DNA from: a bacterium
Lineage (GTDB): Bacteria; Hinthialibacterota; Hinthialibacteria; Hinthialibacterales; Hinthialibacteraceae
Reading direction: 5' to 3'
Assembly (NCBI GenBank): GCA_963662285.2
Contig: CAXXMV010000008.1
Location: forward strand, 1,216,001-1,280,000
Length of the DNA: 64,000 nucleotides
The translations under genes and the position numbers were made by a program. Below are positions 1 through 64,000 of the stretch, piece after piece. The notes below the pieces were generated by a model. It had not been told where the DNA came from, searched no databases, and was given only the letters and a program-made list of their open reading frames with translations. Within the stretch, counting starts at the first letter, position 1; the number at the start of each line of letters is the position of its first letter.

Positions 1-179
1 GGTGAATCGAGTGATTTGGTGAAGGATTCATAAAAATCATGGAAATGACGGTTTAATTCGCGGGTAACAACATATTCAGAAAGTTCCTGTTGGATTTCAT
101 CTTCTTGTTCCTGACCAATAGTGATTACCCCCTTGATATCCCGATCTATAGGTTTGGTGAACATGTCGATGATTTTCAT
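1..179 (-). CDS. brxC: BREX P-loop ATPase BrxC, N-terminus (runs off window)
   Basis: Manual translation from ATG at 179 (GGAG RBS): MKIIDMFTKPIDRDIKGVITIGQEQEDEIQQELSEYVVTREL, a typical BrxC N-terminus; directly follows brxB. Confidence 0.85.
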   Translation of the reverse strand, partial: MKIIDMFTKPIDRDIKGVITIGQEQEDEIQQELSEYVVTRELNRHFHDFYESFTKSLDS

Positions 180-191
180 GTTGTTTCTCCA

Positions 192-758
192 TTATTCAAT
201 TAATTTGAAAGCACGGTAGTAATTATCATCTTTGAATAGACCAAACAATTTCAATTTACGCTGGTCGTATTCACCTGGAAAGAACATCAATAATGGCTGT
301 TTCTTAATGACACTATGAAGATTGTTCAAAACTGTATGGGATCTTAGAAGAGGATATGATCTCCCAACGCCAGTTAAGAAAATAAGTTGAACATCATCTG
401 TTATCTGCTTATTTATACTTTTGATAAACGCATCCGGCTTTAAAATCGGTTCAAGCCGTTTTGGGATATTTTCAAATCCAACTTTTTTTTCATCGAGCGA
501 TATTTTATCAAAAACATTCCTATTTCCAAGAATCTTCAGAATAATCGAGTACAAGTTGATTTCTATTGTTTTTATGTTAATAGACGGGCTATTAAGTTTG
601 GTAATCAAGAATTCTGTATGATCTCGAACAAACAATTCATCTTTAGGATCATAATCAAAAATATGAAAACCAATTTCATTCCCTAATCCCTTGTTCTTCA
701 AAAAGACAAGATCTGTAATTTTGGGAATAATTAAGTCAAGTTTTTCATGAATATCCAT
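192..758 (-). CDS. brxB: BREX protein BrxB (DUF1788)
   Basis: GLGNEIGFHIFDYDP, LRSHTVLNNLH, FFPGEY and DDNYYRAF motifs; lies between brxA and brxC. Confidence 0.9.
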   Translation of the reverse strand: MDIHEKLDLIIPKITDLVFLKNKGLGNEIGFHIFDYDPKDELFVRDHTEFLITKLNSPSINIKTIEINLYSIILKILGNRNVFDKISLDEKKVGFENIPKRLEPILKPDAFIKSINKQITDDVQLIFLTGVGRSYPLLRSHTVLNNLHSVIKKQPLLMFFPGEYDQRKLKLFGLFKDDNYYRAFKLIE

Positions 759-768
759 ACCGGAATCC

Positions 769-1362
769 CTATCCTGCTATGCATTCAATCAATTCTTTAT
801 TAAAGGAAAGCAAAAGTTTCCCTTTAAAATCAACAGAAATAAATAATTTTTGAAGCGTTTTACTCTTTCGATCATTAATTAAGCCTGATTGATACAGTAT
901 TTGAACATAGACTTGGATCAATTTTTTAATTGTCTTTTCTGTCCAACCTTTTACCTCACGTATTGTTTCTTGTTTATATTCAAAGAAATCCTCAATATCC
1001 TTAAGAGTAAGTTGCTGTTTATGTGAAGTCAAACGACATGCGATTGTTTCAACAACAAATTCCTTAAAAAGCCGATCTGATGAAGCAATTGCCAAAAGAT
1101 TTGTTATTTTGGCTTCATTGACTGAACCTGAAGCAAGACAATCAACAAGGGATTTATCCAGTACACTTATTCTCTTATGGATTGCATTGAACCGCTTGGG
1201 AACACTTTTGGTACTGCTATATTGAAACAGGTTAGATTCAATAATTTTATTCATTGCTACTTTTGGATCATTGGTATCTTTCATCAACAGAGCGACTTGT
1301 CTCGTTTCAAATAACAAAAACGGATTACCCGTTAAAGTTGCAGAATAATTACGATCAATCAT
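769..1362 (-). CDS. brxA: BREX protein BrxA (DUF1819)
   Basis: YSATLTG..FLLFETR, NLFQY and WTEKTIKKL motifs; first gene of brxABC. Confidence 0.88.
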   Translation of the reverse strand: MIDRNYSATLTGNPFLLFETRQVALLMKDTNDPKVAMNKIIESNLFQYSSTKSVPKRFNAIHKRISVLDKSLVDCLASGSVNEAKITNLLAIASSDRLFKEFVVETIACRLTSHKQQLTLKDIEDFFEYKQETIREVKGWTEKTIKKLIQVYVQILYQSGLINDRKSKTLQKLFISVDFKGKLLLSFNKELIECIAG

Positions 1363-1395
1363 TATAATGAAAATTTCCCCAAATGTTCTTATATT

Positions 1396-1595
1396 CTATT
1401 TTTCGTATGGATTAGATTTATCAGCGGCTTCACCTGCTTTCACCCATTCATCAACTTCGGTTTTTTTAAACTTCCAAAGTCGTCCCATACGATGGGCAGG
1501 TATTTTTTTTCTGAAATCCAGCGATAGACCGTATCGCACTTAATTCCGAGGTGAGACGCAATTTCATCCACAGAAAGCCAACGATCACTTGACAC
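1396..1595 (-). pseudogene. Excisionase-like HTH_17 regulator, frameshifted at an A8 run
   Basis: GTG at 1595 with GGAG RBS gives MSSDRWLSVDEIASHLGIKCDTVYRWISEKK; one extra A in the run (T8 at 1503-1510) continues IPAHRMGRLWKFKKTEVDEWVKAG...* (66 aa). Not in the ORF track. Confidence 0.8.
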
Positions 1596-1690
1596 AGACT
1601 TACTCCAAAACAAATAGAAATAAAACTGATCTGATTAAAAATGCAATAGATGATAAAAATCCTATTATAATCTTTAGGCAATGTCTACTG

Positions 1691-1720
1691 GTTTAACCAA
1701 GTTTAACCAAGTTTAACCTA
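1691..1720. repeat. 3x 10-bp tandem direct repeat GTTTAACC(A/T)A, likely operator
   Basis: gtttaaccaa gtttaaccaa gtttaaccta, about 100 bp upstream of the HTH/BREX operon. Confidence 0.75.
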
Positions 1721-2256
1721 TATTCTGCCAGTAATTCTGATCGAAGCGGTCGCATTTAATTTCGATTAAATACTCTAATTTAGAGTTTATGTCGTAGAGA
1801 ATAATCTTTGCCTACCTTGTGTCTTCCAACAGAATATCAATATCATCAAAACCATCTGAATTTATTCTCTTGGATCCTTTGTAAAAATGACATATCGACT
1901 CAGCATGGATAGGCTAAAACTCCCTATCATTTAGTATAAGGATTGCGGGCGAAGCCAAGAGCGGATGTGTTTCAGTGAGCCAGTTAACGGTCCAAGAGAT
2001 ATGGAATTGTTGGGCTCATGCGTCATCCGCGTTTTGCAATAATTCCTTAATAATTGAGGCTGAATCGTTATGACCTCGCAAAATCCCTCGAATCTGCTGA
2101 ACTATATTTGCATGCAATTGCCTCATGGCACAAAACCTAGAACAATTGGTTTAACGATCGCCTTAGCATAATGGTTGATAATGTGCACACTCCCTTGTGT
2201 TAATCTAATTCACAGTTTTAGATAGCTAAAGATCACAATAAGTAGTTTAGTTATCT

Positions 2257-2574
2257 TTATACTCGTTTCTGCAGCCCCAACATAATCGACCATACCCCGA
2301 TACAGGCGCCGTGATACCTTTTATTCTCATAGGGAATCGAATTCTTGAAGTTGATGTAATCCATATTTTCAATATATTTAGTAAGATTTTGCGTAACATC
2401 GGATGTCGAAACAAAAGCCCGGTAACGGTAATCGGCGGCTTCATCTTCAAATACGTCTGCGTCCGGGAATAACTCTTCAATATCGCCCTTACAGCGCGCT
2501 CGGACTATGCGGTGGTCAGGATCGTTCTTGTCGACGACAATGGATATGAATGATTTACTGGTGAATAACCACAT
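2257..2574 (-). CDS. Conserved-looking hypothetical protein (VRAR..GDI / DYRYRA / DYxNFK motifs)
   Basis: 105 aa ORF with GGAGGA RBS; last gene of the minus-strand run. Confidence 0.75.
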   Translation of the reverse strand: MWLFTSKSFISIVVDKNDPDHRIVRARCKGDIEELFPDADVFEDEAADYRYRAFVSTSDVTQNLTKYIENMDYINFKNSIPYENKRYHGACIGVWSIMLGLQKRV

Positions 2575-2595
2575 GAGATGTGTTCCTCCTGGTTG

Positions 2596-3280
2596 TTATT
2601 TCATTCTAGTCGTTTTCGCTTTTTGGATTGTTTTCTGTTTTGTTTCGATGAAAGTGAATTCATACAATTCATCTTCTAAATTTACAATTAAATCCACTTG
2701 ATTTGATTCATTCTTTTCGGGGCATTTGGTGTTTTCGATTACGACGATTCCCCCAAACGTTGTATCCGGTTGAACTGTGGTTTTTTGTAGAATTGCGGCG
2801 TCGAGATCGGAGATCGTTTCCTTGTACCTGGATGCAACCTGCGCCATTTCAGCATTGGTCTGAGTTTGAGCCTGCATTAGTGGCGTTCAACGATCTCGCC
2901 GCTCCACTCAGCCCCACGCAGAACATCATGAGGGCGTATTGTTGCCGAGCGATACGTTCCAATTCTTCATAGGTATAGACTTTGAGATCGTCTCCATTTA
3001 CTTTGGCCGTAATGTTTTCTGTGGAGAAATTGATCGGCTTGTCCGTTTTGTTGGATAAGGAGATCAAAAATTCTGGTTTTACCGAAGAATCCCTCACCCG
3101 GTTGCATAATCCCACGGAAAGGATATTGCTTTTCTGGGAAACGATATGTTCCGCCCCTTTCACATATACGATTTCCTGGTCCGGAGACGGTTGGGGAACC
3201 ATGACGACCATTGTGGCGCAACCTTGCATAAACTGAAAACAGCATCCGGTTAGAAACAAGGATAGTGTGGAATATCTCAT
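2596..3280 (-). pseudogene. Putative lipoprotein split into two overlapping frames
   Basis: 2849..3280 has a signal/lipobox-like MQGC; 2596..2877 continues in another frame with no obvious RBS, suggesting one frameshifted gene. Confidence 0.55.
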
Positions 3281-3355
3281 TGCATTTCTCCTTCAAATTA
3301 TGAAATAATCATCAGATTTATATAAAGATACGATTGAATAAGCGCTTCTAGATGA

Positions 3356-4840
3356 TTACTCCACGCTGAACGCCGACAGGTGACAGAGCGAGTCAGAGTA
3401 CCATACCCCGACGCCGGTGCAGCTTTCGTCCTTGATGGTTAGTTCGTTTCCCAGGCCGATGGATGGATCGCATATTTCAATGGAGTTTTGGATGCGCTCC
3501 AGAAACTCTTGCGCCGTTCTTTGGGGGCATACCGGTATGTCGGATTGATGGATCGAATCCATAAAATAGGAGTCGGAGAGGCGCTCCCAGCATTGATGGA
3601 AACTTGCGGAATGATCAAAACAGTCCATCCCGATAATGTGGTTTCCGCTGCCGACAACGACGCCTACTGCAGCCTCAGGCAAAACGAAGCGGTCTTTGTA
3701 TTCTCGAATTCGTTCGCTTGACTTCTGATAGGCATCGGTGATCGATTCGGTATTGGAACATGCCTGGTGTTCCTTTAGATTCATGGACACCTCTTCCCAC
3801 ACCGCACCCTGATCGCTATAAGCGGCTCCAGAACTTGCCCGGCATTCTTGAACGCTCTGCAACTTGCGGCTGCGCAGTTTGGGATGGGCGTAATGATCGG
3901 ACTTGAAATCCTTCGTGGTAAACCGCCAGCGGCCCCGCTCCACACAACTGACCGGAATTCGTAAGGTAATATGGGCCGCCACAAGGATGCTGATATTCAC
4001 CACCCGGTTCTGTTTCGCCCCCACTAGGATTTCTCCTTCCGGGATCAGGATGGGTTTATCGTTCTGATTGTGGATCATCAATTCGTTGACCTGTCCCTGT
4101 TGAGAGACCTCCTCGACAATTGCTGTTTTCGAGTCAATCGCATTCTTTAACAGAATGTAATCGGCGTGAGTCAGATTGCTGGATACGATGGGGAAAACGG
4201 TCAGGTTGCAGTAATAGACGCCTTCCTGAATTTGTAATCCCGTCATAGCGGATCGTATTTTATTCTCGATGTTCTTGCCCTGATCGTTTCGAATCGTATC
4301 GGCTTTTGATTCGAAAAGATTTAAGATCAGATGCGTCTCCGGGGTGACATCTCTTTGCAGAACATGACGAAGACGGCGCTGCAGACCGGTAATGACGGAG
4401 GCGTTCTGGAATCCCTCCAGATTCTCATAGAGAATGCGCATGGATTCCTGCAGGGCTTCGACGTCGCTAGTTGGTTTTGCTTGGGATTCGAAGATCGATG
4501 CCCCCTTATCCGCCAGAAAGACCTTCAGGTTTAGTGAGAATCCATGCATGCGGTCGCCGCGTTGGTTTGCGTTCTGGGTGGGAATATAGCCGTCGATGAA
4601 AACCTTTCCCCGGTCGATGAGTGGAGCCAACCAGACGCACGTTCGGCGCTCGACAAACCCCACATCCTCGAAATCTAGATTCTTGACGCAGATAGCATTC
4701 AGATCGTGAGAATTTTCGGAATCTCGTTCCAGGTAGACCTTCTCGCCGGGCAACAGACGCCCATGTACGTACTGCATGCCGGAAAGCCTTGTTTTGATTT
4801 CGCCAATACATTTTTCCTGCGCTTTATTTGATACGTTCAT
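3356..4840 (-). CDS. HIRAN domain fused to an ARPP-1 (DUF6569)-like domain
   Basis: N-term GMQY..LERDSENSHDLNAICV..VGFV (HIRAN); C-term NLTVFP..GEILVGAKQNRVVN..IPVSCVERGRW..DQGAVW (ARPP-1). Start at 4840 chosen from GGAGG RBS. Confidence 0.8.
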   Translation of the reverse strand: MNVSNKAQEKCIGEIKTRLSGMQYVHGRLLPGEKVYLERDSENSHDLNAICVKNLDFEDVGFVERRTCVWLAPLIDRGKVFIDGYIPTQNANQRGDRMHGFSLNLKVFLADKGASIFESQAKPTSDVEALQESMRILYENLEGFQNASVITGLQRRLRHVLQRDVTPETHLILNLFESKADTIRNDQGKNIENKIRSAMTGLQIQEGVYYCNLTVFPIVSSNLTHADYILLKNAIDSKTAIVEEVSQQGQVNELMIHNQNDKPILIPEGEILVGAKQNRVVNISILVAAHITLRIPVSCVERGRWRFTTKDFKSDHYAHPKLRSRKLQSVQECRASSGAAYSDQGAVWEEVSMNLKEHQACSNTESITDAYQKSSERIREYKDRFVLPEAAVGVVVGSGNHIIGMDCFDHSASFHQCWERLSDSYFMDSIHQSDIPVCPQRTAQEFLERIQNSIEICDPSIGLGNELTIKDESCTGVGVWYSDSLCHLSAFSVE

Positions 4841-4900
4841 TCTGTTCCTCCATTTTCGGTTGATCCGCATTCGTATATGCATTCTTCTTCAAGACGCTTG

Positions 4901-5278
4901 TCAGGCGACACACGCTTCCTGGATTTGCCATAAGATATTGGATTCGTTGCGGTGATTTTGTGTGTAGGTGGTAATCCACTCGTATTCCCCGAATCGGTCT
5001 CCTCTGGCTATGACGGCGATCAATTCACAACCGGGGAACGATAATTCGAAATACCATGTGGCTACTCCGGCCTGTTTGCGCTGTTGGTAGGCAGGACGAT
5101 ATCCCCGCACCCACATTTCCGAATATGTCAATTGGGTACTCCGGCAGAAACAATCAAAAGCGACTTCAAGTTCCATGGTTTTACCTGTGAACTTTTCAAT
5201 CCGCTCCAACGCATGGTCTTTGATGGAAAAGAATCCCACCTTGCTGATCCGTAAAAACCTTTCACCATTGATCGCCAT
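4901..5278 (-). CDS. Hypothetical protein, DUF4258/RelE-fold-like
   Basis: AAGGAGG RBS before ATG 5278; DHALER and terminal WITTY motifs resemble DUF4258-type proteins (weak). Confidence 0.55.
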   Translation of the reverse strand: MAINGERFLRISKVGFFSIKDHALERIEKFTGKTMELEVAFDCFCRSTQLTYSEMWVRGYRPAYQQRKQAGVATWYFELSFPGCELIAVIARGDRFGEYEWITTYTQNHRNESNILWQIQEACVA

Positions 5279-5316
5279 GATTCCATTCCTCCTTCGTTCG
5301 ATCTTCACTGAACAAA

Positions 5317-5333
5317 AGCAAGAGGAGTGCCAA
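5317..5333 (-). promoter_or_regulatory. sigma54 -24/-12 promoter
   Basis: TTGGCACTCCTCTTGCT matches YTGGCAC-N5-TTGCW (GG-N10-GC), about 40 bp upstream of ATG 5278. Confidence 0.85.
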
Positions 5334-5446
5334 CATATTAAATTGATGAGAGATATACTTATGACAGGCTTGAAAATATGAAGTTAGGAAGAGAGTATAG
5401 GAAGATGTGTAATATTTAAATCATCTTATAAAATCGAGTGAATAGG

Positions 5447-5477
5447 TCATTTTTTGAGTGATATAATCAAATAATGA
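5447..5477. promoter_or_regulatory. Putative enhancer (UAS): two TCA-N5-TGA palindromes 20 bp apart
   Basis: TCATTTTTTGA (5447-5457) and TCAAATAATGA (5467-5477), upstream of the sigma54 promoter. Confidence 0.5.
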
Positions 5478-5621
5478 ATAATTGGAATAAGGAATTATTC
5501 TGATTCCGTGACTGCTGACAAACCAGATTTTCACCCTCTGAATTTAGTTTATTTCTAAAAGAATGCTTGATTAGATTCATCCATAAAGGGAAAATTGTTA
5601 AAAAGAGATTGAGCAAGCAAT

Positions 5622-6638
5622 ATGAAATGGTTCGCATCCTTTTTCATACCATCTACAGACTGGATACAGATCGAGATTAGCACGGTCTGCAACGCCGCCT
5701 GTATTTATTGTCCCCGCACGACACATCTTGACCACTGGCAGAATCGGTTTATGACTCGTGAGACATTCCAGAAAATTGTACCCGCCTTATCAAAATCCAA
5801 TATGGCCTACCTGCAGGGATGGGGCGAGCCCTTTCTTCATCCCGACATTTTTAAATTCATCTCACTTGCGAAACAGGCGAGGTGTTTGGTTGGAACGACC
5901 ACCAATGCCATGTCGCTCGACAGTGATAAAATCTATCGCTTGGTTGAATTGGGCGTCGATATCATTGCGTTCTCACTAGCGGGCGCCAGCGAAAAGAACG
6001 ATGTATTTCGCAAGGGAACGCAGTTGAACAAAGTTCTTGAAGCCATTAAGTGTCTCGATCGGATTAAACATGAGATGGGCGCTTCTCGACCCTCTATCCA
6101 TATTGCTTATATGCTGCTTCGCTCCGGTCTAGAAGATATTGATGATTTACCATCCCTTCTATCCGGCTTGAATATTGATCAGGTCGTTATCACCACCTTG
6201 CCTTATGCGCCCTCACCCGAAATGGAAGAAGAAATGCTATGCGCGTTGCAACCCGTTGAACGTCAAGAACTAAAAACACGATTACAAGCCATCGCCGAAA
6301 AAGCAAAACGGATGGGCGTTCCAATTAATTATTATTTGAGGGATTCAGATAACAGCGTTTCGGTATGTACGGAAAACATCGAAAAGGCGCTCTTCATTTC
6401 CGTAAACGGAGAGGTCTCCCCGTGCGTGTTTACGAGGATGCCACTAAATAATCCCCTCAAGAAACCGGAGGATGAGAAGCATACTCGCCAACAGATCGTA
6501 TTCGGCGATATAAATCGCCAATCATTCAAAGAAATCTGGAATCAGAAAGACTATCGTGATTTTAGAAATTCCTGTTCATCCGGACAATTATCCCAATCCT
6601 GCCGCCATTGTCCCAAACGGCATGAAATACTCTTCTGA
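5622..6638 (+). CDS. Radical SAM / SPASM(Twitch) domain protein
   Basis: CNAACIYC (CxxxCxxC), QGWGEPFLHP, C-terminal GEVSPC...CRHCP. Confidence 0.9.
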   Translation: MKWFASFFIPSTDWIQIEISTVCNAACIYCPRTTHLDHWQNRFMTRETFQKIVPALSKSNMAYLQGWGEPFLHPDIFKFISLAKQARCLVGTTTNAMSLDSDKIYRLVELGVDIIAFSLAGASEKNDVFRKGTQLNKVLEAIKCLDRIKHEMGASRPSIHIAYMLLRSGLEDIDDLPSLLSGLNIDQVVITTLPYAPSPEMEEEMLCALQPVERQELKTRLQAIAEKAKRMGVPINYYLRDSDNSVSVCTENIEKALFISVNGEVSPCVFTRMPLNNPLKKPEDEKHTRQQIVFGDINRQSFKEIWNQKDYRDFRNSCSSGQLSQSCRHCPKRHEILF

Positions 6639-6879
6639 TTTTTTCCTTATACTTGTTCACTTTGGGCTTCTATCACCGGAATTCAGCGATGATGGCAATG
6701 TCTATAGAAGATGAGTCGGCAAAAAGTGGATGAAAGACGAAACCCACACTATATCTTGTATATAAGTCTTATGGATACCCACTAAGTATTGTGGTCATAA
6801 AAACATTTTTTGACTTTTTACCGTTTCGTCATAAAAGATTAATCCAGTCATTTATTGAACATCATTGCATGCAGTAGAT

Positions 6880-8451
6880 TTATTCTTCAGATACCCATTT
6901 TCGCAAAGTATTAACAGCTACGACCAAAGCCTGCGCCGCTTGAGACCAGTTTCCTTCGTAGAGTTTCAGGACATGCTTCATATAGGAGATTTGAATTTCG
7001 GATGCAGGCAATACCTCAGTACAGTCTTTGGGGCGAAACATGAGCAGGTCTTTAGCCGTTCCCAGATCGCGAACGTGGCCGTATTCCGTATCGACTCGCA
7101 TTTCTTCCTTTACGACTTCACCAAAGGGCTTTTTCAGATAAACAGCCCGCTTGAGCAAGTTGATGAACTGGCGGATGTTTCCCGGCCAGTCGTATCCGTA
7201 AGCGGTCAGCCAATCCTCTTTTGTTAGAGAGTAGGAGTACTTCTTTTTCTTCATCTCATAGAGAAGATTGTTGGCGATTGATTTCATATCATCGAGTCGA
7301 TCCCTGAGTGGAGGGACGTAAATTTGCAGGACGTTTAACCGGTAATAAAGATCAGAACGGAAACGTCCTTCTCGAATCAAAGCGGGAATATTCTGATTGG
7401 TGGCGGCTATGATCCTCACATCTACGGATTTCGATCCCATAGTGCCGAGCGGTGTGATAGTCCCCTCCTCCAAAACGCGCAGCAATTGCGTTTGAACCGA
7501 CATCGGGAGTTCGGCGATTTCATCCAAAAATAGAGTTCCCCCATCGGCTTTTTCAAAAGCGCCCTCTTGATTGGTATTGGCTCCTGTATATGCCCCAGCA
7601 ACATGACCGAACAACCGGTCGTGAGCCAAATCGGAACTTGCGCTTAACATAGCGCAATTCACCGGGACAAATGGACCGCTGCGCTTACTGGCTTCATGCA
7701 GATTCCAGGCCACGAGTTCCTTCCCCGACCCGGTAGGACCCAGAATGAGAACCGGCTCGTCAATGGGGCCGATCTTCTGCACCAGCGACCGCAGGTGTTT
7801 CATAAGTTTGCTTTCACCCAAGGGAACGGTGTGTGATCCGTAAAGGCGGTAGGCATCCACTTCTTTATAATCAGATTCGGTAAGGGGAACGATCCCCGCC
7901 AGTTTCTGGATGGCCTGGATATAACTCGAACGGTCGCCGTATTTGAAATAACGGGCCGCGCTCGCCCGGATCAGGTCGTGCCAAAATTGTTCTTCTTTGG
8001 AAGGTTTCTTTTTGTCGGAAACGAACTGATAGGAAAGGATCAGGAGAAATTTTGATTGATCGTTCAGAGAGATGTTATGAAAAATCTGGATGATATCGGT
8101 ATTGCTTCTGGCTTTCTGGAAAACCGGCTTGCAAACATCTCCTAGCGCCTCTTCATACTCATTCAGATATTCCCTCCCACAGTACCATAGAACGGTCCGT
8201 TTTTTTCGAGTCAGTTGAGTAACCCTTTCGAGAACCTCACCGATGGATTCGTTCACGCCGACGCCGCAGATATGGATTACATCGGGTATCTGGGATTGTC
8301 CCTGAATCCCTTCCAGTGAAGTAGCGATCCGCCGGGCGCTGGTAATAACAATATTGGCTTTCGGATGGATCTGCAAAAGCATAGCCGCCGAACAAGCTCC
8401 ATCCATTCCATGTGTGGTCAATATACAGTGATGTTGTTCGCGAGTCGCCAT
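6880..8451 (-). CDS. sigma54-dependent enhancer-binding protein with a degenerate DHH-like N-terminal domain
   Basis: Walker A GPTGSGKE, GAYTGA loop, Walker B LFLDEI, FRSDLYYRL, WPGNIRQ, C-terminal Fis-type HTH; N-term THGMDGACSA resembles DHH motif I. ATG 8451 has a GAGAGG RBS (ORF track start 8514). Confidence 0.9.
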   Translation of the reverse strand: MATREQHHCILTTHGMDGACSAAMLLQIHPKANIVITSARRIATSLEGIQGQSQIPDVIHICGVGVNESIGEVLERVTQLTRKKRTVLWYCGREYLNEYEEALGDVCKPVFQKARSNTDIIQIFHNISLNDQSKFLLILSYQFVSDKKKPSKEEQFWHDLIRASAARYFKYGDRSSYIQAIQKLAGIVPLTESDYKEVDAYRLYGSHTVPLGESKLMKHLRSLVQKIGPIDEPVLILGPTGSGKELVAWNLHEASKRSGPFVPVNCAMLSASSDLAHDRLFGHVAGAYTGANTNQEGAFEKADGGTLFLDEIAELPMSVQTQLLRVLEEGTITPLGTMGSKSVDVRIIAATNQNIPALIREGRFRSDLYYRLNVLQIYVPPLRDRLDDMKSIANNLLYEMKKKKYSYSLTKEDWLTAYGYDWPGNIRQFINLLKRAVYLKKPFGEVVKEEMRVDTEYGHVRDLGTAKDLLMFRPKDCTEVLPASEIQISYMKHVLKLYEGNWSQAAQALVVAVNTLRKWVSEE

Positions 8452-8471
8452 GAGAAACCTCTCAACGTAAA

Positions 8472-8502
8472 GCACATTTTGATCGTTTGCATCAATTATT
8501 GA
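8472..8502. promoter_or_regulatory. Putative enhancer (UAS): two (T/G)CA-N5-TGA boxes 20 bp apart
   Basis: GCACATTTTGA (8472-8482) and TCAATTATTGA (8492-8502); same geometry as 5447-5477. Confidence 0.45.
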
Positions 8503-8646
8503 TAACTCTATCATGGCATCAATAGAAACAATACACTTCCTCTACTATGATTCAGTAAAATAAATATCACTTCAACAATCAGAATTTCCTATAGATAAGC
8601 AATACGATCTCTTCCCTTTGTTCCTTTTTATTTTGTAGCGTATTAT

Positions 8647-8663
8647 CTGGTATGCCCTTTGCA
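8647..8663 (+). promoter_or_regulatory. sigma54 -24/-12 promoter upstream of the addB-like gene
   Basis: CTGGTATGCCCTTTGCA, GG-N10-GC, about 35 bp before ATG 8699. Confidence 0.7.
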
Positions 8664-8698
8664 AGAAGTGATTGCAACTTTATTGAACGGAATGAGAC

Positions 8699-11600
8699 AT
8701 GAATCCTATTATCCACCAACTTACTCGGATATGCAAAGAAAACCTTCTATCTGAAAAATGGCTGATTGTTTCTTCTCTCCGTGTTGGCCATCAGTGGCTG
8801 GATCAAGTTGCCAGGAACGGTCAGCCGGTTGTGAACATGCGACTGCAAACGGTATCCCGCATGGCCTTTGAGTGGATCGAAATGGATTCAGGCGTGGATT
8901 CCGCCAAAATGTTGGCGTCTCTTGCTGGACCGCTGATCCTCCAAAATATTTGGCGAAACGCGGCCAAGGGAGAATTGAAATACCTGAACGATCTTTCCCC
9001 CAATTTGAAACTCTTTCAGAAATTATACGAAACCATCGAATCATTACGCCTGGCCAATCTATCCAGCGGGGAGATATGCAATAACCATTTTGAATGTCAC
9101 GAAAAAGGTGACGATATCGCTTATTTACTGGGCCAATACGAACGATACCTGGAGCGGAACCAGTTATTGGATCGGGCGGAACTCCTCAAAAAAGCGGTAT
9201 TGATGGTATCGTCAAATCGAGACGATACCATCCCCTCCGATTCGATCTTTATCGTCCCGGATACCTTGGAATTATCTCATCTGGAAAATGAGTTTTTGCG
9301 GTATCTTACTCAAAACCAGTGCATAACTTTGCCGAGTGCATCCATCCTCGAACGCACGGAGGAACCGGCGTCCGATCTCGATTTACTTCGGTGGCTTCCC
9401 GCTCCCGTGGAAGCGCCAGCCGCTTTTCAAGATGAAAGCGTCCGCATTTTTTCCGCTTTGGGTGAAATCAATGAAATTCGGGAAGTTCTTCGCCGATGTC
9501 TCGCCGATGAAATCCCCCTGGATACCGTGGAACTGCTGTATACCGATGTACATACCTATCTTCCCCAAATATACGAAACCGGTTTGTCCGTATTGCCTTT
9601 AGACCCGCAAAATTCCATCCCCATCACTTTTGCGGATGGGATTCCCGTTCGCTATTCACGTCCCGGACGCTTATTGCATATCTGGCTGGAATGGCGTCAG
9701 TCCGATTATCCCCAAACGCTCTTGCTCCAAATGCTGGAAGACGGCTTGCTGAATCATCCCCTGTTTGATAACGGGAGCGTTCAGGCCGATTCATGCATAC
9801 AATCCCTGCGCTCGATTGCGATTGGATCGAAACGGGAGCGCTATGAATCCCGAATCCAACAGACGATTCAATCTCTTGAAAGGCAAGTGAAAGACTCGTT
9901 TTCCCCGCACGAGTCGCAGGAAATCGAGGGAACCGAGTATCAGCAAAAACTCAGACAGGAGATTGAGTTATTCAAAATCCTGTACACTATCGTTTCGGAT
10001 TGGTTTTCCATATTACCCCCTCTGCATGCCAATCCACTCGAACAGATCGATTCGATTCACGCGCTGTTAGCGGATTATTCTCACAATTCCACGGAACTCG
10101 ATCGCAATGCCCGGAACCGAATCATGGACGAATTGGAAACCATGGGGAGCTGTATCCAGGAACATGAAGAAAACAATGAAATCGACATCCAGGAGTGGTT
10201 ATCCTCTCTCCCCACTCAACTAAGGGTTCTTGGCAGTTCTCCCCGCGAAGGGCGCCTACATGCCGCTTCTATCACGAATGGTGGGAATAGCGGAAGAACG
10301 GTTACTTTTATAGTCGGCCTGGATGACGCCCGTTTTCCCGGTTCGGTCTTTCAAGATCCGTTTCTGCTGGATCGCGAGCGGGAAACCATGTCTTCCGCCC
10401 TGCCGACTGCATCGACCCATCAGCGGGATACCCTCGATCGGTTTTATCAGCTTCTTGGACGTCTCCAGGGACAATTGACCCTCAGTTATTCGTCTTATGA
10501 TCTCAGCGACGATCGCGAGATGTTTCCCAGCAGCGTTGTTCTCAATGCCTATCGAATCCTGTCCGAAAACCGGGAAGGAGATCCCTCCTCGCTGGCCGAA
10601 TGGCTGTTTCCGCCTGCGTCCTTCTCGCCGTTGGATTCTCGAAAAGCGCTAAATGAATCCGAATTGTGGATGCACCGCATGAACGGGCAAAAGTGCGGCC
10701 ATAATTCCCTGGCAGACGCAATGCGGCGATATCCGCATATCGGCAACGGTTTAACGGCCCAGGCCGCCCGATGCAGCCAGGATTACACGGAATACGATGG
10801 TTGGGTTCCCGAATCGGGCAAGGACCTCGATCCCACCTTACCCCATGGGATTGTGATGTCGGCGTCGAGATTCGAAACCTTGGGCCAATGTCCATTGCGG
10901 TTCTTTTTTGAAAATGGACTCAAACTGCAACCGCTGGACGATATCGGCGTCGATCCCGACCGCTGGTTGGATCCACTACAGTTTGGATCGTTCTTGCATG
11001 AGATGTTTGAAACCTTCATGCAGGAATTGATCGATAAAAAGGAAAAACCAAATTATAAGAATCACTGGCCGCGCTTAAAAAACCTGCTTGGCGAACTGGT
11101 TCAGAAATATCGGGATTACATCCTTCCTCCTAATGAGAGCGCCTTCACTCGCCAGCGCCTGGAATTCGAACAATGCGCCGTTATTTTTCTGAAAGATGAA
11201 GAGACGCTCTGCCAGTCGCACACCCCCGTTTATGTGGAAGCCGCCCTGGGGATTCCTTCTCCGAAATCGTCCAAAACCGTTTCCACGACGCCCCTGCATA
11301 TCCTCTTGCCGGATGGGAAATCCTTTCGGGCGAGGGGGATTATCGATCGCGTCGACCGGATTGGAAACGAAAGTGAACATATGTACGCCATATGGGATTA
11401 CAAAAGCGGCGGTACGTATAAATACGAACAGAACGATCCATTTCGCCAGGGCCGGGTGATTCAGCATTCACTCTATTACGAACTCATGACTCTCTGGTTG
11501 AGAGACTGTGTCTCGCCCCATGCGACGATTAGCCAATTCGGATATTTTTTCCCCAGTGAGAAAGGGAAAGGCGAACGAATCGCCTGGACCGAACCGGAAC

Positions 11601-11815
11601 TCGCTGAAAGAGGAAACATGTTCCAATCGCTCTGCCAGTCGATCGCCCACGGGATATTCGCGCCGACCAACGATGAAAAAGATTGCAACTTCTGCGATTT
11701 TCAACCTATTTGCCAGGACGTTGCCTCGATAACTCGAAGCAGCGATAAAAAACTCCGTAATCCCATGAACGTTTGGCTACAGCCCCTAAAGGAACTCCGT
11801 TGCGATGAACGATAA
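8699..11815 (+). CDS. AddB/RexB-like subunit: inactive helicase-like body plus PD-(D/E)XK nuclease with Fe-S cysteines
   Basis: SASRFETLGQCPLRFF, GIIDRVD..WDYKSG, CNFCDFQPIC; overlaps the addA-like gene. Confidence 0.85.
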   Translation: MNPIIHQLTRICKENLLSEKWLIVSSLRVGHQWLDQVARNGQPVVNMRLQTVSRMAFEWIEMDSGVDSAKMLASLAGPLILQNIWRNAAKGELKYLNDLSPNLKLFQKLYETIESLRLANLSSGEICNNHFECHEKGDDIAYLLGQYERYLERNQLLDRAELLKKAVLMVSSNRDDTIPSDSIFIVPDTLELSHLENEFLRYLTQNQCITLPSASILERTEEPASDLDLLRWLPAPVEAPAAFQDESVRIFSALGEINEIREVLRRCLADEIPLDTVELLYTDVHTYLPQIYETGLSVLPLDPQNSIPITFADGIPVRYSRPGRLLHIWLEWRQSDYPQTLLLQMLEDGLLNHPLFDNGSVQADSCIQSLRSIAIGSKRERYESRIQQTIQSLERQVKDSFSPHESQEIEGTEYQQKLRQEIELFKILYTIVSDWFSILPPLHANPLEQIDSIHALLADYSHNSTELDRNARNRIMDELETMGSCIQEHEENNEIDIQEWLSSLPTQLRVLGSSPREGRLHAASITNGGNSGRTVTFIVGLDDARFPGSVFQDPFLLDRERETMSSALPTASTHQRDTLDRFYQLLGRLQGQLTLSYSSYDLSDDREMFPSSVVLNAYRILSENREGDPSSLAEWLFPPASFSPLDSRKALNESELWMHRMNGQKCGHNSLADAMRRYPHIGNGLTAQAARCSQDYTEYDGWVPESGKDLDPTLPHGIVMSASRFETLGQCPLRFFFENGLKLQPLDDIGVDPDRWLDPLQFGSFLHEMFETFMQELIDKKEKPNYKNHWPRLKNLLGELVQKYRDYILPPNESAFTRQRLEFEQCAVIFLKDEETLCQSHTPVYVEAALGIPSPKSSKTVSTTPLHILLPDGKSFRARGIIDRVDRIGNESEHMYAIWDYKSGGTYKYEQNDPFRQGRVIQHSLYYELMTLWLRDCVSPHATISQFGYFFPSEKGKGERIAWTEPELAERGNMFQSLCQSIAHGIFAPTNDEKDCNFCDFQPICQDVASITRSSDKKLRNPMNVWLQPLKELRCDER

Positions 11816-14800
11816 GATTTCAACTCTGCCCGATTGCCGGGAGCGCGATTCCATTCTGGACGACCTGGATGTCAACATCCTGGTGGAAGCAGCGGCGGGA
11901 ACCGGAAAAACCACCAGCCTGATCGGTCGGATGATGAATTTGATCCGAGAGGGGAAATGCACAGCCGAGGGTATGGCGGCAGTCACCTTCACGCGGAAGG
12001 CCGCCGCCGAAATGCGTTCCAGATTCCAGGTTGAATTGGAGAAAACTCTCCGCTCTGAATCCGGATTGGTTCATCAACGGATATCGGACGCACTCGGACA
12101 AATCGAGCACTGTTTCATCGGAACCATCCATTCCTTCTGTGCGCGCCTTCTTCGCGAACGTCCGGTGGAAGCGGGCGTGGATATCGCCTTCCGGGAGATC
12201 GATGATCTGGAAGATCGACTGATTCGCCGCGAGGCATGGGATGAATGGGTAGCCGGTCTTTATGCCTATGATGATCCCATTTTGACGGAATTGCAGGAAG
12301 CGGGATTGGAAATCGGCGCGCTGGTTTCCACGTATCAGAAAATGGCCGATTATCCCGATATTGATGAGTGGCCCGCTCCCCCAACGCCCATGCCCAACCT
12401 GCAGCCAATCCGCGAGGCTTTGCTCGATTACGCAGCCCATATGGAACAAATGAATCCAACTCTTCCCGACGATCCAGGGAACGACGAAATAATCCCGAAA
12501 TACCGAACGATTCTCCGGTTGGTAAAATACCACAATCTATCCGATCCCGTCTCCTTTATGAAAGTTTTGGAGGAATTCAAAAAGTCCAAGATCATTCAAA
12601 AGCAATGGCCCGGGGGAAAGAATCAGGCTCTTGCGGAGCGCGACCGATGGGACTCGTTTCGGGAAACGTACGTCATTCCCACCCAACAAAAATGGTATGC
12701 CCGCCGGTATGAAATCAGTCTGCGCGCCATTTTGCCTGCCATTAAAAGATACGAAGGAAAGAAAAAGCGGGACGGCGTGCTGAATTTTCAGGATTTGCTG
12801 CTCTTAACCGCTTCGATGCTGAAACGCTGGCCGTCGGTTCGGCGGTATTTTCAACAACGAATATCCCGTCTTCTGGTGGATGAATTTCAGGATACCGATC
12901 CCATCCAAGCCGAAATCATGATGTTGCTGACCTGCGAGGATATCTCGGAGAAGGATTGGAGGCGCTCCCATCCACGAGCCGGTTCCTTGTTTGTCGTGGG
13001 AGACCCGAAGCAATCGATTTACCGGTTTCGCCGGGCCGATATTGTAACCTACAACCAAGTCAAAAAAATCATCCAACAGAATGGCGGAAGGATTCTTCAT
13101 CTATCGTCCAATTTCAGAACCGATCCAACCATTCTCGATTGGGTCAACCAAAAGTTCCAATCTCAATTTCCTGAAACAGAAACACCCTATTCGCCCACCT
13201 ACGTTCCGCTCCAACACGGGAAACCGCAAACCACTCTCCCAGATGAAGAAAAAATAAAAAAATTAACGATTCCTCAGGACAAAACCAATAAGAACGATTG
13301 TTCCCTTTATGAATCCTCGTTCATCGCCCGATGGATTCATGAGGAAATTCAATCGGGCCGGGCCCAGCCGGAAGACTTTATGATCGTTACTTACTTGACC
13401 AAAAATCTGAATCTCTACGCCCGGCAGTTGGAGAAATTTCAGATTCCATGCCAGGTTACCGGAGGCGACGCGCTGAACCAAGTGGAAGAATTGCGATTAC
13501 TGACCCTCTGCCTGACCGCCATCAATCAACCCTGGAATCCCATCGCGCTGGTGGGCGTCTTACGCAACGAACTATTTGGTTTCAGCGATTCCGAACTGTA
13601 TGCGTTCAAGAAACACGGAGGGGAATTCTCATACGGAGATACAATCCCCAGCGGTCTACCAGCTGAGGTTTACTCCAAATACAACGATGCGTTTACACAA
13701 TTGCGTTTATACCGAAGTTGGATCAAAACATTGCCTCCCTCCACAGCCATAGAGAAAATCTGCGATCGTTTGGGATTGTTCGCCTGCGGAAGCGCTTTTC
13801 CTGGCGCCAATCTACGCTGCGGTTGCCTGGCCAAGGCCATAGCCGTGATCCGGTCTTCTCCGGATCGATTTATCTCTATTGGCGATATCGTCGATTTCTT
13901 CCACCAATTGATCCAAAATGAAATCAAGTTGGATGGAATATCCGCCTCGCCGCCCCAAAAGTCCTTCGTGCGCATCATGAACTTGCACAAGGTGAAGGGA
14001 TTGGAAGCGCCGGTCGTGTTTCTGGCCGATCCTTCCGGAAAAACCAACCATGAGGCCGATCTTCATATCGACCGCCTTCAGGACGCCGCCAGGGCTTATT
14101 TGAAGATGGAGCAGGAAAATCCACAGTCCTATCATAGGAAATTACTCGCTCAACCGGCCGATTGGGATCGATACAGCGCGGAAGAACAACAGTTTGGAGA
14201 TGCGGAGAAAATCCGTTTGTTTTATGTGGCCGCCACCCGCTGCAAGCGGCAACTCATCATTACCCAGCGGGAAAAGGGCAACCATCATAATCCCTGGAAT
14301 TTCTTCAATTCCTATCTTGAAAACGTTCCCATTGTGGATTCTCCCGTAACATCGCCCCTATCAAAACTTGATCCAACATCCTGGAAGCAAAGCGATATCG
14401 ATTTGCAGATGGACTCTATAAGGAAGCGCTGGGAGAAAATTATCGTTCCTACCTATTCCGTTAATGCCATCAGCCGAATGGATCGCGATGAGGAATGGGA
14501 GCCTTCCTCCCGCGAGGAGGGAATCCAATGGGGAAACCTGATTCATGCCGTTCTCGAAGCGTTGATTCGAAATCCCGATTCAGCCCTGGAAAAAGTTGTG
14601 GCAAAATCCATTCGAAAACACAATTTGAATCCCGGCTGGCACGACGACGCGATTCGCCAAATTCAGACGGTTCAACAATCCAGCATCTGGCAACGCGCGC
14701 TCCGCTCCCCAAAGCGCTTTGCGGAAGTTCCGATCCGCATACAAGGAGCAAATCCTTTGCAAAACGATAAACCGCTGCTTCTTCGAGGCGCGATCGATCT

Positions 14801-15002
14801 GATCTTCCAGGAAAAAGACGGATGGGTATTGGTCGATTACAAAACCGATGGCTCGGCCCAAAACGACGTAGAACCGCTCGTTGAAAAGTATCGGAGGCAA
14901 ATCCAATCGTACGCCTGGGAATGGGAACGAATCACCGATAATCCAGTTGTGGAAAAGGGGATTTATTTTACGGAGATCGATCGGTTTGTAGAAGTGAATT
15001 GA
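11805..15002 (+). CDS. AddA-like UvrD/SF1 helicase-nuclease
   Basis: AAAGTGKT, TFTRKAA, TIHSFC, VDEFQDTD, VGDPKQSIYRFR, HKVKGLE, YVAATR, GAIDL..VDYKT. Confidence 0.9.
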   Translation: MNDKISTLPDCRERDSILDDLDVNILVEAAAGTGKTTSLIGRMMNLIREGKCTAEGMAAVTFTRKAAAEMRSRFQVELEKTLRSESGLVHQRISDALGQIEHCFIGTIHSFCARLLRERPVEAGVDIAFREIDDLEDRLIRREAWDEWVAGLYAYDDPILTELQEAGLEIGALVSTYQKMADYPDIDEWPAPPTPMPNLQPIREALLDYAAHMEQMNPTLPDDPGNDEIIPKYRTILRLVKYHNLSDPVSFMKVLEEFKKSKIIQKQWPGGKNQALAERDRWDSFRETYVIPTQQKWYARRYEISLRAILPAIKRYEGKKKRDGVLNFQDLLLLTASMLKRWPSVRRYFQQRISRLLVDEFQDTDPIQAEIMMLLTCEDISEKDWRRSHPRAGSLFVVGDPKQSIYRFRRADIVTYNQVKKIIQQNGGRILHLSSNFRTDPTILDWVNQKFQSQFPETETPYSPTYVPLQHGKPQTTLPDEEKIKKLTIPQDKTNKNDCSLYESSFIARWIHEEIQSGRAQPEDFMIVTYLTKNLNLYARQLEKFQIPCQVTGGDALNQVEELRLLTLCLTAINQPWNPIALVGVLRNELFGFSDSELYAFKKHGGEFSYGDTIPSGLPAEVYSKYNDAFTQLRLYRSWIKTLPPSTAIEKICDRLGLFACGSAFPGANLRCGCLAKAIAVIRSSPDRFISIGDIVDFFHQLIQNEIKLDGISASPPQKSFVRIMNLHKVKGLEAPVVFLADPSGKTNHEADLHIDRLQDAARAYLKMEQENPQSYHRKLLAQPADWDRYSAEEQQFGDAEKIRLFYVAATRCKRQLIITQREKGNHHNPWNFFNSYLENVPIVDSPVTSPLSKLDPTSWKQSDIDLQMDSIRKRWEKIIVPTYSVNAISRMDRDEEWEPSSREEGIQWGNLIHAVLEALIRNPDSALEKVVAKSIRKHNLNPGWHDDAIRQIQTVQQSSIWQRALRSPKRFAEVPIRIQGANPLQNDKPLLLRGAIDLIFQEKDGWVLVDYKTDGSAQNDVEPLVEKYRRQIQSYAWEWERITDNPVVEKGIYFTEIDRFVEVN

Positions 15003-15060
15003 AAATAATAAATTCCGAATCCTTGAATAAAACGCGAATACGTGTCAACCATTCACTGCG

Positions 15061-15103
15061 CCCTGCACCCCATACCGCCGTTTTCTCGGTATAACCTGCA
15101 GGG
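15061..15103. terminator. Stem-loop between convergent genes
   Basis: CCCTGCA..ATACCG..CGGTAT..TGCAGGG nested inverted repeat; no clear U-tract. Confidence 0.35.
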
Positions 15104-15107
15104 GGGA

Positions 15108-15311
15108 TCAGTCTCTTTCATGCAAGTTCCGCCTAAAAATCAGATGTTCTACCTTCGCATTGATATCGTGCAAAAGCGTCTTCGCTTCCCGCATATCCTC
15201 TAAGAGGATTTCAATCTCATTCAAACATTCCGGTTTTCTTTGCGTGTTGTGTCTTTTTACCATTTTGGAGTGATGAAAGCACAACTCATATATATACTTT
15301 TCGGTTTTCAT
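15108..15311 (-). CDS. Small hypothetical protein
   Basis: 67 aa ATG ORF filling the gap, divergent from ardC-like. Confidence 0.35.
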   Translation of the reverse strand: MKTEKYIYELCFHHSKMVKRHNTQRKPECLNEIEILLEDMREAKTLLHDINAKVEHLIFRRNLHERD

Positions 15312-15364
15312 CGAAATTCATCCGCCAACTGGTGGATATTGGCCAGTTGGCCGGAGGTTTAAAA

Positions 15365-16219
15365 ATGAACCAAGACCAAGAAAACAAGAGAAATACTCTG
15401 ATCGCAGAGAGCAAAAAAATGATTGATGAGACATTAAACCGGCTGTGTGATCAACTCGACAAAGGGTATTCGAACGCCATGCTTCAATATTTGAAAGTGA
15501 TGTCGTGCTTCTATAAATACTCAACCGGAAACCAACTTTTGATCTATTCCCAAAATCCGAAGGCGTCCAATGTAGCAGGATTCCGTTCCTGGAATAAATT
15601 GAATCGATATGTGAAGAAAGGGCAGAAAGGCATTTGCATTCTTGCTCCCTGTGTCTACCGCAAAAAAGAAAAAAGCAAGAATGATATAAAAGAAAGGGAA
15701 GGCGATAAAGAAAAAAAAGTAGTAGGCTTTAGACCTGTTTACGTTTTTGATGAATCCCAAACCGACGGTGAAGACCTGCCCGAACCGCCTACTGCTATTG
15801 GAAAAGCAGAAAACCTCATTCCTCTTATAGAAAACGTAATTGCTGATAAAAGTATTAAATTGAAATATGAGGAAAATCGTTCAGTGAAAGGAACCTCTTA
15901 TGGAGGAACAATCATTATTAAATCCGGAATGTCGTCAGCCGAGCATTTCTCCGTTTTGGTACATGAATTGGCTCATGAGATGCTTCACCAGAACACTGAA
16001 GGGAAGAAAATAGTTCGATCTACCAAGGAATTAGAGGCTGACGCTGTGGCTTGCGTTGTCTGTGAACATTACGATATTCAAGCGATTCAATCATCCTCGG
16101 ATTACATTAAGAACTGGAATGGTGATCGAAAAACACTTTTCGAACAGTTTGAGCGAATAAGAAAAAGCGCCTCGGATATCATTTCGTGTATGGAAAACTT
16201 ATCCAAATCGCCCAAATAA
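15365..16219 (+). CDS. ArdC-like ssDNA-binding protein with a zincin (HExxH) domain
   Basis: YS..NQLLIYSQNP.A..VAGFRSW..VKKG, VFDESQTDG, VHELAHEMLH, ELEADAVA; GGAGG RBS before ATG 15365. Confidence 0.85.
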   Translation: MNQDQENKRNTLIAESKKMIDETLNRLCDQLDKGYSNAMLQYLKVMSCFYKYSTGNQLLIYSQNPKASNVAGFRSWNKLNRYVKKGQKGICILAPCVYRKKEKSKNDIKEREGDKEKKVVGFRPVYVFDESQTDGEDLPEPPTAIGKAENLIPLIENVIADKSIKLKYEENRSVKGTSYGGTIIIKSGMSSAEHFSVLVHELAHEMLHQNTEGKKIVRSTKELEADAVACVVCEHYDIQAIQSSSDYIKNWNGDRKTLFEQFERIRKSASDIISCMENLSKSPK

Positions 16220-16345
16220 TGCACTTTTTTTTGCAATATCCCAAAAAATCCAAAAAAAATTCATAAAACTCTTTTTATCTTTATATCTAATGGGTTGTAA
16301 CGGCAGCGTGATCAGCGACAAAAAAAACATTTGAGGAGGATTGAT

Positions 16346-17122
16346 ATGTACACTATCAACAATCTAAACAGTCTCATTAGAGCATTCATCTGGGATATGG
16401 AGAGTGTTTTAGCCACTCCAAATTGGAATCGATGTTACGATATGGCCTATGCAGCTCTTGGTCTACCAGCACCCCATGCTGTTGATCCGGAACGCGGCAA
16501 AATCTTCAAGAAAATTCTCTCTGTGGTTATTGATACAGAGAAGACCAAGAATCTAAACACCTACCGTACTGGGGATTGCGAGAAGAATTTCCTGCAAGCC
16601 TACAGCAGCGGACACATTTCAGCTGAGGAATTCTGGCCGATCGCCTGTGAATATGGTTTTGGGCTCAAACCAACACCGGAAAACATCGAGGCAATCCGGA
16701 CTGCCCAGACTTATTTGCTCAGGGATAAAAACAAAAATGTCCAATTTATTCCTGAGGTGGTGGAGGTCATGACAAGTATGGCTAACGTCATGCCCCAGTA
16801 CATTCTTTCCAATACGAACCAGGAAATCTACGACGGTTACAAGGATTCTTCGTTTATGGACGCGATTCAAGAAGAAAATCGTCTTTTTTCTCATCTCATC
16901 GAGTGCCGTAAGCCTTCAGACAAGGCGTTTCACTTTGCGATAGAAAAATCTGGATTTCAACCGCCCGAGCTGCTCTTCATCGATGATAAGTTAGAGAATG
17001 TGGAAGCCGCACGACGCAACGGGATGAAGGCGATTCAATTCAACGGTGTAAAACAACCTATCAGTGATTTGATCACAGCGTTATTGGAATATGGAATCGA
17101 GGTGAACGAATGCGTTTCTTAA
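16346..17122 (+). CDS. HAD-family hydrolase
   Basis: FIWDMESVL, ILSNT, RKPS, LFIDDKLENVEAA motifs I-IV. Confidence 0.8.
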   Translation: MYTINNLNSLIRAFIWDMESVLATPNWNRCYDMAYAALGLPAPHAVDPERGKIFKKILSVVIDTEKTKNLNTYRTGDCEKNFLQAYSSGHISAEEFWPIACEYGFGLKPTPENIEAIRTAQTYLLRDKNKNVQFIPEVVEVMTSMANVMPQYILSNTNQEIYDGYKDSSFMDAIQEENRLFSHLIECRKPSDKAFHFAIEKSGFQPPELLFIDDKLENVEAARRNGMKAIQFNGVKQPISDLITALLEYGIEVNECVS

Positions 17123-17469
17123 ACTCAAACATTCTTCAAACACATGTACGAGAAGATGAGAACCGATCTGTGAAAGTATATGTAGACGAAGCTCTTAGCG
17201 ACGCAGATTGGATTACTATAACCTCATCAAGGAAAGAGAACGAAGGAACGGTTCGTGTACTTGATCATGTTCATCCAAATGCCCTTGAAATCATCGTATT
17301 TCTTCGTTATGGAATGCTGGAAATTGATAGTGTTACGCATGAATTTTCTCCAGGCGAAGCTGTCATGATTGAACCGGGGGAGAAGCATTCAGCCCATAAT
17401 CTCAAAGAACACGATTGCATTTGTATTCTTCTTGGCAAAGGAAAACCACAAAAAAAACCTGTAATTTAG
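17110..17469 (+). CDS. Cupin domain protein
   Basis: HVHPNALE...PGEAVMIEPGEKH cupin motifs; overlaps the HAD gene. Confidence 0.75.
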   Translation: MRFLNSNILQTHVREDENRSVKVYVDEALSDADWITITSSRKENEGTVRVLDHVHPNALEIIVFLRYGMLEIDSVTHEFSPGEAVMIEPGEKHSAHNLKEHDCICILLGKGKPQKKPVI

Positions 17470-17519
17470 TTTTTTATTAAATCTCGCTTTTTGCATGATA
17501 TTTCCTACACATTATGTTG

Positions 17520-17546
17520 CGGCTCTCTTTTTTAATGAGAGAGCCG
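17520..17546 (+). terminator. Probable intrinsic terminator
   Basis: CGGCTCTCT...AGAGAGCCG stem followed by T-rich sequence after the cupin gene. Confidence 0.55.
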
Positions 17547-17825
17547 TAATGTTTTTCTCTTGGAGGGTAAAATCACCAAGCGCCAGTCAGATTTACAAAA
17601 ACCTATGTGTGTAAAAAAAATTTGAAGCCCGCGCAAGAGATTATGTAACACACGAACATTTTGAAATCAATGCGATCCAATCGTTTTTCTATTACACCAA
17701 CACATGAATGGAGATAAAAAAGCGCTCATGGAAAGATTCGAGAAAAATAATACGATGCGCTTCAGCGATTATCTAGGAGATGGAGAAAATACAAAATCAA
17801 TAACCAAGATAGGGATGATATGATA

Positions 17826-18113
17826 TCACGCTTCGATCATCCGGATCTTTATACGGCATAGAATAATCAGATTCTCACCGGTCTCCCCGTCACCTGTTAT
17901 CTGCAAGGTTTCAAAAATCTCGATCGGCTCGATGACCTCTACATTGTCCGATACGGGATACGAATCCTTGATCAAATCGAAAATGTATTGTCTTGATCCC
18001 TGTTTTGCGAATTCGGTCGAGGAGATTTCGATCATTTTTCCGATACAGAAAATATTGTCCTCTTCGGAGAAGGGATAATGAACGTATTCGATCTGTCTTT
18101 CCTCAATATTCAT
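17826..18113 (-). CDS. Acidic hypothetical protein
   Basis: 95 aa ORF coupled to the upstream small gene. Confidence 0.55.
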   Translation of the reverse strand: MNIEERQIEYVHYPFSEEDNIFCIGKMIEISSTEFAKQGSRQYIFDLIKDSYPVSDNVEVIEPIEIFETLQITGDGETGENLIILCRIKIRMIEA

Positions 18114-18122
18114 ATTGTTTTC

Positions 18123-18347
18123 CTAGAACGAAATTGAATCGTCCCTCTGTTGGGGCCGTTCCGCATCCATGGGGATATAGGCGTCACACTCAAACGTATC
18201 CTCATCATCTTGGTCAAGCCGGTTCAAGTTGCACATGGGCTCTTGCGCAGAATCGTCTTTTAGTCGGCATATCACACAGAGCGACGGCATTCTTATAAGA
18301 TCTGGATTGAGACAATCCCCGTTATCATCAAAATATTCAAGTGACAT
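18123..18347 (-). CDS. Small Cys-containing hypothetical protein
   Basis: MSLEYFDDNG..NPDL..PSLCVIC..CNLNRLDQ..FECDAY; RBS before ATG 18347. Confidence 0.6.
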   Translation of the reverse strand: MSLEYFDDNGDCLNPDLIRMPSLCVICRLKDDSAQEPMCNLNRLDQDDEDTFECDAYIPMDAERPQQRDDSISF

Positions 18348-18579
18348 AATTCCTTCTCCCCGTGTTTCAGAAAATCTACTGTTGGATTTAGAATAGACCA
18401 ATCTGCTGATTTTGAAAATCTTTTCGGGAATTGTCGGCTACATGCTCAGTTAAATCCAGGGTCAGATCGAACGTTTCACATATTATAATGATTGCCGAAT
18501 AGGTTTGTCAGATCACGAAAAGACTCATCTGCGCTTTTTATCTGCTGTTTTGTTTTTTTTACGAATCTTTTGTTCAGGT

Positions 18580-20736
18580 TTAGCGCAGCATTCCAAGCTG
18601 ATTTCGTTCCTCACATTCCTGCAGGCCGATACGGTCAAACGGGATCGGTTTGAATCCTGTTTCCCAGGCGGGTGAATCCTTTGGCAGTTGGAAACCGGTC
18701 TTTGGTTCTCCAATCTGTTTCCGGTCGTTGGTCACAAAGTTACCATGAATATCAAATAGTGTCTCTTGCGCATGCCAGGTGATATCGATCCAGTCACCCA
18801 TACAAACATTGTGAGCAATCACATTGCCTTCAGGCGGAACGCCCGTGAAGGCGTAACCAGCGATGGCGGCGCCGCCGGGTGAACCGTAATAGGCGTCAAG
18901 AGTCTTCATTTCGGGATAGCGCTTCCGGTATAGATCGAGAGGAACAGAGTTCAATCTGTCGCGCATGGTTTTATCCACCATATCGCGCCAAACCTGACTT
19001 GTATCCAGGCCACGGCCATCCGCCCGAACTGCTGGATCGCAGTCCACAAAAAGATTGTTTTCGACGTGATGATCGCGTCCGCCGCCAATAAACATCGCCC
19101 AATGAGCCTTATAGAACACATTGCCGAACACTTCCGTCCCGCTTACGCAATCATCCATATACACACCCATTGATCCCATTCCCACGCCGCCGGTTTCGTG
19201 GATGTAATTATGACGGATGCGGTTGCCCCGGAATGTATAGTCCCGTCCTGTGTAGATTGCGCCGACATCACCAGTCTCCAAAGCTATGTGATGGATGTCG
19301 TTAAATTCAATGAGATGATCATTGCCCCAAAACAGGATGGCGCAATGGGGATGGTCATGAATTAGATTGTTCGACGCGCGCAAGCCAACTCCGGTCATGG
19401 AGACAGCGGGCACATAGCATTTCGACCAGCGTCCCAATCGAGCGAAATGGCTGTTCTCCACATAATGACCGCCGGGGGTGAGTGTTTGACGGTCTCCGCC
19501 CTCTAAACTGACGCCTCCGTCTCCTGTATCAAAAATATCGCAGTTTTGCACTCCGTGGTTTTTGCCATTGTTAATCGTGACAGCCCAGTCGCCGATATTG
19601 CGTAACAAACAACCCGCAATCTGATCGCTTTCTCCACCGTTTATCTCGATAGCGTTTCCCCGGGTTCCTTCAAACAAAATACCGCGTAAAGTGATATGGC
19701 TTGCGTCTTTAAGTATTACAAGGGGCCGTTCCAATAGTGAAAATAACGCTTCGCCGGATTCAATCGGGCTGGGAGGCCAGAAATAGAGTATGCCCGCCTT
19801 TTTGTCCACATACCACTCGCCGGGCTCGTCAAGTTCCTCCATGATGTTGAGGAAATAAAAACGCTGTTTTTTGTTAAATCCATAATTCCCATAAGGTTCC
19901 GCCGTTCGAAGGAATCGGCGCGTCACGTCTAATTCGGCGATCCGCTCATAACTGTTTGCCCAGTCATAAGCCCAATAACCATGAATCCAAATGTTTTCCT
20001 TGCTCTTCCATCGTGAGGGCCGGTCGCTTTCATAAAAGAATCCTCCCTCAAGCGATCCGATGTTCGTTCCGTGGCCGTCGTCTGAGCCTGTCTCTCTGGG
20101 AAAGTCTTGGATGTGTTCCCAATTACCCGCATTCGGCCATCGCGCCAGTGTCATCGGACGACTGTCAAAAAACAACTCTCCATGAGCGGGCAGAGTCAGC
20201 CTGCCGAATCCGCGTGATTTCAACGCGCCTAAATCATGGATGCCCTGGATGCGTAGATCGGCCTGCAGAACGTTGTTACTCGCAGATTCGTCGAGACGCG
20301 CGCGAATGTCAGCATCCATCACCTTTTTGAATCCCTTAAGAACACGCCCACCGAGTATTCGCACATGTTCGTTTTTGTAAGCGCGCCACACAATGGGCGC
20401 ATCAGGCGTTCCCGAATCTTCGGCTGAAAGTTCCAGTGATTTGCTTCTGATATAGTCGCCGCCGCGAAGCCAGATGGTTAAACCGTTATCGGGCAGGACT
20501 GCATTACGCTTGATTTCCCGTACCGCGTCACGGGCTCGTTCCAGCGTAGCAAATGGTTTTTGCTCCGTCCCTGCATTATGATCGTCTCCCTTGGGCGATA
20601 CGAAGATATCCGCGTTAGCGGTTATGCTTAAAAGCCATAACGCCAAAATCACCATGAAACTCAGCGTTTTCGAAGAATGCTTAATCTCATATCTTTTTTC
20701 AGACAAACACGATCTGTCACAATACGTTATCTTCAT
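18580..20736 (-). CDS. Secreted right-handed parallel beta-helix protein (GH141-like glycan enzyme)
   Basis: Signal peptide, FVSPKGDD..PFATLERARD, LRGGDY, LARWPN, ELDEPGEWY, DVGAIY, GVYMDD repeats. Confidence 0.8.
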   Translation of the reverse strand: MKITYCDRSCLSEKRYEIKHSSKTLSFMVILALWLLSITANADIFVSPKGDDHNAGTEQKPFATLERARDAVREIKRNAVLPDNGLTIWLRGGDYIRSKSLELSAEDSGTPDAPIVWRAYKNEHVRILGGRVLKGFKKVMDADIRARLDESASNNVLQADLRIQGIHDLGALKSRGFGRLTLPAHGELFFDSRPMTLARWPNAGNWEHIQDFPRETGSDDGHGTNIGSLEGGFFYESDRPSRWKSKENIWIHGYWAYDWANSYERIAELDVTRRFLRTAEPYGNYGFNKKQRFYFLNIMEELDEPGEWYVDKKAGILYFWPPSPIESGEALFSLLERPLVILKDASHITLRGILFEGTRGNAIEINGGESDQIAGCLLRNIGDWAVTINNGKNHGVQNCDIFDTGDGGVSLEGGDRQTLTPGGHYVENSHFARLGRWSKCYVPAVSMTGVGLRASNNLIHDHPHCAILFWGNDHLIEFNDIHHIALETGDVGAIYTGRDYTFRGNRIRHNYIHETGGVGMGSMGVYMDDCVSGTEVFGNVFYKAHWAMFIGGGRDHHVENNLFVDCDPAVRADGRGLDTSQVWRDMVDKTMRDRLNSVPLDLYRKRYPEMKTLDAYYGSPGGAAIAGYAFTGVPPEGNVIAHNVCMGDWIDITWHAQETLFDIHGNFVTNDRKQIGEPKTGFQLPKDSPAWETGFKPIPFDRIGLQECEERNQLGMLR

Positions 20737-20826
20737 TTGGATATCGTCTCCCTTTTGTTTGTTCCCGAGTCATGGATCAATCACAGATTGTGAATTGAAA
20801 GATTTAACTTATTTGTTAACATCCGG

Positions 20827-22728
20827 TCATTTTAATGCATCAGCATTGTACTGATCATATCCCTCTTCCATCCATTTCCAAATCGCCTCATTCCATTGTC
20901 CGACGCGTTTTTTCTCCTGTTCTGTCTGTGCGAATGATTGAGCTTTATTTATCAGAGCGCCAAGTTGATTCATTCGATCTGCTGTTCCCAAGCGCGTCCA
21001 AGCGACATTTTTCCAATCGATGCCGTTGCGCTTATACAGAGGCGGCGGATAGTTCTTGGGATTGCAGGCGATCTCTTCAATTAGTCGATAAAATTTCTCC
21101 ATCGGTTCTGCAGCCGCGCCGAAATACCGGACAAAAAATTCATTCAAGATGGCGTCCTCATTCTGGTCTGGATCATCCCAAATTTTAGCGATCACATATC
21201 CTTCCAGCATGTCCTGTTCGCCGCACACGAAAATCCCCCGAACGCCGTCTTTGATGAACATCCTCATTGTCCGCACGGACTCATGCACCATCATGTTAGG
21301 GAAACATTTCCATTTGTAAATCAAAGCCGGTTCCATCGGATGATGGTAGTAGTTCCATAGAAAGATCGGTGCTTTGGTTTTTTTCAACCAATCCTTATAT
21401 AGTTTCATATCGTTTTCGCGAATCTCTTCATGAATGGCGTAAAGGCACGTGTGCAGACAGGGAGCAACAGATACATTAGGCTCAATATCGAAACCTTGGG
21501 GCGGCAAGGCGTAGTTCCAATAAGCGAGCGTCGCGATGTATTTATCGGGATGAGTTTTACGCACTTCCCTTGCAACGGCGTTTACGAAGGAAAAGAAATA
21601 GTTGCTGACCGTGCCGCTGCTGAACTGGCCGGTATTCATGTCCTTACCTGAGTTCAACAACGCCTTGCACCGTTCGCATTGGCAAAAGTTCGAATTGTCA
21701 TCCGGAACAATCGCGAAATAATCACCTACCGCTTTCCAGCCCTCGGGTGCGTTCTTCTTGCCATCAAAGAAATCCCTCGCCTTCTGAGCAACTTCTTCGA
21801 TCAGCAACGGATTGGTATAACAGAGTTGCGTTCCACGACCCGGTCCTTGCGCTTGGTACGCTGGATTTTTGAACATGGCTTGAATGGTCTTGGGGTGGAA
21901 CGTGTGGTTCCCTGCCCATTTCTCCCCGCCAAGACGCAAGCGCCGCCAAAACAGATATTTCTCAGATTGTGTTGTGGAGCCCCACTGGCCTTTCATGAAC
22001 GGCCAATTGCCCGCCCAAAGAGCATCGCGATATTTTAGGGCTGGAGATCGTCGGATGTCTGTTCCCTTGACCGTAAGCGATGACTGCGAGGGAATAACGA
22101 CGCTCGAGTCGTTTGGCCCATACCAGCGCACATTACAGAACTGTTCGATGAAATGATAGGCGGCGTAACACGTCCCTTGGTCGTCGTAAACTCCCGGAAG
22201 TTCCATCTCGCCCGTGCTGCGCTCCGGATATCCTACGGTTTTCCAGTAATCAATACGCTGCCGGGTATCTTCCAGAGTATTCCCGCAATTCATCGGACGG
22301 CCGAATTCTCGCCGATTAGCCGCTGTATCCTCCCAATCGCGCCCAATAAGGATCAACGTGTTTGTCCGAAAAGCAATGAGGTATTCCTGCGGAGCAAAAT
22401 CTTCCCCTTTAATCCCCAACTCACGTGTGGCCGCGCTTTCTCCAACGAGCACACGGGTTCCTTCGATTTTTTCACGATCGGTGCGAATAGGCAATTCTGC
22501 ACCCGTAATCTTGAGAATGTGGAATTGAAGTTCTAACGCCGCAAGATGCGCCGCCGGTGTCGGATTTTCCGAAACGACAATAGAGCACGCAGGTTCACTA
22601 TTGCGCGTCAGACAAAATTCGGAATCTGCATATTCTGAGTTCGCATGCAGGGTGAATCCAGCGAATAAAGCGCCTATCAGTATACTCAGACACAGAATGA
22701 ATGATGTTGTTGATTTGACCATTTCCAA
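20827..22728 (-). CDS. Secreted DUF4838-like protein
   Basis: Signal peptide, AALELQFHILKITGAEL, GTCYAAYHF..VRWY, QLCYTNP, PDDN..FCQC..C, TLAY. Confidence 0.7.
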   Translation of the reverse strand: MEMVKSTTSFILCLSILIGALFAGFTLHANSEYADSEFCLTRNSEPACSIVVSENPTPAAHLAALELQFHILKITGAELPIRTDREKIEGTRVLVGESAATRELGIKGEDFAPQEYLIAFRTNTLILIGRDWEDTAANRREFGRPMNCGNTLEDTRQRIDYWKTVGYPERSTGEMELPGVYDDQGTCYAAYHFIEQFCNVRWYGPNDSSVVIPSQSSLTVKGTDIRRSPALKYRDALWAGNWPFMKGQWGSTTQSEKYLFWRRLRLGGEKWAGNHTFHPKTIQAMFKNPAYQAQGPGRGTQLCYTNPLLIEEVAQKARDFFDGKKNAPEGWKAVGDYFAIVPDDNSNFCQCERCKALLNSGKDMNTGQFSSGTVSNYFFSFVNAVAREVRKTHPDKYIATLAYWNYALPPQGFDIEPNVSVAPCLHTCLYAIHEEIRENDMKLYKDWLKKTKAPIFLWNYYHHPMEPALIYKWKCFPNMMVHESVRTMRMFIKDGVRGIFVCGEQDMLEGYVIAKIWDDPDQNEDAILNEFFVRYFGAAAEPMEKFYRLIEEIACNPKNYPPPLYKRNGIDWKNVAWTRLGTADRMNQLGALINKAQSFAQTEQEKKRVGQWNEAIWKWMEEGYDQYNADALK

Positions 22729-22864
22729 GGCTCTTCGAAATTACGTTTTCCCAAAACAGTTTTGATTATACGATTTGCTTTAACAGTCACAACCAATCTT
22801 CCATCATACCAAATCACCTTTACAATAGTTCAATTTTCAACTCATAATAACCATAGATTTCTTA

Positions 22865-23842
22865 TTGGATACACTCAATCAGCAAAAAGGCGGATTTCAG
22901 TGTAACGAGGAGACACCCTTGCAATGCGATTTATTGATCATCGATGAGATGTCGATGGTGGACACGATCCTGATGCATCACCTGCTCAAAGCCATTCCTC
23001 TTCAAGCGACTTTTTTGATGGTGGGGGACATCAACCAATTACCTTCCGTTGGCGCGGGGAACGTTCTACGAGACATCATAACTTCGGGAAGGATTCCAGT
23101 AGTCGAACTCAATGAGATATTCAGACAAGCAAAATCGAGCTCAATTATTGTCAACGCCCACATGATTAACGCCGGCAAGGCGCCAATCCTGAAAAAAGAT
23201 AACGAGGAGTTGGACGATTTTTATTTTATCGAACAGGAAAATCCGGAAACGGTGATTCAAACGATCAAAAAATTAGTTAAGGAACGCATCCCCAAGCGAT
23301 TTAATCTGAATCCAATCGACGAGATTCAGGTTCTCACGCCCATGCAAAAAGGCTCAGTAGGCGGAGTGAAAATGAACGCCGAACTGCAAGCCGCTTTGAA
23401 TCCGTCCACCCAGGAAATAACTCGCGGGGGCCGAACATTCCTGGCGGGCGATAAGGTCATGCAGATTAGGAACAATTACGATAAAGATATCTTCAATGGT
23501 GATATCGGCCGAATCCGGTCGATTGATTCTGAAATGCAAGAGGTCAAAATTGATTTTGATGGGAGGGAAATCACCTATGAATTCTCTGACCTCGATGAGA
23601 TCATATTGGCCTACGCCGTATCGGTACATAAATCGCAGGGCTCTGAATTCCCGGCGGTGGTGATTCCGTTACTGACCCAGCATTACGTCATGCTGCAGCG
23701 CAACTTGTTGTATACGGCGGTGACGCGGGGCAAGAAACTGGTGGTTCTGATCGGAACCAGAAAAGCTTTGGCGATCGCCGTGAAAAATGATAGGACGCAG
23801 AAGAGGTATTCGCATTTGAAAGAGAGATTAAGTCGAGCATAG
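22865..23842 (+). pseudogene. recD2: RecD2-like helicase, C-terminal fragment only
   Basis: LIIDEMSMVD, VGDINQLPSVGAG, IFRQA, FNGDIG, AYAVSVHKSQGSE, RNLLYTAVTRGK; Walker A and N-terminal domains absent. Confidence 0.8.
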
Positions 23843-23860
23843 TCAGGAAGGAAAAGTGAC

Positions 23861-24733
23861 GTGGGACCGATATCAAATAAACTGAAAAAGAAATTCTCAA
23901 ACAAAAAGAAATTGATTTTATTCGATGAAGTCAGGGAAATCGCATCCCAATCCGAGCAATTAGCGAATACAATCAAAACCCCGGATCGATTGAAAGATTA
24001 CGATCCGCTTCATGCGATTCATATCACCGCTCAAAATCTGGTTTCAGTTTTCGCCGAACAAATCTCAATACTCCCTGAATTAAAATTGTATCATAAAGAG
24101 GTTGCCAAAGCAGAAGATCGGTATATCCCGGGTTTCCCGCCGATAAGTCCTATTACGAATTCTTATTTTACCATGTGGGCTTTTTATGATTATTGTTTCG
24201 GCGACGATCGAGAGAGTATTGCAAGCATATTGCTCGATTTGTCCGGTATCTTGCACTTGAGCGCTGAGTGGTTGCAGGTTATTGAAACTCAAAAGCGCTC
24301 GTGTATGGGTGTTCACGAACATTGCGGTTTTTTCGAGGATAAAATCCTTTTGAAAACGTTGATAACCGGCGAAGAGCGGAAGTGTATATGCCCAGCAGGA
24401 TACAGAGGAGAGGAAGGAGAACTGTGGTTTGCCCGGATTGTTGACGCTCCGTTTTCCTGGCTGGATTATAGCGTGGTTTTTACGACTCCGTATCTTTTAC
24501 GGGGACATAACAAGGTTCAATGGTTAGAATATTTTGAGAGGAATGGGATTACGGAGAGCGATTCGGAGGCGCAACAGAACCTCCAGTTGTTCATGAAACA
24601 AGGCGACGCCATTTTTTATTGGCATGATTATATCCTGAATGGTTATGATGGATACCGAGATAATGTGATATTTCTTCGCGGCATTCCGGATATGCCAACC
24701 ACGTTGCCGCATGGTGGAATGTTTGTAGATTAA
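23861..24733 (+). CDS. Hypothetical protein
   Basis: 290 aa ORF, RBS-like AGGAAGG, in a co-directional run. Confidence 0.7.
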   Translation: MGPISNKLKKKFSNKKKLILFDEVREIASQSEQLANTIKTPDRLKDYDPLHAIHITAQNLVSVFAEQISILPELKLYHKEVAKAEDRYIPGFPPISPITNSYFTMWAFYDYCFGDDRESIASILLDLSGILHLSAEWLQVIETQKRSCMGVHEHCGFFEDKILLKTLITGEERKCICPAGYRGEEGELWFARIVDAPFSWLDYSVVFTTPYLLRGHNKVQWLEYFERNGITESDSEAQQNLQLFMKQGDAIFYWHDYILNGYDGYRDNVIFLRGIPDMPTTLPHGGMFVD

Positions 24734-24840
24734 AACAAATTTGCCGATCTTTTCGATTCTTGAAAGATGTTTCGGATCGTAATGAAGAACGATATGAATT
24801 GGAGAAAAAATCTTTCACTAACAGAATAAAGAACTAGATC

Positions 24841-25257
24841 ATGGAAAAGAAACGAATGCCCAAAACAAAGAAAGAATGGTTGACGGATATCGCTGAGGCA
24901 TATAAAGACGCAAGAGAGGCCATACCGTTTGGAAAATTTTCTCTTGGGAGGCCTTTAAAAGAAGATGAACTCTTTCATCTAGCGCCTCAAGTGTGTTTTA
25001 AATTTCGGGGAATCAAAGCATCGGAGAAAAGAAAGAACGAAATCGTTGAAGGGACGTTGGCGAGTTATATTGCAACTATGGACGGTGGAGAGGGTGGCAA
25101 TATTTTGAAAGAATCGCCAATGTTTGGTTTTTGTTTTTGTTACCTTGCAGCCCACTATGTCGCCGATCTGCTCGAGGATGAAAAAGTCGCCGCCATTATG
25201 GATTATTGTGTGGAAAGAGTAGAAACTTTAGAATCTTTAATCTCTGATAACGTTTAG
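24841..25257 (+). CDS. Hypothetical protein
   Basis: 138 aa ATG ORF in the same run. Confidence 0.65.
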   Translation: MEKKRMPKTKKEWLTDIAEAYKDAREAIPFGKFSLGRPLKEDELFHLAPQVCFKFRGIKASEKRKNEIVEGTLASYIATMDGGEGGNILKESPMFGFCFCYLAAHYVADLLEDEKVAAIMDYCVERVETLESLISDNV

Positions 25258-25267
25258 GGGATGAGCG

Positions 25268-25582
25268 ATGTGGATAATCGACATACGCCATTGGATAGAT
25301 GAAGAAACAGAAGAGGCTGCCGCGCCACAGTTATCTTCCAACGTAAAAGGACTAAAAGAGGTCATCCATTTTGCGACCTCAAAAGCCGCTGGCATTGACG
25401 CAGAATTACCCCGCTGCTGGCATCCAGAAAATAAACGTTGTGATGGTTATCTCATTGCGGAGATCGTCAGTCCGGAACGAATTCATTGGGCATGCACGGT
25501 TTGTGAATTTGAGGGTGAAGTGTCTGGGTGGAGAGAGTTGAGATGCAACAACTTGCGTTCCAATCAAAAACGGTTGCATTAA
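25268..25582 (+). CDS. Hypothetical protein, possible Zn-ribbon
   Basis: C-x6-C ... WACTVC; 10 bp after the previous gene. Confidence 0.65.
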   Translation: MWIIDIRHWIDEETEEAAAPQLSSNVKGLKEVIHFATSKAAGIDAELPRCWHPENKRCDGYLIAEIVSPERIHWACTVCEFEGEVSGWRELRCNNLRSNQKRLH

Positions 25583-25588
25583 GGGAAA

Positions 25589-25987
25589 TCAAAGATATTG
25601 ATCGATGTTTTCAACGTTGTTGTTCTGGTCAAGTGATGGAATCGAATCCTCCGATCCCTGGCTGTCAACACGATTTTGTTCGTTCGTGTGTACATAGGTT
25701 TTCTGCATCTGTTTTTTTAATCTACTCCCGGGCCGAAAGGTTGGAACAACCCGTTCAGGTAGATTTATTTCTTGCCGTGATGTCGGATGTAGAATTTTTC
25801 GTGCTTTACGCTTCACAGGCAGGAACGATCCAAATCCAACTAATACAATTCGCTCGCCTCTCAAAAGCCCCTCCGAAATCAGATCAAGAATTTTGGAAAT
25901 GATTCGCGTCGATCCTTCCAGTGTCAAATTAAATTCCTCAGAAATACTTTTGGCCAGCAGATATTTGTTTAATGTTCTCTTTGTCAT
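25589..25987 (-). CDS. HU/IHF-family DNA-binding protein
   Basis: LNKYLLAKSI, GERIVLVGFGSF..RKARKILHP....I.LP..VPTFRPG; start trimmed to ATG 25987. Confidence 0.85.
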   Translation of the reverse strand: MTKRTLNKYLLAKSISEEFNLTLEGSTRIISKILDLISEGLLRGERIVLVGFGSFLPVKRKARKILHPTSRQEINLPERVVPTFRPGSRLKKQMQKTYVHTNEQNRVDSQGSEDSIPSLDQNNNVENIDQYL

Positions 25988-26099
25988 ATCAGAGATTATA
26001 ATCGAGGGCTTTATATAATTTTCGGTAAGAAATAGTGCTTGAATAAAAGAAACGTTCCCCTCATCGGTTGTCTGATCTATCGAAGACAACCGACTCGAG

Positions 26100-26471
26100 G
26101 TGATAAAAATAGGAACAAGAGCAATTGTAACGGAAAATAATGAAGTATTGATGGCAATACATTGGGATGGATATCCGGAATGTTTTGGAAGAGAACTTCT
26201 TGAATGCAAGAACTATGCGGAAATTTTTGAATTAGGAAAGAAGCATTCCATTAATTTTCTATCCGAAAAAATGAAGTCCTATCTTCAAATAGATGGACCA
26301 ACCAAAGATTCCAAGTCTCGAAATTCAAAAAAAGAAACTCAATACGCGGATTATCCTGAATGGCAATATGAAAAGATAGGCAATGTTTGGATGTGTCGGC
26401 CTGTAAAGGGATTCTGGCCTGACAGCCGTCCGAAAGATGAATATAAACCGGTGGTTTCTTATCTCTTCTAA
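26100..26471 (+). CDS. Hypothetical protein (GTR...HWDGYP type, MGE-associated)
   Basis: GTRAIV...HWDGYPE..G motif. Confidence 0.6.
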   Translation: MIKIGTRAIVTENNEVLMAIHWDGYPECFGRELLECKNYAEIFELGKKHSINFLSEKMKSYLQIDGPTKDSKSRNSKKETQYADYPEWQYEKIGNVWMCRPVKGFWPDSRPKDEYKPVVSYLF

Positions 26472-26622
26472 TCCGGAATAAACAATCATTTTTCGCTGGA
26501 ATTTGGGATTTTCAGGTTTCTTTACGATAAGGGAAAAGATTCAACAAAAATTCAAATTTTATAATAATAATCCATTATTTCTGCCTATCTTAATAAATGA
26601 ATCCATTCATTGAGGAGAAATC

Positions 26623-27438
26623 ATGAACGTTAAAGAAAAGTACCTTAACTATCGGAATGGGAACAATTTAAAGGTTGGGAAATTTAATGATCGTGTTAAA
26701 TTGCAACATTTTCTGCGTGACAATCTTGATGCTATTTGGAATGAAAATCCAAAGTTCACCTATGGTGGCTTAATCAGAAACAACATGACGGAGTATGCGA
26801 TCGCTTTCGCGTATTATGATTGCCGTCCTACCCAATTTTGCCGTACGCGCTGCTATGGACTGCGGATTAGTGGAATACATGATTATTACATGCTTCGTTT
26901 AGGCGTGCTCACTTCCGAATCCTTAAAAACAGGAGATTCACGATACTTAAATCCTGTGATGGATAAAATCCGCTCGCTCAATTACATCAAAATCGGACAT
27001 TGGGGCGATGCCACATTAGAGCAAATACCCGTTCTTGAGTCGATAATCAGCAATAATCCGAATACGACTTTTTGGTGGTACACGCGGAAAATCGAAATCG
27101 CTCTTGCCGCAAACGCATTGGGACTCTCAAACCTTCGTTGTTATCTGAGTCTTGATCCCACATCGAAATATCCTGCCAGGGAAGAATATTCCTATGGGAT
27201 TACTTATACGCTAGGAGACGGTCTCCTTCATGAAGAGCATGATCAGATCATCAATGACAATCGTTTGATTACAATATTTCCAAAAAAGAAAGGAAAATCC
27301 ATTGAAAATCCAATCGTATATGGGATAGAGAACCACTCGAAGATTTGCAAAGAGAAAAAGATGGAATCATCCCGTAAAAAAGATTTTTGGATTTGCCATT
27401 CCTGTTGTGGCAGGTGCAATTTTCTACCTGAGTTATAA
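26623..27438 (+). CDS. GP88-family-like protein (atypical radical-SAM-like)
   Basis: C-x5-C-x3-CY (CRPTQFCRTRCY), KIGHWGD, FWWYTRK, LSLD, C-terminal CHSCCGRC. Confidence 0.6.
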   Translation: MNVKEKYLNYRNGNNLKVGKFNDRVKLQHFLRDNLDAIWNENPKFTYGGLIRNNMTEYAIAFAYYDCRPTQFCRTRCYGLRISGIHDYYMLRLGVLTSESLKTGDSRYLNPVMDKIRSLNYIKIGHWGDATLEQIPVLESIISNNPNTTFWWYTRKIEIALAANALGLSNLRCYLSLDPTSKYPAREEYSYGITYTLGDGLLHEEHDQIINDNRLITIFPKKKGKSIENPIVYGIENHSKICKEKKMESSRKKDFWICHSCCGRCNFLPEL

Positions 27439-27469
27439 ATGATCATCACGGTTATAAGGAGATTTTAAA

Positions 27470-28189
27470 ATGTCTAAGATCGAATGGACTGAAAAAACTT
27501 GGAATCCCACTACTGGTTGCAGTCGTATTAGTAGTAGATGTCAGCATTGCTATGCGCAAAAGATGGCGAGAAGACTCAAGGCGATGGGGCAACCGAAATA
27601 TCGAGAGGGCTTTGATGTGGTATATCACAGAAAAGAATTGGAACGTCCCGCGTCGTGGAAAAAACCTAACATGGTGTTCGTGAATTCGATGAGTGATCTT
27701 TTCCACAAAGAAATCCCCGTGTCTTTTGTTCAAGACGTATTCGAGACCATGAATAGTACGGATCTCCATACCTATCAAGTGCTAACGAAACGTTCTGATC
27801 GTTTGCTGGAAATGAACGACGATTTGAAATGGAATAGAAATATCTGGATGGGGGTAAGCGTCGAAAACGCTCAGTACCAACATCGTATAGAAGATCTTCG
27901 GCAAACCAACGCTTCTGTAAAATTCTTATCATTGGAACCTTTACTCGGGCCACTGCATGATTTGAACCTGGAAGGAATCGATTGGGTAATCGTCGGTGGA
28001 GAATCCGGCCCAGGATTTCGTCTAATGAAACCAGAATGGGTACGCTCTATTCGCGATCTATGCGTTAAAACGATTACGCCATTCTTTTTCAAACAGTGGG
28101 GCGGTGTTAACAAAAAGAAAGCCGGTCGTATATTGGATGGGAGAACCTGGGATGAGATGCCAGCAGTTGTTACAAGTCGAATAAATTAG
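27470..28189 (+). CDS. DUF5131 (phage Gp37/Gp68) three-Cys radical-SAM-like protein
   Basis: IEWTEKTWNPTTGCSRISSRCQHCYA, FVNSMSDLFH, LTKR, WVIVGGESG, FFFKQWGG. Confidence 0.9.
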   Translation: MSKIEWTEKTWNPTTGCSRISSRCQHCYAQKMARRLKAMGQPKYREGFDVVYHRKELERPASWKKPNMVFVNSMSDLFHKEIPVSFVQDVFETMNSTDLHTYQVLTKRSDRLLEMNDDLKWNRNIWMGVSVENAQYQHRIEDLRQTNASVKFLSLEPLLGPLHDLNLEGIDWVIVGGESGPGFRLMKPEWVRSIRDLCVKTITPFFFKQWGGVNKKKAGRILDGRTWDEMPAVVTSRIN

Positions 28190-28213
28190 GGTATTTATCT
28201 ATTTTAGATGGTA

Positions 28214-28236
28214 TACGGATGCAAAAGAAGTGTACT
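28214..28236 (+). repeat. Candidate attL (23-bp direct repeat, copy 1)
   Basis: TACGGATGCAAAAGAAGTGTACT; matches 57426-57448 at 22/23. Confidence 0.7.
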
Positions 28237-28417
28237 GACTTCGATATTATCTAATATATAATTTAATATCTAAGTCGATAATTGCATATGAATCAGGGAA
28301 TTACCCGCAATTATTCAGTAATTATTTTCAAAAATCAGTTGAATCCATTTTCTCCAAAAATCCCCTTAAAATAGAAAATTTGTTGTGATACGTTGTACCT
28401 TGATAAGGAGGCGAATC

Positions 28418-29524
28418 ATGGATAATCAAACCTCAAAAAAGAGGTCGAAACGGGTTTATGGAACTGGTTGTTTGTACCAACGAAAGGGCTTTTGGTACGT
28501 GAGCATTCGGCACGAAGGCAAGCAACTGGTAAGGGCGGTTGTAGAACCAGTCACCAAGCAAAGGGCGACTAATAAAATTCAGGCGGAACATTGGGCGCAG
28601 GAAATGATTTATCGCATAACTCATGGAGAAATGGGGATTCCACAGGAGCGAATCAAAAAAAGTAAACTCATTCTCTTGACAGGCCTGGATGAAGTTTACT
28701 GTCAAGCGTTTGAACATCAATGGGATTCAAAGAGAAAGCGGCACCATCGAGTTGTTTTGGATCGATTCATCAAACACTTTCCCTATGTTCGGGATATTAC
28801 TCACGAATCACTGGGGCAATATGCGGCTGAAAGAAAGAGTGCATCGATTCGTGGTTCTGAACGTTCGCCTGGAACCATTAACCGGGAACTCTCTGAATTG
28901 CGAAGGCTCCTGAATTGGGCGATTCAGACCGATATTCTTGAAAAGAACCCACTTCATGGATTTCCGTTTTTGAAAGAAGATAATCATCGAGAACGGATTT
29001 TGACAGACGCCGAATTAGAGCGCTTACTGACAACTCTCAAGAAAAAAGAATTTGCGGATTTCCGTCCGAATGTCATTATGGCACTATACACGGGGATGCG
29101 CCGGGGAGAGATACTGAATTTAAAATGGACTGATATTGATGAGACGAAAATGGAAATCGATCTCTTGAAAACAAAAAGTGGAAAACGGCGGAGGATTCCC
29201 ATTCCGGATATTGTATGGAAAGAACTCAAGAAACTTCCGAGGAATTCTGAATACGTTTTTCCTTCACCGACTAAACCGAATCAACCACGCAAGAAAATTT
29301 GGGATCGATGGACGGCGCTATTAAAGGTAAGCAAAATCGAAAATTTCCGTTACCATGATCTAAGGCACACATGTGCGTCACGTTTGCTGGCGAATGGTGC
29401 AGACTTGGCGGTTGTCAAGGAAATTCTGGGTCACACGACGATCGTTACGACGAGCCGTTATTTGAATGTGCTGCAGGAGGAAAAAAAGATTGCTTTACGT
29501 AACTTAGAACAAAATGTGAGTTAG
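28418..29524 (+). CDS. Tyrosine recombinase / phage-type integrase
   Basis: TGMRRGE (R), TKSGK, HDLRH (HxxR), LGH..TTSRY; AAGGAGG RBS before ATG 28418. Confidence 0.92.
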   Translation: MDNQTSKKRSKRVYGTGCLYQRKGFWYVSIRHEGKQLVRAVVEPVTKQRATNKIQAEHWAQEMIYRITHGEMGIPQERIKKSKLILLTGLDEVYCQAFEHQWDSKRKRHHRVVLDRFIKHFPYVRDITHESLGQYAAERKSASIRGSERSPGTINRELSELRRLLNWAIQTDILEKNPLHGFPFLKEDNHRERILTDAELERLLTTLKKKEFADFRPNVIMALYTGMRRGEILNLKWTDIDETKMEIDLLKTKSGKRRRIPIPDIVWKELKKLPRNSEYVFPSPTKPNQPRKKIWDRWTALLKVSKIENFRYHDLRHTCASRLLANGADLAVVKEILGHTTIVTTSRYLNVLQEEKKIALRNLEQNVS

Positions 29525-29694
29525 AATCATCTAAATATCTGTAGTGTGATCTGATCAACTATAGGATTTCATGGTTATGCTCATTTTTTTTCAACAACAT
29601 CACCTTTTCAATTTGTCAAAAGTGTCAGATTTTGTCTCACCTATTTCAATTCAACTATTACCCCAACAAACAGTTGGATTTCATTAATTCCTGC

Positions 29695-31539
29695 TTAGGA
29701 AAAGCATTTCAGCAAGATTTTGGGGAAATTGGATTTGTTGATTAGTTTTTTTAATTTGCGTGGAATTCCTCCTGATTGCATCTTGTGATTTTTCATTTCT
29801 TCGCGAATTGTATTGCTATCAATTTCCGCAAAACGTTCTTCCAGGCTGCTTCTGCCATTCAAGATTATCTCCAGGTATTGTTGGTTTTCCAGATTTTTGA
29901 CCAGGGGCGTATCGGATAGCATAGTCTTTAACATCTTGCTCATCGAACTGGTTCCGGTTTTTTTACAGTGGTTGCGTTTCAAATCTCGAAAGAAGCGTTC
30001 CAGCAGATTGTTTGTCCTTTGCGGCTGAATGATGACTGTCCCATCCGCTGTATCGACAGGGATAGCATCGGCGAAAAGTTTATCCCAGTATTTATCGATC
30101 TGCGCCAGCATTTTTTGTAAGTCGGAATCCAATGTCAGTTTGTAAGTACTGCACAGCCTTTCGCAAAAATCATTAACCCTTTTTTCAATAGTACTGATGT
30201 CAGTATCTTCTCCATCATCATTGAGGCCTTGTTTCTTACCGGGGATAGTGATGCGCATGGCTCTGCGTAGCTCATCAAATACCTGGATTTTGCGCTGCAT
30301 GCTGGAGGCGGTATTCCGTAGAACAACGTCATCGGTTATCTTCTGCAAAGCTTCCGCCAATTGTTGATGCCAGGAATTTACCGGGAATAACGATGCCGGA
30401 ATTTTGCTGAATACGGAATGCATGGTTTTCAGCCTTTGATAAAAATCCAGCTGCGAGCGGTCAAATGGAAATCCCAAACCATCCCCTTGATGTCTGGCAT
30501 CTAACACCCAGATGATCAAGGCATATACCATTGGTAGTAATTCCGGTGGTTCATCATCCCGCCCTTCCATGCATGTGGCGAGTGCATGGAGCCAATTTTG
30601 ATCGCTATTCAAAATCGGCTTGAGTTCTTTCGCCGCTTTACGCAACAAACTTTGCGCGCCGTACTTTTTCAAATGCTTCCGCAAAATATCGTTTTCGATT
30701 CCATAAAGATCGTTTCCCAGATCGCGCAAAAAATGGAAATGGCAAATGAAAGCAGGAACCTGTGGGAACACGGTTTCGATGGCCAATGCCATCCCTTTTC
30801 CCATATCACTGACCACTGCTTGAGGACGACCGTAACGCGCTTTGATCCGTGAAAGGAAAGGAATTATTTGCGCCGAATTTTCCGATGGCAGTTTGATATT
30901 ATCCAGAACAATTTGGCTGAGGCCATCCAAAACGCTTATCAGATGAGGGCTGTCACCTTCACAGGTCCCATCCAAATGGAGAATATACCCTCCTCGCAAA
31001 GCCATATTCTCTTGTATCTCGCAACTGTTTTCCCGATGGATCACAGCCAGATAAATGATGAACTTTTTCGCCAGATACTCGATTTCGCTTTTAGAAATAC
31101 TGATATTTTTCTGGATCAATTCTTGTTGAATCTCTTCTTCACTACGGCAACCAAGGAACCAGGTCATCCCTACATGGATCAAAACATCATACCCGAACTT
31201 GCATCGGGGCGGCGCCAGGGCTTGCAACTCCTCAGAAGCATAGATCGTTTTAGCGCCGCAAACATCGCAATGCAAAATGATTTCCTTCGCACGCCATTCA
31301 CCCATATCCAAAGTGACCAGAGTCCTGCGCTGAGTTTTCAGAACCTTCAAGCGCTCGCCGCAAGAACAGCTGCGCTGATATGAACAAAAGACAATTGTTG
31401 GAGAAGACGGAAAAAGCGTTGTTGACGAAATCTGATCCAGCAATTGATGACGATATTTTTTCAGACATCGGATGAGCTCGTAGCCGCAGTTTTTTTTTGC
31501 AGACCATGATGTTCGAAAAAAAGATGAATCGATTCGCAC
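29695..31539 (-). CDS. DDE transposase (OrfB), probably reached by a -1 frameshift
   Basis: LHLDGT, VSDMG, CHFHFLRD (CxxH), RTNNLLERFFR; N-terminal Zn-finger-like Cys. Confidence 0.8.
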   Translation of the reverse strand: MRIDSSFFRTSWSAKKNCGYELIRCLKKYRHQLLDQISSTTLFPSSPTIVFCSYQRSCSCGERLKVLKTQRRTLVTLDMGEWRAKEIILHCDVCGAKTIYASEELQALAPPRCKFGYDVLIHVGMTWFLGCRSEEEIQQELIQKNISISKSEIEYLAKKFIIYLAVIHRENSCEIQENMALRGGYILHLDGTCEGDSPHLISVLDGLSQIVLDNIKLPSENSAQIIPFLSRIKARYGRPQAVVSDMGKGMALAIETVFPQVPAFICHFHFLRDLGNDLYGIENDILRKHLKKYGAQSLLRKAAKELKPILNSDQNWLHALATCMEGRDDEPPELLPMVYALIIWVLDARHQGDGLGFPFDRSQLDFYQRLKTMHSVFSKIPASLFPVNSWHQQLAEALQKITDDVVLRNTASSMQRKIQVFDELRRAMRITIPGKKQGLNDDGEDTDISTIEKRVNDFCERLCSTYKLTLDSDLQKMLAQIDKYWDKLFADAIPVDTADGTVIIQPQRTNNLLERFFRDLKRNHCKKTGTSSMSKMLKTMLSDTPLVKNLENQQYLEIILNGRSSLEERFAEIDSNTIREEMKNHKMQSGGIPRKLKKLINKSNFPKILLKCFS

Positions 31540-32135
31540 GAGATGGAAATCCCCTTTTGTAGAAGCCTCTTGCGCAGATCCGCCGCACTGAGATGGGGAT
31601 GATTGATTTTTTCAACCAGCAACTGAACCGCTTCTGCATCGGTGGGGAATACAGTGGATTGTTTTTCGCCCCAACTTTCTCTGTGATCTTTTTGGGCGTT
31701 CAATATTTTTTTCTCCGCAGAAAAATAGAACAATCGCCCTTGGAAAGTTTCCCGATGTAAGCCGGACGCCTCACGAAAATGCGACAGAAATGAATGCGGT
31801 GAAAGACCCACCAGATGACCAATCTCTTGAGCGGAAAGTCCCATGTGTGAATGCTGGACAAGATGGATCACGGTCTCTTTAAGGTTTCCGAATTTTGAGA
31901 ATCGGATGGATTCGTAGCGCCATAATCCATTGGCGTCAAACTGAGCCACGTCAGGCAAAACATAATATTGCCCGTTGTGGTTGTAACTGGTGTGGGTCTT
32001 CCATTGCTTCAGTCGCCGCCGCGCGGTAGGGATGGATCGTTCAAGAATCAAAGCAAGTTGATCGATTTTCATAACCTTCTTTTTCCGGAAAATCTGAAGA
32101 ACAGCATCATCGATATTGTTTTTTGGAGACATCAT
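31461..32135 (-). CDS. IS OrfA, HTH DNA-binding protein
   Basis: Inside the IS IRs; overlaps OrfB across an A9 run. Confidence 0.7.
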   Translation of the reverse strand: MMSPKNNIDDAVLQIFRKKKVMKIDQLALILERSIPTARRRLKQWKTHTSYNHNGQYYVLPDVAQFDANGLWRYESIRFSKFGNLKETVIHLVQHSHMGLSAQEIGHLVGLSPHSFLSHFREASGLHRETFQGRLFYFSAEKKILNAQKDHRESWGEKQSTVFPTDAEAVQLLVEKINHPHLSAADLRKRLLQKGISISCESIHLFFEHHGLQKKTAATSSSDV

Positions 32136-32639
32136 TTTTTACCTCAATGATAAAGTATCTGCTATAAGCGCATTTTATACGTATACTTTATCATATTTCC
32201 AGAGTAAATGACATCTTTTTTTGAAGCAAACATGGAATTTATTGGGATTTTTTAAAATAGACAGCGAGAAATTGCAATGCATATACTTGACCAGATAAAC
32301 CAATCACCGCAGCAAGTATTTGACTTTGTTTAACTTAGAAAAATCCAACCTTTTGTTGGGATCATAGCAATTCAATATATTCGGTTCAATCTCAAATTCA
32401 CCCAAATGTTCAATTAGACGGATGCTAATAGCGATTGACTTTTAAAGTGAAGCATTTGTTTTTCAATCATAGGGTATAACCAGATTATGAGCAGCTTTGC
32501 ATACACCTCAAACCAAAGGGCAATTGGTATAATATTTCAAAACATAGAATTTCGGATCAAGAAATCTTTTTCTCCGAACCGATTTGGCCTACCGATCTGT
32601 TTTAAAAGTATGGCGATGTTCTTGAAGAAACACTTAATT

Positions 32640-33758
32640 CTACAAAAACATGGAATCCTGCTTTTTCAACTCACGAACCGCATCCTTAACATTCTGAGCC
32701 CGGTCATTCGCACAAACCAGAATTCCATCGTTCGTCGATACAACAATCGTATCCTCCATGCCAATCACACATACCGCCATCTTCTCTTTACCCGGTTCGT
32801 TATAAACAACTACGTTTTTACAATCAATCAGTACTGGATCTCCGATTGGCGTGTTCCGGTTATCGTCACGCCTCCGGATTCGGGCAAGTGAATCCCATGC
32901 ACCAACATCATCCCAACGAAAGTCTCCCAACGCGGCAAACACGTTATCCGCCTTCTCCATCAATGCGTAGTCGATCGATATATCCGGTAAGGATTCGAAA
33001 ATCCGGGCGATTGATTCCTCATTGTCCGGTTCTTTCCGGATAGCATCGGTTAAACGATCGACGCCATCCGCCAGTATCGGCTCTGCTTTACGCAATTCAT
33101 TCAGAAATGTCGAAATTTTCCAGAAAAACATCCCGCTGTTCCAATAATAAAACCGCGATGCTTGATAACGTTCCGCATCATCGAGACTTGGTTTTTCTAA
33201 AAACCGCTCCACTTTATAGATCGGAATACTCTGAAATTCGGAGAAGGGTTTATTCAATTGATTGATTTCGATATAACCGTATCCGGTTTCAGGCCGGGTG
33301 GGATGAACGCCAATGGTAATCAATGCATCATTATCGTGAGCGAATGTAAGTCCCGCAATAACTGTGTCTTTAAACCGCCCTCCATCACCGATCAAATGAT
33401 CGGCGGTTGTGACCGACATCAAATAGTCTTTCGCCTCTTCCCCAAACCGGGCCAAAATATGGGCAATCGAAAAAACGAGGCATCCCGCCGTGTTGCGTTT
33501 ATGGGGTTCTCCGATAATATTTTCAGGCGGAACCGACGAGATTGATTTCTTGACAGGCTCTACTAATTGAGTGTTTGTTGCTATGAAAATCCGATCATCG
33601 GAAACAATCGGCCGTAACCGATTAACCGCTTCTTCAAGCATCGAATCCGTTTCGCTCGCTAATTTCAGCAACTGTTTCGGACGTTTCTTCCGGCTGACTG
33701 GCCAAAACCTTTCACCCGCTCCCCCCGCCATGATTACGGCAACGACTGGACGATCCAT
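32640..33758 (-). CDS. manC: Mannose-1-phosphate guanylyltransferase
   Basis: IMAGGAGERFWPVSR..RPKQ, EP..RNTA, ADH, PETGYGYI, FLEKP, WNSGMF, SIDYALME, WDDVGAW. Confidence 0.92.
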   Translation of the reverse strand: MDRPVVAVIMAGGAGERFWPVSRKKRPKQLLKLASETDSMLEEAVNRLRPIVSDDRIFIATNTQLVEPVKKSISSVPPENIIGEPHKRNTAGCLVFSIAHILARFGEEAKDYLMSVTTADHLIGDGGRFKDTVIAGLTFAHDNDALITIGVHPTRPETGYGYIEINQLNKPFSEFQSIPIYKVERFLEKPSLDDAERYQASRFYYWNSGMFFWKISTFLNELRKAEPILADGVDRLTDAIRKEPDNEESIARIFESLPDISIDYALMEKADNVFAALGDFRWDDVGAWDSLARIRRRDDNRNTPIGDPVLIDCKNVVVYNEPGKEKMAVCVIGMEDTIVVSTNDGILVCANDRAQNVKDAVRELKKQDSMFL

Positions 33759-33905
33759 GTAAACGCTCTCCTGACTATTACTATTTATTTTGTATATGCA
33801 ATGATGATATAAGGTAGATTATGCAAGTAATATTTACTTAGTTGATCCGTTGGGCCGCCACAAAATCAGAAAAATTGGTTTCTGGAGTGGATGTGGATTT
33901 GTCTT

Positions 33906-34229
33906 CTATTTCATCTTATAGTGCACTATCTCTTCTTCTAATTTGGAGATTTTGTCTAACAAATCAAAGACAAGCCCAATCCCATTCAGGTTGATTCCAA
34001 GATCATTTCGCAATCTAAGGATCTTCTGTATACGGGGAACAACACTTACATCAAAAATAAGTTTGGGTTTTTCATGAACCGGATCGATCAGACCCAATGT
34101 AACGAACCGGCGAATCATGTTTGGATGAAGATCGACATCTCGTGCGACTTCGTGGATATCCAGTAATTCAGCTATACAGGTTTGTGTGGTTACAACAATC
34201 GAGTATTGAACGTTCATTTTAGGCTTCAA
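33906..34229 (-). CDS. cbpM: Chaperone modulator CbpM-like (MerR-type)
   Basis: [26 protein letters not shown]; coupled downstream of cbpA. Confidence 0.8.
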
Positions 34230-35203
34230 TTCCGGTTGGATCGTGGATTAAACGATGAATTTTCTTTTAATTTCGTATAAAGATCTTCTTCAGTTTTTGT
34301 TAGTTCATTAGGAATATAAACTTTGAGTTTGATCAATAGATCTCCCCGGAATCCGTCTCTTTTAGGTAATCCCTTTCCGCGGAGACGAAGTTTATGTCCA
34401 CTTTGCGAACCTTTTGGAATGGTGATTTTTCCGGTATCGATAAATGTTTTAAAGTCAACAGTGGCGCCTAGCGCCGCTTCCCATGGTGCGATGGGCAATA
34501 CTGTGTATAAATCGCTTCCTTTAACTAAAAAGCGTGGATGGGGAGATATGTGAACTCGGAGAAACAAGTCGCCTAACGGTCCTCCTCCCATTCCTTTTCC
34601 ACCTTCTCCTGCTAACCGCATGATAGAACCCTCTCTAACTCCGGGCATAATTTTAACATCGTATTTCTTCTTCTTTTGCTCATACTGTCCTTGACCGATG
34701 TCTTCATTAACCGTTAAGAAGAAAGGTTTCGTGACGCCATGAAAAACTTCTTCCAGCGAAATCGTAAAATCGGCTTCGTGGGATGCGCCGGCTCTAGACC
34801 GAGATGCGTTCTGTTGAAGGTCGTCCGATATGCCTTCTTCACCGAAGAGTATCTTAAAAAAATCGCTAAAATTAGTTCCATCCCCGCCTTTGAAGAAAAA
34901 CGTATGGGAATGGGTATCCGGTTTCTTGGTTTTGAACTGCGTTTCCCAACTAGGAGGCGGTTGAAATTCATCACCAGCTTTCCAATCTGAACCCAACGCA
35001 TCGTATTTTTTTCGTTTTTCAGAATCTTTCAAAATCCCATAGGCTTCATTGATTTTCACAAACTTTTTTTCTGATTCGGGTTCGTTGTTTACATCGGGAT
35101 GATATTTTCTGGCTAGTTTTCGATACGCATGCTGAATCTCCTTCTGTGATGCCGTTCGTGGAACACCGAGAATGCTGTAGTAATCCTGAAATGATACTGC
35201 CAT
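34226..35203 (-). CDS. cbpA: DnaJ-class chaperone CbpA
   Basis: J domain DYY..HPD..KYD, FSDFF, C-terminal [15 protein letters not shown]; no Zn finger. Confidence 0.88.
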
Positions 35204-35399
35204 AATTACCTGCTTATTCGTGGAAAATCAACTCACGTTTTGAATCCAAATGTTTTCTAAATATGCATGAATTATATCAATTAATTCAGATAAATTTCCT
35301 GACTTTATTACAAAAGAGTCAACGTATTCCTGAAGAAATTTATATATCTGACAAGGCGGTTCATAGAGAGCGACAATGAGTACACGGGAATTTATACTT

Positions 35400-35603
35400 T
35401 TAAAACATATAAAACAAGAGAGAAGAGCAATAAGCGATTATTGGGGTGCATAAATGGCGATTATATCTAAATCCGTTTTTTTGAGTCATCGTATCGAAAT
35501 CAAGATATCGTTCAACACGAACTTTATACCCTTCCTCAATTAATGCGTCATGATAAAGTATTAATGAATGATTATTATTTTCAATCAATAGGATATTCTT
35601 CAT
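35400..35603 (-). pseudogene. Receiver-domain remnant
   Basis: MKNILLIENN...LIEEGYKV resembles a REC N-terminus, then degenerates. Confidence 0.45.
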
Positions 35604-35706
35604 TTTACTATCTCGTTTCTGGATTAAATGTGAACCACGCATTCTGATTTTGGCGCCAAGAATAAATTTTTGACTAACGGTTCGTTATACTCCTCATGAC
35701 GTGTTA

Positions 35707-36048
35707 TCAATTTTCAATTTCCCGTTCCGCGTTTCGGACAACATGAAGTCCCTCTTTTTTCCAAGGGTAGCCTTGTTTCCCTGGTTGATTGTGGTTTGTC
35801 CGATTATCTTCCTGGAATCTCTTATGCAAGACCTTGATTATTTTTCTCTTGATTTTATTTTTCCCATCTTCACTGTCCATGAGATTCCATAGGCATTCCA
35901 TGATTTCCCGCTCAAGATCCAGTGCATCATCCTGGTTGTCGCTCAATGCAAGCGATATGGAATAACACATCTCCTCACACGAAAATAGAATTCTCTCAAA
36001 CTTTTTTGCATCTATTACTTGCTTCATGACGTGCACCACACATTTCAA
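35707..36048 (-). CDS. Degenerate ECF-sigma region-2-like protein
   Basis: FE....CYSISLALSDNQDDALDL.RE pattern recalls sigma region 2; no region 4. Confidence 0.35.
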   Translation of the reverse strand: MKCVVHVMKQVIDAKKFERILFSCEEMCYSISLALSDNQDDALDLEREIMECLWNLMDSEDGKNKIKRKIIKVLHKRFQEDNRTNHNQPGKQGYPWKKEGLHVVRNAEREIEN

Positions 36049-36105
36049 AAAAGACTTGATATTCCAAAGATTTAAATATTTCCTAACGCATGCATTTAAT
36101 GGAAT

Positions 36106-36540
36106 TTATATTCCGCAATTCTGCAGACCTTCTCTTGCGGTATCAGCCAAAAAGAACTGGCGTATGATACCAATTAAAACATTTAAATCGAAGGGTTTTT
36201 TGAGGAATCCAATGCAATCTCTAGATTTTGCATCTGATACCATTGTCTCATCGAGGTTACCTGAAATTAGTAACGACGGTAATTTAATGCCTTTCATTCT
36301 CAATTCATCTATGAGAGCCAAGCCTGTAAGTTTCGGCATATTAAAATCCGTTATAAGTAAATCAACTTTCTTCATATGTTCACGATTGCTTGCTAATATG
36401 AACAATGCTTCTGTACTGTTATTTACCTTTGTTACTTGAAATCCTTCATCACTTAGAGAACGGGATATTAATGAAAGAATAGTTTCATCGTCATCGACTA
36501 TCAGAATGTGCTTTTCATAGATCGTTTCTGTTTTAAGCAT
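36106..36540 (-). CDS. Single-domain response regulator
   Basis: ILIVDDD, DLLITDFNMP, ISG, FLKKPF. Confidence 0.88.
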   Translation of the reverse strand: MLKTETIYEKHILIVDDDETILSLISRSLSDEGFQVTKVNNSTEALFILASNREHMKKVDLLITDFNMPKLTGLALIDELRMKGIKLPSLLISGNLDETMVSDAKSRDCIGFLKKPFDLNVLIGIIRQFFLADTAREGLQNCGI

Positions 36541-36649
36541 GATAATCTATTACCTATAAGAGTTAATATTTAAATTATAGTCCTCGCCCGATAATTCAGA
36601 TATCATCAAAAAAATCTCACCTATAACAATAATACTGTATCAAACAAAA

Positions 36650-36687
36650 GTAAAATTCCGGTAAAACTCCGGTAAAAAATAAGTAAA
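36650..36687. promoter_or_regulatory. Four GTAAA boxes at 11-bp period (OmpR-type operator)
   Basis: GTAAA at 36650, 36661, 36672 and 36683; near-copy at 40669-40706. Confidence 0.7.
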
Positions 36688-36704
36688 GCATCCGAGGGAA
36701 CATT

Positions 36705-36738
36705 AAAAAAAACGGCCCATTTCCGAAAAAATGGGCCG
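36705..36738 (-). terminator. Intrinsic terminator of the ice-binding protein gene
   Basis: 10-bp stem CGGCCCATTT/AAATGGGCCG followed by T8 on the minus strand, about 20 bp after the stop. Confidence 0.85.
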
Positions 36739-39396
36739 CTTTGACTATGCAAGATCAATTACTCCTGACTGAAACTTACAGGACCTGAGTTCCGGAAGGG
36801 TCCATAGAATTGTTTGTTATCCGTTTCAATAACGGTTTTCAGTTGAAAAACCAGAAATTCGTAGGACTGTTCAAACTGTGGGCCCGAACGGAAATTAGAC
36901 GCTGTAAAAGACGATACTGTTTGTTTCCAAGCAAACTTAGTATCCAGCCCATTTCCAGTTCTCCCTAGATATGCAATGTCTGCGTTGTTCACTTTTACAT
37001 AAACATGAATATCTTTGACATTATTACTGTCTGGGATATCGCTATTGTCAAAGTTCCAGCGAATAACGAGTTCTTTCGCGTTTTCCGGGTCTTTGTCTTG
37101 CTTGTTGGACACGTCGATTAGCGAATCCGCATCGTCTGTTACAGTAACTGCCGGAGCGAGCGTGACCATTCCGCTCAGGAACGGACCCAGCGGAAACTTG
37201 CCGCTGCGCAATGCGAATATGCCGAATTGGTGTGTGCCATACGGCGCGTTATTCCAACTGAAGGTGTTGGCGGAACCGCCGCTACCCGTTCGCCCGATGT
37301 ATTGGCCAGGGCCACTAGGAGCAAACGCGTCTATTTTATAGACATGGTAGTCGATCGTGTTATCCGAACTCTCCGGCGGTATGACCTGCCAGCCAATTGT
37401 CAGCGCCCGCTTTTTCCTCGCATCGTAGTCAATCCCTCCGCTTAAATCAGTCACGGAAGTGTCATTGTCATAAATACCGATATTCATCGGAATAGTTGGG
37501 GCAATGTATGTGAGCGGTAAAGAATATTTCCAATCGCTCGGTTCACCATTGGCGTTAAGACCACGCAGGTAGAAGACATAAACGCCTGCATCTTGTTCGG
37601 TCAAATTCAACAGTACGTCCTGATCCGGTTTAGCGATATTGCCGCTAAACTTTGATACGTAGACGCCGTCGCGATAGGTGTGCAGCATATGGAATTCGTT
37701 CCCGCTGCTTGGCCAGCTCACCTTGATTTGCGATTGATTGATTTGCGCGGCCAGTACGGACGATGGTTTAACCGGTGGTGAAATTTGCATCGCGGTTGGC
37801 GTCGGCAAAACCGGTATCGGAGTGCTCGTTGCTGTTGGCAAAATCGTTATCGGAGTGCTCGTTGCTGTCGGCGGAACCTGTATTGGAGTGCTTGTTGCTG
37901 TCGGAGTTGAAGGAACCGGCGTTTCCGTAAAAGTAGGCGTAGGTGTTGCATTGCTTATAACGCCCACAATCGCGTTGGAATCCAGAGTGACAGCGCCATT
38001 TATCGCCAAGGCTCTGCCGTCCAGCGTTGCGCCGGTATTGAAGGATATTGATTGATAAGCCAAGATGGTTCCCTTAAAGACAGAGGTTGTACCAAAAGTT
38101 GCCGAAGTGCCGACCTGCCAAAAGATATTTGAAGCTTTGGCGCCTCCGGTCAGGATAACCTTGCGGCCGTTTGACACGGTGAGCGTACTGGCTATCTGGA
38201 AGATAAAAATGGCGTCGGGTTCACCAAATGCGTCAAGAGTAAGATCTCCCGACGATATTTCAAAAGAGGACGTAGTTTTAAACAGGCCCGGATAGAGCGT
38301 CCATCCGCCCAGATTTCCAGACATGGTGACTAGCGCCGATCGTCCGGCTACATCATTATATGCGGCAGTTAGGTCTGCTTGAGCCTGGGATGCTGTATCA
38401 TCGCCGGCATATATCGTCCCGCTCACTATGCCGGGAGGGAATCCAGTTATTTCCGAACCAGGACTCACTCCAATATCGCCAGTAATCGTAGTGCCAACAC
38501 TGACGACGTTGGTAATCGTTGAACCAGCCAGAACTGCAAAATCGCCTGCCGATCCTAGATCAACTAGTTCTTCGCCTTCCATTGGCGTCAATGGCGTCGT
38601 TGTGGGAGTCGGTGTTGTTGTTGGCGTATTTGTCACCGTTGGAAGAATGGGCGCTAATGTTGGCGTCGGCGGTTGCGCCGTATTAGTTGGCGTCGGTGTC
38701 GATGGCGCTAGGGTCATCGTCGGCGAAGGCGTAGCGGTGGACATCGGTTTATTGGTCGGTGTTGGCTCCGGCCGGTCATCCACTTGTATAGAAATTTCCT
38801 TTTGAACCACTCCGCCCTCCCCGTCATCCGCTAGGAAAGTAACCTGATGCATGCCGGCTTGGTCGTATTGTGGTATCCAACTAAATAAAGGTGAAACAAA
38901 TTTGGCTCCATTTGGGAGAAAGAGCGCTGTTATGGTCACAGCATCAGGCCCGCTGAAAGCGACATTAAACTTTAACAATTCTCCCTCACCTGTAATTTGG
39001 TCAACGGCGACAATGTAACTAGTTGGCAATGGCGTCACCGTTGCAATTGGCGTTTGGGTTGAAACCGGAGTATTGGTCGGTGTTGGCTCCGGCCGGTCAT
39101 CCACTTTTATAGAAATATTTCGTTGCTCCACTCCGCCATGCCCGTCATCCGCTTGGAACGTAGCCAGATGAGTGCCGGCTTGGTCGTATTGTGGTATCCA
39201 GTTAAAGCGAGGTGAAACAAAGGTAGCTCCTTCAGGGAGATTAATGGCTGTAAGAGTCACCTGATCTCCATTCGGATCAGTGTATTCGACAATAAATTTT
39301 AATAATGCACCCTCTTCTGTAATTTGGTCATCGACGAGGATGGTGGGAGTATCATTAGGCGGCCACGGTGTTGTCGTCGGTGTGTTGGTATTAACC

Positions 39397-39764
39397 GGCG
39401 TTGGCGTTGGCTCATCCGGCGTTGGCGTCGGCACGTCCGGCGTTGGCGTCGGCACGTCCGGCGTTGGCGTTGGCTCATGCGGCGTTGGCGTTGGCTCATC
39501 CGGCGTTGGCGTTGGTGCATCCGGCGTTGGCGTTGGCGCTTCCAGCGTTGGCGTTGGGGCTGGCGCTTCCGGCGTTGGCGTTGGCGCTTCCAGCGTTGGC
39601 GTTGGGGCTGGCGCTTCCGGCGTTGGCGTTGGCGCTTCCAGCGTTGGCGTTGGGGCTTCCAGCGTTGGCGTTGGCGATTCCAGCGTTGGCGTTGGGGCTG
39701 GCGCTTCCGGCGTTGGCGTTGGCGCTTCCAGCGTTGGCGTTGGCGATTCCAACGTTGGCGTTGG
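39397..39764. repeat. Coding tandem repeats (21/27-bp units) encoding PTPT(L/P)EA-type linker
   Basis: Repeated ggcgttggcgttggcgcttcc variants. Confidence 0.9.
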
Positions 39765-40424
39765 AGTCGGTGCTACTGGCGCTATAGGCAACGTAATGAT
39801 GTTGTTGTCCATTGTGACTGCGGCTGTTCTCGCCAAAGCTCTGCCTTCCAGCGTTGCGCCGGCATTGAAAGTGATTGCTACTTGAGCCAAAATGGTTCCC
39901 TTAAAGACGGCCGTCGTACCAAAAGTCGCCGAACTGCCGACCTGCCAAAAGATATTGTAAGCGCTGGCGCTTCCGCTCAGGATAACTTTGCGGCCGTTTG
40001 TTACGGTTAGCGTGGTTGCCATCTGGAAGATGAAGACGGCGTTGGGGTCGCCCTGGGCGTCGAGAGTGAGATCTCCCGACGATATCTCAAGCGAGGACGT
40101 CGATTTATAGAGGCCCGGATAGAGCGTCATCCCCCCCAGATTTCCGGCCACGCCGGTCGGCGCCGTTACTCGTCCGGCGGCGTCATTATACGCGGTAGTT
40201 AGATTGCTTTGGGCCGTTTGCGAAACAACAGTGCCCGCTTCTATATCCCCGATTATTACGCCAGGACCGAAACCAACCACTGCAGAACCTGGAAAAACTC
40301 CAATATCTCCAGTAACCACGGTGCCCACACCGGGGACGTTAGTAACCGTAGAGTAGGCCAGAACCGCGAAATCGCCTGCTGATCCTAGTTCTACTGGATC
40401 TTCAGCCGCTATAACGGTTGTCGC

Positions 40425-40454
40425 AAAACTCATCAGCAAAACTCATCAGCAAAA
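40425..40454. repeat. 13-bp tandem duplication AAAACTCATCAGC x2
   Basis: 40425-40437 equals 40438-40450, followed by AAAA microhomology. Confidence 0.9.
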
Positions 40455-40668
40455 GAATACATAATCCGAAGATATGTAGTTCTCCCCTCCGAAAATGAAT
40501 CTCGCGCGCCCCCGAATTCATACGGTCTACTGCGTTTTCTTTCAACATGTTTTTTTTCTCTCCTTTTTTATATTTAATTACGCTATGATTTGCCTGGAAA
40601 TTCGCGTGGTATTACTAGTACAATGGATAATCTGGCTAAAGACACAAAATGTAATATGACACACAAAA

Positions 40669-40706
40669 GTAAATTCCAGGTAAAACTCTCGTAAAATCTT
40701 AGTAAA
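40669..40706. promoter_or_regulatory. Four GTAAA boxes at 11-bp period (OmpR-type operator)
   Basis: GTAAA at 40669, 40680, 40691 and 40702, between the ice-binding gene and the divergent kinase. Confidence 0.7.
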
Positions 40707-40873
40707 GAAATTAAGGGATTTGATTGGATGCATCCAATGATCGAATGTCCTGAAAAAGTGCTAAAAGAATATTCCATAACATGTAAGACCATTTATCTCA
40801 TGATATGTAGAATAGAAGAAAGTAATGTGTTATGATATAAATTCTATTATTTGAATCACATGATCCTGGGGAA

Positions 40874-41998
40874 ATGCCCATGAAAGTAGCCGAATCCATC
40901 TTGAGATCACTCCAGCAGCCCGTTCTCGTTTTGGACAAAACTTTACAGCCCCTGATCGCCAACCCTGCTTTTTTTCAAATGTTCGGTCTGCCGCCAACCA
41001 GTTTGGATGGTGAATATATCTCTGAATTAATCTCCGGAAAGATTTGCAAACCTTCTTTGCGGACAGTTATTGAATCTACCAGCACAAATGACAGGAACGG
41101 GGGAGACAGTGTGGTTGTATGTACGCTACGGATGGGAAAGCAAATTTATCTGTTGGTGAATGCCCGTTACATTCATGAGAGCGATCTGCCAGAGATGATT
41201 CTTTTGGAATTGCGTAATATTACAAGAAAAAAAGAGGCCGAGTTAAAAATCCAGGAATTAAACGATGCGCTCCAAAAACATGTGGCCACTGTGGATGCGA
41301 TAAACAAAGAACTGGAGTCGTACAGCCATTCCGTGTCGCACGACTTGCGCACACCCTTGCGGTTTGTAAACCGGATTGCGCATTTACTGCTTCATGAACC
41401 AGGAACAAACCTCTCGGATACTGCTATTCAACAAGTAAACATGATCCTGCAAGCCACAACCGAAATGGGACGGCTGATTGAGAATCTGCTCGTATTCTCA
41501 CAGGTAAGCCGTGAGCCACTTAAAAAACGCAGCGTGGATCTGCGAAAACTGTTTCTGGAGACAGTGAAGGAACTTGAGAACGAGCAGGAAGACCGCGATG
41601 TTGAGATCGTGATTCAAGATTTGACGCCGTGCCATGGCGACCGAATCCTCATGAAAGAGGTCGCGTCGAATCTGATGGCAAACGCCCTGAAATTCACTCG
41701 GCAGCGCAATAGGGCAAGAATTACAATAGGTTGCACGGAGACAGACGAAGAAACTATTTATTTCATAAAAGATGATGGAATCGGATTTGACATGAGTAAC
41801 TCTGATTCTCTCTTTCATCCATTTCACAAACTTCACACAGCGGCAGAATTCGAGGGGACAGGAATTGGTTTGGCTCTTGTCAAGCGTATCATTGAGCGGC
41901 ACGGAGGCCGGATATGGGCGAAAGGCGAAATCGATAAGGGCGCGATTTTCTATTTTACCCTGGGAATAAGACAATCCGGCAATAGAATACATGAGTAA
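40874..41998 (+). CDS. Cytoplasmic PAS sensor histidine kinase
   Basis: PAS-like N-term, SVSHDLRTPL H-box, NALKF, DDGIGF, GTGIGLA; no transmembrane segment. Confidence 0.9.
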   Translation: MPMKVAESILRSLQQPVLVLDKTLQPLIANPAFFQMFGLPPTSLDGEYISELISGKICKPSLRTVIESTSTNDRNGGDSVVVCTLRMGKQIYLLVNARYIHESDLPEMILLELRNITRKKEAELKIQELNDALQKHVATVDAINKELESYSHSVSHDLRTPLRFVNRIAHLLLHEPGTNLSDTAIQQVNMILQATTEMGRLIENLLVFSQVSREPLKKRSVDLRKLFLETVKELENEQEDRDVEIVIQDLTPCHGDRILMKEVASNLMANALKFTRQRNRARITIGCTETDEETIYFIKDDGIGFDMSNSDSLFHPFHKLHTAAEFEGTGIGLALVKRIIERHGGRIWAKGEIDKGAIFYFTLGIRQSGNRIHE

Positions 41999-42017
41999 AA
42001 TACGGTAAGGCACAACT

Positions 42018-42737
42018 ATGGCTTCAAAAAAGAAAATTTTAATCGTGGATGATGATCCACAGATCGTGCGGGATATCCAATCCCATCTTGAGAATCTTGG
42101 CTATGAGGTGGCAACCGCCAGGGATGGGCTTTCAGGGCTGGAACTCGCCCGATCGATTTTACCGGACCTCATAATACTAGACATAACCTTTCCTATTTCC
42201 ACCATATCAAGAAACCACACAGTTGATGGTGTGGAATTGCTTCGAAATCTGCGAGAGTCGAGCAATGTTCCAATCCTCATGCTGAGCAGTACAAACATAT
42301 CCGCTGTTAGAGTGATGGCGCTCAATATTGGAGCGGATGATTATGTATCTAAACCATTTGAAATTCAAGAACTTAGCGCTCGGATTGAAGCGATTTTGCG
42401 CAGGACTGGACAGAATTTGTCAGAGGAAAATGTTCTGAGTTTTCACCGTTTGCGGTTGGATCCTGGAGAAAGGCATGTTTGGAAAAATAACCAGCTCGTT
42501 GAACTCACCGGTATTGAGTTTGATATCCTATATATGCTTGCCCGACGTCCCAACCATGTATTCACCCGTGACACCATCATTGAGCATGTTTGGGAAAGTG
42601 AAAGTTGCTGCGTTTCAAAAGCCGTCGATGTTCACATTGGACATATTCGAAGGAAAATTGAAGATAATCCAAGCAGTCCTGCATTCATAGTTACCGTGCG
42701 TGGAACCGGTTACCGGTTCGAAGACGAACCCGTGTAG
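42018..42737 (+). CDS. OmpR/PhoB-family response regulator
   Basis: REC (ILIVDDD, LIILD, GADDYVSKPF) plus wHTH (LTGIEFDIL, VDVHIGHIRRK, TVRGTGYRF). Confidence 0.92.
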   Translation: MASKKKILIVDDDPQIVRDIQSHLENLGYEVATARDGLSGLELARSILPDLIILDITFPISTISRNHTVDGVELLRNLRESSNVPILMLSSTNISAVRVMALNIGADDYVSKPFEIQELSARIEAILRRTGQNLSEENVLSFHRLRLDPGERHVWKNNQLVELTGIEFDILYMLARRPNHVFTRDTIIEHVWESESCCVSKAVDVHIGHIRRKIEDNPSSPAFIVTVRGTGYRFEDEPV

Positions 42738-43049
42738 ACAGTTTTCATCTTTCAACCTTTTGGAACGTCAAAAATATGGGGTTTTTACCCTTTCTTCTTT
42801 TATTTGTTGTTTCCCTATAAATTCAATTCATTAATGAACCTTTACCGAAAGTTTACCCAAAAACCATCTCGGAACAATAATATTGTGACATGAAGGTTCA
42901 CAATATTATACCAATGGTAAATAGAAATATACGTTAAAGGAATCGGATAACCCACTACTAACGGACTAATTCCACCTTTTACAACGGATATTCTAAATTT
43001 CAATTGGTATTATTACCATATATTCTTTTCAAGAAATTGAGAATTTCCA

Positions 43050-43502
43050 GTGACTAGTAATGGATTTATAGACATTCTCGTTGTAGAGGATAACGACAGC
43101 GAGCGGGCATCTATCGTGGAATCGTTACAATCATCCATTCCTGACGTCTGTGTTGTTGCCGTTTGTAACGGCAAAGAAGCTCTGGACTTTTTATTCTGCC
43201 GCGGCATCTGGAGTGATCGTGTTGGTGAAGATCCTCCTAAACTGATTTTGATGGATCTAGTGCTGCCAGAGTCGGACGGCTTTTCCGTACTCGGCCAAAT
43301 ACGGTCGATCGAACCAGAAAACGAATTCACTCTCACACCGGTAGTCATTTTCACAGATTCTCAAGAACGCCATGATATCACAAAAAGTTACCGTTGCGGC
43401 GCTAACAGTTACATTATAAAACCTCTGAGTTTTCTCGATTTTCAATCTGTTGTGAAAACTGTTGGTCAATACTGGATGGACTTTAACAAGACACATTCCT
43501 AA
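43050..43502 (+). CDS. Single-domain response regulator (Rcp-like)
   Basis: ILVVEDN, PKLILMDL.LP, PVVIFT, GANSYIIKP, YW. Confidence 0.85.
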   Translation: MTSNGFIDILVVEDNDSERASIVESLQSSIPDVCVVAVCNGKEALDFLFCRGIWSDRVGEDPPKLILMDLVLPESDGFSVLGQIRSIEPENEFTLTPVVIFTDSQERHDITKSYRCGANSYIIKPLSFLDFQSVVKTVGQYWMDFNKTHS

Positions 43503-43588
43503 ATTCTAGCCAATGATATTTGAAATCAGGTTACTGGAAATATGAACATCCCCACAGGTTATTATTCTTTCGTAAAAGGAGAATTGAC

Positions 43589-43741
43589 ATGAAAGCATTG
43601 AAGAGATCGGTCGTGTTATTACTGGTAGGTGCGTTTTTGGGCGCCTGTGTATGCGGATGCAGTACCATAAAAGGCGCAGGGAAAGACGTGCAAAGTATTG
43701 GCAGGGGTATCGAAAAAGCATCCGATAATGCTACTAATTGA
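43589..43741 (+). CDS. Entericidin EcnA/B-family lipoprotein
   Basis: AAGGAG RBS; signal plus GCSTIKGAGKDVQSIG. Confidence 0.85.
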   Translation: MKALKRSVVLLLVGAFLGACVCGCSTIKGAGKDVQSIGRGIEKASDNATN

Positions 43742-43893
43742 TAAGTAAGATGTCCATATTTTTTCTGTTTATACGCTTAAGAAGATTCTTAATAGCGAAC
43801 GGTATAGATATCGCAATCAACATGTGGACGCGTCCCGGCTTCAATCTCATCTCGTACACTATTGTCTAAACCAAAATAAAGGAGAAGTGAAAA

Positions 43894-44043
43894 ATGTTAG
43901 AGACATTAATAATCGTCCTGATTGTATTGTGGTTACTTGGTTTAATTACGTCGTACACGATGGGCGGATTCCTTCACGCACTTTTAATCCTTGCGGTTAT
44001 TGTGATCGTGGTTCGTGTTATACAAGGTCGAAAGGTACTGTAG
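43894..44043 (+). CDS. lmo0937/DUF5670-family small membrane protein (49 aa)
   Basis: MLETLIIVLIVLWLLGLITSYTMGGFLHALLILAVIVIVVRVIQGRKVL, AAGGAG RBS; not in the ORF track. Confidence 0.85.
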   Translation: MLETLIIVLIVLWLLGLITSYTMGGFLHALLILAVIVIVVRVIQGRKVL

Positions 44044-44184
44044 CAATCTTGGAACGCTTCCAAGTTTCAGAGCGCTGTACGGATCGGTTCCCACAGTTTG
44101 CGGCGCCGTTTGTTTTCATGCATCACCTAACACTGGAAACGCCGAATTACCTAAGGGATCGGGGAAGCCAAGGGTATCCAGGAA

Positions 44185-44367
44185 ATGAACAACGCTATGG
44201 CCGGTTCGGGCGGAGAGGCCATTGTTAAACTAAGAATTGCTGAAGCGCTTCAGGGAAAGCGCATCATACTGCTGCCGGTGTCCGAGGGTGGGATGAATCT
44301 CAAGACCACCGATATCAACCGGCTGATCGAGACAATAGGCATCAAAGCGCTTTCCGGGAAGGAATGA
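44185..44367 (+). pseudogene. C-terminal remnant of an SPFH/band-7-like protein
   Basis: AMAGSGGE.IVKLRIAEALQGK.IILLP..GG.NLKT.D.N pattern; no upstream body. Confidence 0.4.
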
Positions 44368-44660
44368 CGATGGTGAAGAAAACAAAGTCAATCAAACAAA
44401 ATAAAAATCCACAAAACAACTTGTTTTCTCAGGTTAGAACTCTATTAAGTCTAAATAACTTTAGAGGCAAAGAAGATGCCTTTTTTAATAAAGTTTTTAA
44501 TACTTGGGATAATCTGTGGAGTTTTTTCAAAAAGGTATTGAAGCGGAATATTAAAAAGTAGCCTATCATAATTTGAATTTTCACAGTTTTCGATTTTGAA
44601 GAACCGGATAAACCAGGCATCGATTCATAGAAACAAATTCTGAAAAGAAAAGAGGCCGAA

Positions 44661-44780
44661 ATGGGTGACAAAGGAAAAAGAGATAAAGGCAAACGCGATG
44701 ATAAGAAAAAAAGCAAGGACACACTGAAGGAAAAGCGGCAGAAAAAAAGAGATAAGATAAAACCGATTTTCCCTGAATGA
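44661..44780 (+). CDS. Small Lys/Arg-rich peptide (39 aa)
   Basis: MGDKGKRDKGKRDDKKKSKDTLKEKRQKKRDKIKPIFPE, AGAGG RBS, immediately before the GT operon. Confidence 0.55.
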   Translation: MGDKGKRDKGKRDDKKKSKDTLKEKRQKKRDKIKPIFPE

Positions 44781-44810
44781 TGCAATAGGAAAAACAAGAA
44801 AGTGGCGGCC

Positions 44811-47117
44811 ATGACATCTGTTATCAAGTATTATGAGGGAATCAGCTCCGTTGCTGTAATTGGCAACTATCTGCCCCGTCAGTGCGGCATTGCAACCTTC
44901 ACTACGGATTTGGTTGAGAGTTTATCGGCGGAAGCCCCCGAAATTCACTGCTGGGCGGTTGCCATGAACGACAAACCCGAAGGATATGCATATCCAGAAA
45001 AAGTGCAATTTGAGATTAACCAGAACAAGTTGGCCGATTATAGCGTCGCAGCACAATTTCTTAATATCAGTCAGACGGATATTGTATGCGTGCAGCATGA
45101 ATACGGTCTTTTCGGAGGGCCGGCTGGAAGCCATCTGTTGAAACTGCTGGGGGATCTGCGCATGCCGGTTGTGACTACGTTGCACACGGTTTTGAAAGAT
45201 CCCTCGCCGGAATATCGCGCCGTTATGTGTAAACTATCCGATCTGTCCGATAAACTGGTAGTGATGAGCCACAAGGCCTATGATTTCCTTAAAGATATCT
45301 ATGAGGTATCCGAGGAGAAAATTGCTTTTATCCATCACGGTATTCCCGATACGCCATTCATCGATCCAAGTTATAACAAAGACAAGTTTGGTGTGGAAGG
45401 AAAAAAAGTACTGCTTACATTCGGCTTGCTGTCTCCAAATAAGGGCATTGAGAATGTCTTGCAGTCGCTTCCGGCAATCATAAAAAAACATCCTGATGTG
45501 GTCTATATTATCCTGGGAGCAACCCATCCGCATATTCTACAGTTGCATGGGGATGAATACCGAATCATGCTGCAGCAACTGGTACGCAAACTCGATCTCA
45601 GCGAACATGTCATCTTTCAAAATCGTTTTGTTGAACTAAAAGAGTTATGCGAGTTTCTCGGCATCGCCGATATCTATGTTACTCCTTATCTTGATGAAGC
45701 CCAGATCACCTCTGGAACCCTGGCCTATGCCATGGGCACGGGAAAAGCCGTCATTTCGACGCCGTACTGGTATGCTACGGAGATGCTGGCAGAAGGCCGG
45801 GGTCGAATTGTGCCCTTCCTCAATCCAGATGCCATAGCGGAACAGATCACTGGACTTTTGGACAACGATATCGAACGGCACGCTATGCGTAAAAAAGCCT
45901 ATACATTCAGCCGTGAATCGGTCTGGAAGGAAGTCTCTCGAAAATATCTACAGGTTTTCAGTGAAGTGCGGCAAAACCGGACTCAACATCCCCGTCCCCG
46001 GCATTCCTATGTAGAAAACATCAAGGCCATCACAAATTTTGAACTCCCGGAGATCAAACTCGACCACCTGAAATCGTTTACCGATGATACTGGCATTCTG
46101 CAACATGCTAACTATACTATTCCCGATCGCACTCATGGCTACTGCACCGATGACAATGCCAGAGCGCTGCTGGTCGCTGCAATGGGACAAAACTATTTGC
46201 CAACGAACGGCTTGGGACTGGATTTTCTTAGCGGTCATTATCTTGGATTTCTTCAGTATGCCTATAACGATGAGAATGGGCGCTTTCGCAATTTTATGAC
46301 TTATTCGCGGCAGTGGATGGAGGAGATCGGATCTGAGGACTCTCATGGCAGAGCGATCTGGTGTCTTGGCAAAGCGGTAGATTTTCTTCAAAATCCCGGG
46401 CATCTCGCAATGAGTACGACTCTATTCAATAAGGCGCTGCGTAATGTTGAGAATTTTCATTCGCCCCGCGCTATTGCTTTTTCCCTGGTGGGTATGCATG
46501 CTTACCTGCATAAATTTTCCGGTGACAGCGATGTACGCAGGATTCGGGAAATTCTTGCTAATAAACTTTTCAATCAGTTTAAAAACAACAGAACTGATGA
46601 TTGGCCCTGGCTTGAGGACACTCTAAACTATGCGAACGGCAAACTGCCTCATGCCCTGCTGTTGTCCGGCCAGTGGATGCAACGCAGTGACATGATTGAT
46701 ATGGGTCTCCAGTCTCTCAAGTGGCTGTTTTCCATCCAGACCGAAGACGGCCATTTTACCCCCATTGGTAACAATGGCTGGTATCAAAAAGACGGTTCCA
46801 AAGCCCGTTTCGATCAACAGCCAATTGAAGCGAATGCCATGATCGAAGCTTGTGTGGAAGCCTTTAATGTCACTCAGGATAAATCATGGTTCGACAGTGC
46901 TGTTCTATGTTTTAATTGGTTTTTGGGACACAACGACCTTAACTTACCGCTTTATGATCCCAAGACGGGCGGTTGCCGGGATGGCTTGATGGCGGACGGC
47001 ATCAACCAGAATGAAGGCGCCGAATCATCTCTTGCCTGGCTGCTTTCGCTAATGACATTGCAAAAGTTTTATGCCGATGAGATTTTAAACCAGCCATCAC
47101 CAAAGACGACTGATTAA
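44811..47117 (+). CDS. GT4 glycosyltransferase fused to a six-hairpin glycosidase-like domain
   Basis: PRQCGIATFT, QHEYG, TFGLLSPNKG, QITSGTLAYA; C-term GYCTDDNARAL, FDQQPIEA, NEGAES. Confidence 0.88.
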   Translation: MTSVIKYYEGISSVAVIGNYLPRQCGIATFTTDLVESLSAEAPEIHCWAVAMNDKPEGYAYPEKVQFEINQNKLADYSVAAQFLNISQTDIVCVQHEYGLFGGPAGSHLLKLLGDLRMPVVTTLHTVLKDPSPEYRAVMCKLSDLSDKLVVMSHKAYDFLKDIYEVSEEKIAFIHHGIPDTPFIDPSYNKDKFGVEGKKVLLTFGLLSPNKGIENVLQSLPAIIKKHPDVVYIILGATHPHILQLHGDEYRIMLQQLVRKLDLSEHVIFQNRFVELKELCEFLGIADIYVTPYLDEAQITSGTLAYAMGTGKAVISTPYWYATEMLAEGRGRIVPFLNPDAIAEQITGLLDNDIERHAMRKKAYTFSRESVWKEVSRKYLQVFSEVRQNRTQHPRPRHSYVENIKAITNFELPEIKLDHLKSFTDDTGILQHANYTIPDRTHGYCTDDNARALLVAAMGQNYLPTNGLGLDFLSGHYLGFLQYAYNDENGRFRNFMTYSRQWMEEIGSEDSHGRAIWCLGKAVDFLQNPGHLAMSTTLFNKALRNVENFHSPRAIAFSLVGMHAYLHKFSGDSDVRRIREILANKLFNQFKNNRTDDWPWLEDTLNYANGKLPHALLLSGQWMQRSDMIDMGLQSLKWLFSIQTEDGHFTPIGNNGWYQKDGSKARFDQQPIEANAMIEACVEAFNVTQDKSWFDSAVLCFNWFLGHNDLNLPLYDPKTGGCRDGLMADGINQNEGAESSLAWLLSLMTLQKFYADEILNQPSPKTTD

Positions 47118-47131
47118 CAAAAGGATCTACC

Positions 47132-48172
47132 ATGCGTATTGCTATGCTCTCGCCCATTGCCTGGCGCACGCCGCCCCGGCATTATGGGCCATGGGAAAAC
47201 GTGGCCTCCCTTATTACGGAGGGGCTTGTATCATTCGGTCATGATGTAACCTTGTTTGCAACTGCGGATTCTAAGACCAGCGGTAAACTACATGCGGTTT
47301 GCCCGCATGGCTATGAAGAAGACCGTTCTTTGATACCCAAAGTCGGGGAATGTCTTCACATTTCAGAACTTTTTGAACATGCCGATGTGTATGACATCAT
47401 CCACAACCATTTTGATTTCCTGCCTCTGACTTATACTGGTCTTACTACCACCCCGGTAGTGACCACTATTCATGGCTTTTCATCTCCCGGGATTTTGCCG
47501 GTTTACAAAAAATACAACGGAAAAGTGTTCTATGTTTCCATCAGCGATGCCGACCGATCACCGGATCTTGATTATATAAAAACTATCCATCACGGCATTG
47601 ATATCAAGCAATTTGATTTCCAGTCTCAACCGGATGATACCCTTCTTTTTTTCGGGCGCATTCACAATGACAAAGGCGCCCGTCAATCTGTTGAAATTGC
47701 CAGGGCAAGCAATAAAAATCTGATATTGGCGGGTATTATCCAAGACCAAGCTTATTATGACCAATATATCGCACCTTACATTGACAATGACAAAGTGATT
47801 TATGTCGGCAGCGTCGAACCAGTTGAACGCAACCGGCTACTCGGTAAAGCCTGCGCGCTATTGCACCCTATCCAGTTTGATGAACCGTTCGGTCTATCAA
47901 TTATCGAATCCATGGCCTGTGGAACGCCTACGATCGCAATGAATAGGGGAAGTATGCCCGAATTGATCGAAAATGGTAAAAATGGTTTTTTAGTAAACAA
48001 CGTGAACGAGGCCATTGAGGCCGTTGCGCGTATTAACGAGATCGACCGCGCTTACTGCCGCCGCTATTTTGAACGGCATTTCACGGTCGACCGCATGGTA
48101 GATAAGTACATACAAGTCTACGAAATGATTCTTGATTCATCACAGGTGAAAATTACTCAAGGAAATCGATAG
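47132..48172 (+). CDS. GT4 glycosyltransferase
   Basis: PPRHYGPWE, FGRI..KG, EPFGLSIIESMACGTP. Confidence 0.9.
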   Translation: MRIAMLSPIAWRTPPRHYGPWENVASLITEGLVSFGHDVTLFATADSKTSGKLHAVCPHGYEEDRSLIPKVGECLHISELFEHADVYDIIHNHFDFLPLTYTGLTTTPVVTTIHGFSSPGILPVYKKYNGKVFYVSISDADRSPDLDYIKTIHHGIDIKQFDFQSQPDDTLLFFGRIHNDKGARQSVEIARASNKNLILAGIIQDQAYYDQYIAPYIDNDKVIYVGSVEPVERNRLLGKACALLHPIQFDEPFGLSIIESMACGTPTIAMNRGSMPELIENGKNGFLVNNVNEAIEAVARINEIDRAYCRRYFERHFTVDRMVDKYIQVYEMILDSSQVKITQGNR

Positions 48173-48219
48173 CCAGACAGATGCTGAATCTATAAAAATA
48201 CTTTATAGGACAAACCCGT

Positions 48220-49161
48220 ATGAAAAATCACTATCCAATAATAACACGCTATAAAAACAACCCCATACTAACAAGGAAGGACGTACCATATCCAGTAGCG
48301 ACTGTTCACAATGCAGGCATCGTCAAACACAACAACCGCTACATTATGCTTTTCAGGTCTCATCTGCTAAATGGCCGCTCTATCATTGGCCGCGCCGACA
48401 GTGAAGATGGTTTTTCATTTACGGTTCATCCCAAACCCTTTCTCGTACCTGATACGGATAATATTTTTGCTGAATATGAAGCGTTCGGAGTGGAGGACTT
48501 GAGGATTTCCCCGGTAGAAGAAGAGTATCTACTGACCTATAGCGCCTATTCCCGTCATGGCGTGCGGATTGCCTTGGCGCGAACCAAGGATTTTGAAAAG
48601 GTGGAACGCGTAGCCCTAATTACCCAGGCCGACCTTCGCAATGTAGTCCTTTTTCCTGAGAAATTTGGTGATCGGTATGTACGATTAGACCGGCCGCATT
48701 CCGAAATTTCACCCTGGTCGATCTGGATTTCCTATTCTCCCGACCTCGTGTACTGGGGAGATTCCCAGGTGATTATGAAACCGGTGGCCTATCACTGGGA
48801 TGAAATGAAAATCGGCCCAGGCGCAGCGCCATTTAAGACCAGTAAAGGCTGGCTTCATATTTATCATGGCGTATTTAAGACTATGTCAGGAACGGTCTAT
48901 CGCCTCGGCGCGGCCCTGCATGACCTCAAAGATCCGGCGAACATTATTGGTGTTTCCGATCAGTGGATATTGCAGCCTGAAGATCCTTGGGAGATAAGTG
49001 GCTATGTGCCCAATGTTGTTTTTACATGCGGCGCTGTTCCTGAAGATGATGGTACGGTAAAAATATACTGGGGCGGTGCGGATACAGTCATGTGCGCCGG
49101 TACGGCCATTATTGATGAATTGCTTGAACTCTGCCTTAAAGATTCAAGGTCGCCATTGTAG
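48220..49161 (+). CDS. GH130 glycoside phosphorylase/hydrolase
   Basis: NPIL, HNAG, GVEDLRI, NVVLFPEK, KIGPG, YHGV, VPNVVF, YWGGADT. Confidence 0.88.
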   Translation: MKNHYPIITRYKNNPILTRKDVPYPVATVHNAGIVKHNNRYIMLFRSHLLNGRSIIGRADSEDGFSFTVHPKPFLVPDTDNIFAEYEAFGVEDLRISPVEEEYLLTYSAYSRHGVRIALARTKDFEKVERVALITQADLRNVVLFPEKFGDRYVRLDRPHSEISPWSIWISYSPDLVYWGDSQVIMKPVAYHWDEMKIGPGAAPFKTSKGWLHIYHGVFKTMSGTVYRLGAALHDLKDPANIIGVSDQWILQPEDPWEISGYVPNVVFTCGAVPEDDGTVKIYWGGADTVMCAGTAIIDELLELCLKDSRSPL

Positions 49162-49291
49162 ATGATTAACGTCAAAGGAATACAGACTGGAATAGCAATA
49201 TCAAAATAGGCTGAATTTGAGATTCTATCGTGATTAAAAGATCAGCGGTTCAGTATATTAAATAGTAATCGATACGAAGGACTCAATTTAA

Positions 49292-50782
49292 ATGCACTCT
49301 AAAAAACACCACAAACTGAATGTTAAAAGAAAAGCAAATAAGATCGTCGGGGATACATCACGGGTAATCACCCGCCTTCATCTTCCCGATAAAAAATATC
49401 GTATTACTAAAATTATTCAACGGATAATGAGTTTACCCGATCAGGAAGCAGAACATGTAATTGCGCAAATAATGGTTGATTTTTCTGGACGGCACAAAGA
49501 CATTGAACATATTTTTGCGCGACACTTGAATGAGGTAAAGGATTATCTTCCGCAGGATACAATGCCCAGTGATGTCCAAAAAGCCCTCATTGGAGCATAT
49601 TTCACAAAGGAGTACTCCATTGAATCGGCAGCCCTATTCAATCCGTCCATCGTTCCCCATCCCGATCAACGCCATTTAAATGAAGGCAGTTTACGTTTTG
49701 TCATGAGCCTGCGCGCAACCGGCGAAGGCCATATTTCTTCTATTGTCTTTCGTAGCGGCGTCCTTGATCAGCACAATACTTTCCTTTTCGACTCAATCAG
49801 TAATTTTGTGGAAACGCCGGATGTTCATTCAGATCCTGCTTATAAACGCCATATTTTTCAGTTAAAACTTAACGAGATGGAGGTCGGCAATGAGATAACC
49901 GCCCATATTCTTGACCAGATGGCGGAAGATTTTACATATAAAGAATTAATTGAAAAAATAGAAATACTACGCGCACAACCGCAATTTCCTGAAACAATCC
50001 AAAACAGTACGTTCGAAATCTTATACTGGCTGGCGGATTCCAATTATGAGGTGAATTTTCAACCTGATCATCGCATATCCGAGCGGGTAATTTTTCCCGT
50101 TTCGAAAAACGAAAGCCGAGGCATTGAAGATGCCCGTTTCGTGCAATTTTTTAATGACGACGGGGAGTTCACCTATTATGCCACCTATACAGCATATAAC
50201 GGTATAACGATTTTACCCCAATTGATTGAAACAAAAGATTTTATCAAATTCAATATTTTAACGCTTAACGGTAAGGCCGTTCAAAACAAAGGCATGGCGC
50301 TTTTCCCCCGAAAAATTGGTGGCCGATATGCCATGCTCTCGCGTCAGGATGGTGAAAACAATCATATCATGTTCTCCGACAATATCCATTTTTGGCAGCA
50401 ATCTCAAATCATTCAGGAACCTGAATATCCTTGGGAATTCATCCAGATCGGCAACTGCGGTTCCCCCCTGGAGACCGATCAAGGCTGGATTGTGCTCACT
50501 CACGGTGTCGGACCCATGCGCCAATATTGCATAGGCGCCATGCTGCTCGATCTTGAAAAGCCTTCTAAAGTTATTGCCCGGCTGGATGAACCATTACTTA
50601 TCCCGCATGAGGAAGAGCGTGAGGGTTATGTTCCTAATGTAGTATATTCCTGCGGCGCGATCATTCATAATAACGAGTTAGTCATTCCCTATGCCATGTC
50701 CGATATCAATTCAGGTATTGCAACCGTCCAGGTAAGAGAATTGATTGACTGCATGTATGCACGCAGTAACTTGACGATATAA
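49292..50782 (+). CDS. GH130-family protein (long form)
   Basis: ALFNPSIVPHPDQ, GIEDARFV, NKGMALFPRKI, QIGNCGSP, GYVPNVVYSCG. Confidence 0.85.
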   Translation: MHSKKHHKLNVKRKANKIVGDTSRVITRLHLPDKKYRITKIIQRIMSLPDQEAEHVIAQIMVDFSGRHKDIEHIFARHLNEVKDYLPQDTMPSDVQKALIGAYFTKEYSIESAALFNPSIVPHPDQRHLNEGSLRFVMSLRATGEGHISSIVFRSGVLDQHNTFLFDSISNFVETPDVHSDPAYKRHIFQLKLNEMEVGNEITAHILDQMAEDFTYKELIEKIEILRAQPQFPETIQNSTFEILYWLADSNYEVNFQPDHRISERVIFPVSKNESRGIEDARFVQFFNDDGEFTYYATYTAYNGITILPQLIETKDFIKFNILTLNGKAVQNKGMALFPRKIGGRYAMLSRQDGENNHIMFSDNIHFWQQSQIIQEPEYPWEFIQIGNCGSPLETDQGWIVLTHGVGPMRQYCIGAMLLDLEKPSKVIARLDEPLLIPHEEEREGYVPNVVYSCGAIIHNNELVIPYAMSDINSGIATVQVRELIDCMYARSNLTI

Positions 50783-51337
50783 GATTGCCGCTTATAAGCC
50801 CCATTGATCAACATAAAACTGATGTGATTAATCAATGGACGCTATAACTAAACATGTTGAATCCCAAAACTCTTATAAATGAAAAGTAAATGTTCTTCCA
50901 GACTTCCGCATCTATTGAAGATCACAATTATCATATTCCCCCAATTCAAGATCGGATGCCATCGGAATTAAGGCAGAAAGAAATACGCCAAGCCTTGGAA
51001 GAGGTGTTGAACCGAAAGAGCGCTAGTATACTGTTGTAAACCTGTTTTTGATCTCTTTTATTATGTATGAACAATTAGTTGTTGTGAAATTGATGTATTC
51101 CGAAATGTTGGGAGTTGTAGATCGTTCAAAATTATAGAGTTAAAGATCTAAGTATACGTTTGCAAAACACATATACCTATTATGTGTTTGCATAGGCAGT
51201 TTCAATTCCCAAGTGCAACCAAAGTTGAATCCTCATTAACATTTTGGTTTGGTTTTTATAATATCCACAATAATTCCCTTTCGACCTTCAGGGCGTAAGT
51301 TCTTAACCACTTACCTTTATTAAGGACTTGCTTAACC

Positions 51338-51406
51338 TCATCGCTCGATCGCTTGCTTGAAGTCGGCAATCAGGTCCTCGGGTTCTTCCAGGCTGATGGA
51401 TACACG
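51338..51406 (-). pseudogene. C-terminal scrap of a Cys/Met-metabolism PLP enzyme
   Basis: Manual translation RVSISLEEPEDLIADFKQAIER* resembles the RLSVGLE..EDLIADL.QAL terminus. Confidence 0.55.
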
Positions 51407-51468
51407 CGTGTAGCGTGCGAGGATGCTGCGGTCCGTCTCCTCTTTTCGCGCTTGACAGCCAAACGGTA

Positions 51469-53052
51469 TCATCGGTCCTCGACAACTGCATCAGAGGGCA
51501 TGGCAGGCGCTTTGCTGGCCCTGGCGTGGAGCAGCATCGCCAGCACTGCGATGACGCTAAAAGCCCACGAAAACCGAGCCGATAGCATCACCGGCGCGCC
51601 GACGAGAACGAGCAGATAACTCAACTCAAGTGAGGCGGGCACGTACCGAGGCCACGTCGGCCAAGAACACGCGGTCTCGTCTCGCGAGACTGAGGGCTCG
51701 GTCCTACCTGCTTCGGACTTAGTTCTGCACCCTATGAGCATGGCTACCAGGAGAAGCACTGCTCCTGCTATCAGTGAGGAGAATCCTGGTCTGTTGCCGA
51801 GCAAGAAGAACTCAAAGACTGGACCTATGGCGGCGTAGAGCAGACCGAATGTGACAACCCGATCCATTCCCATCCCCGGCTTCGGCGTCGGCCACCGGCG
51901 CGACGGGAGCCAGACTGCAATGGAGTAGACGATGAGCAGCAAAAAATAACAAGGAAGTGACGCCCTGGCCACAGCCGCCTTTTCCCTGATCCGCGAACTG
52001 TAGACCTCAAAGAACTCGACCACCTCCGGCATATAGGACTGAAAATCGGGGTAACGGCCGCGCTGGTTTTCGTACTGCTCCAACGTCTCTAGCAGTTCCG
52101 GCATCCAGAAGGCGCCTCTCTTCAACCCCTTGGCGAGGGCGCGACGCCCGGCCAAGAATCCCTGGCGCTCATGCAGGTAGCGGATGACAGCCGCCTGCAC
52201 CAGCAACTCCCTCACGATGGCGGAGTGGTGTAACTGCCCGTAGGCTTTGGCGAAGTACCCCACCAGGAAGGGCTTCATCCGATTGACGGGCTCCTCGAAC
52301 TGATCGAGGTACAGATCTGATGCCGGGTTCACGTAGGAGTGTGAAAGCTCATGGACGATCCCAGAGGCAAATCGCAGTCCGCGTACCCCCTGGTGAAACA
52401 CCGGTTTGCCTTGGCCGTGCAGCCCGCCAAGAGGCGAGATGAACACGCGGAACTCCCGACCGGCCTGGGAGCCAAAGTAACTGTCAAACCAGTCGACTTG
52501 GACCCCAGCCTTGAGCGCGCGCTCGGCGCGGGCGACTGTCTCAGCATAGAAGGGGCCTTGCTTCTCGACAAAACCGGCGAAGTCGCTTTGCGTGGCGAAA
52601 TCGCGGGTTTGGGCGAGGAACTCGTCAATAAGCTCCGGAGTCCAGCGCTAGTGCAGCGTCTCGGGCCAGGGATCGAGCGGCAATCGCAGTCGCAGGTTGG
52701 CGACGTCATCCATGTGCACCGCGAGGCTCAACTGGATCCCGTAGTCTACGTTTCGACCCTCCTTGAGACGGATCGCGAGCCCGACGACCGGATGCTCCCG
52801 GAAGCGCCCGAAGTGATTTTGCACCTCCGTCTCGTAGTGCGAGGCCGCGTGGTCCCCACCATAGTCCAGGTATCCCGCGAGCCGGTAGATGATCGCGAAC
52901 AGCTCGACCCGCGGGTCAATGCTCACCTGCAGGGAAGTGGACGAGGATGCCGATTCGCCGATGGCCACGACCATCGCCACGAATAGGATCAGGCTCAGGG
53001 AGGTACGCCGGCGCTCTGGCCACGCTGCGCCACAACTGGTGATTGACTTCAT
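51469..53052 (-). pseudogene. DUF4932-like secreted metalloprotein with C-terminal TM region, in-frame TAG at 52648-52650
   Basis: IDPRVELF.II..LAG, ..ETLH*RWTPE..DF..F.., HELSHSYVNP (HExxH); both ORF-track pieces share one frame. Confidence 0.7.
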
Positions 53053-53155
53053 GTTGCCCTCTCTTGGAACAGTCTTTTCCTTTTGATCTAACAAAAATGC
53101 GAACGGTTCGGAATCGCAAAAAACATGTTCTATTGATACGCAAAATCTTGTTCAT

Positions 53156-54099
53156 TTAATTATGGATTTGATGATTCTGGATTGCAGATTCATTATTCCT
53201 AATCTGATTTTCAATAGCGTCCGCCATGAGTTTGGCTAGTTTTTCAAATTCCTCTTTTGCTTTATCCGCATTGAAACTGGCGGGGTCGCCAAAATAACCT
53301 AACGGAGTCACTCGACGCGCGTCAGTTACCCAGGCAAGGACATCGTTCATCGTTAGTTTAGTGGGGGTCAGCGTTCGCGCCATTTCTACATCGACGAGTT
53401 GAGGAAAAATGCCGCCATTGCGCCAGTTTCAAATTCTTCCGCATGCAAACTTAAATATTCGCTGGGCGAATCGTCTGAGGGTGGTTCTTTGTGTGCAACG
53501 ATAAAATCCTCTTCGCCAGTCAATTGAAATCGCCCAAGATCGTACTCAGGCAACAGGCAATATGCGTTTACGTTTTGGCGTCGGCAGGCGTCGACAATCG
53601 CTTGTAGAATCGTTATTCGATGCGTTCCATCGTTGTGCCAATTGATGTTATAGATTTCTGTGAATCCCCAACTCTTTAGAGAATTAATTGTATCGTAGAT
53701 CAACGCTTTCATGGTTGTTTCACGTACAGTAAATGTCCCGGGGAAGACATGGGTCGTTTTGTTGATTACCCAATAGAACGGCGGGGCAATGAGCGTTTTT
53801 ATTCCGCGCGAGTCCAACTCCCGCTTGACTAACACACAGTTGATATAGCCGAGGTAAGTGTCTACGCCATTAGCCATGTGAGGGCCGTGTTCTTCGATAA
53901 CTGCGGTTGGGAATAAGATAATCGCATCCTCTTGCGCCGCTTGTTCGACCTCTTGCCAAGTCATGTCAACCATGGTTTCGTGGAAAATCGAATGACCGCT
54001 TATCTCGGTACTGGTATTATTGCTCGCCTTAGATACCGGAACGATTGACAATAGCACTATTGCTAAAAGGGAACATTTCTTGAATTGAAACGGTTTCAT
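53156..54099 (-). pseudogene. Creatininase-family amidohydrolase with signal peptide, 1-nt frameshift near 53400
   Basis: MTWQEV, EEHGPH, NWHNDG, HA..FET, GYFGDP; one extra base gives FFPQLVDVEMARTL (314 aa). Confidence 0.75.
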
Positions 54100-54190
54100 T
54101 TCTTTTGTCCTTCCAGTTGTATGATGTGTTGATTTTGTTTAATCCTATATTTCTAATATGAAACATAGTTTTTCCATCACAGTATTAAAA

Positions 54191-56071
54191 TTAACTTTTG
54201 TCAATCAATTCCATTGCATAAAGAATTTCCGTATTGGGATCAAAATTATAATTTTTCAGAATATCGTATTTTATTTCATAATCTGGACGAAATACTCTCC
54301 CCATTTTGGGATCGTCTCTGAAGTGAGTTGAATAAAGATGAGAAATTCCTCCCTTTAGCCAAGAGTAATTTAATGTAAACCCAACCCAGGCCCCACAAGC
54401 GTTACCAGCCTGGGATGAAGGTATACCAACAACCTTTCCTCCGGCTGCCCAATGATCGTACATAAAAGCATATCCAGAACTTGTCGTTAATGGGGAACAA
54501 AGTAGTAAAATATTTTGAGGCCGATAGTACCCGGAATAATCTTCCGATTGATATTCTTCCCAGAAAGTAACCGCCATAGAGGCTTCATCCTCAATTATTC
54601 GAATAGAATCTTCACGACTTAAATTGTCGCCTTGTTCGGGATAGGCGGAAAAGTCGTAATCTTCTTCGGTTAATTTGATTGGTTGATGTTTGTTGAAATC
54701 ATCAATATTCCATGCCGGATATTGTTTCCAGAAAAGAGGTGAATATTTTCTGATAATGATGCTTCTTTTGTCACTGAATGATATCAAGGCTTCTTTACCA
54801 TGTATGAAATAGAAAAAGATTGTGGAAATAAATGCATTGCCTCCTTGATTCCTCCTCAAATCAATAATCAAGTTTTCTGACTGATTCCTTTTCATTACCT
54901 CAACGAGCTCCCTAAATAATTCGGTGGCTGAAGGGATTCCGGCTACTAGCTCTTTTTTGCTTAATGGTGGAGGAGCGTCATTGAATTTTCGATATAACTG
55001 ATTTGCCAATCCTCTACGGAGAGAACCTTGAAGCGCCATTTCCATCTCAAAAGTTTCTCTGTACGTATACATATTTTCGATCAAAAGAAGGATTGTTTTC
55101 TTTTCTTCATCCATAAAACGGTATACATAATTGCTCTTCTCGGTAGATGGAAGTTTGACGGATGTTGTGGGCATAATCAGATTGTCTTGTCCTCTATTAT
55201 TCGGTTCTAAATCAAGTTTGGTTTCAAATCCTTGCGGATTTAGTAAACCAACATGGATAGTTTCACCTTTCCACTCCGGTATAAGGTGCTCCAACAATTT
55301 TTTATGCCAGAGCGAGCCGTCATAACCCAAATATCGCATTAACTGGAATTCATTGTCAAATCCTTTGATTTGGGCTTGTCGTTTAAGCAATTCATCAATC
55401 GATAAATTTTCCACAGATAACAGTTTGGATCCGATCAGATGCTTATCTTTGAGATCAATCACGCTTGCAACGTATAATTCATCTTCCACGGCTTGGAAAT
55501 AAAGTGGAATCCCCCCTGGGGATTGATTATCTAAATTAAAAGGAAGCCAAAATGAGGTATGTCCATCACCTGCTGCTGCCATAAATGGGCATAGGTGTCG
55601 ATAAAATTCAAGTTGTGTCATACCGTCTTGAGGAATTGTACGGATTATCTTCTGCATTCTCCGGTGAAATGCGATCTTACCGCCGCCAGGAAGATAGGGA
55701 TCAGGATGAGTCGTCTCCAGGATGGATGCCATCTGCCTTACATCGTCAACCAGGAAATCCCGGCTTATCTTCTGATTTAGATTTCTTTGTATGAAACTGA
55801 TCCACGGTTTCCAGACAATAATTAGGGCAATCAGCACACAGATAAAACAAGCCAGTCTTCTAAGCCGCTTGTTTTTGACAAATTGAAGCGTCAAGCCCAC
55901 GAATATCCCAAAGCCCATAAATAATCTGAAACCGGTCAGAAAATCCCGGAGTACAAAACCAGAAAACAGACTCATACCAATCCCCCAAACCAGCCAAAAG
56001 ATGAGAGGTCGATATTTTTTTAAGAATAGTTGAATGTTCATTAGTTTGATATCAGGAATAATCAGATTCAT
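54191..56071 (-). CDS. Membrane-anchored peptidase S41-like protein
   Basis: N-terminal TMs, DGHT, PDZ-like region, LIIDLRRNQGGN, TTSS, VGIPS. Confidence 0.7.
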   Translation of the reverse strand: MNLIIPDIKLMNIQLFLKKYRPLIFWLVWGIGMSLFSGFVLRDFLTGFRLFMGFGIFVGLTLQFVKNKRLRRLACFICVLIALIIVWKPWISFIQRNLNQKISRDFLVDDVRQMASILETTHPDPYLPGGGKIAFHRRMQKIIRTIPQDGMTQLEFYRHLCPFMAAAGDGHTSFWLPFNLDNQSPGGIPLYFQAVEDELYVASVIDLKDKHLIGSKLLSVENLSIDELLKRQAQIKGFDNEFQLMRYLGYDGSLWHKKLLEHLIPEWKGETIHVGLLNPQGFETKLDLEPNNRGQDNLIMPTTSVKLPSTEKSNYVYRFMDEEKKTILLLIENMYTYRETFEMEMALQGSLRRGLANQLYRKFNDAPPPLSKKELVAGIPSATELFRELVEVMKRNQSENLIIDLRRNQGGNAFISTIFFYFIHGKEALISFSDKRSIIIRKYSPLFWKQYPAWNIDDFNKHQPIKLTEEDYDFSAYPEQGDNLSREDSIRIIEDEASMAVTFWEEYQSEDYSGYYRPQNILLLCSPLTTSSGYAFMYDHWAAGGKVVGIPSSQAGNACGAWVGFTLNYSWLKGGISHLYSTHFRDDPKMGRVFRPDYEIKYDILKNYNFDPNTEILYAMELIDKS

Positions 56072-56106
56072 TTGAATGACCTCAATGTATTAATGTCGCC
56101 TTCATT

Positions 56107-56940
56107 TTATTCATTTATAAAATGAGACGTCATGACATGGTACAATTTCCCCGGAAAAGCGTTTTCAATCTGCTCGATGCTTTTCAACCCGAAAACAAAT
56201 GCAATAGTAATGGGATCTGCTCTATAGTCCGTATGGCCTTCATAAAATCCATAGCGCGTAATGTAATATGGAACCATTTCACTGAAATGAAAAGAGGTAA
56301 GTTCCTCTTCTGGCACAGCCATTTTCTGATCTGAAAGATGGGAGTACTTATCTTTTAAAAAGGCTTCTTCTACTGATGAGAGTTTTCTTTGAATGTCTAT
56401 ATCAAACCGGCCCCTTACATCATCGTGGAATATGGAGGCTTGCCACCCTTTCATACTTTCTGCTTTAAAATTAACTTGACAACCATTATAAAGAAAATAC
56501 TGGATATCAGAAAACCTTCTCATATTCCCATGTTTATACTCCTCGAGGATACTATTCCAAATATGAAAAAGCGGGTTGGCTAATTGCGGATGAGCCAGAT
56601 TCAGTCGTTTAACTAATTCGTTATCGCCTTGCAAAACAGAAATAATATCTTCATCTTCCGCCATAAAACCAGCCCCTGAAAATCTGCCTGGCCGACCAAT
56701 ATAATTAATAACGGAAATGGGTATCCCTGTTATCGTATCCCTTTTATTTAATTCTGCTTGGGAATGAAGTCCTGTTTTAGCCAGTTCTGGAAAATCACCG
56801 GTATTCACTGACAATTGGCTATCTTTCCCATACATACTCTTTATTTTATAGATATAAATTTGTATCGGAAAACCGGTTTTTGAGGCGAAACGTATGTTGT
56901 AGTCGCTCAAATCACATGTATTTTGTGAATTCACAATCAC
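56107..56940 (-). CDS. Hypothetical protein (start uncertain, possibly 5'-truncated)
   Basis: 277 aa ORF; AGF...E, YGFYEG.T.YR.DP motif. Confidence 0.55.
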   Translation of the reverse strand: MIVNSQNTCDLSDYNIRFASKTGFPIQIYIYKIKSMYGKDSQLSVNTGDFPELAKTGLHSQAELNKRDTITGIPISVINYIGRPGRFSGAGFMAEDEDIISVLQGDNELVKRLNLAHPQLANPLFHIWNSILEEYKHGNMRRFSDIQYFLYNGCQVNFKAESMKGWQASIFHDDVRGRFDIDIQRKLSSVEEAFLKDKYSHLSDQKMAVPEEELTSFHFSEMVPYYITRYGFYEGHTDYRADPITIAFVFGLKSIEQIENAFPGKLYHVMTSHFINE

Positions 56941-57425
56941 TTTGACGATAAATCTCAGCCAAATTAGTTTGAGAAGAAAGATGAAAGAGATAAATCATTG
57001 AGGATATTAGTTTATAGGGCTGATGGTCATTTTCTATTAACAGAAGCAGATTTTTATTGGGTGTATCTGGTAATAGACATAGCTAGATAAGCTGAGCGCT
57101 ACGTCCTATTTTTATGAATCTTTGCATGAATAATAATTCTGAATCGAAAATGTTGAGTGATTCTACTTGGAACCCTTTGGTTCCTTCTATTTGTAAGGAT
57201 ACCTTCTACTTTTTTCTCCAAATATTAATCGGTCATCAAAAAGCGCTTCTATTAGTGAAAGTGCCTAATGGATTAATCTCGATAGTAAAGTCGCAATAGT
57301 GAGCGTGCAGTTGTATAAAGTGATAATTCAGGAATTCTTGAAAATCGTATTGTTATAAAATTGTTAGAATCTTACAATTCATGATTCTCATCATTAATGA
57401 AATCAAATAAATACAGCCACCCGTC

Positions 57426-57448
57426 TACGGATGCAAAAGAGGTGTACT
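57426..57448 (+). repeat. Candidate attR (23-bp direct repeat, copy 2)
   Basis: TACGGATGCAAAAGAGGTGTACT, 10 bp from the stop of the serine recombinase. Confidence 0.7.
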
Positions 57449-57458
57449 TTCATCTCGG

Positions 57459-58193
57459 TTAAATAACTTTTTTCAGTCGATGCTTTATCCGTTGATTTGC
57501 GAATCGCCATAGGTCAGATGAGATAAAAAGATCGTGCTTTCCATGGCGATTTTGCTCAATATAGAAATCGTTTTTCAGAACGAAACCTGTGGTTGATCGT
57601 TTAATGCCCGTCATATCGGCTATCTCTCGAAGCGAGAATCCATTAGCGGCCAAGATAAACACTTCTTTGACGATCCGACTAGTCTTTTTATCGATAACAA
57701 TCTGCTTTTGTTCCATCCGATATCCGAGCGGTGGACGGTTCATAAAGCGGTTATAGGATTTTGCTTTATCAATTCCTCGCCGGATTCTTGCCTGACGCAA
57801 TTCCGTTTCAAACTCAGAGAAGACTGCCCGTATTTTCGAAAACGCTTTCTCCGATGGCGTCTCACTTTTGCATTCATTGACGAACTGAATCGTTATCCCT
57901 TGTCTTTGCAGGTGAGTCGATAACCAACCATATTGGAATACGTCACGAGAAAGACGGTCGGATTCGGTGGCGATGACGGCGTGAACAGACGGATTGATCG
58001 CTTCGATCATCGCCATAAGACCGGAACGATCGAACAACCGCGTTCCACTGCTCTGATCCTCGAAGATTTCAAGAAGCTGTAACTGATTCTTCTCGCAGTA
58101 TTTTTCTATTTCCGAACGCTGACCATCGAGTGAAAATCCTTTTCCCTGCTCACCGGTTGAGACGCGAATATACCCATATACTTTTGGATTCAT
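57459..58193 (-). CDS. Serine recombinase
   Basis: YGYIRVSTGEQ (catalytic Ser), DRLSR, PPLGY, short recombinase domain. Confidence 0.9.
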   Translation of the reverse strand: MNPKVYGYIRVSTGEQGKGFSLDGQRSEIEKYCEKNQLQLLEIFEDQSSGTRLFDRSGLMAMIEAINPSVHAVIATESDRLSRDVFQYGWLSTHLQRQGITIQFVNECKSETPSEKAFSKIRAVFSEFETELRQARIRRGIDKAKSYNRFMNRPPLGYRMEQKQIVIDKKTSRIVKEVFILAANGFSLREIADMTGIKRSTTGFVLKNDFYIEQNRHGKHDLFISSDLWRFANQRIKHRLKKVI

Positions 58194-58342
58194 TGACGAC
58201 TCACCACTCGTAACACGATGTCGCCACGATCGATGAATACTTCCAGTTTGTCTCCTTTCTGGAGACGAAGCGCTTTTGCCACTCCTGAGGGGATAGTAAT
58301 CGTGTACTGGCCGTTACTATCTTGCCGTCGTAACACAACCAT
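58190..58342 (-). CDS. AbrB/MazE-type DNA-binding protein (50 aa)
   Basis: GQYTITIPSGVAKALRLQKGDKLEVFIDRGDIVL; ATGA overlap with the recombinase. Confidence 0.8.
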   Translation of the reverse strand: MVVLRRQDSNGQYTITIPSGVAKALRLQKGDKLEVFIDRGDIVLRVVSRQ

Positions 58343-58400
58343 GTTTTGAGAAAGCCGTTTCCCTCTCTTTTTGTAAAAAGTAAGGTTTGAGTTCATTGAA

Positions 58401-58429
58401 AGAGCCATGCACGGATTATGCATGGCTCT
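58401..58429. other. Perfect 11-bp inverted repeat
   Basis: AGAGCCATGCA-7nt-TGCATGGCTCT between DUF3987 and abrB-like. Confidence 0.7.
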
Positions 58430-58502
58430 ATATATAAATTTATGCTTAAACTGCCCGCTTACGGAATGTCCAGGAAGGTAGACCTTCTTGGACGATTGAT
58501 TA

Positions 58503-59801
58503 CTACACATCAGTCGTTTCGCTTCTTTCGCTATTTTCGCATGACATTAAACGAATTGAATTGACGGACCGGCCTGCCGTAGGACGCTGAAAACATTCAG
58601 CTTTTCTTTTAGATTCAAGATACTTGACTGCTTCCTTGATTTCGCTCGATTTTTTATGCCGCCGGAAAAGATTGTGAATGTCGGTTAGTGTGCATTCATT
58701 AACTTCCTCAAGATGTTCCATAATTCGATCGGCGATTTCGTTGCGCTCTTCATCATCGAAAATAATCCGCACTGATTCTTCTGCGTAACGCCAGAATGCA
58801 AGAGCGGATTCCAGGTGTTGCACGTCAATGCTCGAACTCCGGTCAATCAAAGCGTAAAGAAAAGACAACCGGCGCAGTTGGATTTCTGCACGACCACAAA
58901 TTTGTCCTTCGATACCGCATCTTTCTGCAGAGAACTCTTTATAAATTGAACACCACAATTCGCTCGCAGCTGGAGTCAGATCCAACGTTTGTTGCGCTCG
59001 AGCGTAAATGAGAACATTCAGAAGCCAGTTTTGATAACGGGCAAGTTCTTCATCACAAAGGCGTTCAGGCAGAGGGACTAATTTCGACCGGTATGTAAGA
59101 ATCCATATAAAGCGATTAGCGAAACCATTGGCTGCATCAACCCGGCGGAGAAGTTTTCTTAGTTCCTGGATAGTGATATGAGCAAGAATGACCAAGTGCG
59201 CGTCTGTAGTGGATATGTTTGATGTTTTCGTTAATGGCCCACAGTCTCCAGACTCCCATAGACATCGCAAAATTGTGTTCAATTTGTCGTTGCTCTTCCG
59301 AAATGATGATAGCGTTCCAGCGAATTCTTCCTCAACGATCAACAGTCTTTTGTCTTCAATGCCCGGATCGATAATTTCAGTTCTATCCTGAGAATAGATT
59401 TGATCTCGAAGCGCGAAAACAATTCCTTCGCCCGTACTCATTGGGCCGGGGGACTGGGCGCATTGTGTCCACTGGCTGGAGTCGAAATCAAACAGACGCT
59501 TGATGGGCGCCCATGATGTTCCTTTTCTTGCTTTCGAGCTTTTTCCAACGATCGCGGTAAACAAACGGCCCGAATGCTTTTTATCACCGATATAAAAATG
59601 CGGGCTAGAGCCAATTTCTCCGGCGAATCGAGTAAGAAATCCTCCCAATAAGGCCGTTGAATTTGCTTCGCTGTAAGCAGTTACTGAATTAATATACTCA
59701 CCCAACATTCCTGGCGTCGCTTCCTTCGAGAGGATCGGCATTCCATCGATGGGCAGATCAATTGTTGAATGATTATGATCATTATTCTCTGTTATGGTCA
59801 T
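58503..59801 (-). CDS. DUF3987/YfjI-like helicase-type protein
   Basis: IVGKSSKARKGTS (Walker A-like), STGEG, EEEF, NGFANRF, ALAFWRY, C-terminal wHTH. Confidence 0.75.
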   Translation of the reverse strand: MTITENNDHNHSTIDLPIDGMPILSKEATPGMLGEYINSVTAYSEANSTALLGGFLTRFAGEIGSSPHFYIGDKKHSGRLFTAIVGKSSKARKGTSWAPIKRLFDFDSSQWTQCAQSPGPMSTGEGIVFALRDQIYSQDRTEIIDPGIEDKRLLIVEEEFAGTLSSFRKSNDKLNTILRCLWESGDCGPLTKTSNISTTDAHLVILAHITIQELRKLLRRVDAANGFANRFIWILTYRSKLVPLPERLCDEELARYQNWLLNVLIYARAQQTLDLTPAASELWCSIYKEFSAERCGIEGQICGRAEIQLRRLSFLYALIDRSSSIDVQHLESALAFWRYAEESVRIIFDDEERNEIADRIMEHLEEVNECTLTDIHNLFRRHKKSSEIKEAVKYLESKRKAECFQRPTAGRSVNSIRLMSCENSERSETTDV

Positions 59802-59979
59802 AGTAGTCTCCTATACCATATCCCCTTCCACCAGGGATAAGAAATCAGCCTGTAACAAAATCTCCTAAGAAAAAGACATCTTCGATACCATCAATGGAAG
59901 GATCGGGATACCATTGAAAAAATGGCGAACAATAAATAAAAGAGTTGCTTCGTCCGAGCGATGCAAGCAACGGAACCTT

Positions 59980-60339
59980 TTACAAATCTTTCGGAGAATC
60001 GATTTGTACGCCGATTCGAATATTACTAGTCCACCGCAGTTCTCTGGAGATACTAAGTAGCCGTTTAGGATGATTGGTAATCAAAAAATAAACAGGACGC
60101 CCCATACGCGTCATCAACAAATGCGCCCCATAGATTACATTCACAGGAACGCCTGGATGATAAAGATCGTCCATTGAGTCTATCAACACGGGTTTCGAAG
60201 AATTGTTATTATTCATGTCATTCAGTACAAAACCAGGATCTTTCGCAAGGGAATCTGCATTAAATGGCAGCATAATAACTGGATGCCAGGTATGTACATC
60301 AATGGGCCTTTGTGTAGTCAACATGGTTCTATCCTCCAA
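59980..60339 (-). CDS. Hypothetical protein
   Basis: ORF in a co-directional run, followed by a GTTGCTT/AAGCAAC hairpin. Confidence 0.5.
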   Translation of the reverse strand: MEDRTMLTTQRPIDVHTWHPVIMLPFNADSLAKDPGFVLNDMNNNNSSKPVLIDSMDDLYHPGVPVNVIYGAHLLMTRMGRPVYFLITNHPKRLLSISRELRWTSNIRIGVQIDSPKDL

Positions 60340-60348
60340 GTTATCGAG

Positions 60349-61125
60349 TTAAAAATCTTCTTCATCACAGATATCGATAGTGGCAACAATTTCGTCATCA
60401 TTTATCGAACGAATTTCAAGGTGCAGGTTTGCGAGAATACTCCCAGACCGGAAAAAGGCGACCTTTTTACCGTTAAAAAAAGCATGAAGCGATCCTGAAA
60501 CTACGGCGTCAGCGTGTCTGTCATTCAGATCGGTGATCTTGACGCCACATGAGCCCATCTCTTTCATAATCTCGGTTTTTAGGTTCTCTTCCCAAACGCT
60601 CTTAGAACCGATGATCGATTCGAGATCGCGTTTTTCCGATTCTTCCCATTTCCCCTGGAAGATGGTTGAAAACTCCATCTTTACACCTTCATAGCGCATC
60701 CGTTTCAAGCCATGGTCAGAAAAAAACGATCCGATCTCATCCCATTCTTTAAAGGCTTGAAATGGAATTGGCCGATTGTTGAATTCACGAAATGAGCGCT
60801 CACTGTTCTTGGATTGATCTCTTCTACGAAGATCCTCGATACGTGAGCTCTCTTTTTCAAAGCGTAAACGGTCAAATGATGGCTCATTTCTACGCGGTGT
60901 TTCAAAGCCGGATTTTGAGATGGGGCGTTTTGTCGGTTCTCTACGGATTTGACTTATTCGACGAGGTTCTGTTGTTTTCTCTGAAAAAGATGCGGTCTGA
61001 TGCGCATCAACATACGCGTCAGAATTATCATTATGACCACCGCATCCGATACAGACAAATCCTATCCATAGAGTCCATACGATCGTAAATCCAATTATTA
61101 CAGAGTGTTTTTGTGTTTTCTTCAT
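60349..61125 (-). CDS. Putative lipoprotein
   Basis: Basic N-term, hydrophobic stretch, CIGC lipobox-like; AAGGA RBS. Confidence 0.6.
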   Translation of the reverse strand: MKKTQKHSVIIGFTIVWTLWIGFVCIGCGGHNDNSDAYVDAHQTASFSEKTTEPRRISQIRREPTKRPISKSGFETPRRNEPSFDRLRFEKESSRIEDLRRRDQSKNSERSFREFNNRPIPFQAFKEWDEIGSFFSDHGLKRMRYEGVKMEFSTIFQGKWEESEKRDLESIIGSKSVWEENLKTEIMKEMGSCGVKITDLNDRHADAVVSGSLHAFFNGKKVAFFRSGSILANLHLEIRSINDDEIVATIDICDEEDF

Positions 61126-61350
61126 GATTCGTATCCTTTCATTGATTTCCTACTCAATTAGATATAATTGAAAATCTCTTTATCTCGATTTTTTTTTCGA
61201 TCCGGTAGATTTTTTACCGGACCTTCTTGTAACGCTGATTAAATTTTCCTCCCTTGTTCTTTTTAGATAGAAAAACATGGAACTTTTTTTAAAAAATCAT
61301 TAAAGAACTTATCTATGTTGATATAGATGGAATTTCTTAAGGAGAGAAAA

Positions 61351-62028
61351 ATGTTTGGAAAATCAAAACCAAAAAGAGGAATCATCCCTGAGTGTGAATT
61401 TTGCGCATTAGAACATTGTGAATGCTGTCCGTATTACAACGAAGAGGATAAAAAACAATATGAGCGGCAAGAACAGCGCAGGCATCCCCCCAAATCGCAT
61501 TTTTCTGGAGGGCCCTTCGTTTTCCCGGATGAAAGTGAATCGAAAGGATCTAAAAAAGATCGTTCCGATAGAAAAGTGTTTCCAGATTACTTAGATGAAT
61601 TCTATCAAAGTTATAAATCGAAAGTTTCCGACAAACCATTAGATCCAGAATTTGAAAAAATGATACTTGATGTATTTTCTCCACTTTTGAATCATTCACC
61701 AAATAAAGACGAAGAAAATCCAGAGGAAGATGATGGATTTGATAATTCTGGGAAGGAATTTAACCCGGACTTCGCGAAAATGCTTCAGGATGCTTTTTCT
61801 CCTCTTTTAAATGACTCAGCAAAGGATAATGAAGCAAATCCTAATGAACGTGATGAGTCAGGTGATGAGGATTCTGAAAATGAGGATAACAGAGCTGATA
61901 GTGATGAATCAAATGAAGATGGCTATTTAGATGCTTATGAAAATTGTGAAGAGGATTACTACTCTGATTACGATGATGCTTACTATTACGAGAATGAATA
62001 CAATAGCGATAACGAAAGTGATTCTTAA
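61351..62028 (+). CDS. Highly acidic protein with an N-terminal Cys cluster and an internal repeat
   Basis: AAGGAG RBS; CEFC..HCECCPYY; D/E/N/Y-rich tail. Confidence 0.65.
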   Translation: MFGKSKPKRGIIPECEFCALEHCECCPYYNEEDKKQYERQEQRRHPPKSHFSGGPFVFPDESESKGSKKDRSDRKVFPDYLDEFYQSYKSKVSDKPLDPEFEKMILDVFSPLLNHSPNKDEENPEEDDGFDNSGKEFNPDFAKMLQDAFSPLLNDSAKDNEANPNERDESGDEDSENEDNRADSDESNEDGYLDAYENCEEDYYSDYDDAYYYENEYNSDNESDS

Positions 62029-62056
62029 TAATTGACCGTAGAGGAGATTTTGAATA

Positions 62057-63364
62057 ATGATACTGAATGTGACGCCCCAATATCCACCGGAGATCGGCGG
62101 CATGCAGGTTTTTGGCTATGAATTAGCAAAACGACTTCAATTGAACGGAATATGTTACAGAACATTGACAACCAGACCCGTAACTGAGAAAAAAGCGCAA
62201 GAAGCGTACAAATTCGACGAAAACCATCCCATAAAAGTTGATCGAGCCTTGCCGCCTGATAATTTTTTCAAGCGCCTTCATTTTCTTCGCGATTACGCTT
62301 CATGCCATGATACCGATGCGGTTTATTCATCCCAAATCGCATACACCCCCGCGTTCGATGATATTGCTCCAGTAATCTGCCGTAGCGCTGGAAACGATAT
62401 ACTGCGAGCTTGGGAAGGTCCATGTGATTTGTCGAATGGCTCTATGGATCATTTATCCATGGAAAAACAACGAGTGATGAGGAGAAAAAATCGGGCATGG
62501 GCACTATATGCAAGCCGCAAATGCCGGGCGATCTTGTGCAACAGCGAATGGACTAAGAGCCAACTGCACCAGAAAGGTTTCGATAACCTTCACGTAGTAA
62601 AAGGCGGCGTTGATATAAATACTTTTCGTCCTCTCGTTCCGTATTTTCGTTATATCCATATCTATGAATCGAAAGAATTGACACTATTTATTGCAGCCCG
62701 GCATGTTCTTAAAAAAGGAATCGATACCGCAATCGAGGCTATCGCCAAAATCAATAATCCCAGTTTGCATCTATACATTGCTGGAATCGGACCTGAAACC
62801 AGGAATTTAATCTCTATGAGCCACGAGTTGGAAGTGGACCGGCAAGTTACTTTTATCGGACCATTAAGTCACGAAGAAACCGCTCAATGGATGGCGTGGT
62901 CTCATATAATATTAATGCCCAGCCGTAATGTTTACGATCCGCGCAAGCGCGCTATGGATTATGAGACCATGGGGCGGACAATCTGCGAAGCCTCCGCATG
63001 CGGTGTACCAGTGATCGCATCGAACTGTGGGGGTATCCCGGAAATGGTTAAGGATGGTGAAACCGGAATTCTTGTACGGCCAAACGATCCGGACCAATTG
63101 GCGGAAATGATAATCCATCTTTCAGAACGGCGCGAGCTGATTGAGCGAATGGGGTCGGCAGGGCGCGAATACGCCGTCAATGAATTATCGTTCGATATTG
63201 TATACGCCAAAGTAATGCATTTCATTAACGAAGTGACAAACGCAAGAAAAGAAAACATGGGGCAAGGGGACGCCTTATCCCCATGCCCGCAAAGTCCGGA
63301 AGCGAGTTTGGCGGCGAATCAATCAATACCGGTCTTTACGAAACCAGATTCCCCAAGCGATTAA
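62057..63364 (+). CDS. GT4 glycosyltransferase
   Basis: YPPEIGGMQ, ARHVLKKGID, ETMG..ICEASACGVPVIAS..GGIPE. Confidence 0.85.
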   Translation: MILNVTPQYPPEIGGMQVFGYELAKRLQLNGICYRTLTTRPVTEKKAQEAYKFDENHPIKVDRALPPDNFFKRLHFLRDYASCHDTDAVYSSQIAYTPAFDDIAPVICRSAGNDILRAWEGPCDLSNGSMDHLSMEKQRVMRRKNRAWALYASRKCRAILCNSEWTKSQLHQKGFDNLHVVKGGVDINTFRPLVPYFRYIHIYESKELTLFIAARHVLKKGIDTAIEAIAKINNPSLHLYIAGIGPETRNLISMSHELEVDRQVTFIGPLSHEETAQWMAWSHIILMPSRNVYDPRKRAMDYETMGRTICEASACGVPVIASNCGGIPEMVKDGETGILVRPNDPDQLAEMIIHLSERRELIERMGSAGREYAVNELSFDIVYAKVMHFINEVTNARKENMGQGDALSPCPQSPEASLAANQSIPVFTKPDSPSD

Positions 63365-63407
63365 TGCCATCAGCAGAAATCCCAGGGGATGGATGCATAC
63401 CCACCGT

Positions 63408-63854
63408 TCAAAAACCAGGAATATATCCTGGATCGGCATGATTGGTTCGGGTGTTGGATGCATAATTCGAGTCTCCTTTCCGATCTTCGATGTATTCCGC
63501 CTTCGTTACCGGGGCCTGATTCTGGGGTTGAGTACTGCCAAGGCGCAGGAGTTGGAACTCGCGCAAATCGGCTACTATTTCGGTGACATAGCGCGTCTCG
63601 CCGTTCTTATCATAAGAACTGGTGATTACGCGCCCGCGAAATTCCACCGGTTTGCCCTTGCCTTCTCTTACTAGGAGAGCACGAAGTTTTTCCGGTGCGC
63701 GAAAAAGCACGCAAGGGATGAACTCCACTTTGGCTTGCTTGGCTTCACTGTCGTAGCCAGATTGACAGGCCACGGTAAACTTGAGCGTTTCCTGCTCTTT
63801 TCCAAACGTGACGGCGTTCTTAGCCAGCCGTCCAGATATCACTGCTGTATTCAC
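63408..63854 (-). CDS. ssb: Single-stranded DNA-binding protein
   Basis: MNTAVISGRL, FTVA, EFIPCVLF, KGKPV..GR..TSSY..GETRYVTEIVA; GAGG RBS. Confidence 0.85.
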   Translation of the reverse strand: MNTAVISGRLAKNAVTFGKEQETLKFTVACQSGYDSEAKQAKVEFIPCVLFRAPEKLRALLVREGKGKPVEFRGRVITSSYDKNGETRYVTEIVADLREFQLLRLGSTQPQNQAPVTKAEYIEDRKGDSNYASNTRTNHADPGYIPGF

Positions 63855-64000
63855 TTCTTACACCTCGGTTTGTTGATCCGCTTCCGCCGCCTCCTGACCG
63901 ATGTCTCTTCGAGACACCTTTAATAACAACATGCTTCTATATTTATTTTTCGGTTCTTCAACATAGAGATAGGAAAGGTCGGGTGTTCGATTTCAAATAC

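Follow-up and report, generated by a model that had tools for sequence, protein, structure and literature searches.

Several described systems provide the background to the locus reported herein. First, the CARF domain of the sigma-54 activator RtcR binds 5' tRNA halves bearing a cyclic phosphate, after which the protein oligomerises (available part of PMC7790460). Second, in the DHH phosphoesterase RecJ, the residues of the DHH motifs bind two metals and their substitution by alanine nearly abolishes activity, and the DHHA1 lobe provides half of the dTMP pocket (available part of PMC4846377). Third, in the available part of their report, Iyer et al. 2022 described ARPP proteins together with HIRAN or WYL regulators, and proposed that the Nudix/WYL sensors of ARG/ARPP systems read ADP-ribose or nucleotide fragments (PMC9503650). 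In the present study, we analysed a window of 64,000 nucleotides (the whole stretch of DNA) from a bacterium of the phylum Hinthialibacterota, in which a sigma-54 activator carries a degenerate DHH domain at its N-terminus.

The activator and its N-terminal domain

The following features of the activator gene were observed.

8451-6880, minus strand: open reading frame of the sigma-54 activator, 523 aa, with a GAGAGG ribosome site 7 nt upstream of the start
7831..8451, minus strand: degenerate DHH domain, residues 1-207 (AF2, Foldseek, VIA, hhalign)
8401..8415, minus strand: motif I remnant T13-H14-G15-M16-D17, where the active family has H-G-D-L-D (profile alignment)
8263..8265, minus strand: G63 at the position of the motif II Asp (Gly in 73 of 74 sequences, D/E/H in none)
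8173..8181, minus strand: C91-G92-R93 at the position of the DHH triad (intact DHH in 0 of 74 sequences)
7129..7818, minus strand: sigma-54 AAA+ domain and lid, residues 212-441 (Pfam PF00158, PF25601)
6880..6990, minus strand: probable Fis-type HTH and stop codon (from HTH_8 in family members)

In the translation, the protein begins MATREQHHCILTTHGMDGACSAAMLL, and the segments ICGVG and WYCGR occupy residues 61-65 and 89-93. The sigma-54 machinery is readily recognised: Sigma54_activat (PF00158) spans residues 212-377 (E 1e-59, 201 bits) and the lid residues 383-441, and the AAA+ domain contains the Walker A, Walker B and arginine motifs, its sequence including GPTGSGKE (Walker A), the loop GAYTGA, LFLDE (Walker B), FRSDLYYRL and WPGNIR. 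The GAFTGA loop thus reads GAYTGA in this activator, as in 16 of the stored family proteins (GAFTGA in 35, others in 5), and Walker A is degenerate in two homologues. HTH_8 was matched by Pfam in 38 of the 74 family members and not in the window activator itself, for which a C-terminal Fis-type HTH is probable. The genome carries a single rpoN and a single copy of the DHH-like domain, and the locus has a -24/-12 promoter with an upstream enhancer, both assigned by motif.

Residues 1-210 gave no sequence match in Pfam, NCBIfam, PHROGs or PDB; DHH clusters were ranked top for the domain by Atlas, with a score of 0.82 that serves as a lead only. The AF2 model built on a 74-sequence alignment (pLDDT 96, pTM 0.92) consists of an alpha/beta core (residues 1 to about 127) with helices and five strands (8-12, 33-36, 58-62, 86-91 and 108-111), followed by a helical subdomain at about 131-207, and lacks a DHHA1/DHHA2 lobe. 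With this model as the query, Foldseek ranks 1-14 were all DHH proteins, the best being pAp phosphatase, RecJ-Cdc45, H. pylori 6MTZ and RecJ (E 3e-5 to 7e-4), and ranks 1-12 of a wide VIA search were likewise DHH proteins (Z 15.5-10.7, rmsd 3.0-4.4, 174-197 aligned residues), the first non-DHH protein appearing at Z 9.8. The domain therefore shows the five parallel strands, the strand-end motifs and the helical subdomain of the DHH fold. The preliminary description of this DNA had named a DHH-like domain in the input position of the activator, with REC, GAF or CARF as the folds that structure prediction might return instead; prediction and fold search of the N-terminus, together with profile homology to an intact DHH family, bear the DHH assignment out, with the fold ending at about residue 207 (nt ~7831) and the AAA+ domain following from residue 212.

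The sensor domain was aligned with an intact family of about 315 aa by hhalign over 193 columns (P 98.4%, E 6.2e-15). In this alignment, the H, D and D of motif I correspond to T13, G15 and D17, the motif II Asp to G63 and the DHH triad to C91-G92-R93. The loss of the metal ligands that had been suspected at motif II and at the triad is thus confirmed by the profile comparison and by the 74-sequence alignment, in which D/E/H occur at each triad position in at most 2 of 74 sensor sequences. The earlier reading of motif I needs to be corrected in part: the Asp of THGMDG, D17, is the second Asp of the motif and is indeed kept, but His14, which occurs in just 4 of 74 sequences, is not the motif I His, the position being taken by T13. 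Of the acidic set of motif I, T13 and G15 stand for the His and the first Asp, and D17 is the sole catalytic residue left. The C-terminal lobe of DHH enzymes is also missing: the hhalign match ends at residue 205, against position 200 of 320 in the intact family, and the alignment shows that the AAA+ domain, at residue 212, begins where the second lobe of the enzyme would be. DHH ancestry and the loss of the two-metal site in the input domain of the activator are thus shown computationally. Because the metal-binding residues equivalent to those of RecJ are lost, the sensor domain is predicted to be inactive, that is, without phosphoesterase activity, and because the DHHA1 lobe is missing, the canonical nucleotide cleft would be incomplete. 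That a weak hydrolase activity persists, making the protein a bifunctional enzyme-regulator, appears hardly credible: D17 is kept as D in 57 and as E in 8 of the sequences (65/74), but nothing remains of the triad, of the motif II Asp or of the first Asp in motif I, and RecJ with alanine at the equivalent residues is nearly inactive (available part of PMC4846377).

The best-conserved positions of the sensor domain are S38 (72/74), G63 (73/74) and G65 (68/74), together with W89 and D17, and in the alignment and the AF2 model the former active site is formed by strand ends at which S38, G63, G65 and D17 are located. A further conserved patch, R167-Y168-F169-x3-D173, lies outside the catalytic motifs in the 74 sequences. 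The cysteines around the old active site, C20 (47/74), C62 (55/74), C91 (45/74) and C107 (50/74), are conserved and lie near D17 in the sequence motifs, and could be read as a redox or metal switch. We consider such a switch very unlikely, since none of the four is invariant, the substitutes A, S, L and V fit small buried residues, and the adjoining genes are mostly not redox genes.

Intact relatives and distribution of the fusion

The intact family of about 315 aa (proteins P0098-P0163, 65 matches) consists of standalone DHH proteins in which all catalytic motifs are present, H10, D12, D14, D61 and D90-H91-H92 being invariant apart from gaps. By sequence comparison it is the nearest active relative of the sensor domain, and the family is uncharacterised. 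The C-terminal lobe of its members is divergent and terminates in a conserved GHKSP, and most of them fall under the Pfam DHH cut-off. The best PDB sequence matches of the family are 6MTZ (E 1e-7), PggH (E 0.009) and pAp phosphatase (E 0.13); comparison of the sensor domain itself with RecJ by hhalign gave motif I alone (E 0.03), and comparison with NrnA gave no match. Since the nearest active relatives resemble the 6MTZ, PggH and pAp-phosphatase enzymes more than RecJ, long ssDNA and c-di-AMP are less favoured as ligands than short nucleotide products. One member of this intact family, a 324-aa protein with intact DHH motifs, is encoded near a sensor-family member in one metagenome locus (L085:2793-3764, minus strand). 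An intact DHH enzyme as a regular partner of the activator was considered and rejected: it adjoins the activator in this one locus, and in 0 of 35 genomes of the phylum and 0 of 17 other activator-bearing genomes.

A phmmer search of 1.84 billion representatives gave 87 matches to the sensor domain. The AAA+ domain is present in 57 of them, and the remaining 30, all of 236 aa or less, are probably mostly fragments. Standalone short relatives beyond such fragments were not found with an N-terminal profile, a search of low sensitivity that missed the intact family too. The sensor family is present in 12 of 35 genomes of the window's phylum, in at least 19 loci of genome records assigned to Planctomycetota, Hydrogenedentota, Nitrospirota, Acidobacteriota, Myxococcales and Thermodesulfobacteriota, and in 27 further loci from metagenomes; in viral contigs, neither the sensor family nor the intact DHH family was found. 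In a quick IQ-TREE analysis of 72 AAA+ domains, for which 28 of 30 chosen family members had passed the motif filter, these 28 were separated from the other domains by a branch with SH-aLRT 99, and as judged from this tree the DHH-AAA+ fusion is one clade across several phyla, with one origin. A single homologue of 812 aa (P0056) has a calcineurin-like phosphoesterase fused ahead of the DHH-like domain, possibly a read-through artefact. For the analysis of gene neighbourhoods, 60 loci were examined and one without the N-terminal domain was dropped, the remaining 59 forming 44 groups at 85% identity.

Operator, promoter and neighbouring genes

The features upstream and downstream of the activator gene are as follows.

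5445..5480, no strand: paired TCAA-N3-TTGA operator (enhancer) of the likely target operon, lying 145 bp ahead of the sigma-54 promoter
5317..5334, minus strand: sigma-54 -24/-12 promoter TGGCAC-N5-TTGC, conserved in relatives
4901..5278, minus strand: 125-aa protein with a predicted RelE/MqsR-like fold (AF2, VIA)
3356..4882, minus strand: HIRAN-ARPP-1 fusion, about 494-508 aa (Pfam PF08797 E 1e-13, PF20208 E 8e-82)
2257..2574, minus strand: conserved small protein of 105 aa, found after HIRAN-ARPP-1 in L015, L019, L022 and L024
8470..8505, no strand: paired TCAA-N3-TTGA operator directly before the activator gene (pair score 23.5)
8646..8663, plus strand: divergent sigma-54-like site before the addBA-like genes (score 10.7, 176 bp from the operator)
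8699..15002, plus strand: addB-like and addA-like helicase-nuclease genes (Pfam PDDEXK_1, UvrD)

A palindrome pair, TCAA-N3-TTGA with a period of 20-21 bp, recurs in relatives both before the promoter and before the activator gene. With operator and promoter matrices trained on relatives from other genomes (L015-L026), the pair at 5445 scores 25.6 bits, higher than any other in the 7.29-Mb genome; the pair at 8470, which is likely autoregulatory, ties second genome-wide with a promoterless site. The sole zero-mismatch sigma-54 consensus within the window lies at 5318-5332 on the minus strand. Combinations of operator and promoter number three in the genome, two of which flank the activator gene and one of which lies inside an unrelated ORF, and eight local shuffles of the genome yielded one combination in total (0-1 each). 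Among the 25 combinations listed, the spacing between operator and promoter is mostly 141-148 or about 120 bp, within a range of 109-148 bp. Among the 33 groups outside the training set, 14 had a promoter scoring at least 12 within 400 bp and 14 had an operator, against a background of 3%. In an independent check, unlinked HIRAN-ARPP operons of activator-positive genomes carried operator and promoter in three of four cases, and among six HIRAN-ARPP loci of activator-negative genomes both elements were present in one (G012, a genome 82% complete) and absent from four, the sixth being cut upstream. Within the phylum, ARPP-1 itself occurs in 11 of 12 genomes that have the activator and in 5 of 23 that lack it, counts that are not an independent statistic because the genomes are related, many of them also being incomplete; in the twelfth activator-positive genome, the contig ends within the HIRAN gene.

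In relatives, the activator is directly followed by the sigma-54 promoter and the RelE-like and HIRAN-ARPP genes, and in the window the promoter at 5317..5334 is followed by the 125-aa ORF, HIRAN-ARPP-1, two ORFs and the 105-aa ORF. The conservation of these sites suggests that the operator-marked operon of the RelE-like, HIRAN-ARPP-1 and 105-aa genes is likely the target of the activator. The 125-aa protein (AF2 pLDDT 84) has MqsR as its top VIA match (Z 6.8, below the trust level of 8, rmsd 3.0, 79 aligned residues), followed mostly by RelE/ParE-type toxins; Foldseek gave nothing at E<=0.001 and weak HigB/RelE matches at E>0.01. H22, R26, R61, R67, Y76 and Y105 are invariant in the alignment. 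The protein is a likely, though not proven, RNase of the RelE fold. The 105-aa protein belongs to an unnamed phage-associated family (Atlas 0.95, cluster 49% viral), again a lead only. The two ORFs between HIRAN-ARPP-1 and the 105-aa gene (2596-3280, minus strand) encode a lipoprotein-like protein of 143 aa and a protein of 93 aa; neither had a family match or was seen in the operons of relatives. A Radical SAM/SPASM gene at 5622-6638 on the plus strand lies between the activator and the target promoter, is absent there in the relatives examined and is likely an insertion.

At other loci, the genes adjacent to the activator are mostly nucleases, phosphoesterases or defence genes. The genes that stand beside the activator or behind the promoter include nucleases (PD-(D/E)XK, NucS-like, RNase_H_2), phosphoesterases (calcineurin-like, PHP), REase-ARP, GGACT, a CDC48-like AAA ATPase, a pentapeptide-repeat protein, an Hsp70-TPR protein and MAD6/MAD7-like genes (sub-cut-off matches); Nudix domains occur in related loci alongside REase-ARP and the calcineurin-like phosphoesterase. 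An ADP-ribosylglycohydrolase gene was not found among the neighbours scanned, which were part of the ORFs. Several single loci are worth recording. A sigma-54-like site precedes a Nudix-ARPP-1 fusion (L025:17325-19139), which lies at a distance of 6 kb from the activator; the promoter region is duplicated at about 19760. In L027:1707-8300, operator and sigma-54 promoter stand directly ahead of MADS-like NERD-kinase and MAD7-like genes, and in L020:566-6387 the operon runs on into NERD-kinase and MAD7-like genes, again similar to the MADS defence system. A protein of about 900 aa with FtsA-like and DnaB-like regions lies behind a divergent sigma-54-like site in L096:5054-7753 and L102:4932-7658 (minus strand). 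In the window, brxA and brxB (Pfam, PADLOC) are found at 192-1362 on the minus strand, and in about 12 kb to the left of the window ORF reading indicates a continuation into brxC-, pglX-, pglZ- and brxL-like genes, with a small pair of toxin-antitoxin-like genes. It is towards this BREX cluster that the target operon is directed. An ArdC-like gene lies at 15332-16219. A recD2 fragment, small ORFs and a resolvase-like gene (22865-25990 and 57462-58193) resemble the activator flanks in L017, which suggests that the activator module may ride a mobile element.

The addBA-like genes, whose NCBIfam AddA/AddB matches fall below cut-off, could, given the divergent site, form a second, lineage-specific target of the activator, a tentative assignment that we hold to be rather doubtful. 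The operator and the sigma-54 site are missing upstream of all 14 other addB orthologues examined, of which six come from activator-positive genomes, so control of addBA would at best be local, and addBA as a conserved target was set aside. These genes also bear on the suggestion that, in the manner of Cdc45/RecJ or WYL regulators, the domain detects DNA ends or longer ssDNA and drives a DNA-damage response of HIRAN-ARPP-1, addBA and the pentapeptide-repeat protein. RecJ and Cdc45 are among the top VIA matches, Cdc45 still binds ssDNA without nuclease activity (available part of PMC4846377), DNA 3' ends are bound by HIRAN, and WYL regulators are also found with ARPP (available part of PMC9503650), and an addB-like gene follows ARPP in L046, as addBA is divergent here. 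However, the ancestry of the domain lies on the 6MTZ/PggH-like branch (profile E 6e-15, against 0.03 for RecJ and none for NrnA), the domain has neither the OB fold nor the DHHA1 with which RecJ engages DNA, and the other addB genes lack the operator; sensing of long DNA is therefore improbable.

Across the 44 locus groups, ARPP/HIRAN genes are near the activator in 16, the RelE-like 125-aa gene in 15, both in 9 and either in 22, that is, in 11 of 12 groups of the own phylum and 11 of 32 elsewhere, where many contigs are short. Neither ARPP nor the RelE-like gene was found in 22 of 44 groups, and in 6 of 21 where at least 2.5 kb is present on both sides. Activators of this type can also be controlled by proteins, as PspA binds the activator PspF. 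The dead DHH domain might likewise be a protein-interaction surface, its partner being a product of the operon or a protein of an invader. The missing DHHA1 lobe and the R167-Y168-F169-x3-D173 patch off the catalytic motifs would suit such a role, the inactive DHH protein Cdc45 acts inside a protein complex (available part of PMC4846377), and RtcAB bind the CARF domain of RtcR directly (available part of PMC9650030). A partner of this kind is unlikely in our view, because no neighbour is universal, as the above counts of ARPP/HIRAN and RelE-like genes demonstrate, and because the best-conserved residues, S38, G63, G65 and D17, lie at the old active site. Both ligand and partner models have precedent, since RtcR binds tRNA halves as well as RtcAB.

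The candidate signal and comparison with known systems

Herein, we propose that the ligand of the dead-DHH input is a short nucleotide produced when nucleic acids are damaged or attacked, and that its binding frees the ATPase and switches on the RelE-like/HIRAN-ARPP-1 operon, a reading to which we give slightly better than even chances. A short nucleotide product is favoured because of the small-nucleotide ancestry of the domain and the nature of the targets. That the domain is a ligand sensor, as the preliminary description had put forward, is what we infer, and the conserved operator and promoter before nucleic-acid and defence genes lend backing to it. Under the proposed mechanism, the HTH would bind the paired TCAA-N3-TTGA sites about 145 or 120 bp before the sigma-54 promoter and at its own promoter, as conservation and the non-training genomes suggest. 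The old active site, lined by D17, S38, G63, G65, W89, R93 and N117, would then take the ligand, for which 3'/5'-phosphorylated mono- or oligonucleotides such as nanoRNA, pAp/pNpN or phospho-ADP-ribose-like species are candidates. By analogy with RtcR, ligand binding may lead to oligomerisation of the AAA+ domain and open complex formation. Because the operator, the promoter, the targets and an intact enzyme relative are defined, the signal is now directly searchable by reporter or ligand screen, and the inducing condition would hint at the function of ARPP-1 and of the HIRAN-ARPP fusions.

In the broader form of the proposal, a DHH enzyme of the nanoRNase/pAp-phosphatase type, minus its metal site and second lobe, would have become a nucleotide danger-signal receptor that gates, via sigma-54 and across several phyla, an anti-phage/repair regulon, itself mobile and variable (RelE-like RNase, HIRAN-ARPP-1, REase-ARP, MADS-like and other nucleases). 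It would form a new receptor class beside CARF, WYL and Nudix, and the intact cousin may degrade the same signal. We offer this as a possibility that falls somewhat short of probable. Sigma-54 activators hereby gain a pseudo-enzyme input domain, a candidate nucleotide receptor for damage and defence signalling.

The input domain had been called atypical of characterised sigma-54 activators, and this agrees with the literature: no description of a DHH-domain sigma-54 activator was found in the searchable literature, which mostly excludes subscription papers, 'DHH' and 'sigma54' have 0 occurrences in the available main text of PMC9503650, and PMC10333796 is, in its available part, unrelated to DHH-input activators. 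Genuine CARF-AAA+-HTH activators occur sporadically in the window's phylum (L134-L137, in G028, G021, G012 and G025). A sister relation of the DHH activator to CARF activators was considered (PADLOC RtcR_PspF2, 295 bits) and rejected, since ordinary activators score 377-408 with that model and the quick tree, at a support of 80, does not decide the relation.

The activator resembles RtcR in being a one-component sigma-54 activator with an input domain of a nucleotide-binding type, placed beside a nucleic-acid damage operon. Unlike RtcR, its input is a dead DHH fold and not CARF, as judged from structure and profile homology; rtcA and rtcB are not found among the scanned neighbours; and it scores 246 bits with the RtcR model NF038308, against a cut-off of 650, and lies in a separate AAA+ clade. 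With the DHH phosphoesterases (the intact family, 6MTZ, PggH, the archaeal pAp phosphatase 8A8K and RecJ), residues 5-205 share the same alpha/beta and helical fold, but the activator domain keeps one Asp of the H-x-D-x-D/D/DHH set, has no DHHA1/2 lobe and is fused to AAA+ and HTH domains. Like Cdc45 (VIA Z 10.7-11.6), the domain represents a DHH fold minus its metal ligands in non-catalytic reuse (available part of PMC4846377), whereas Cdc45, which has insertions and a C-lobe, belongs to the eukaryotic replisome and the activator uses the fold as transcriptional input. The ARG/ARPP systems share ARPP-1 and HIRAN with this locus, and REase-ARP, calcineurin-like phosphoesterase and Nudix with related loci; their regulators are Nudix- or WYL-HTH repressors (available part of PMC9503650), in contrast to the sigma-54 activator of the window. 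Overall, a circuit of a known kind is combined here with a genuine and new input domain, a dead DHH fold.
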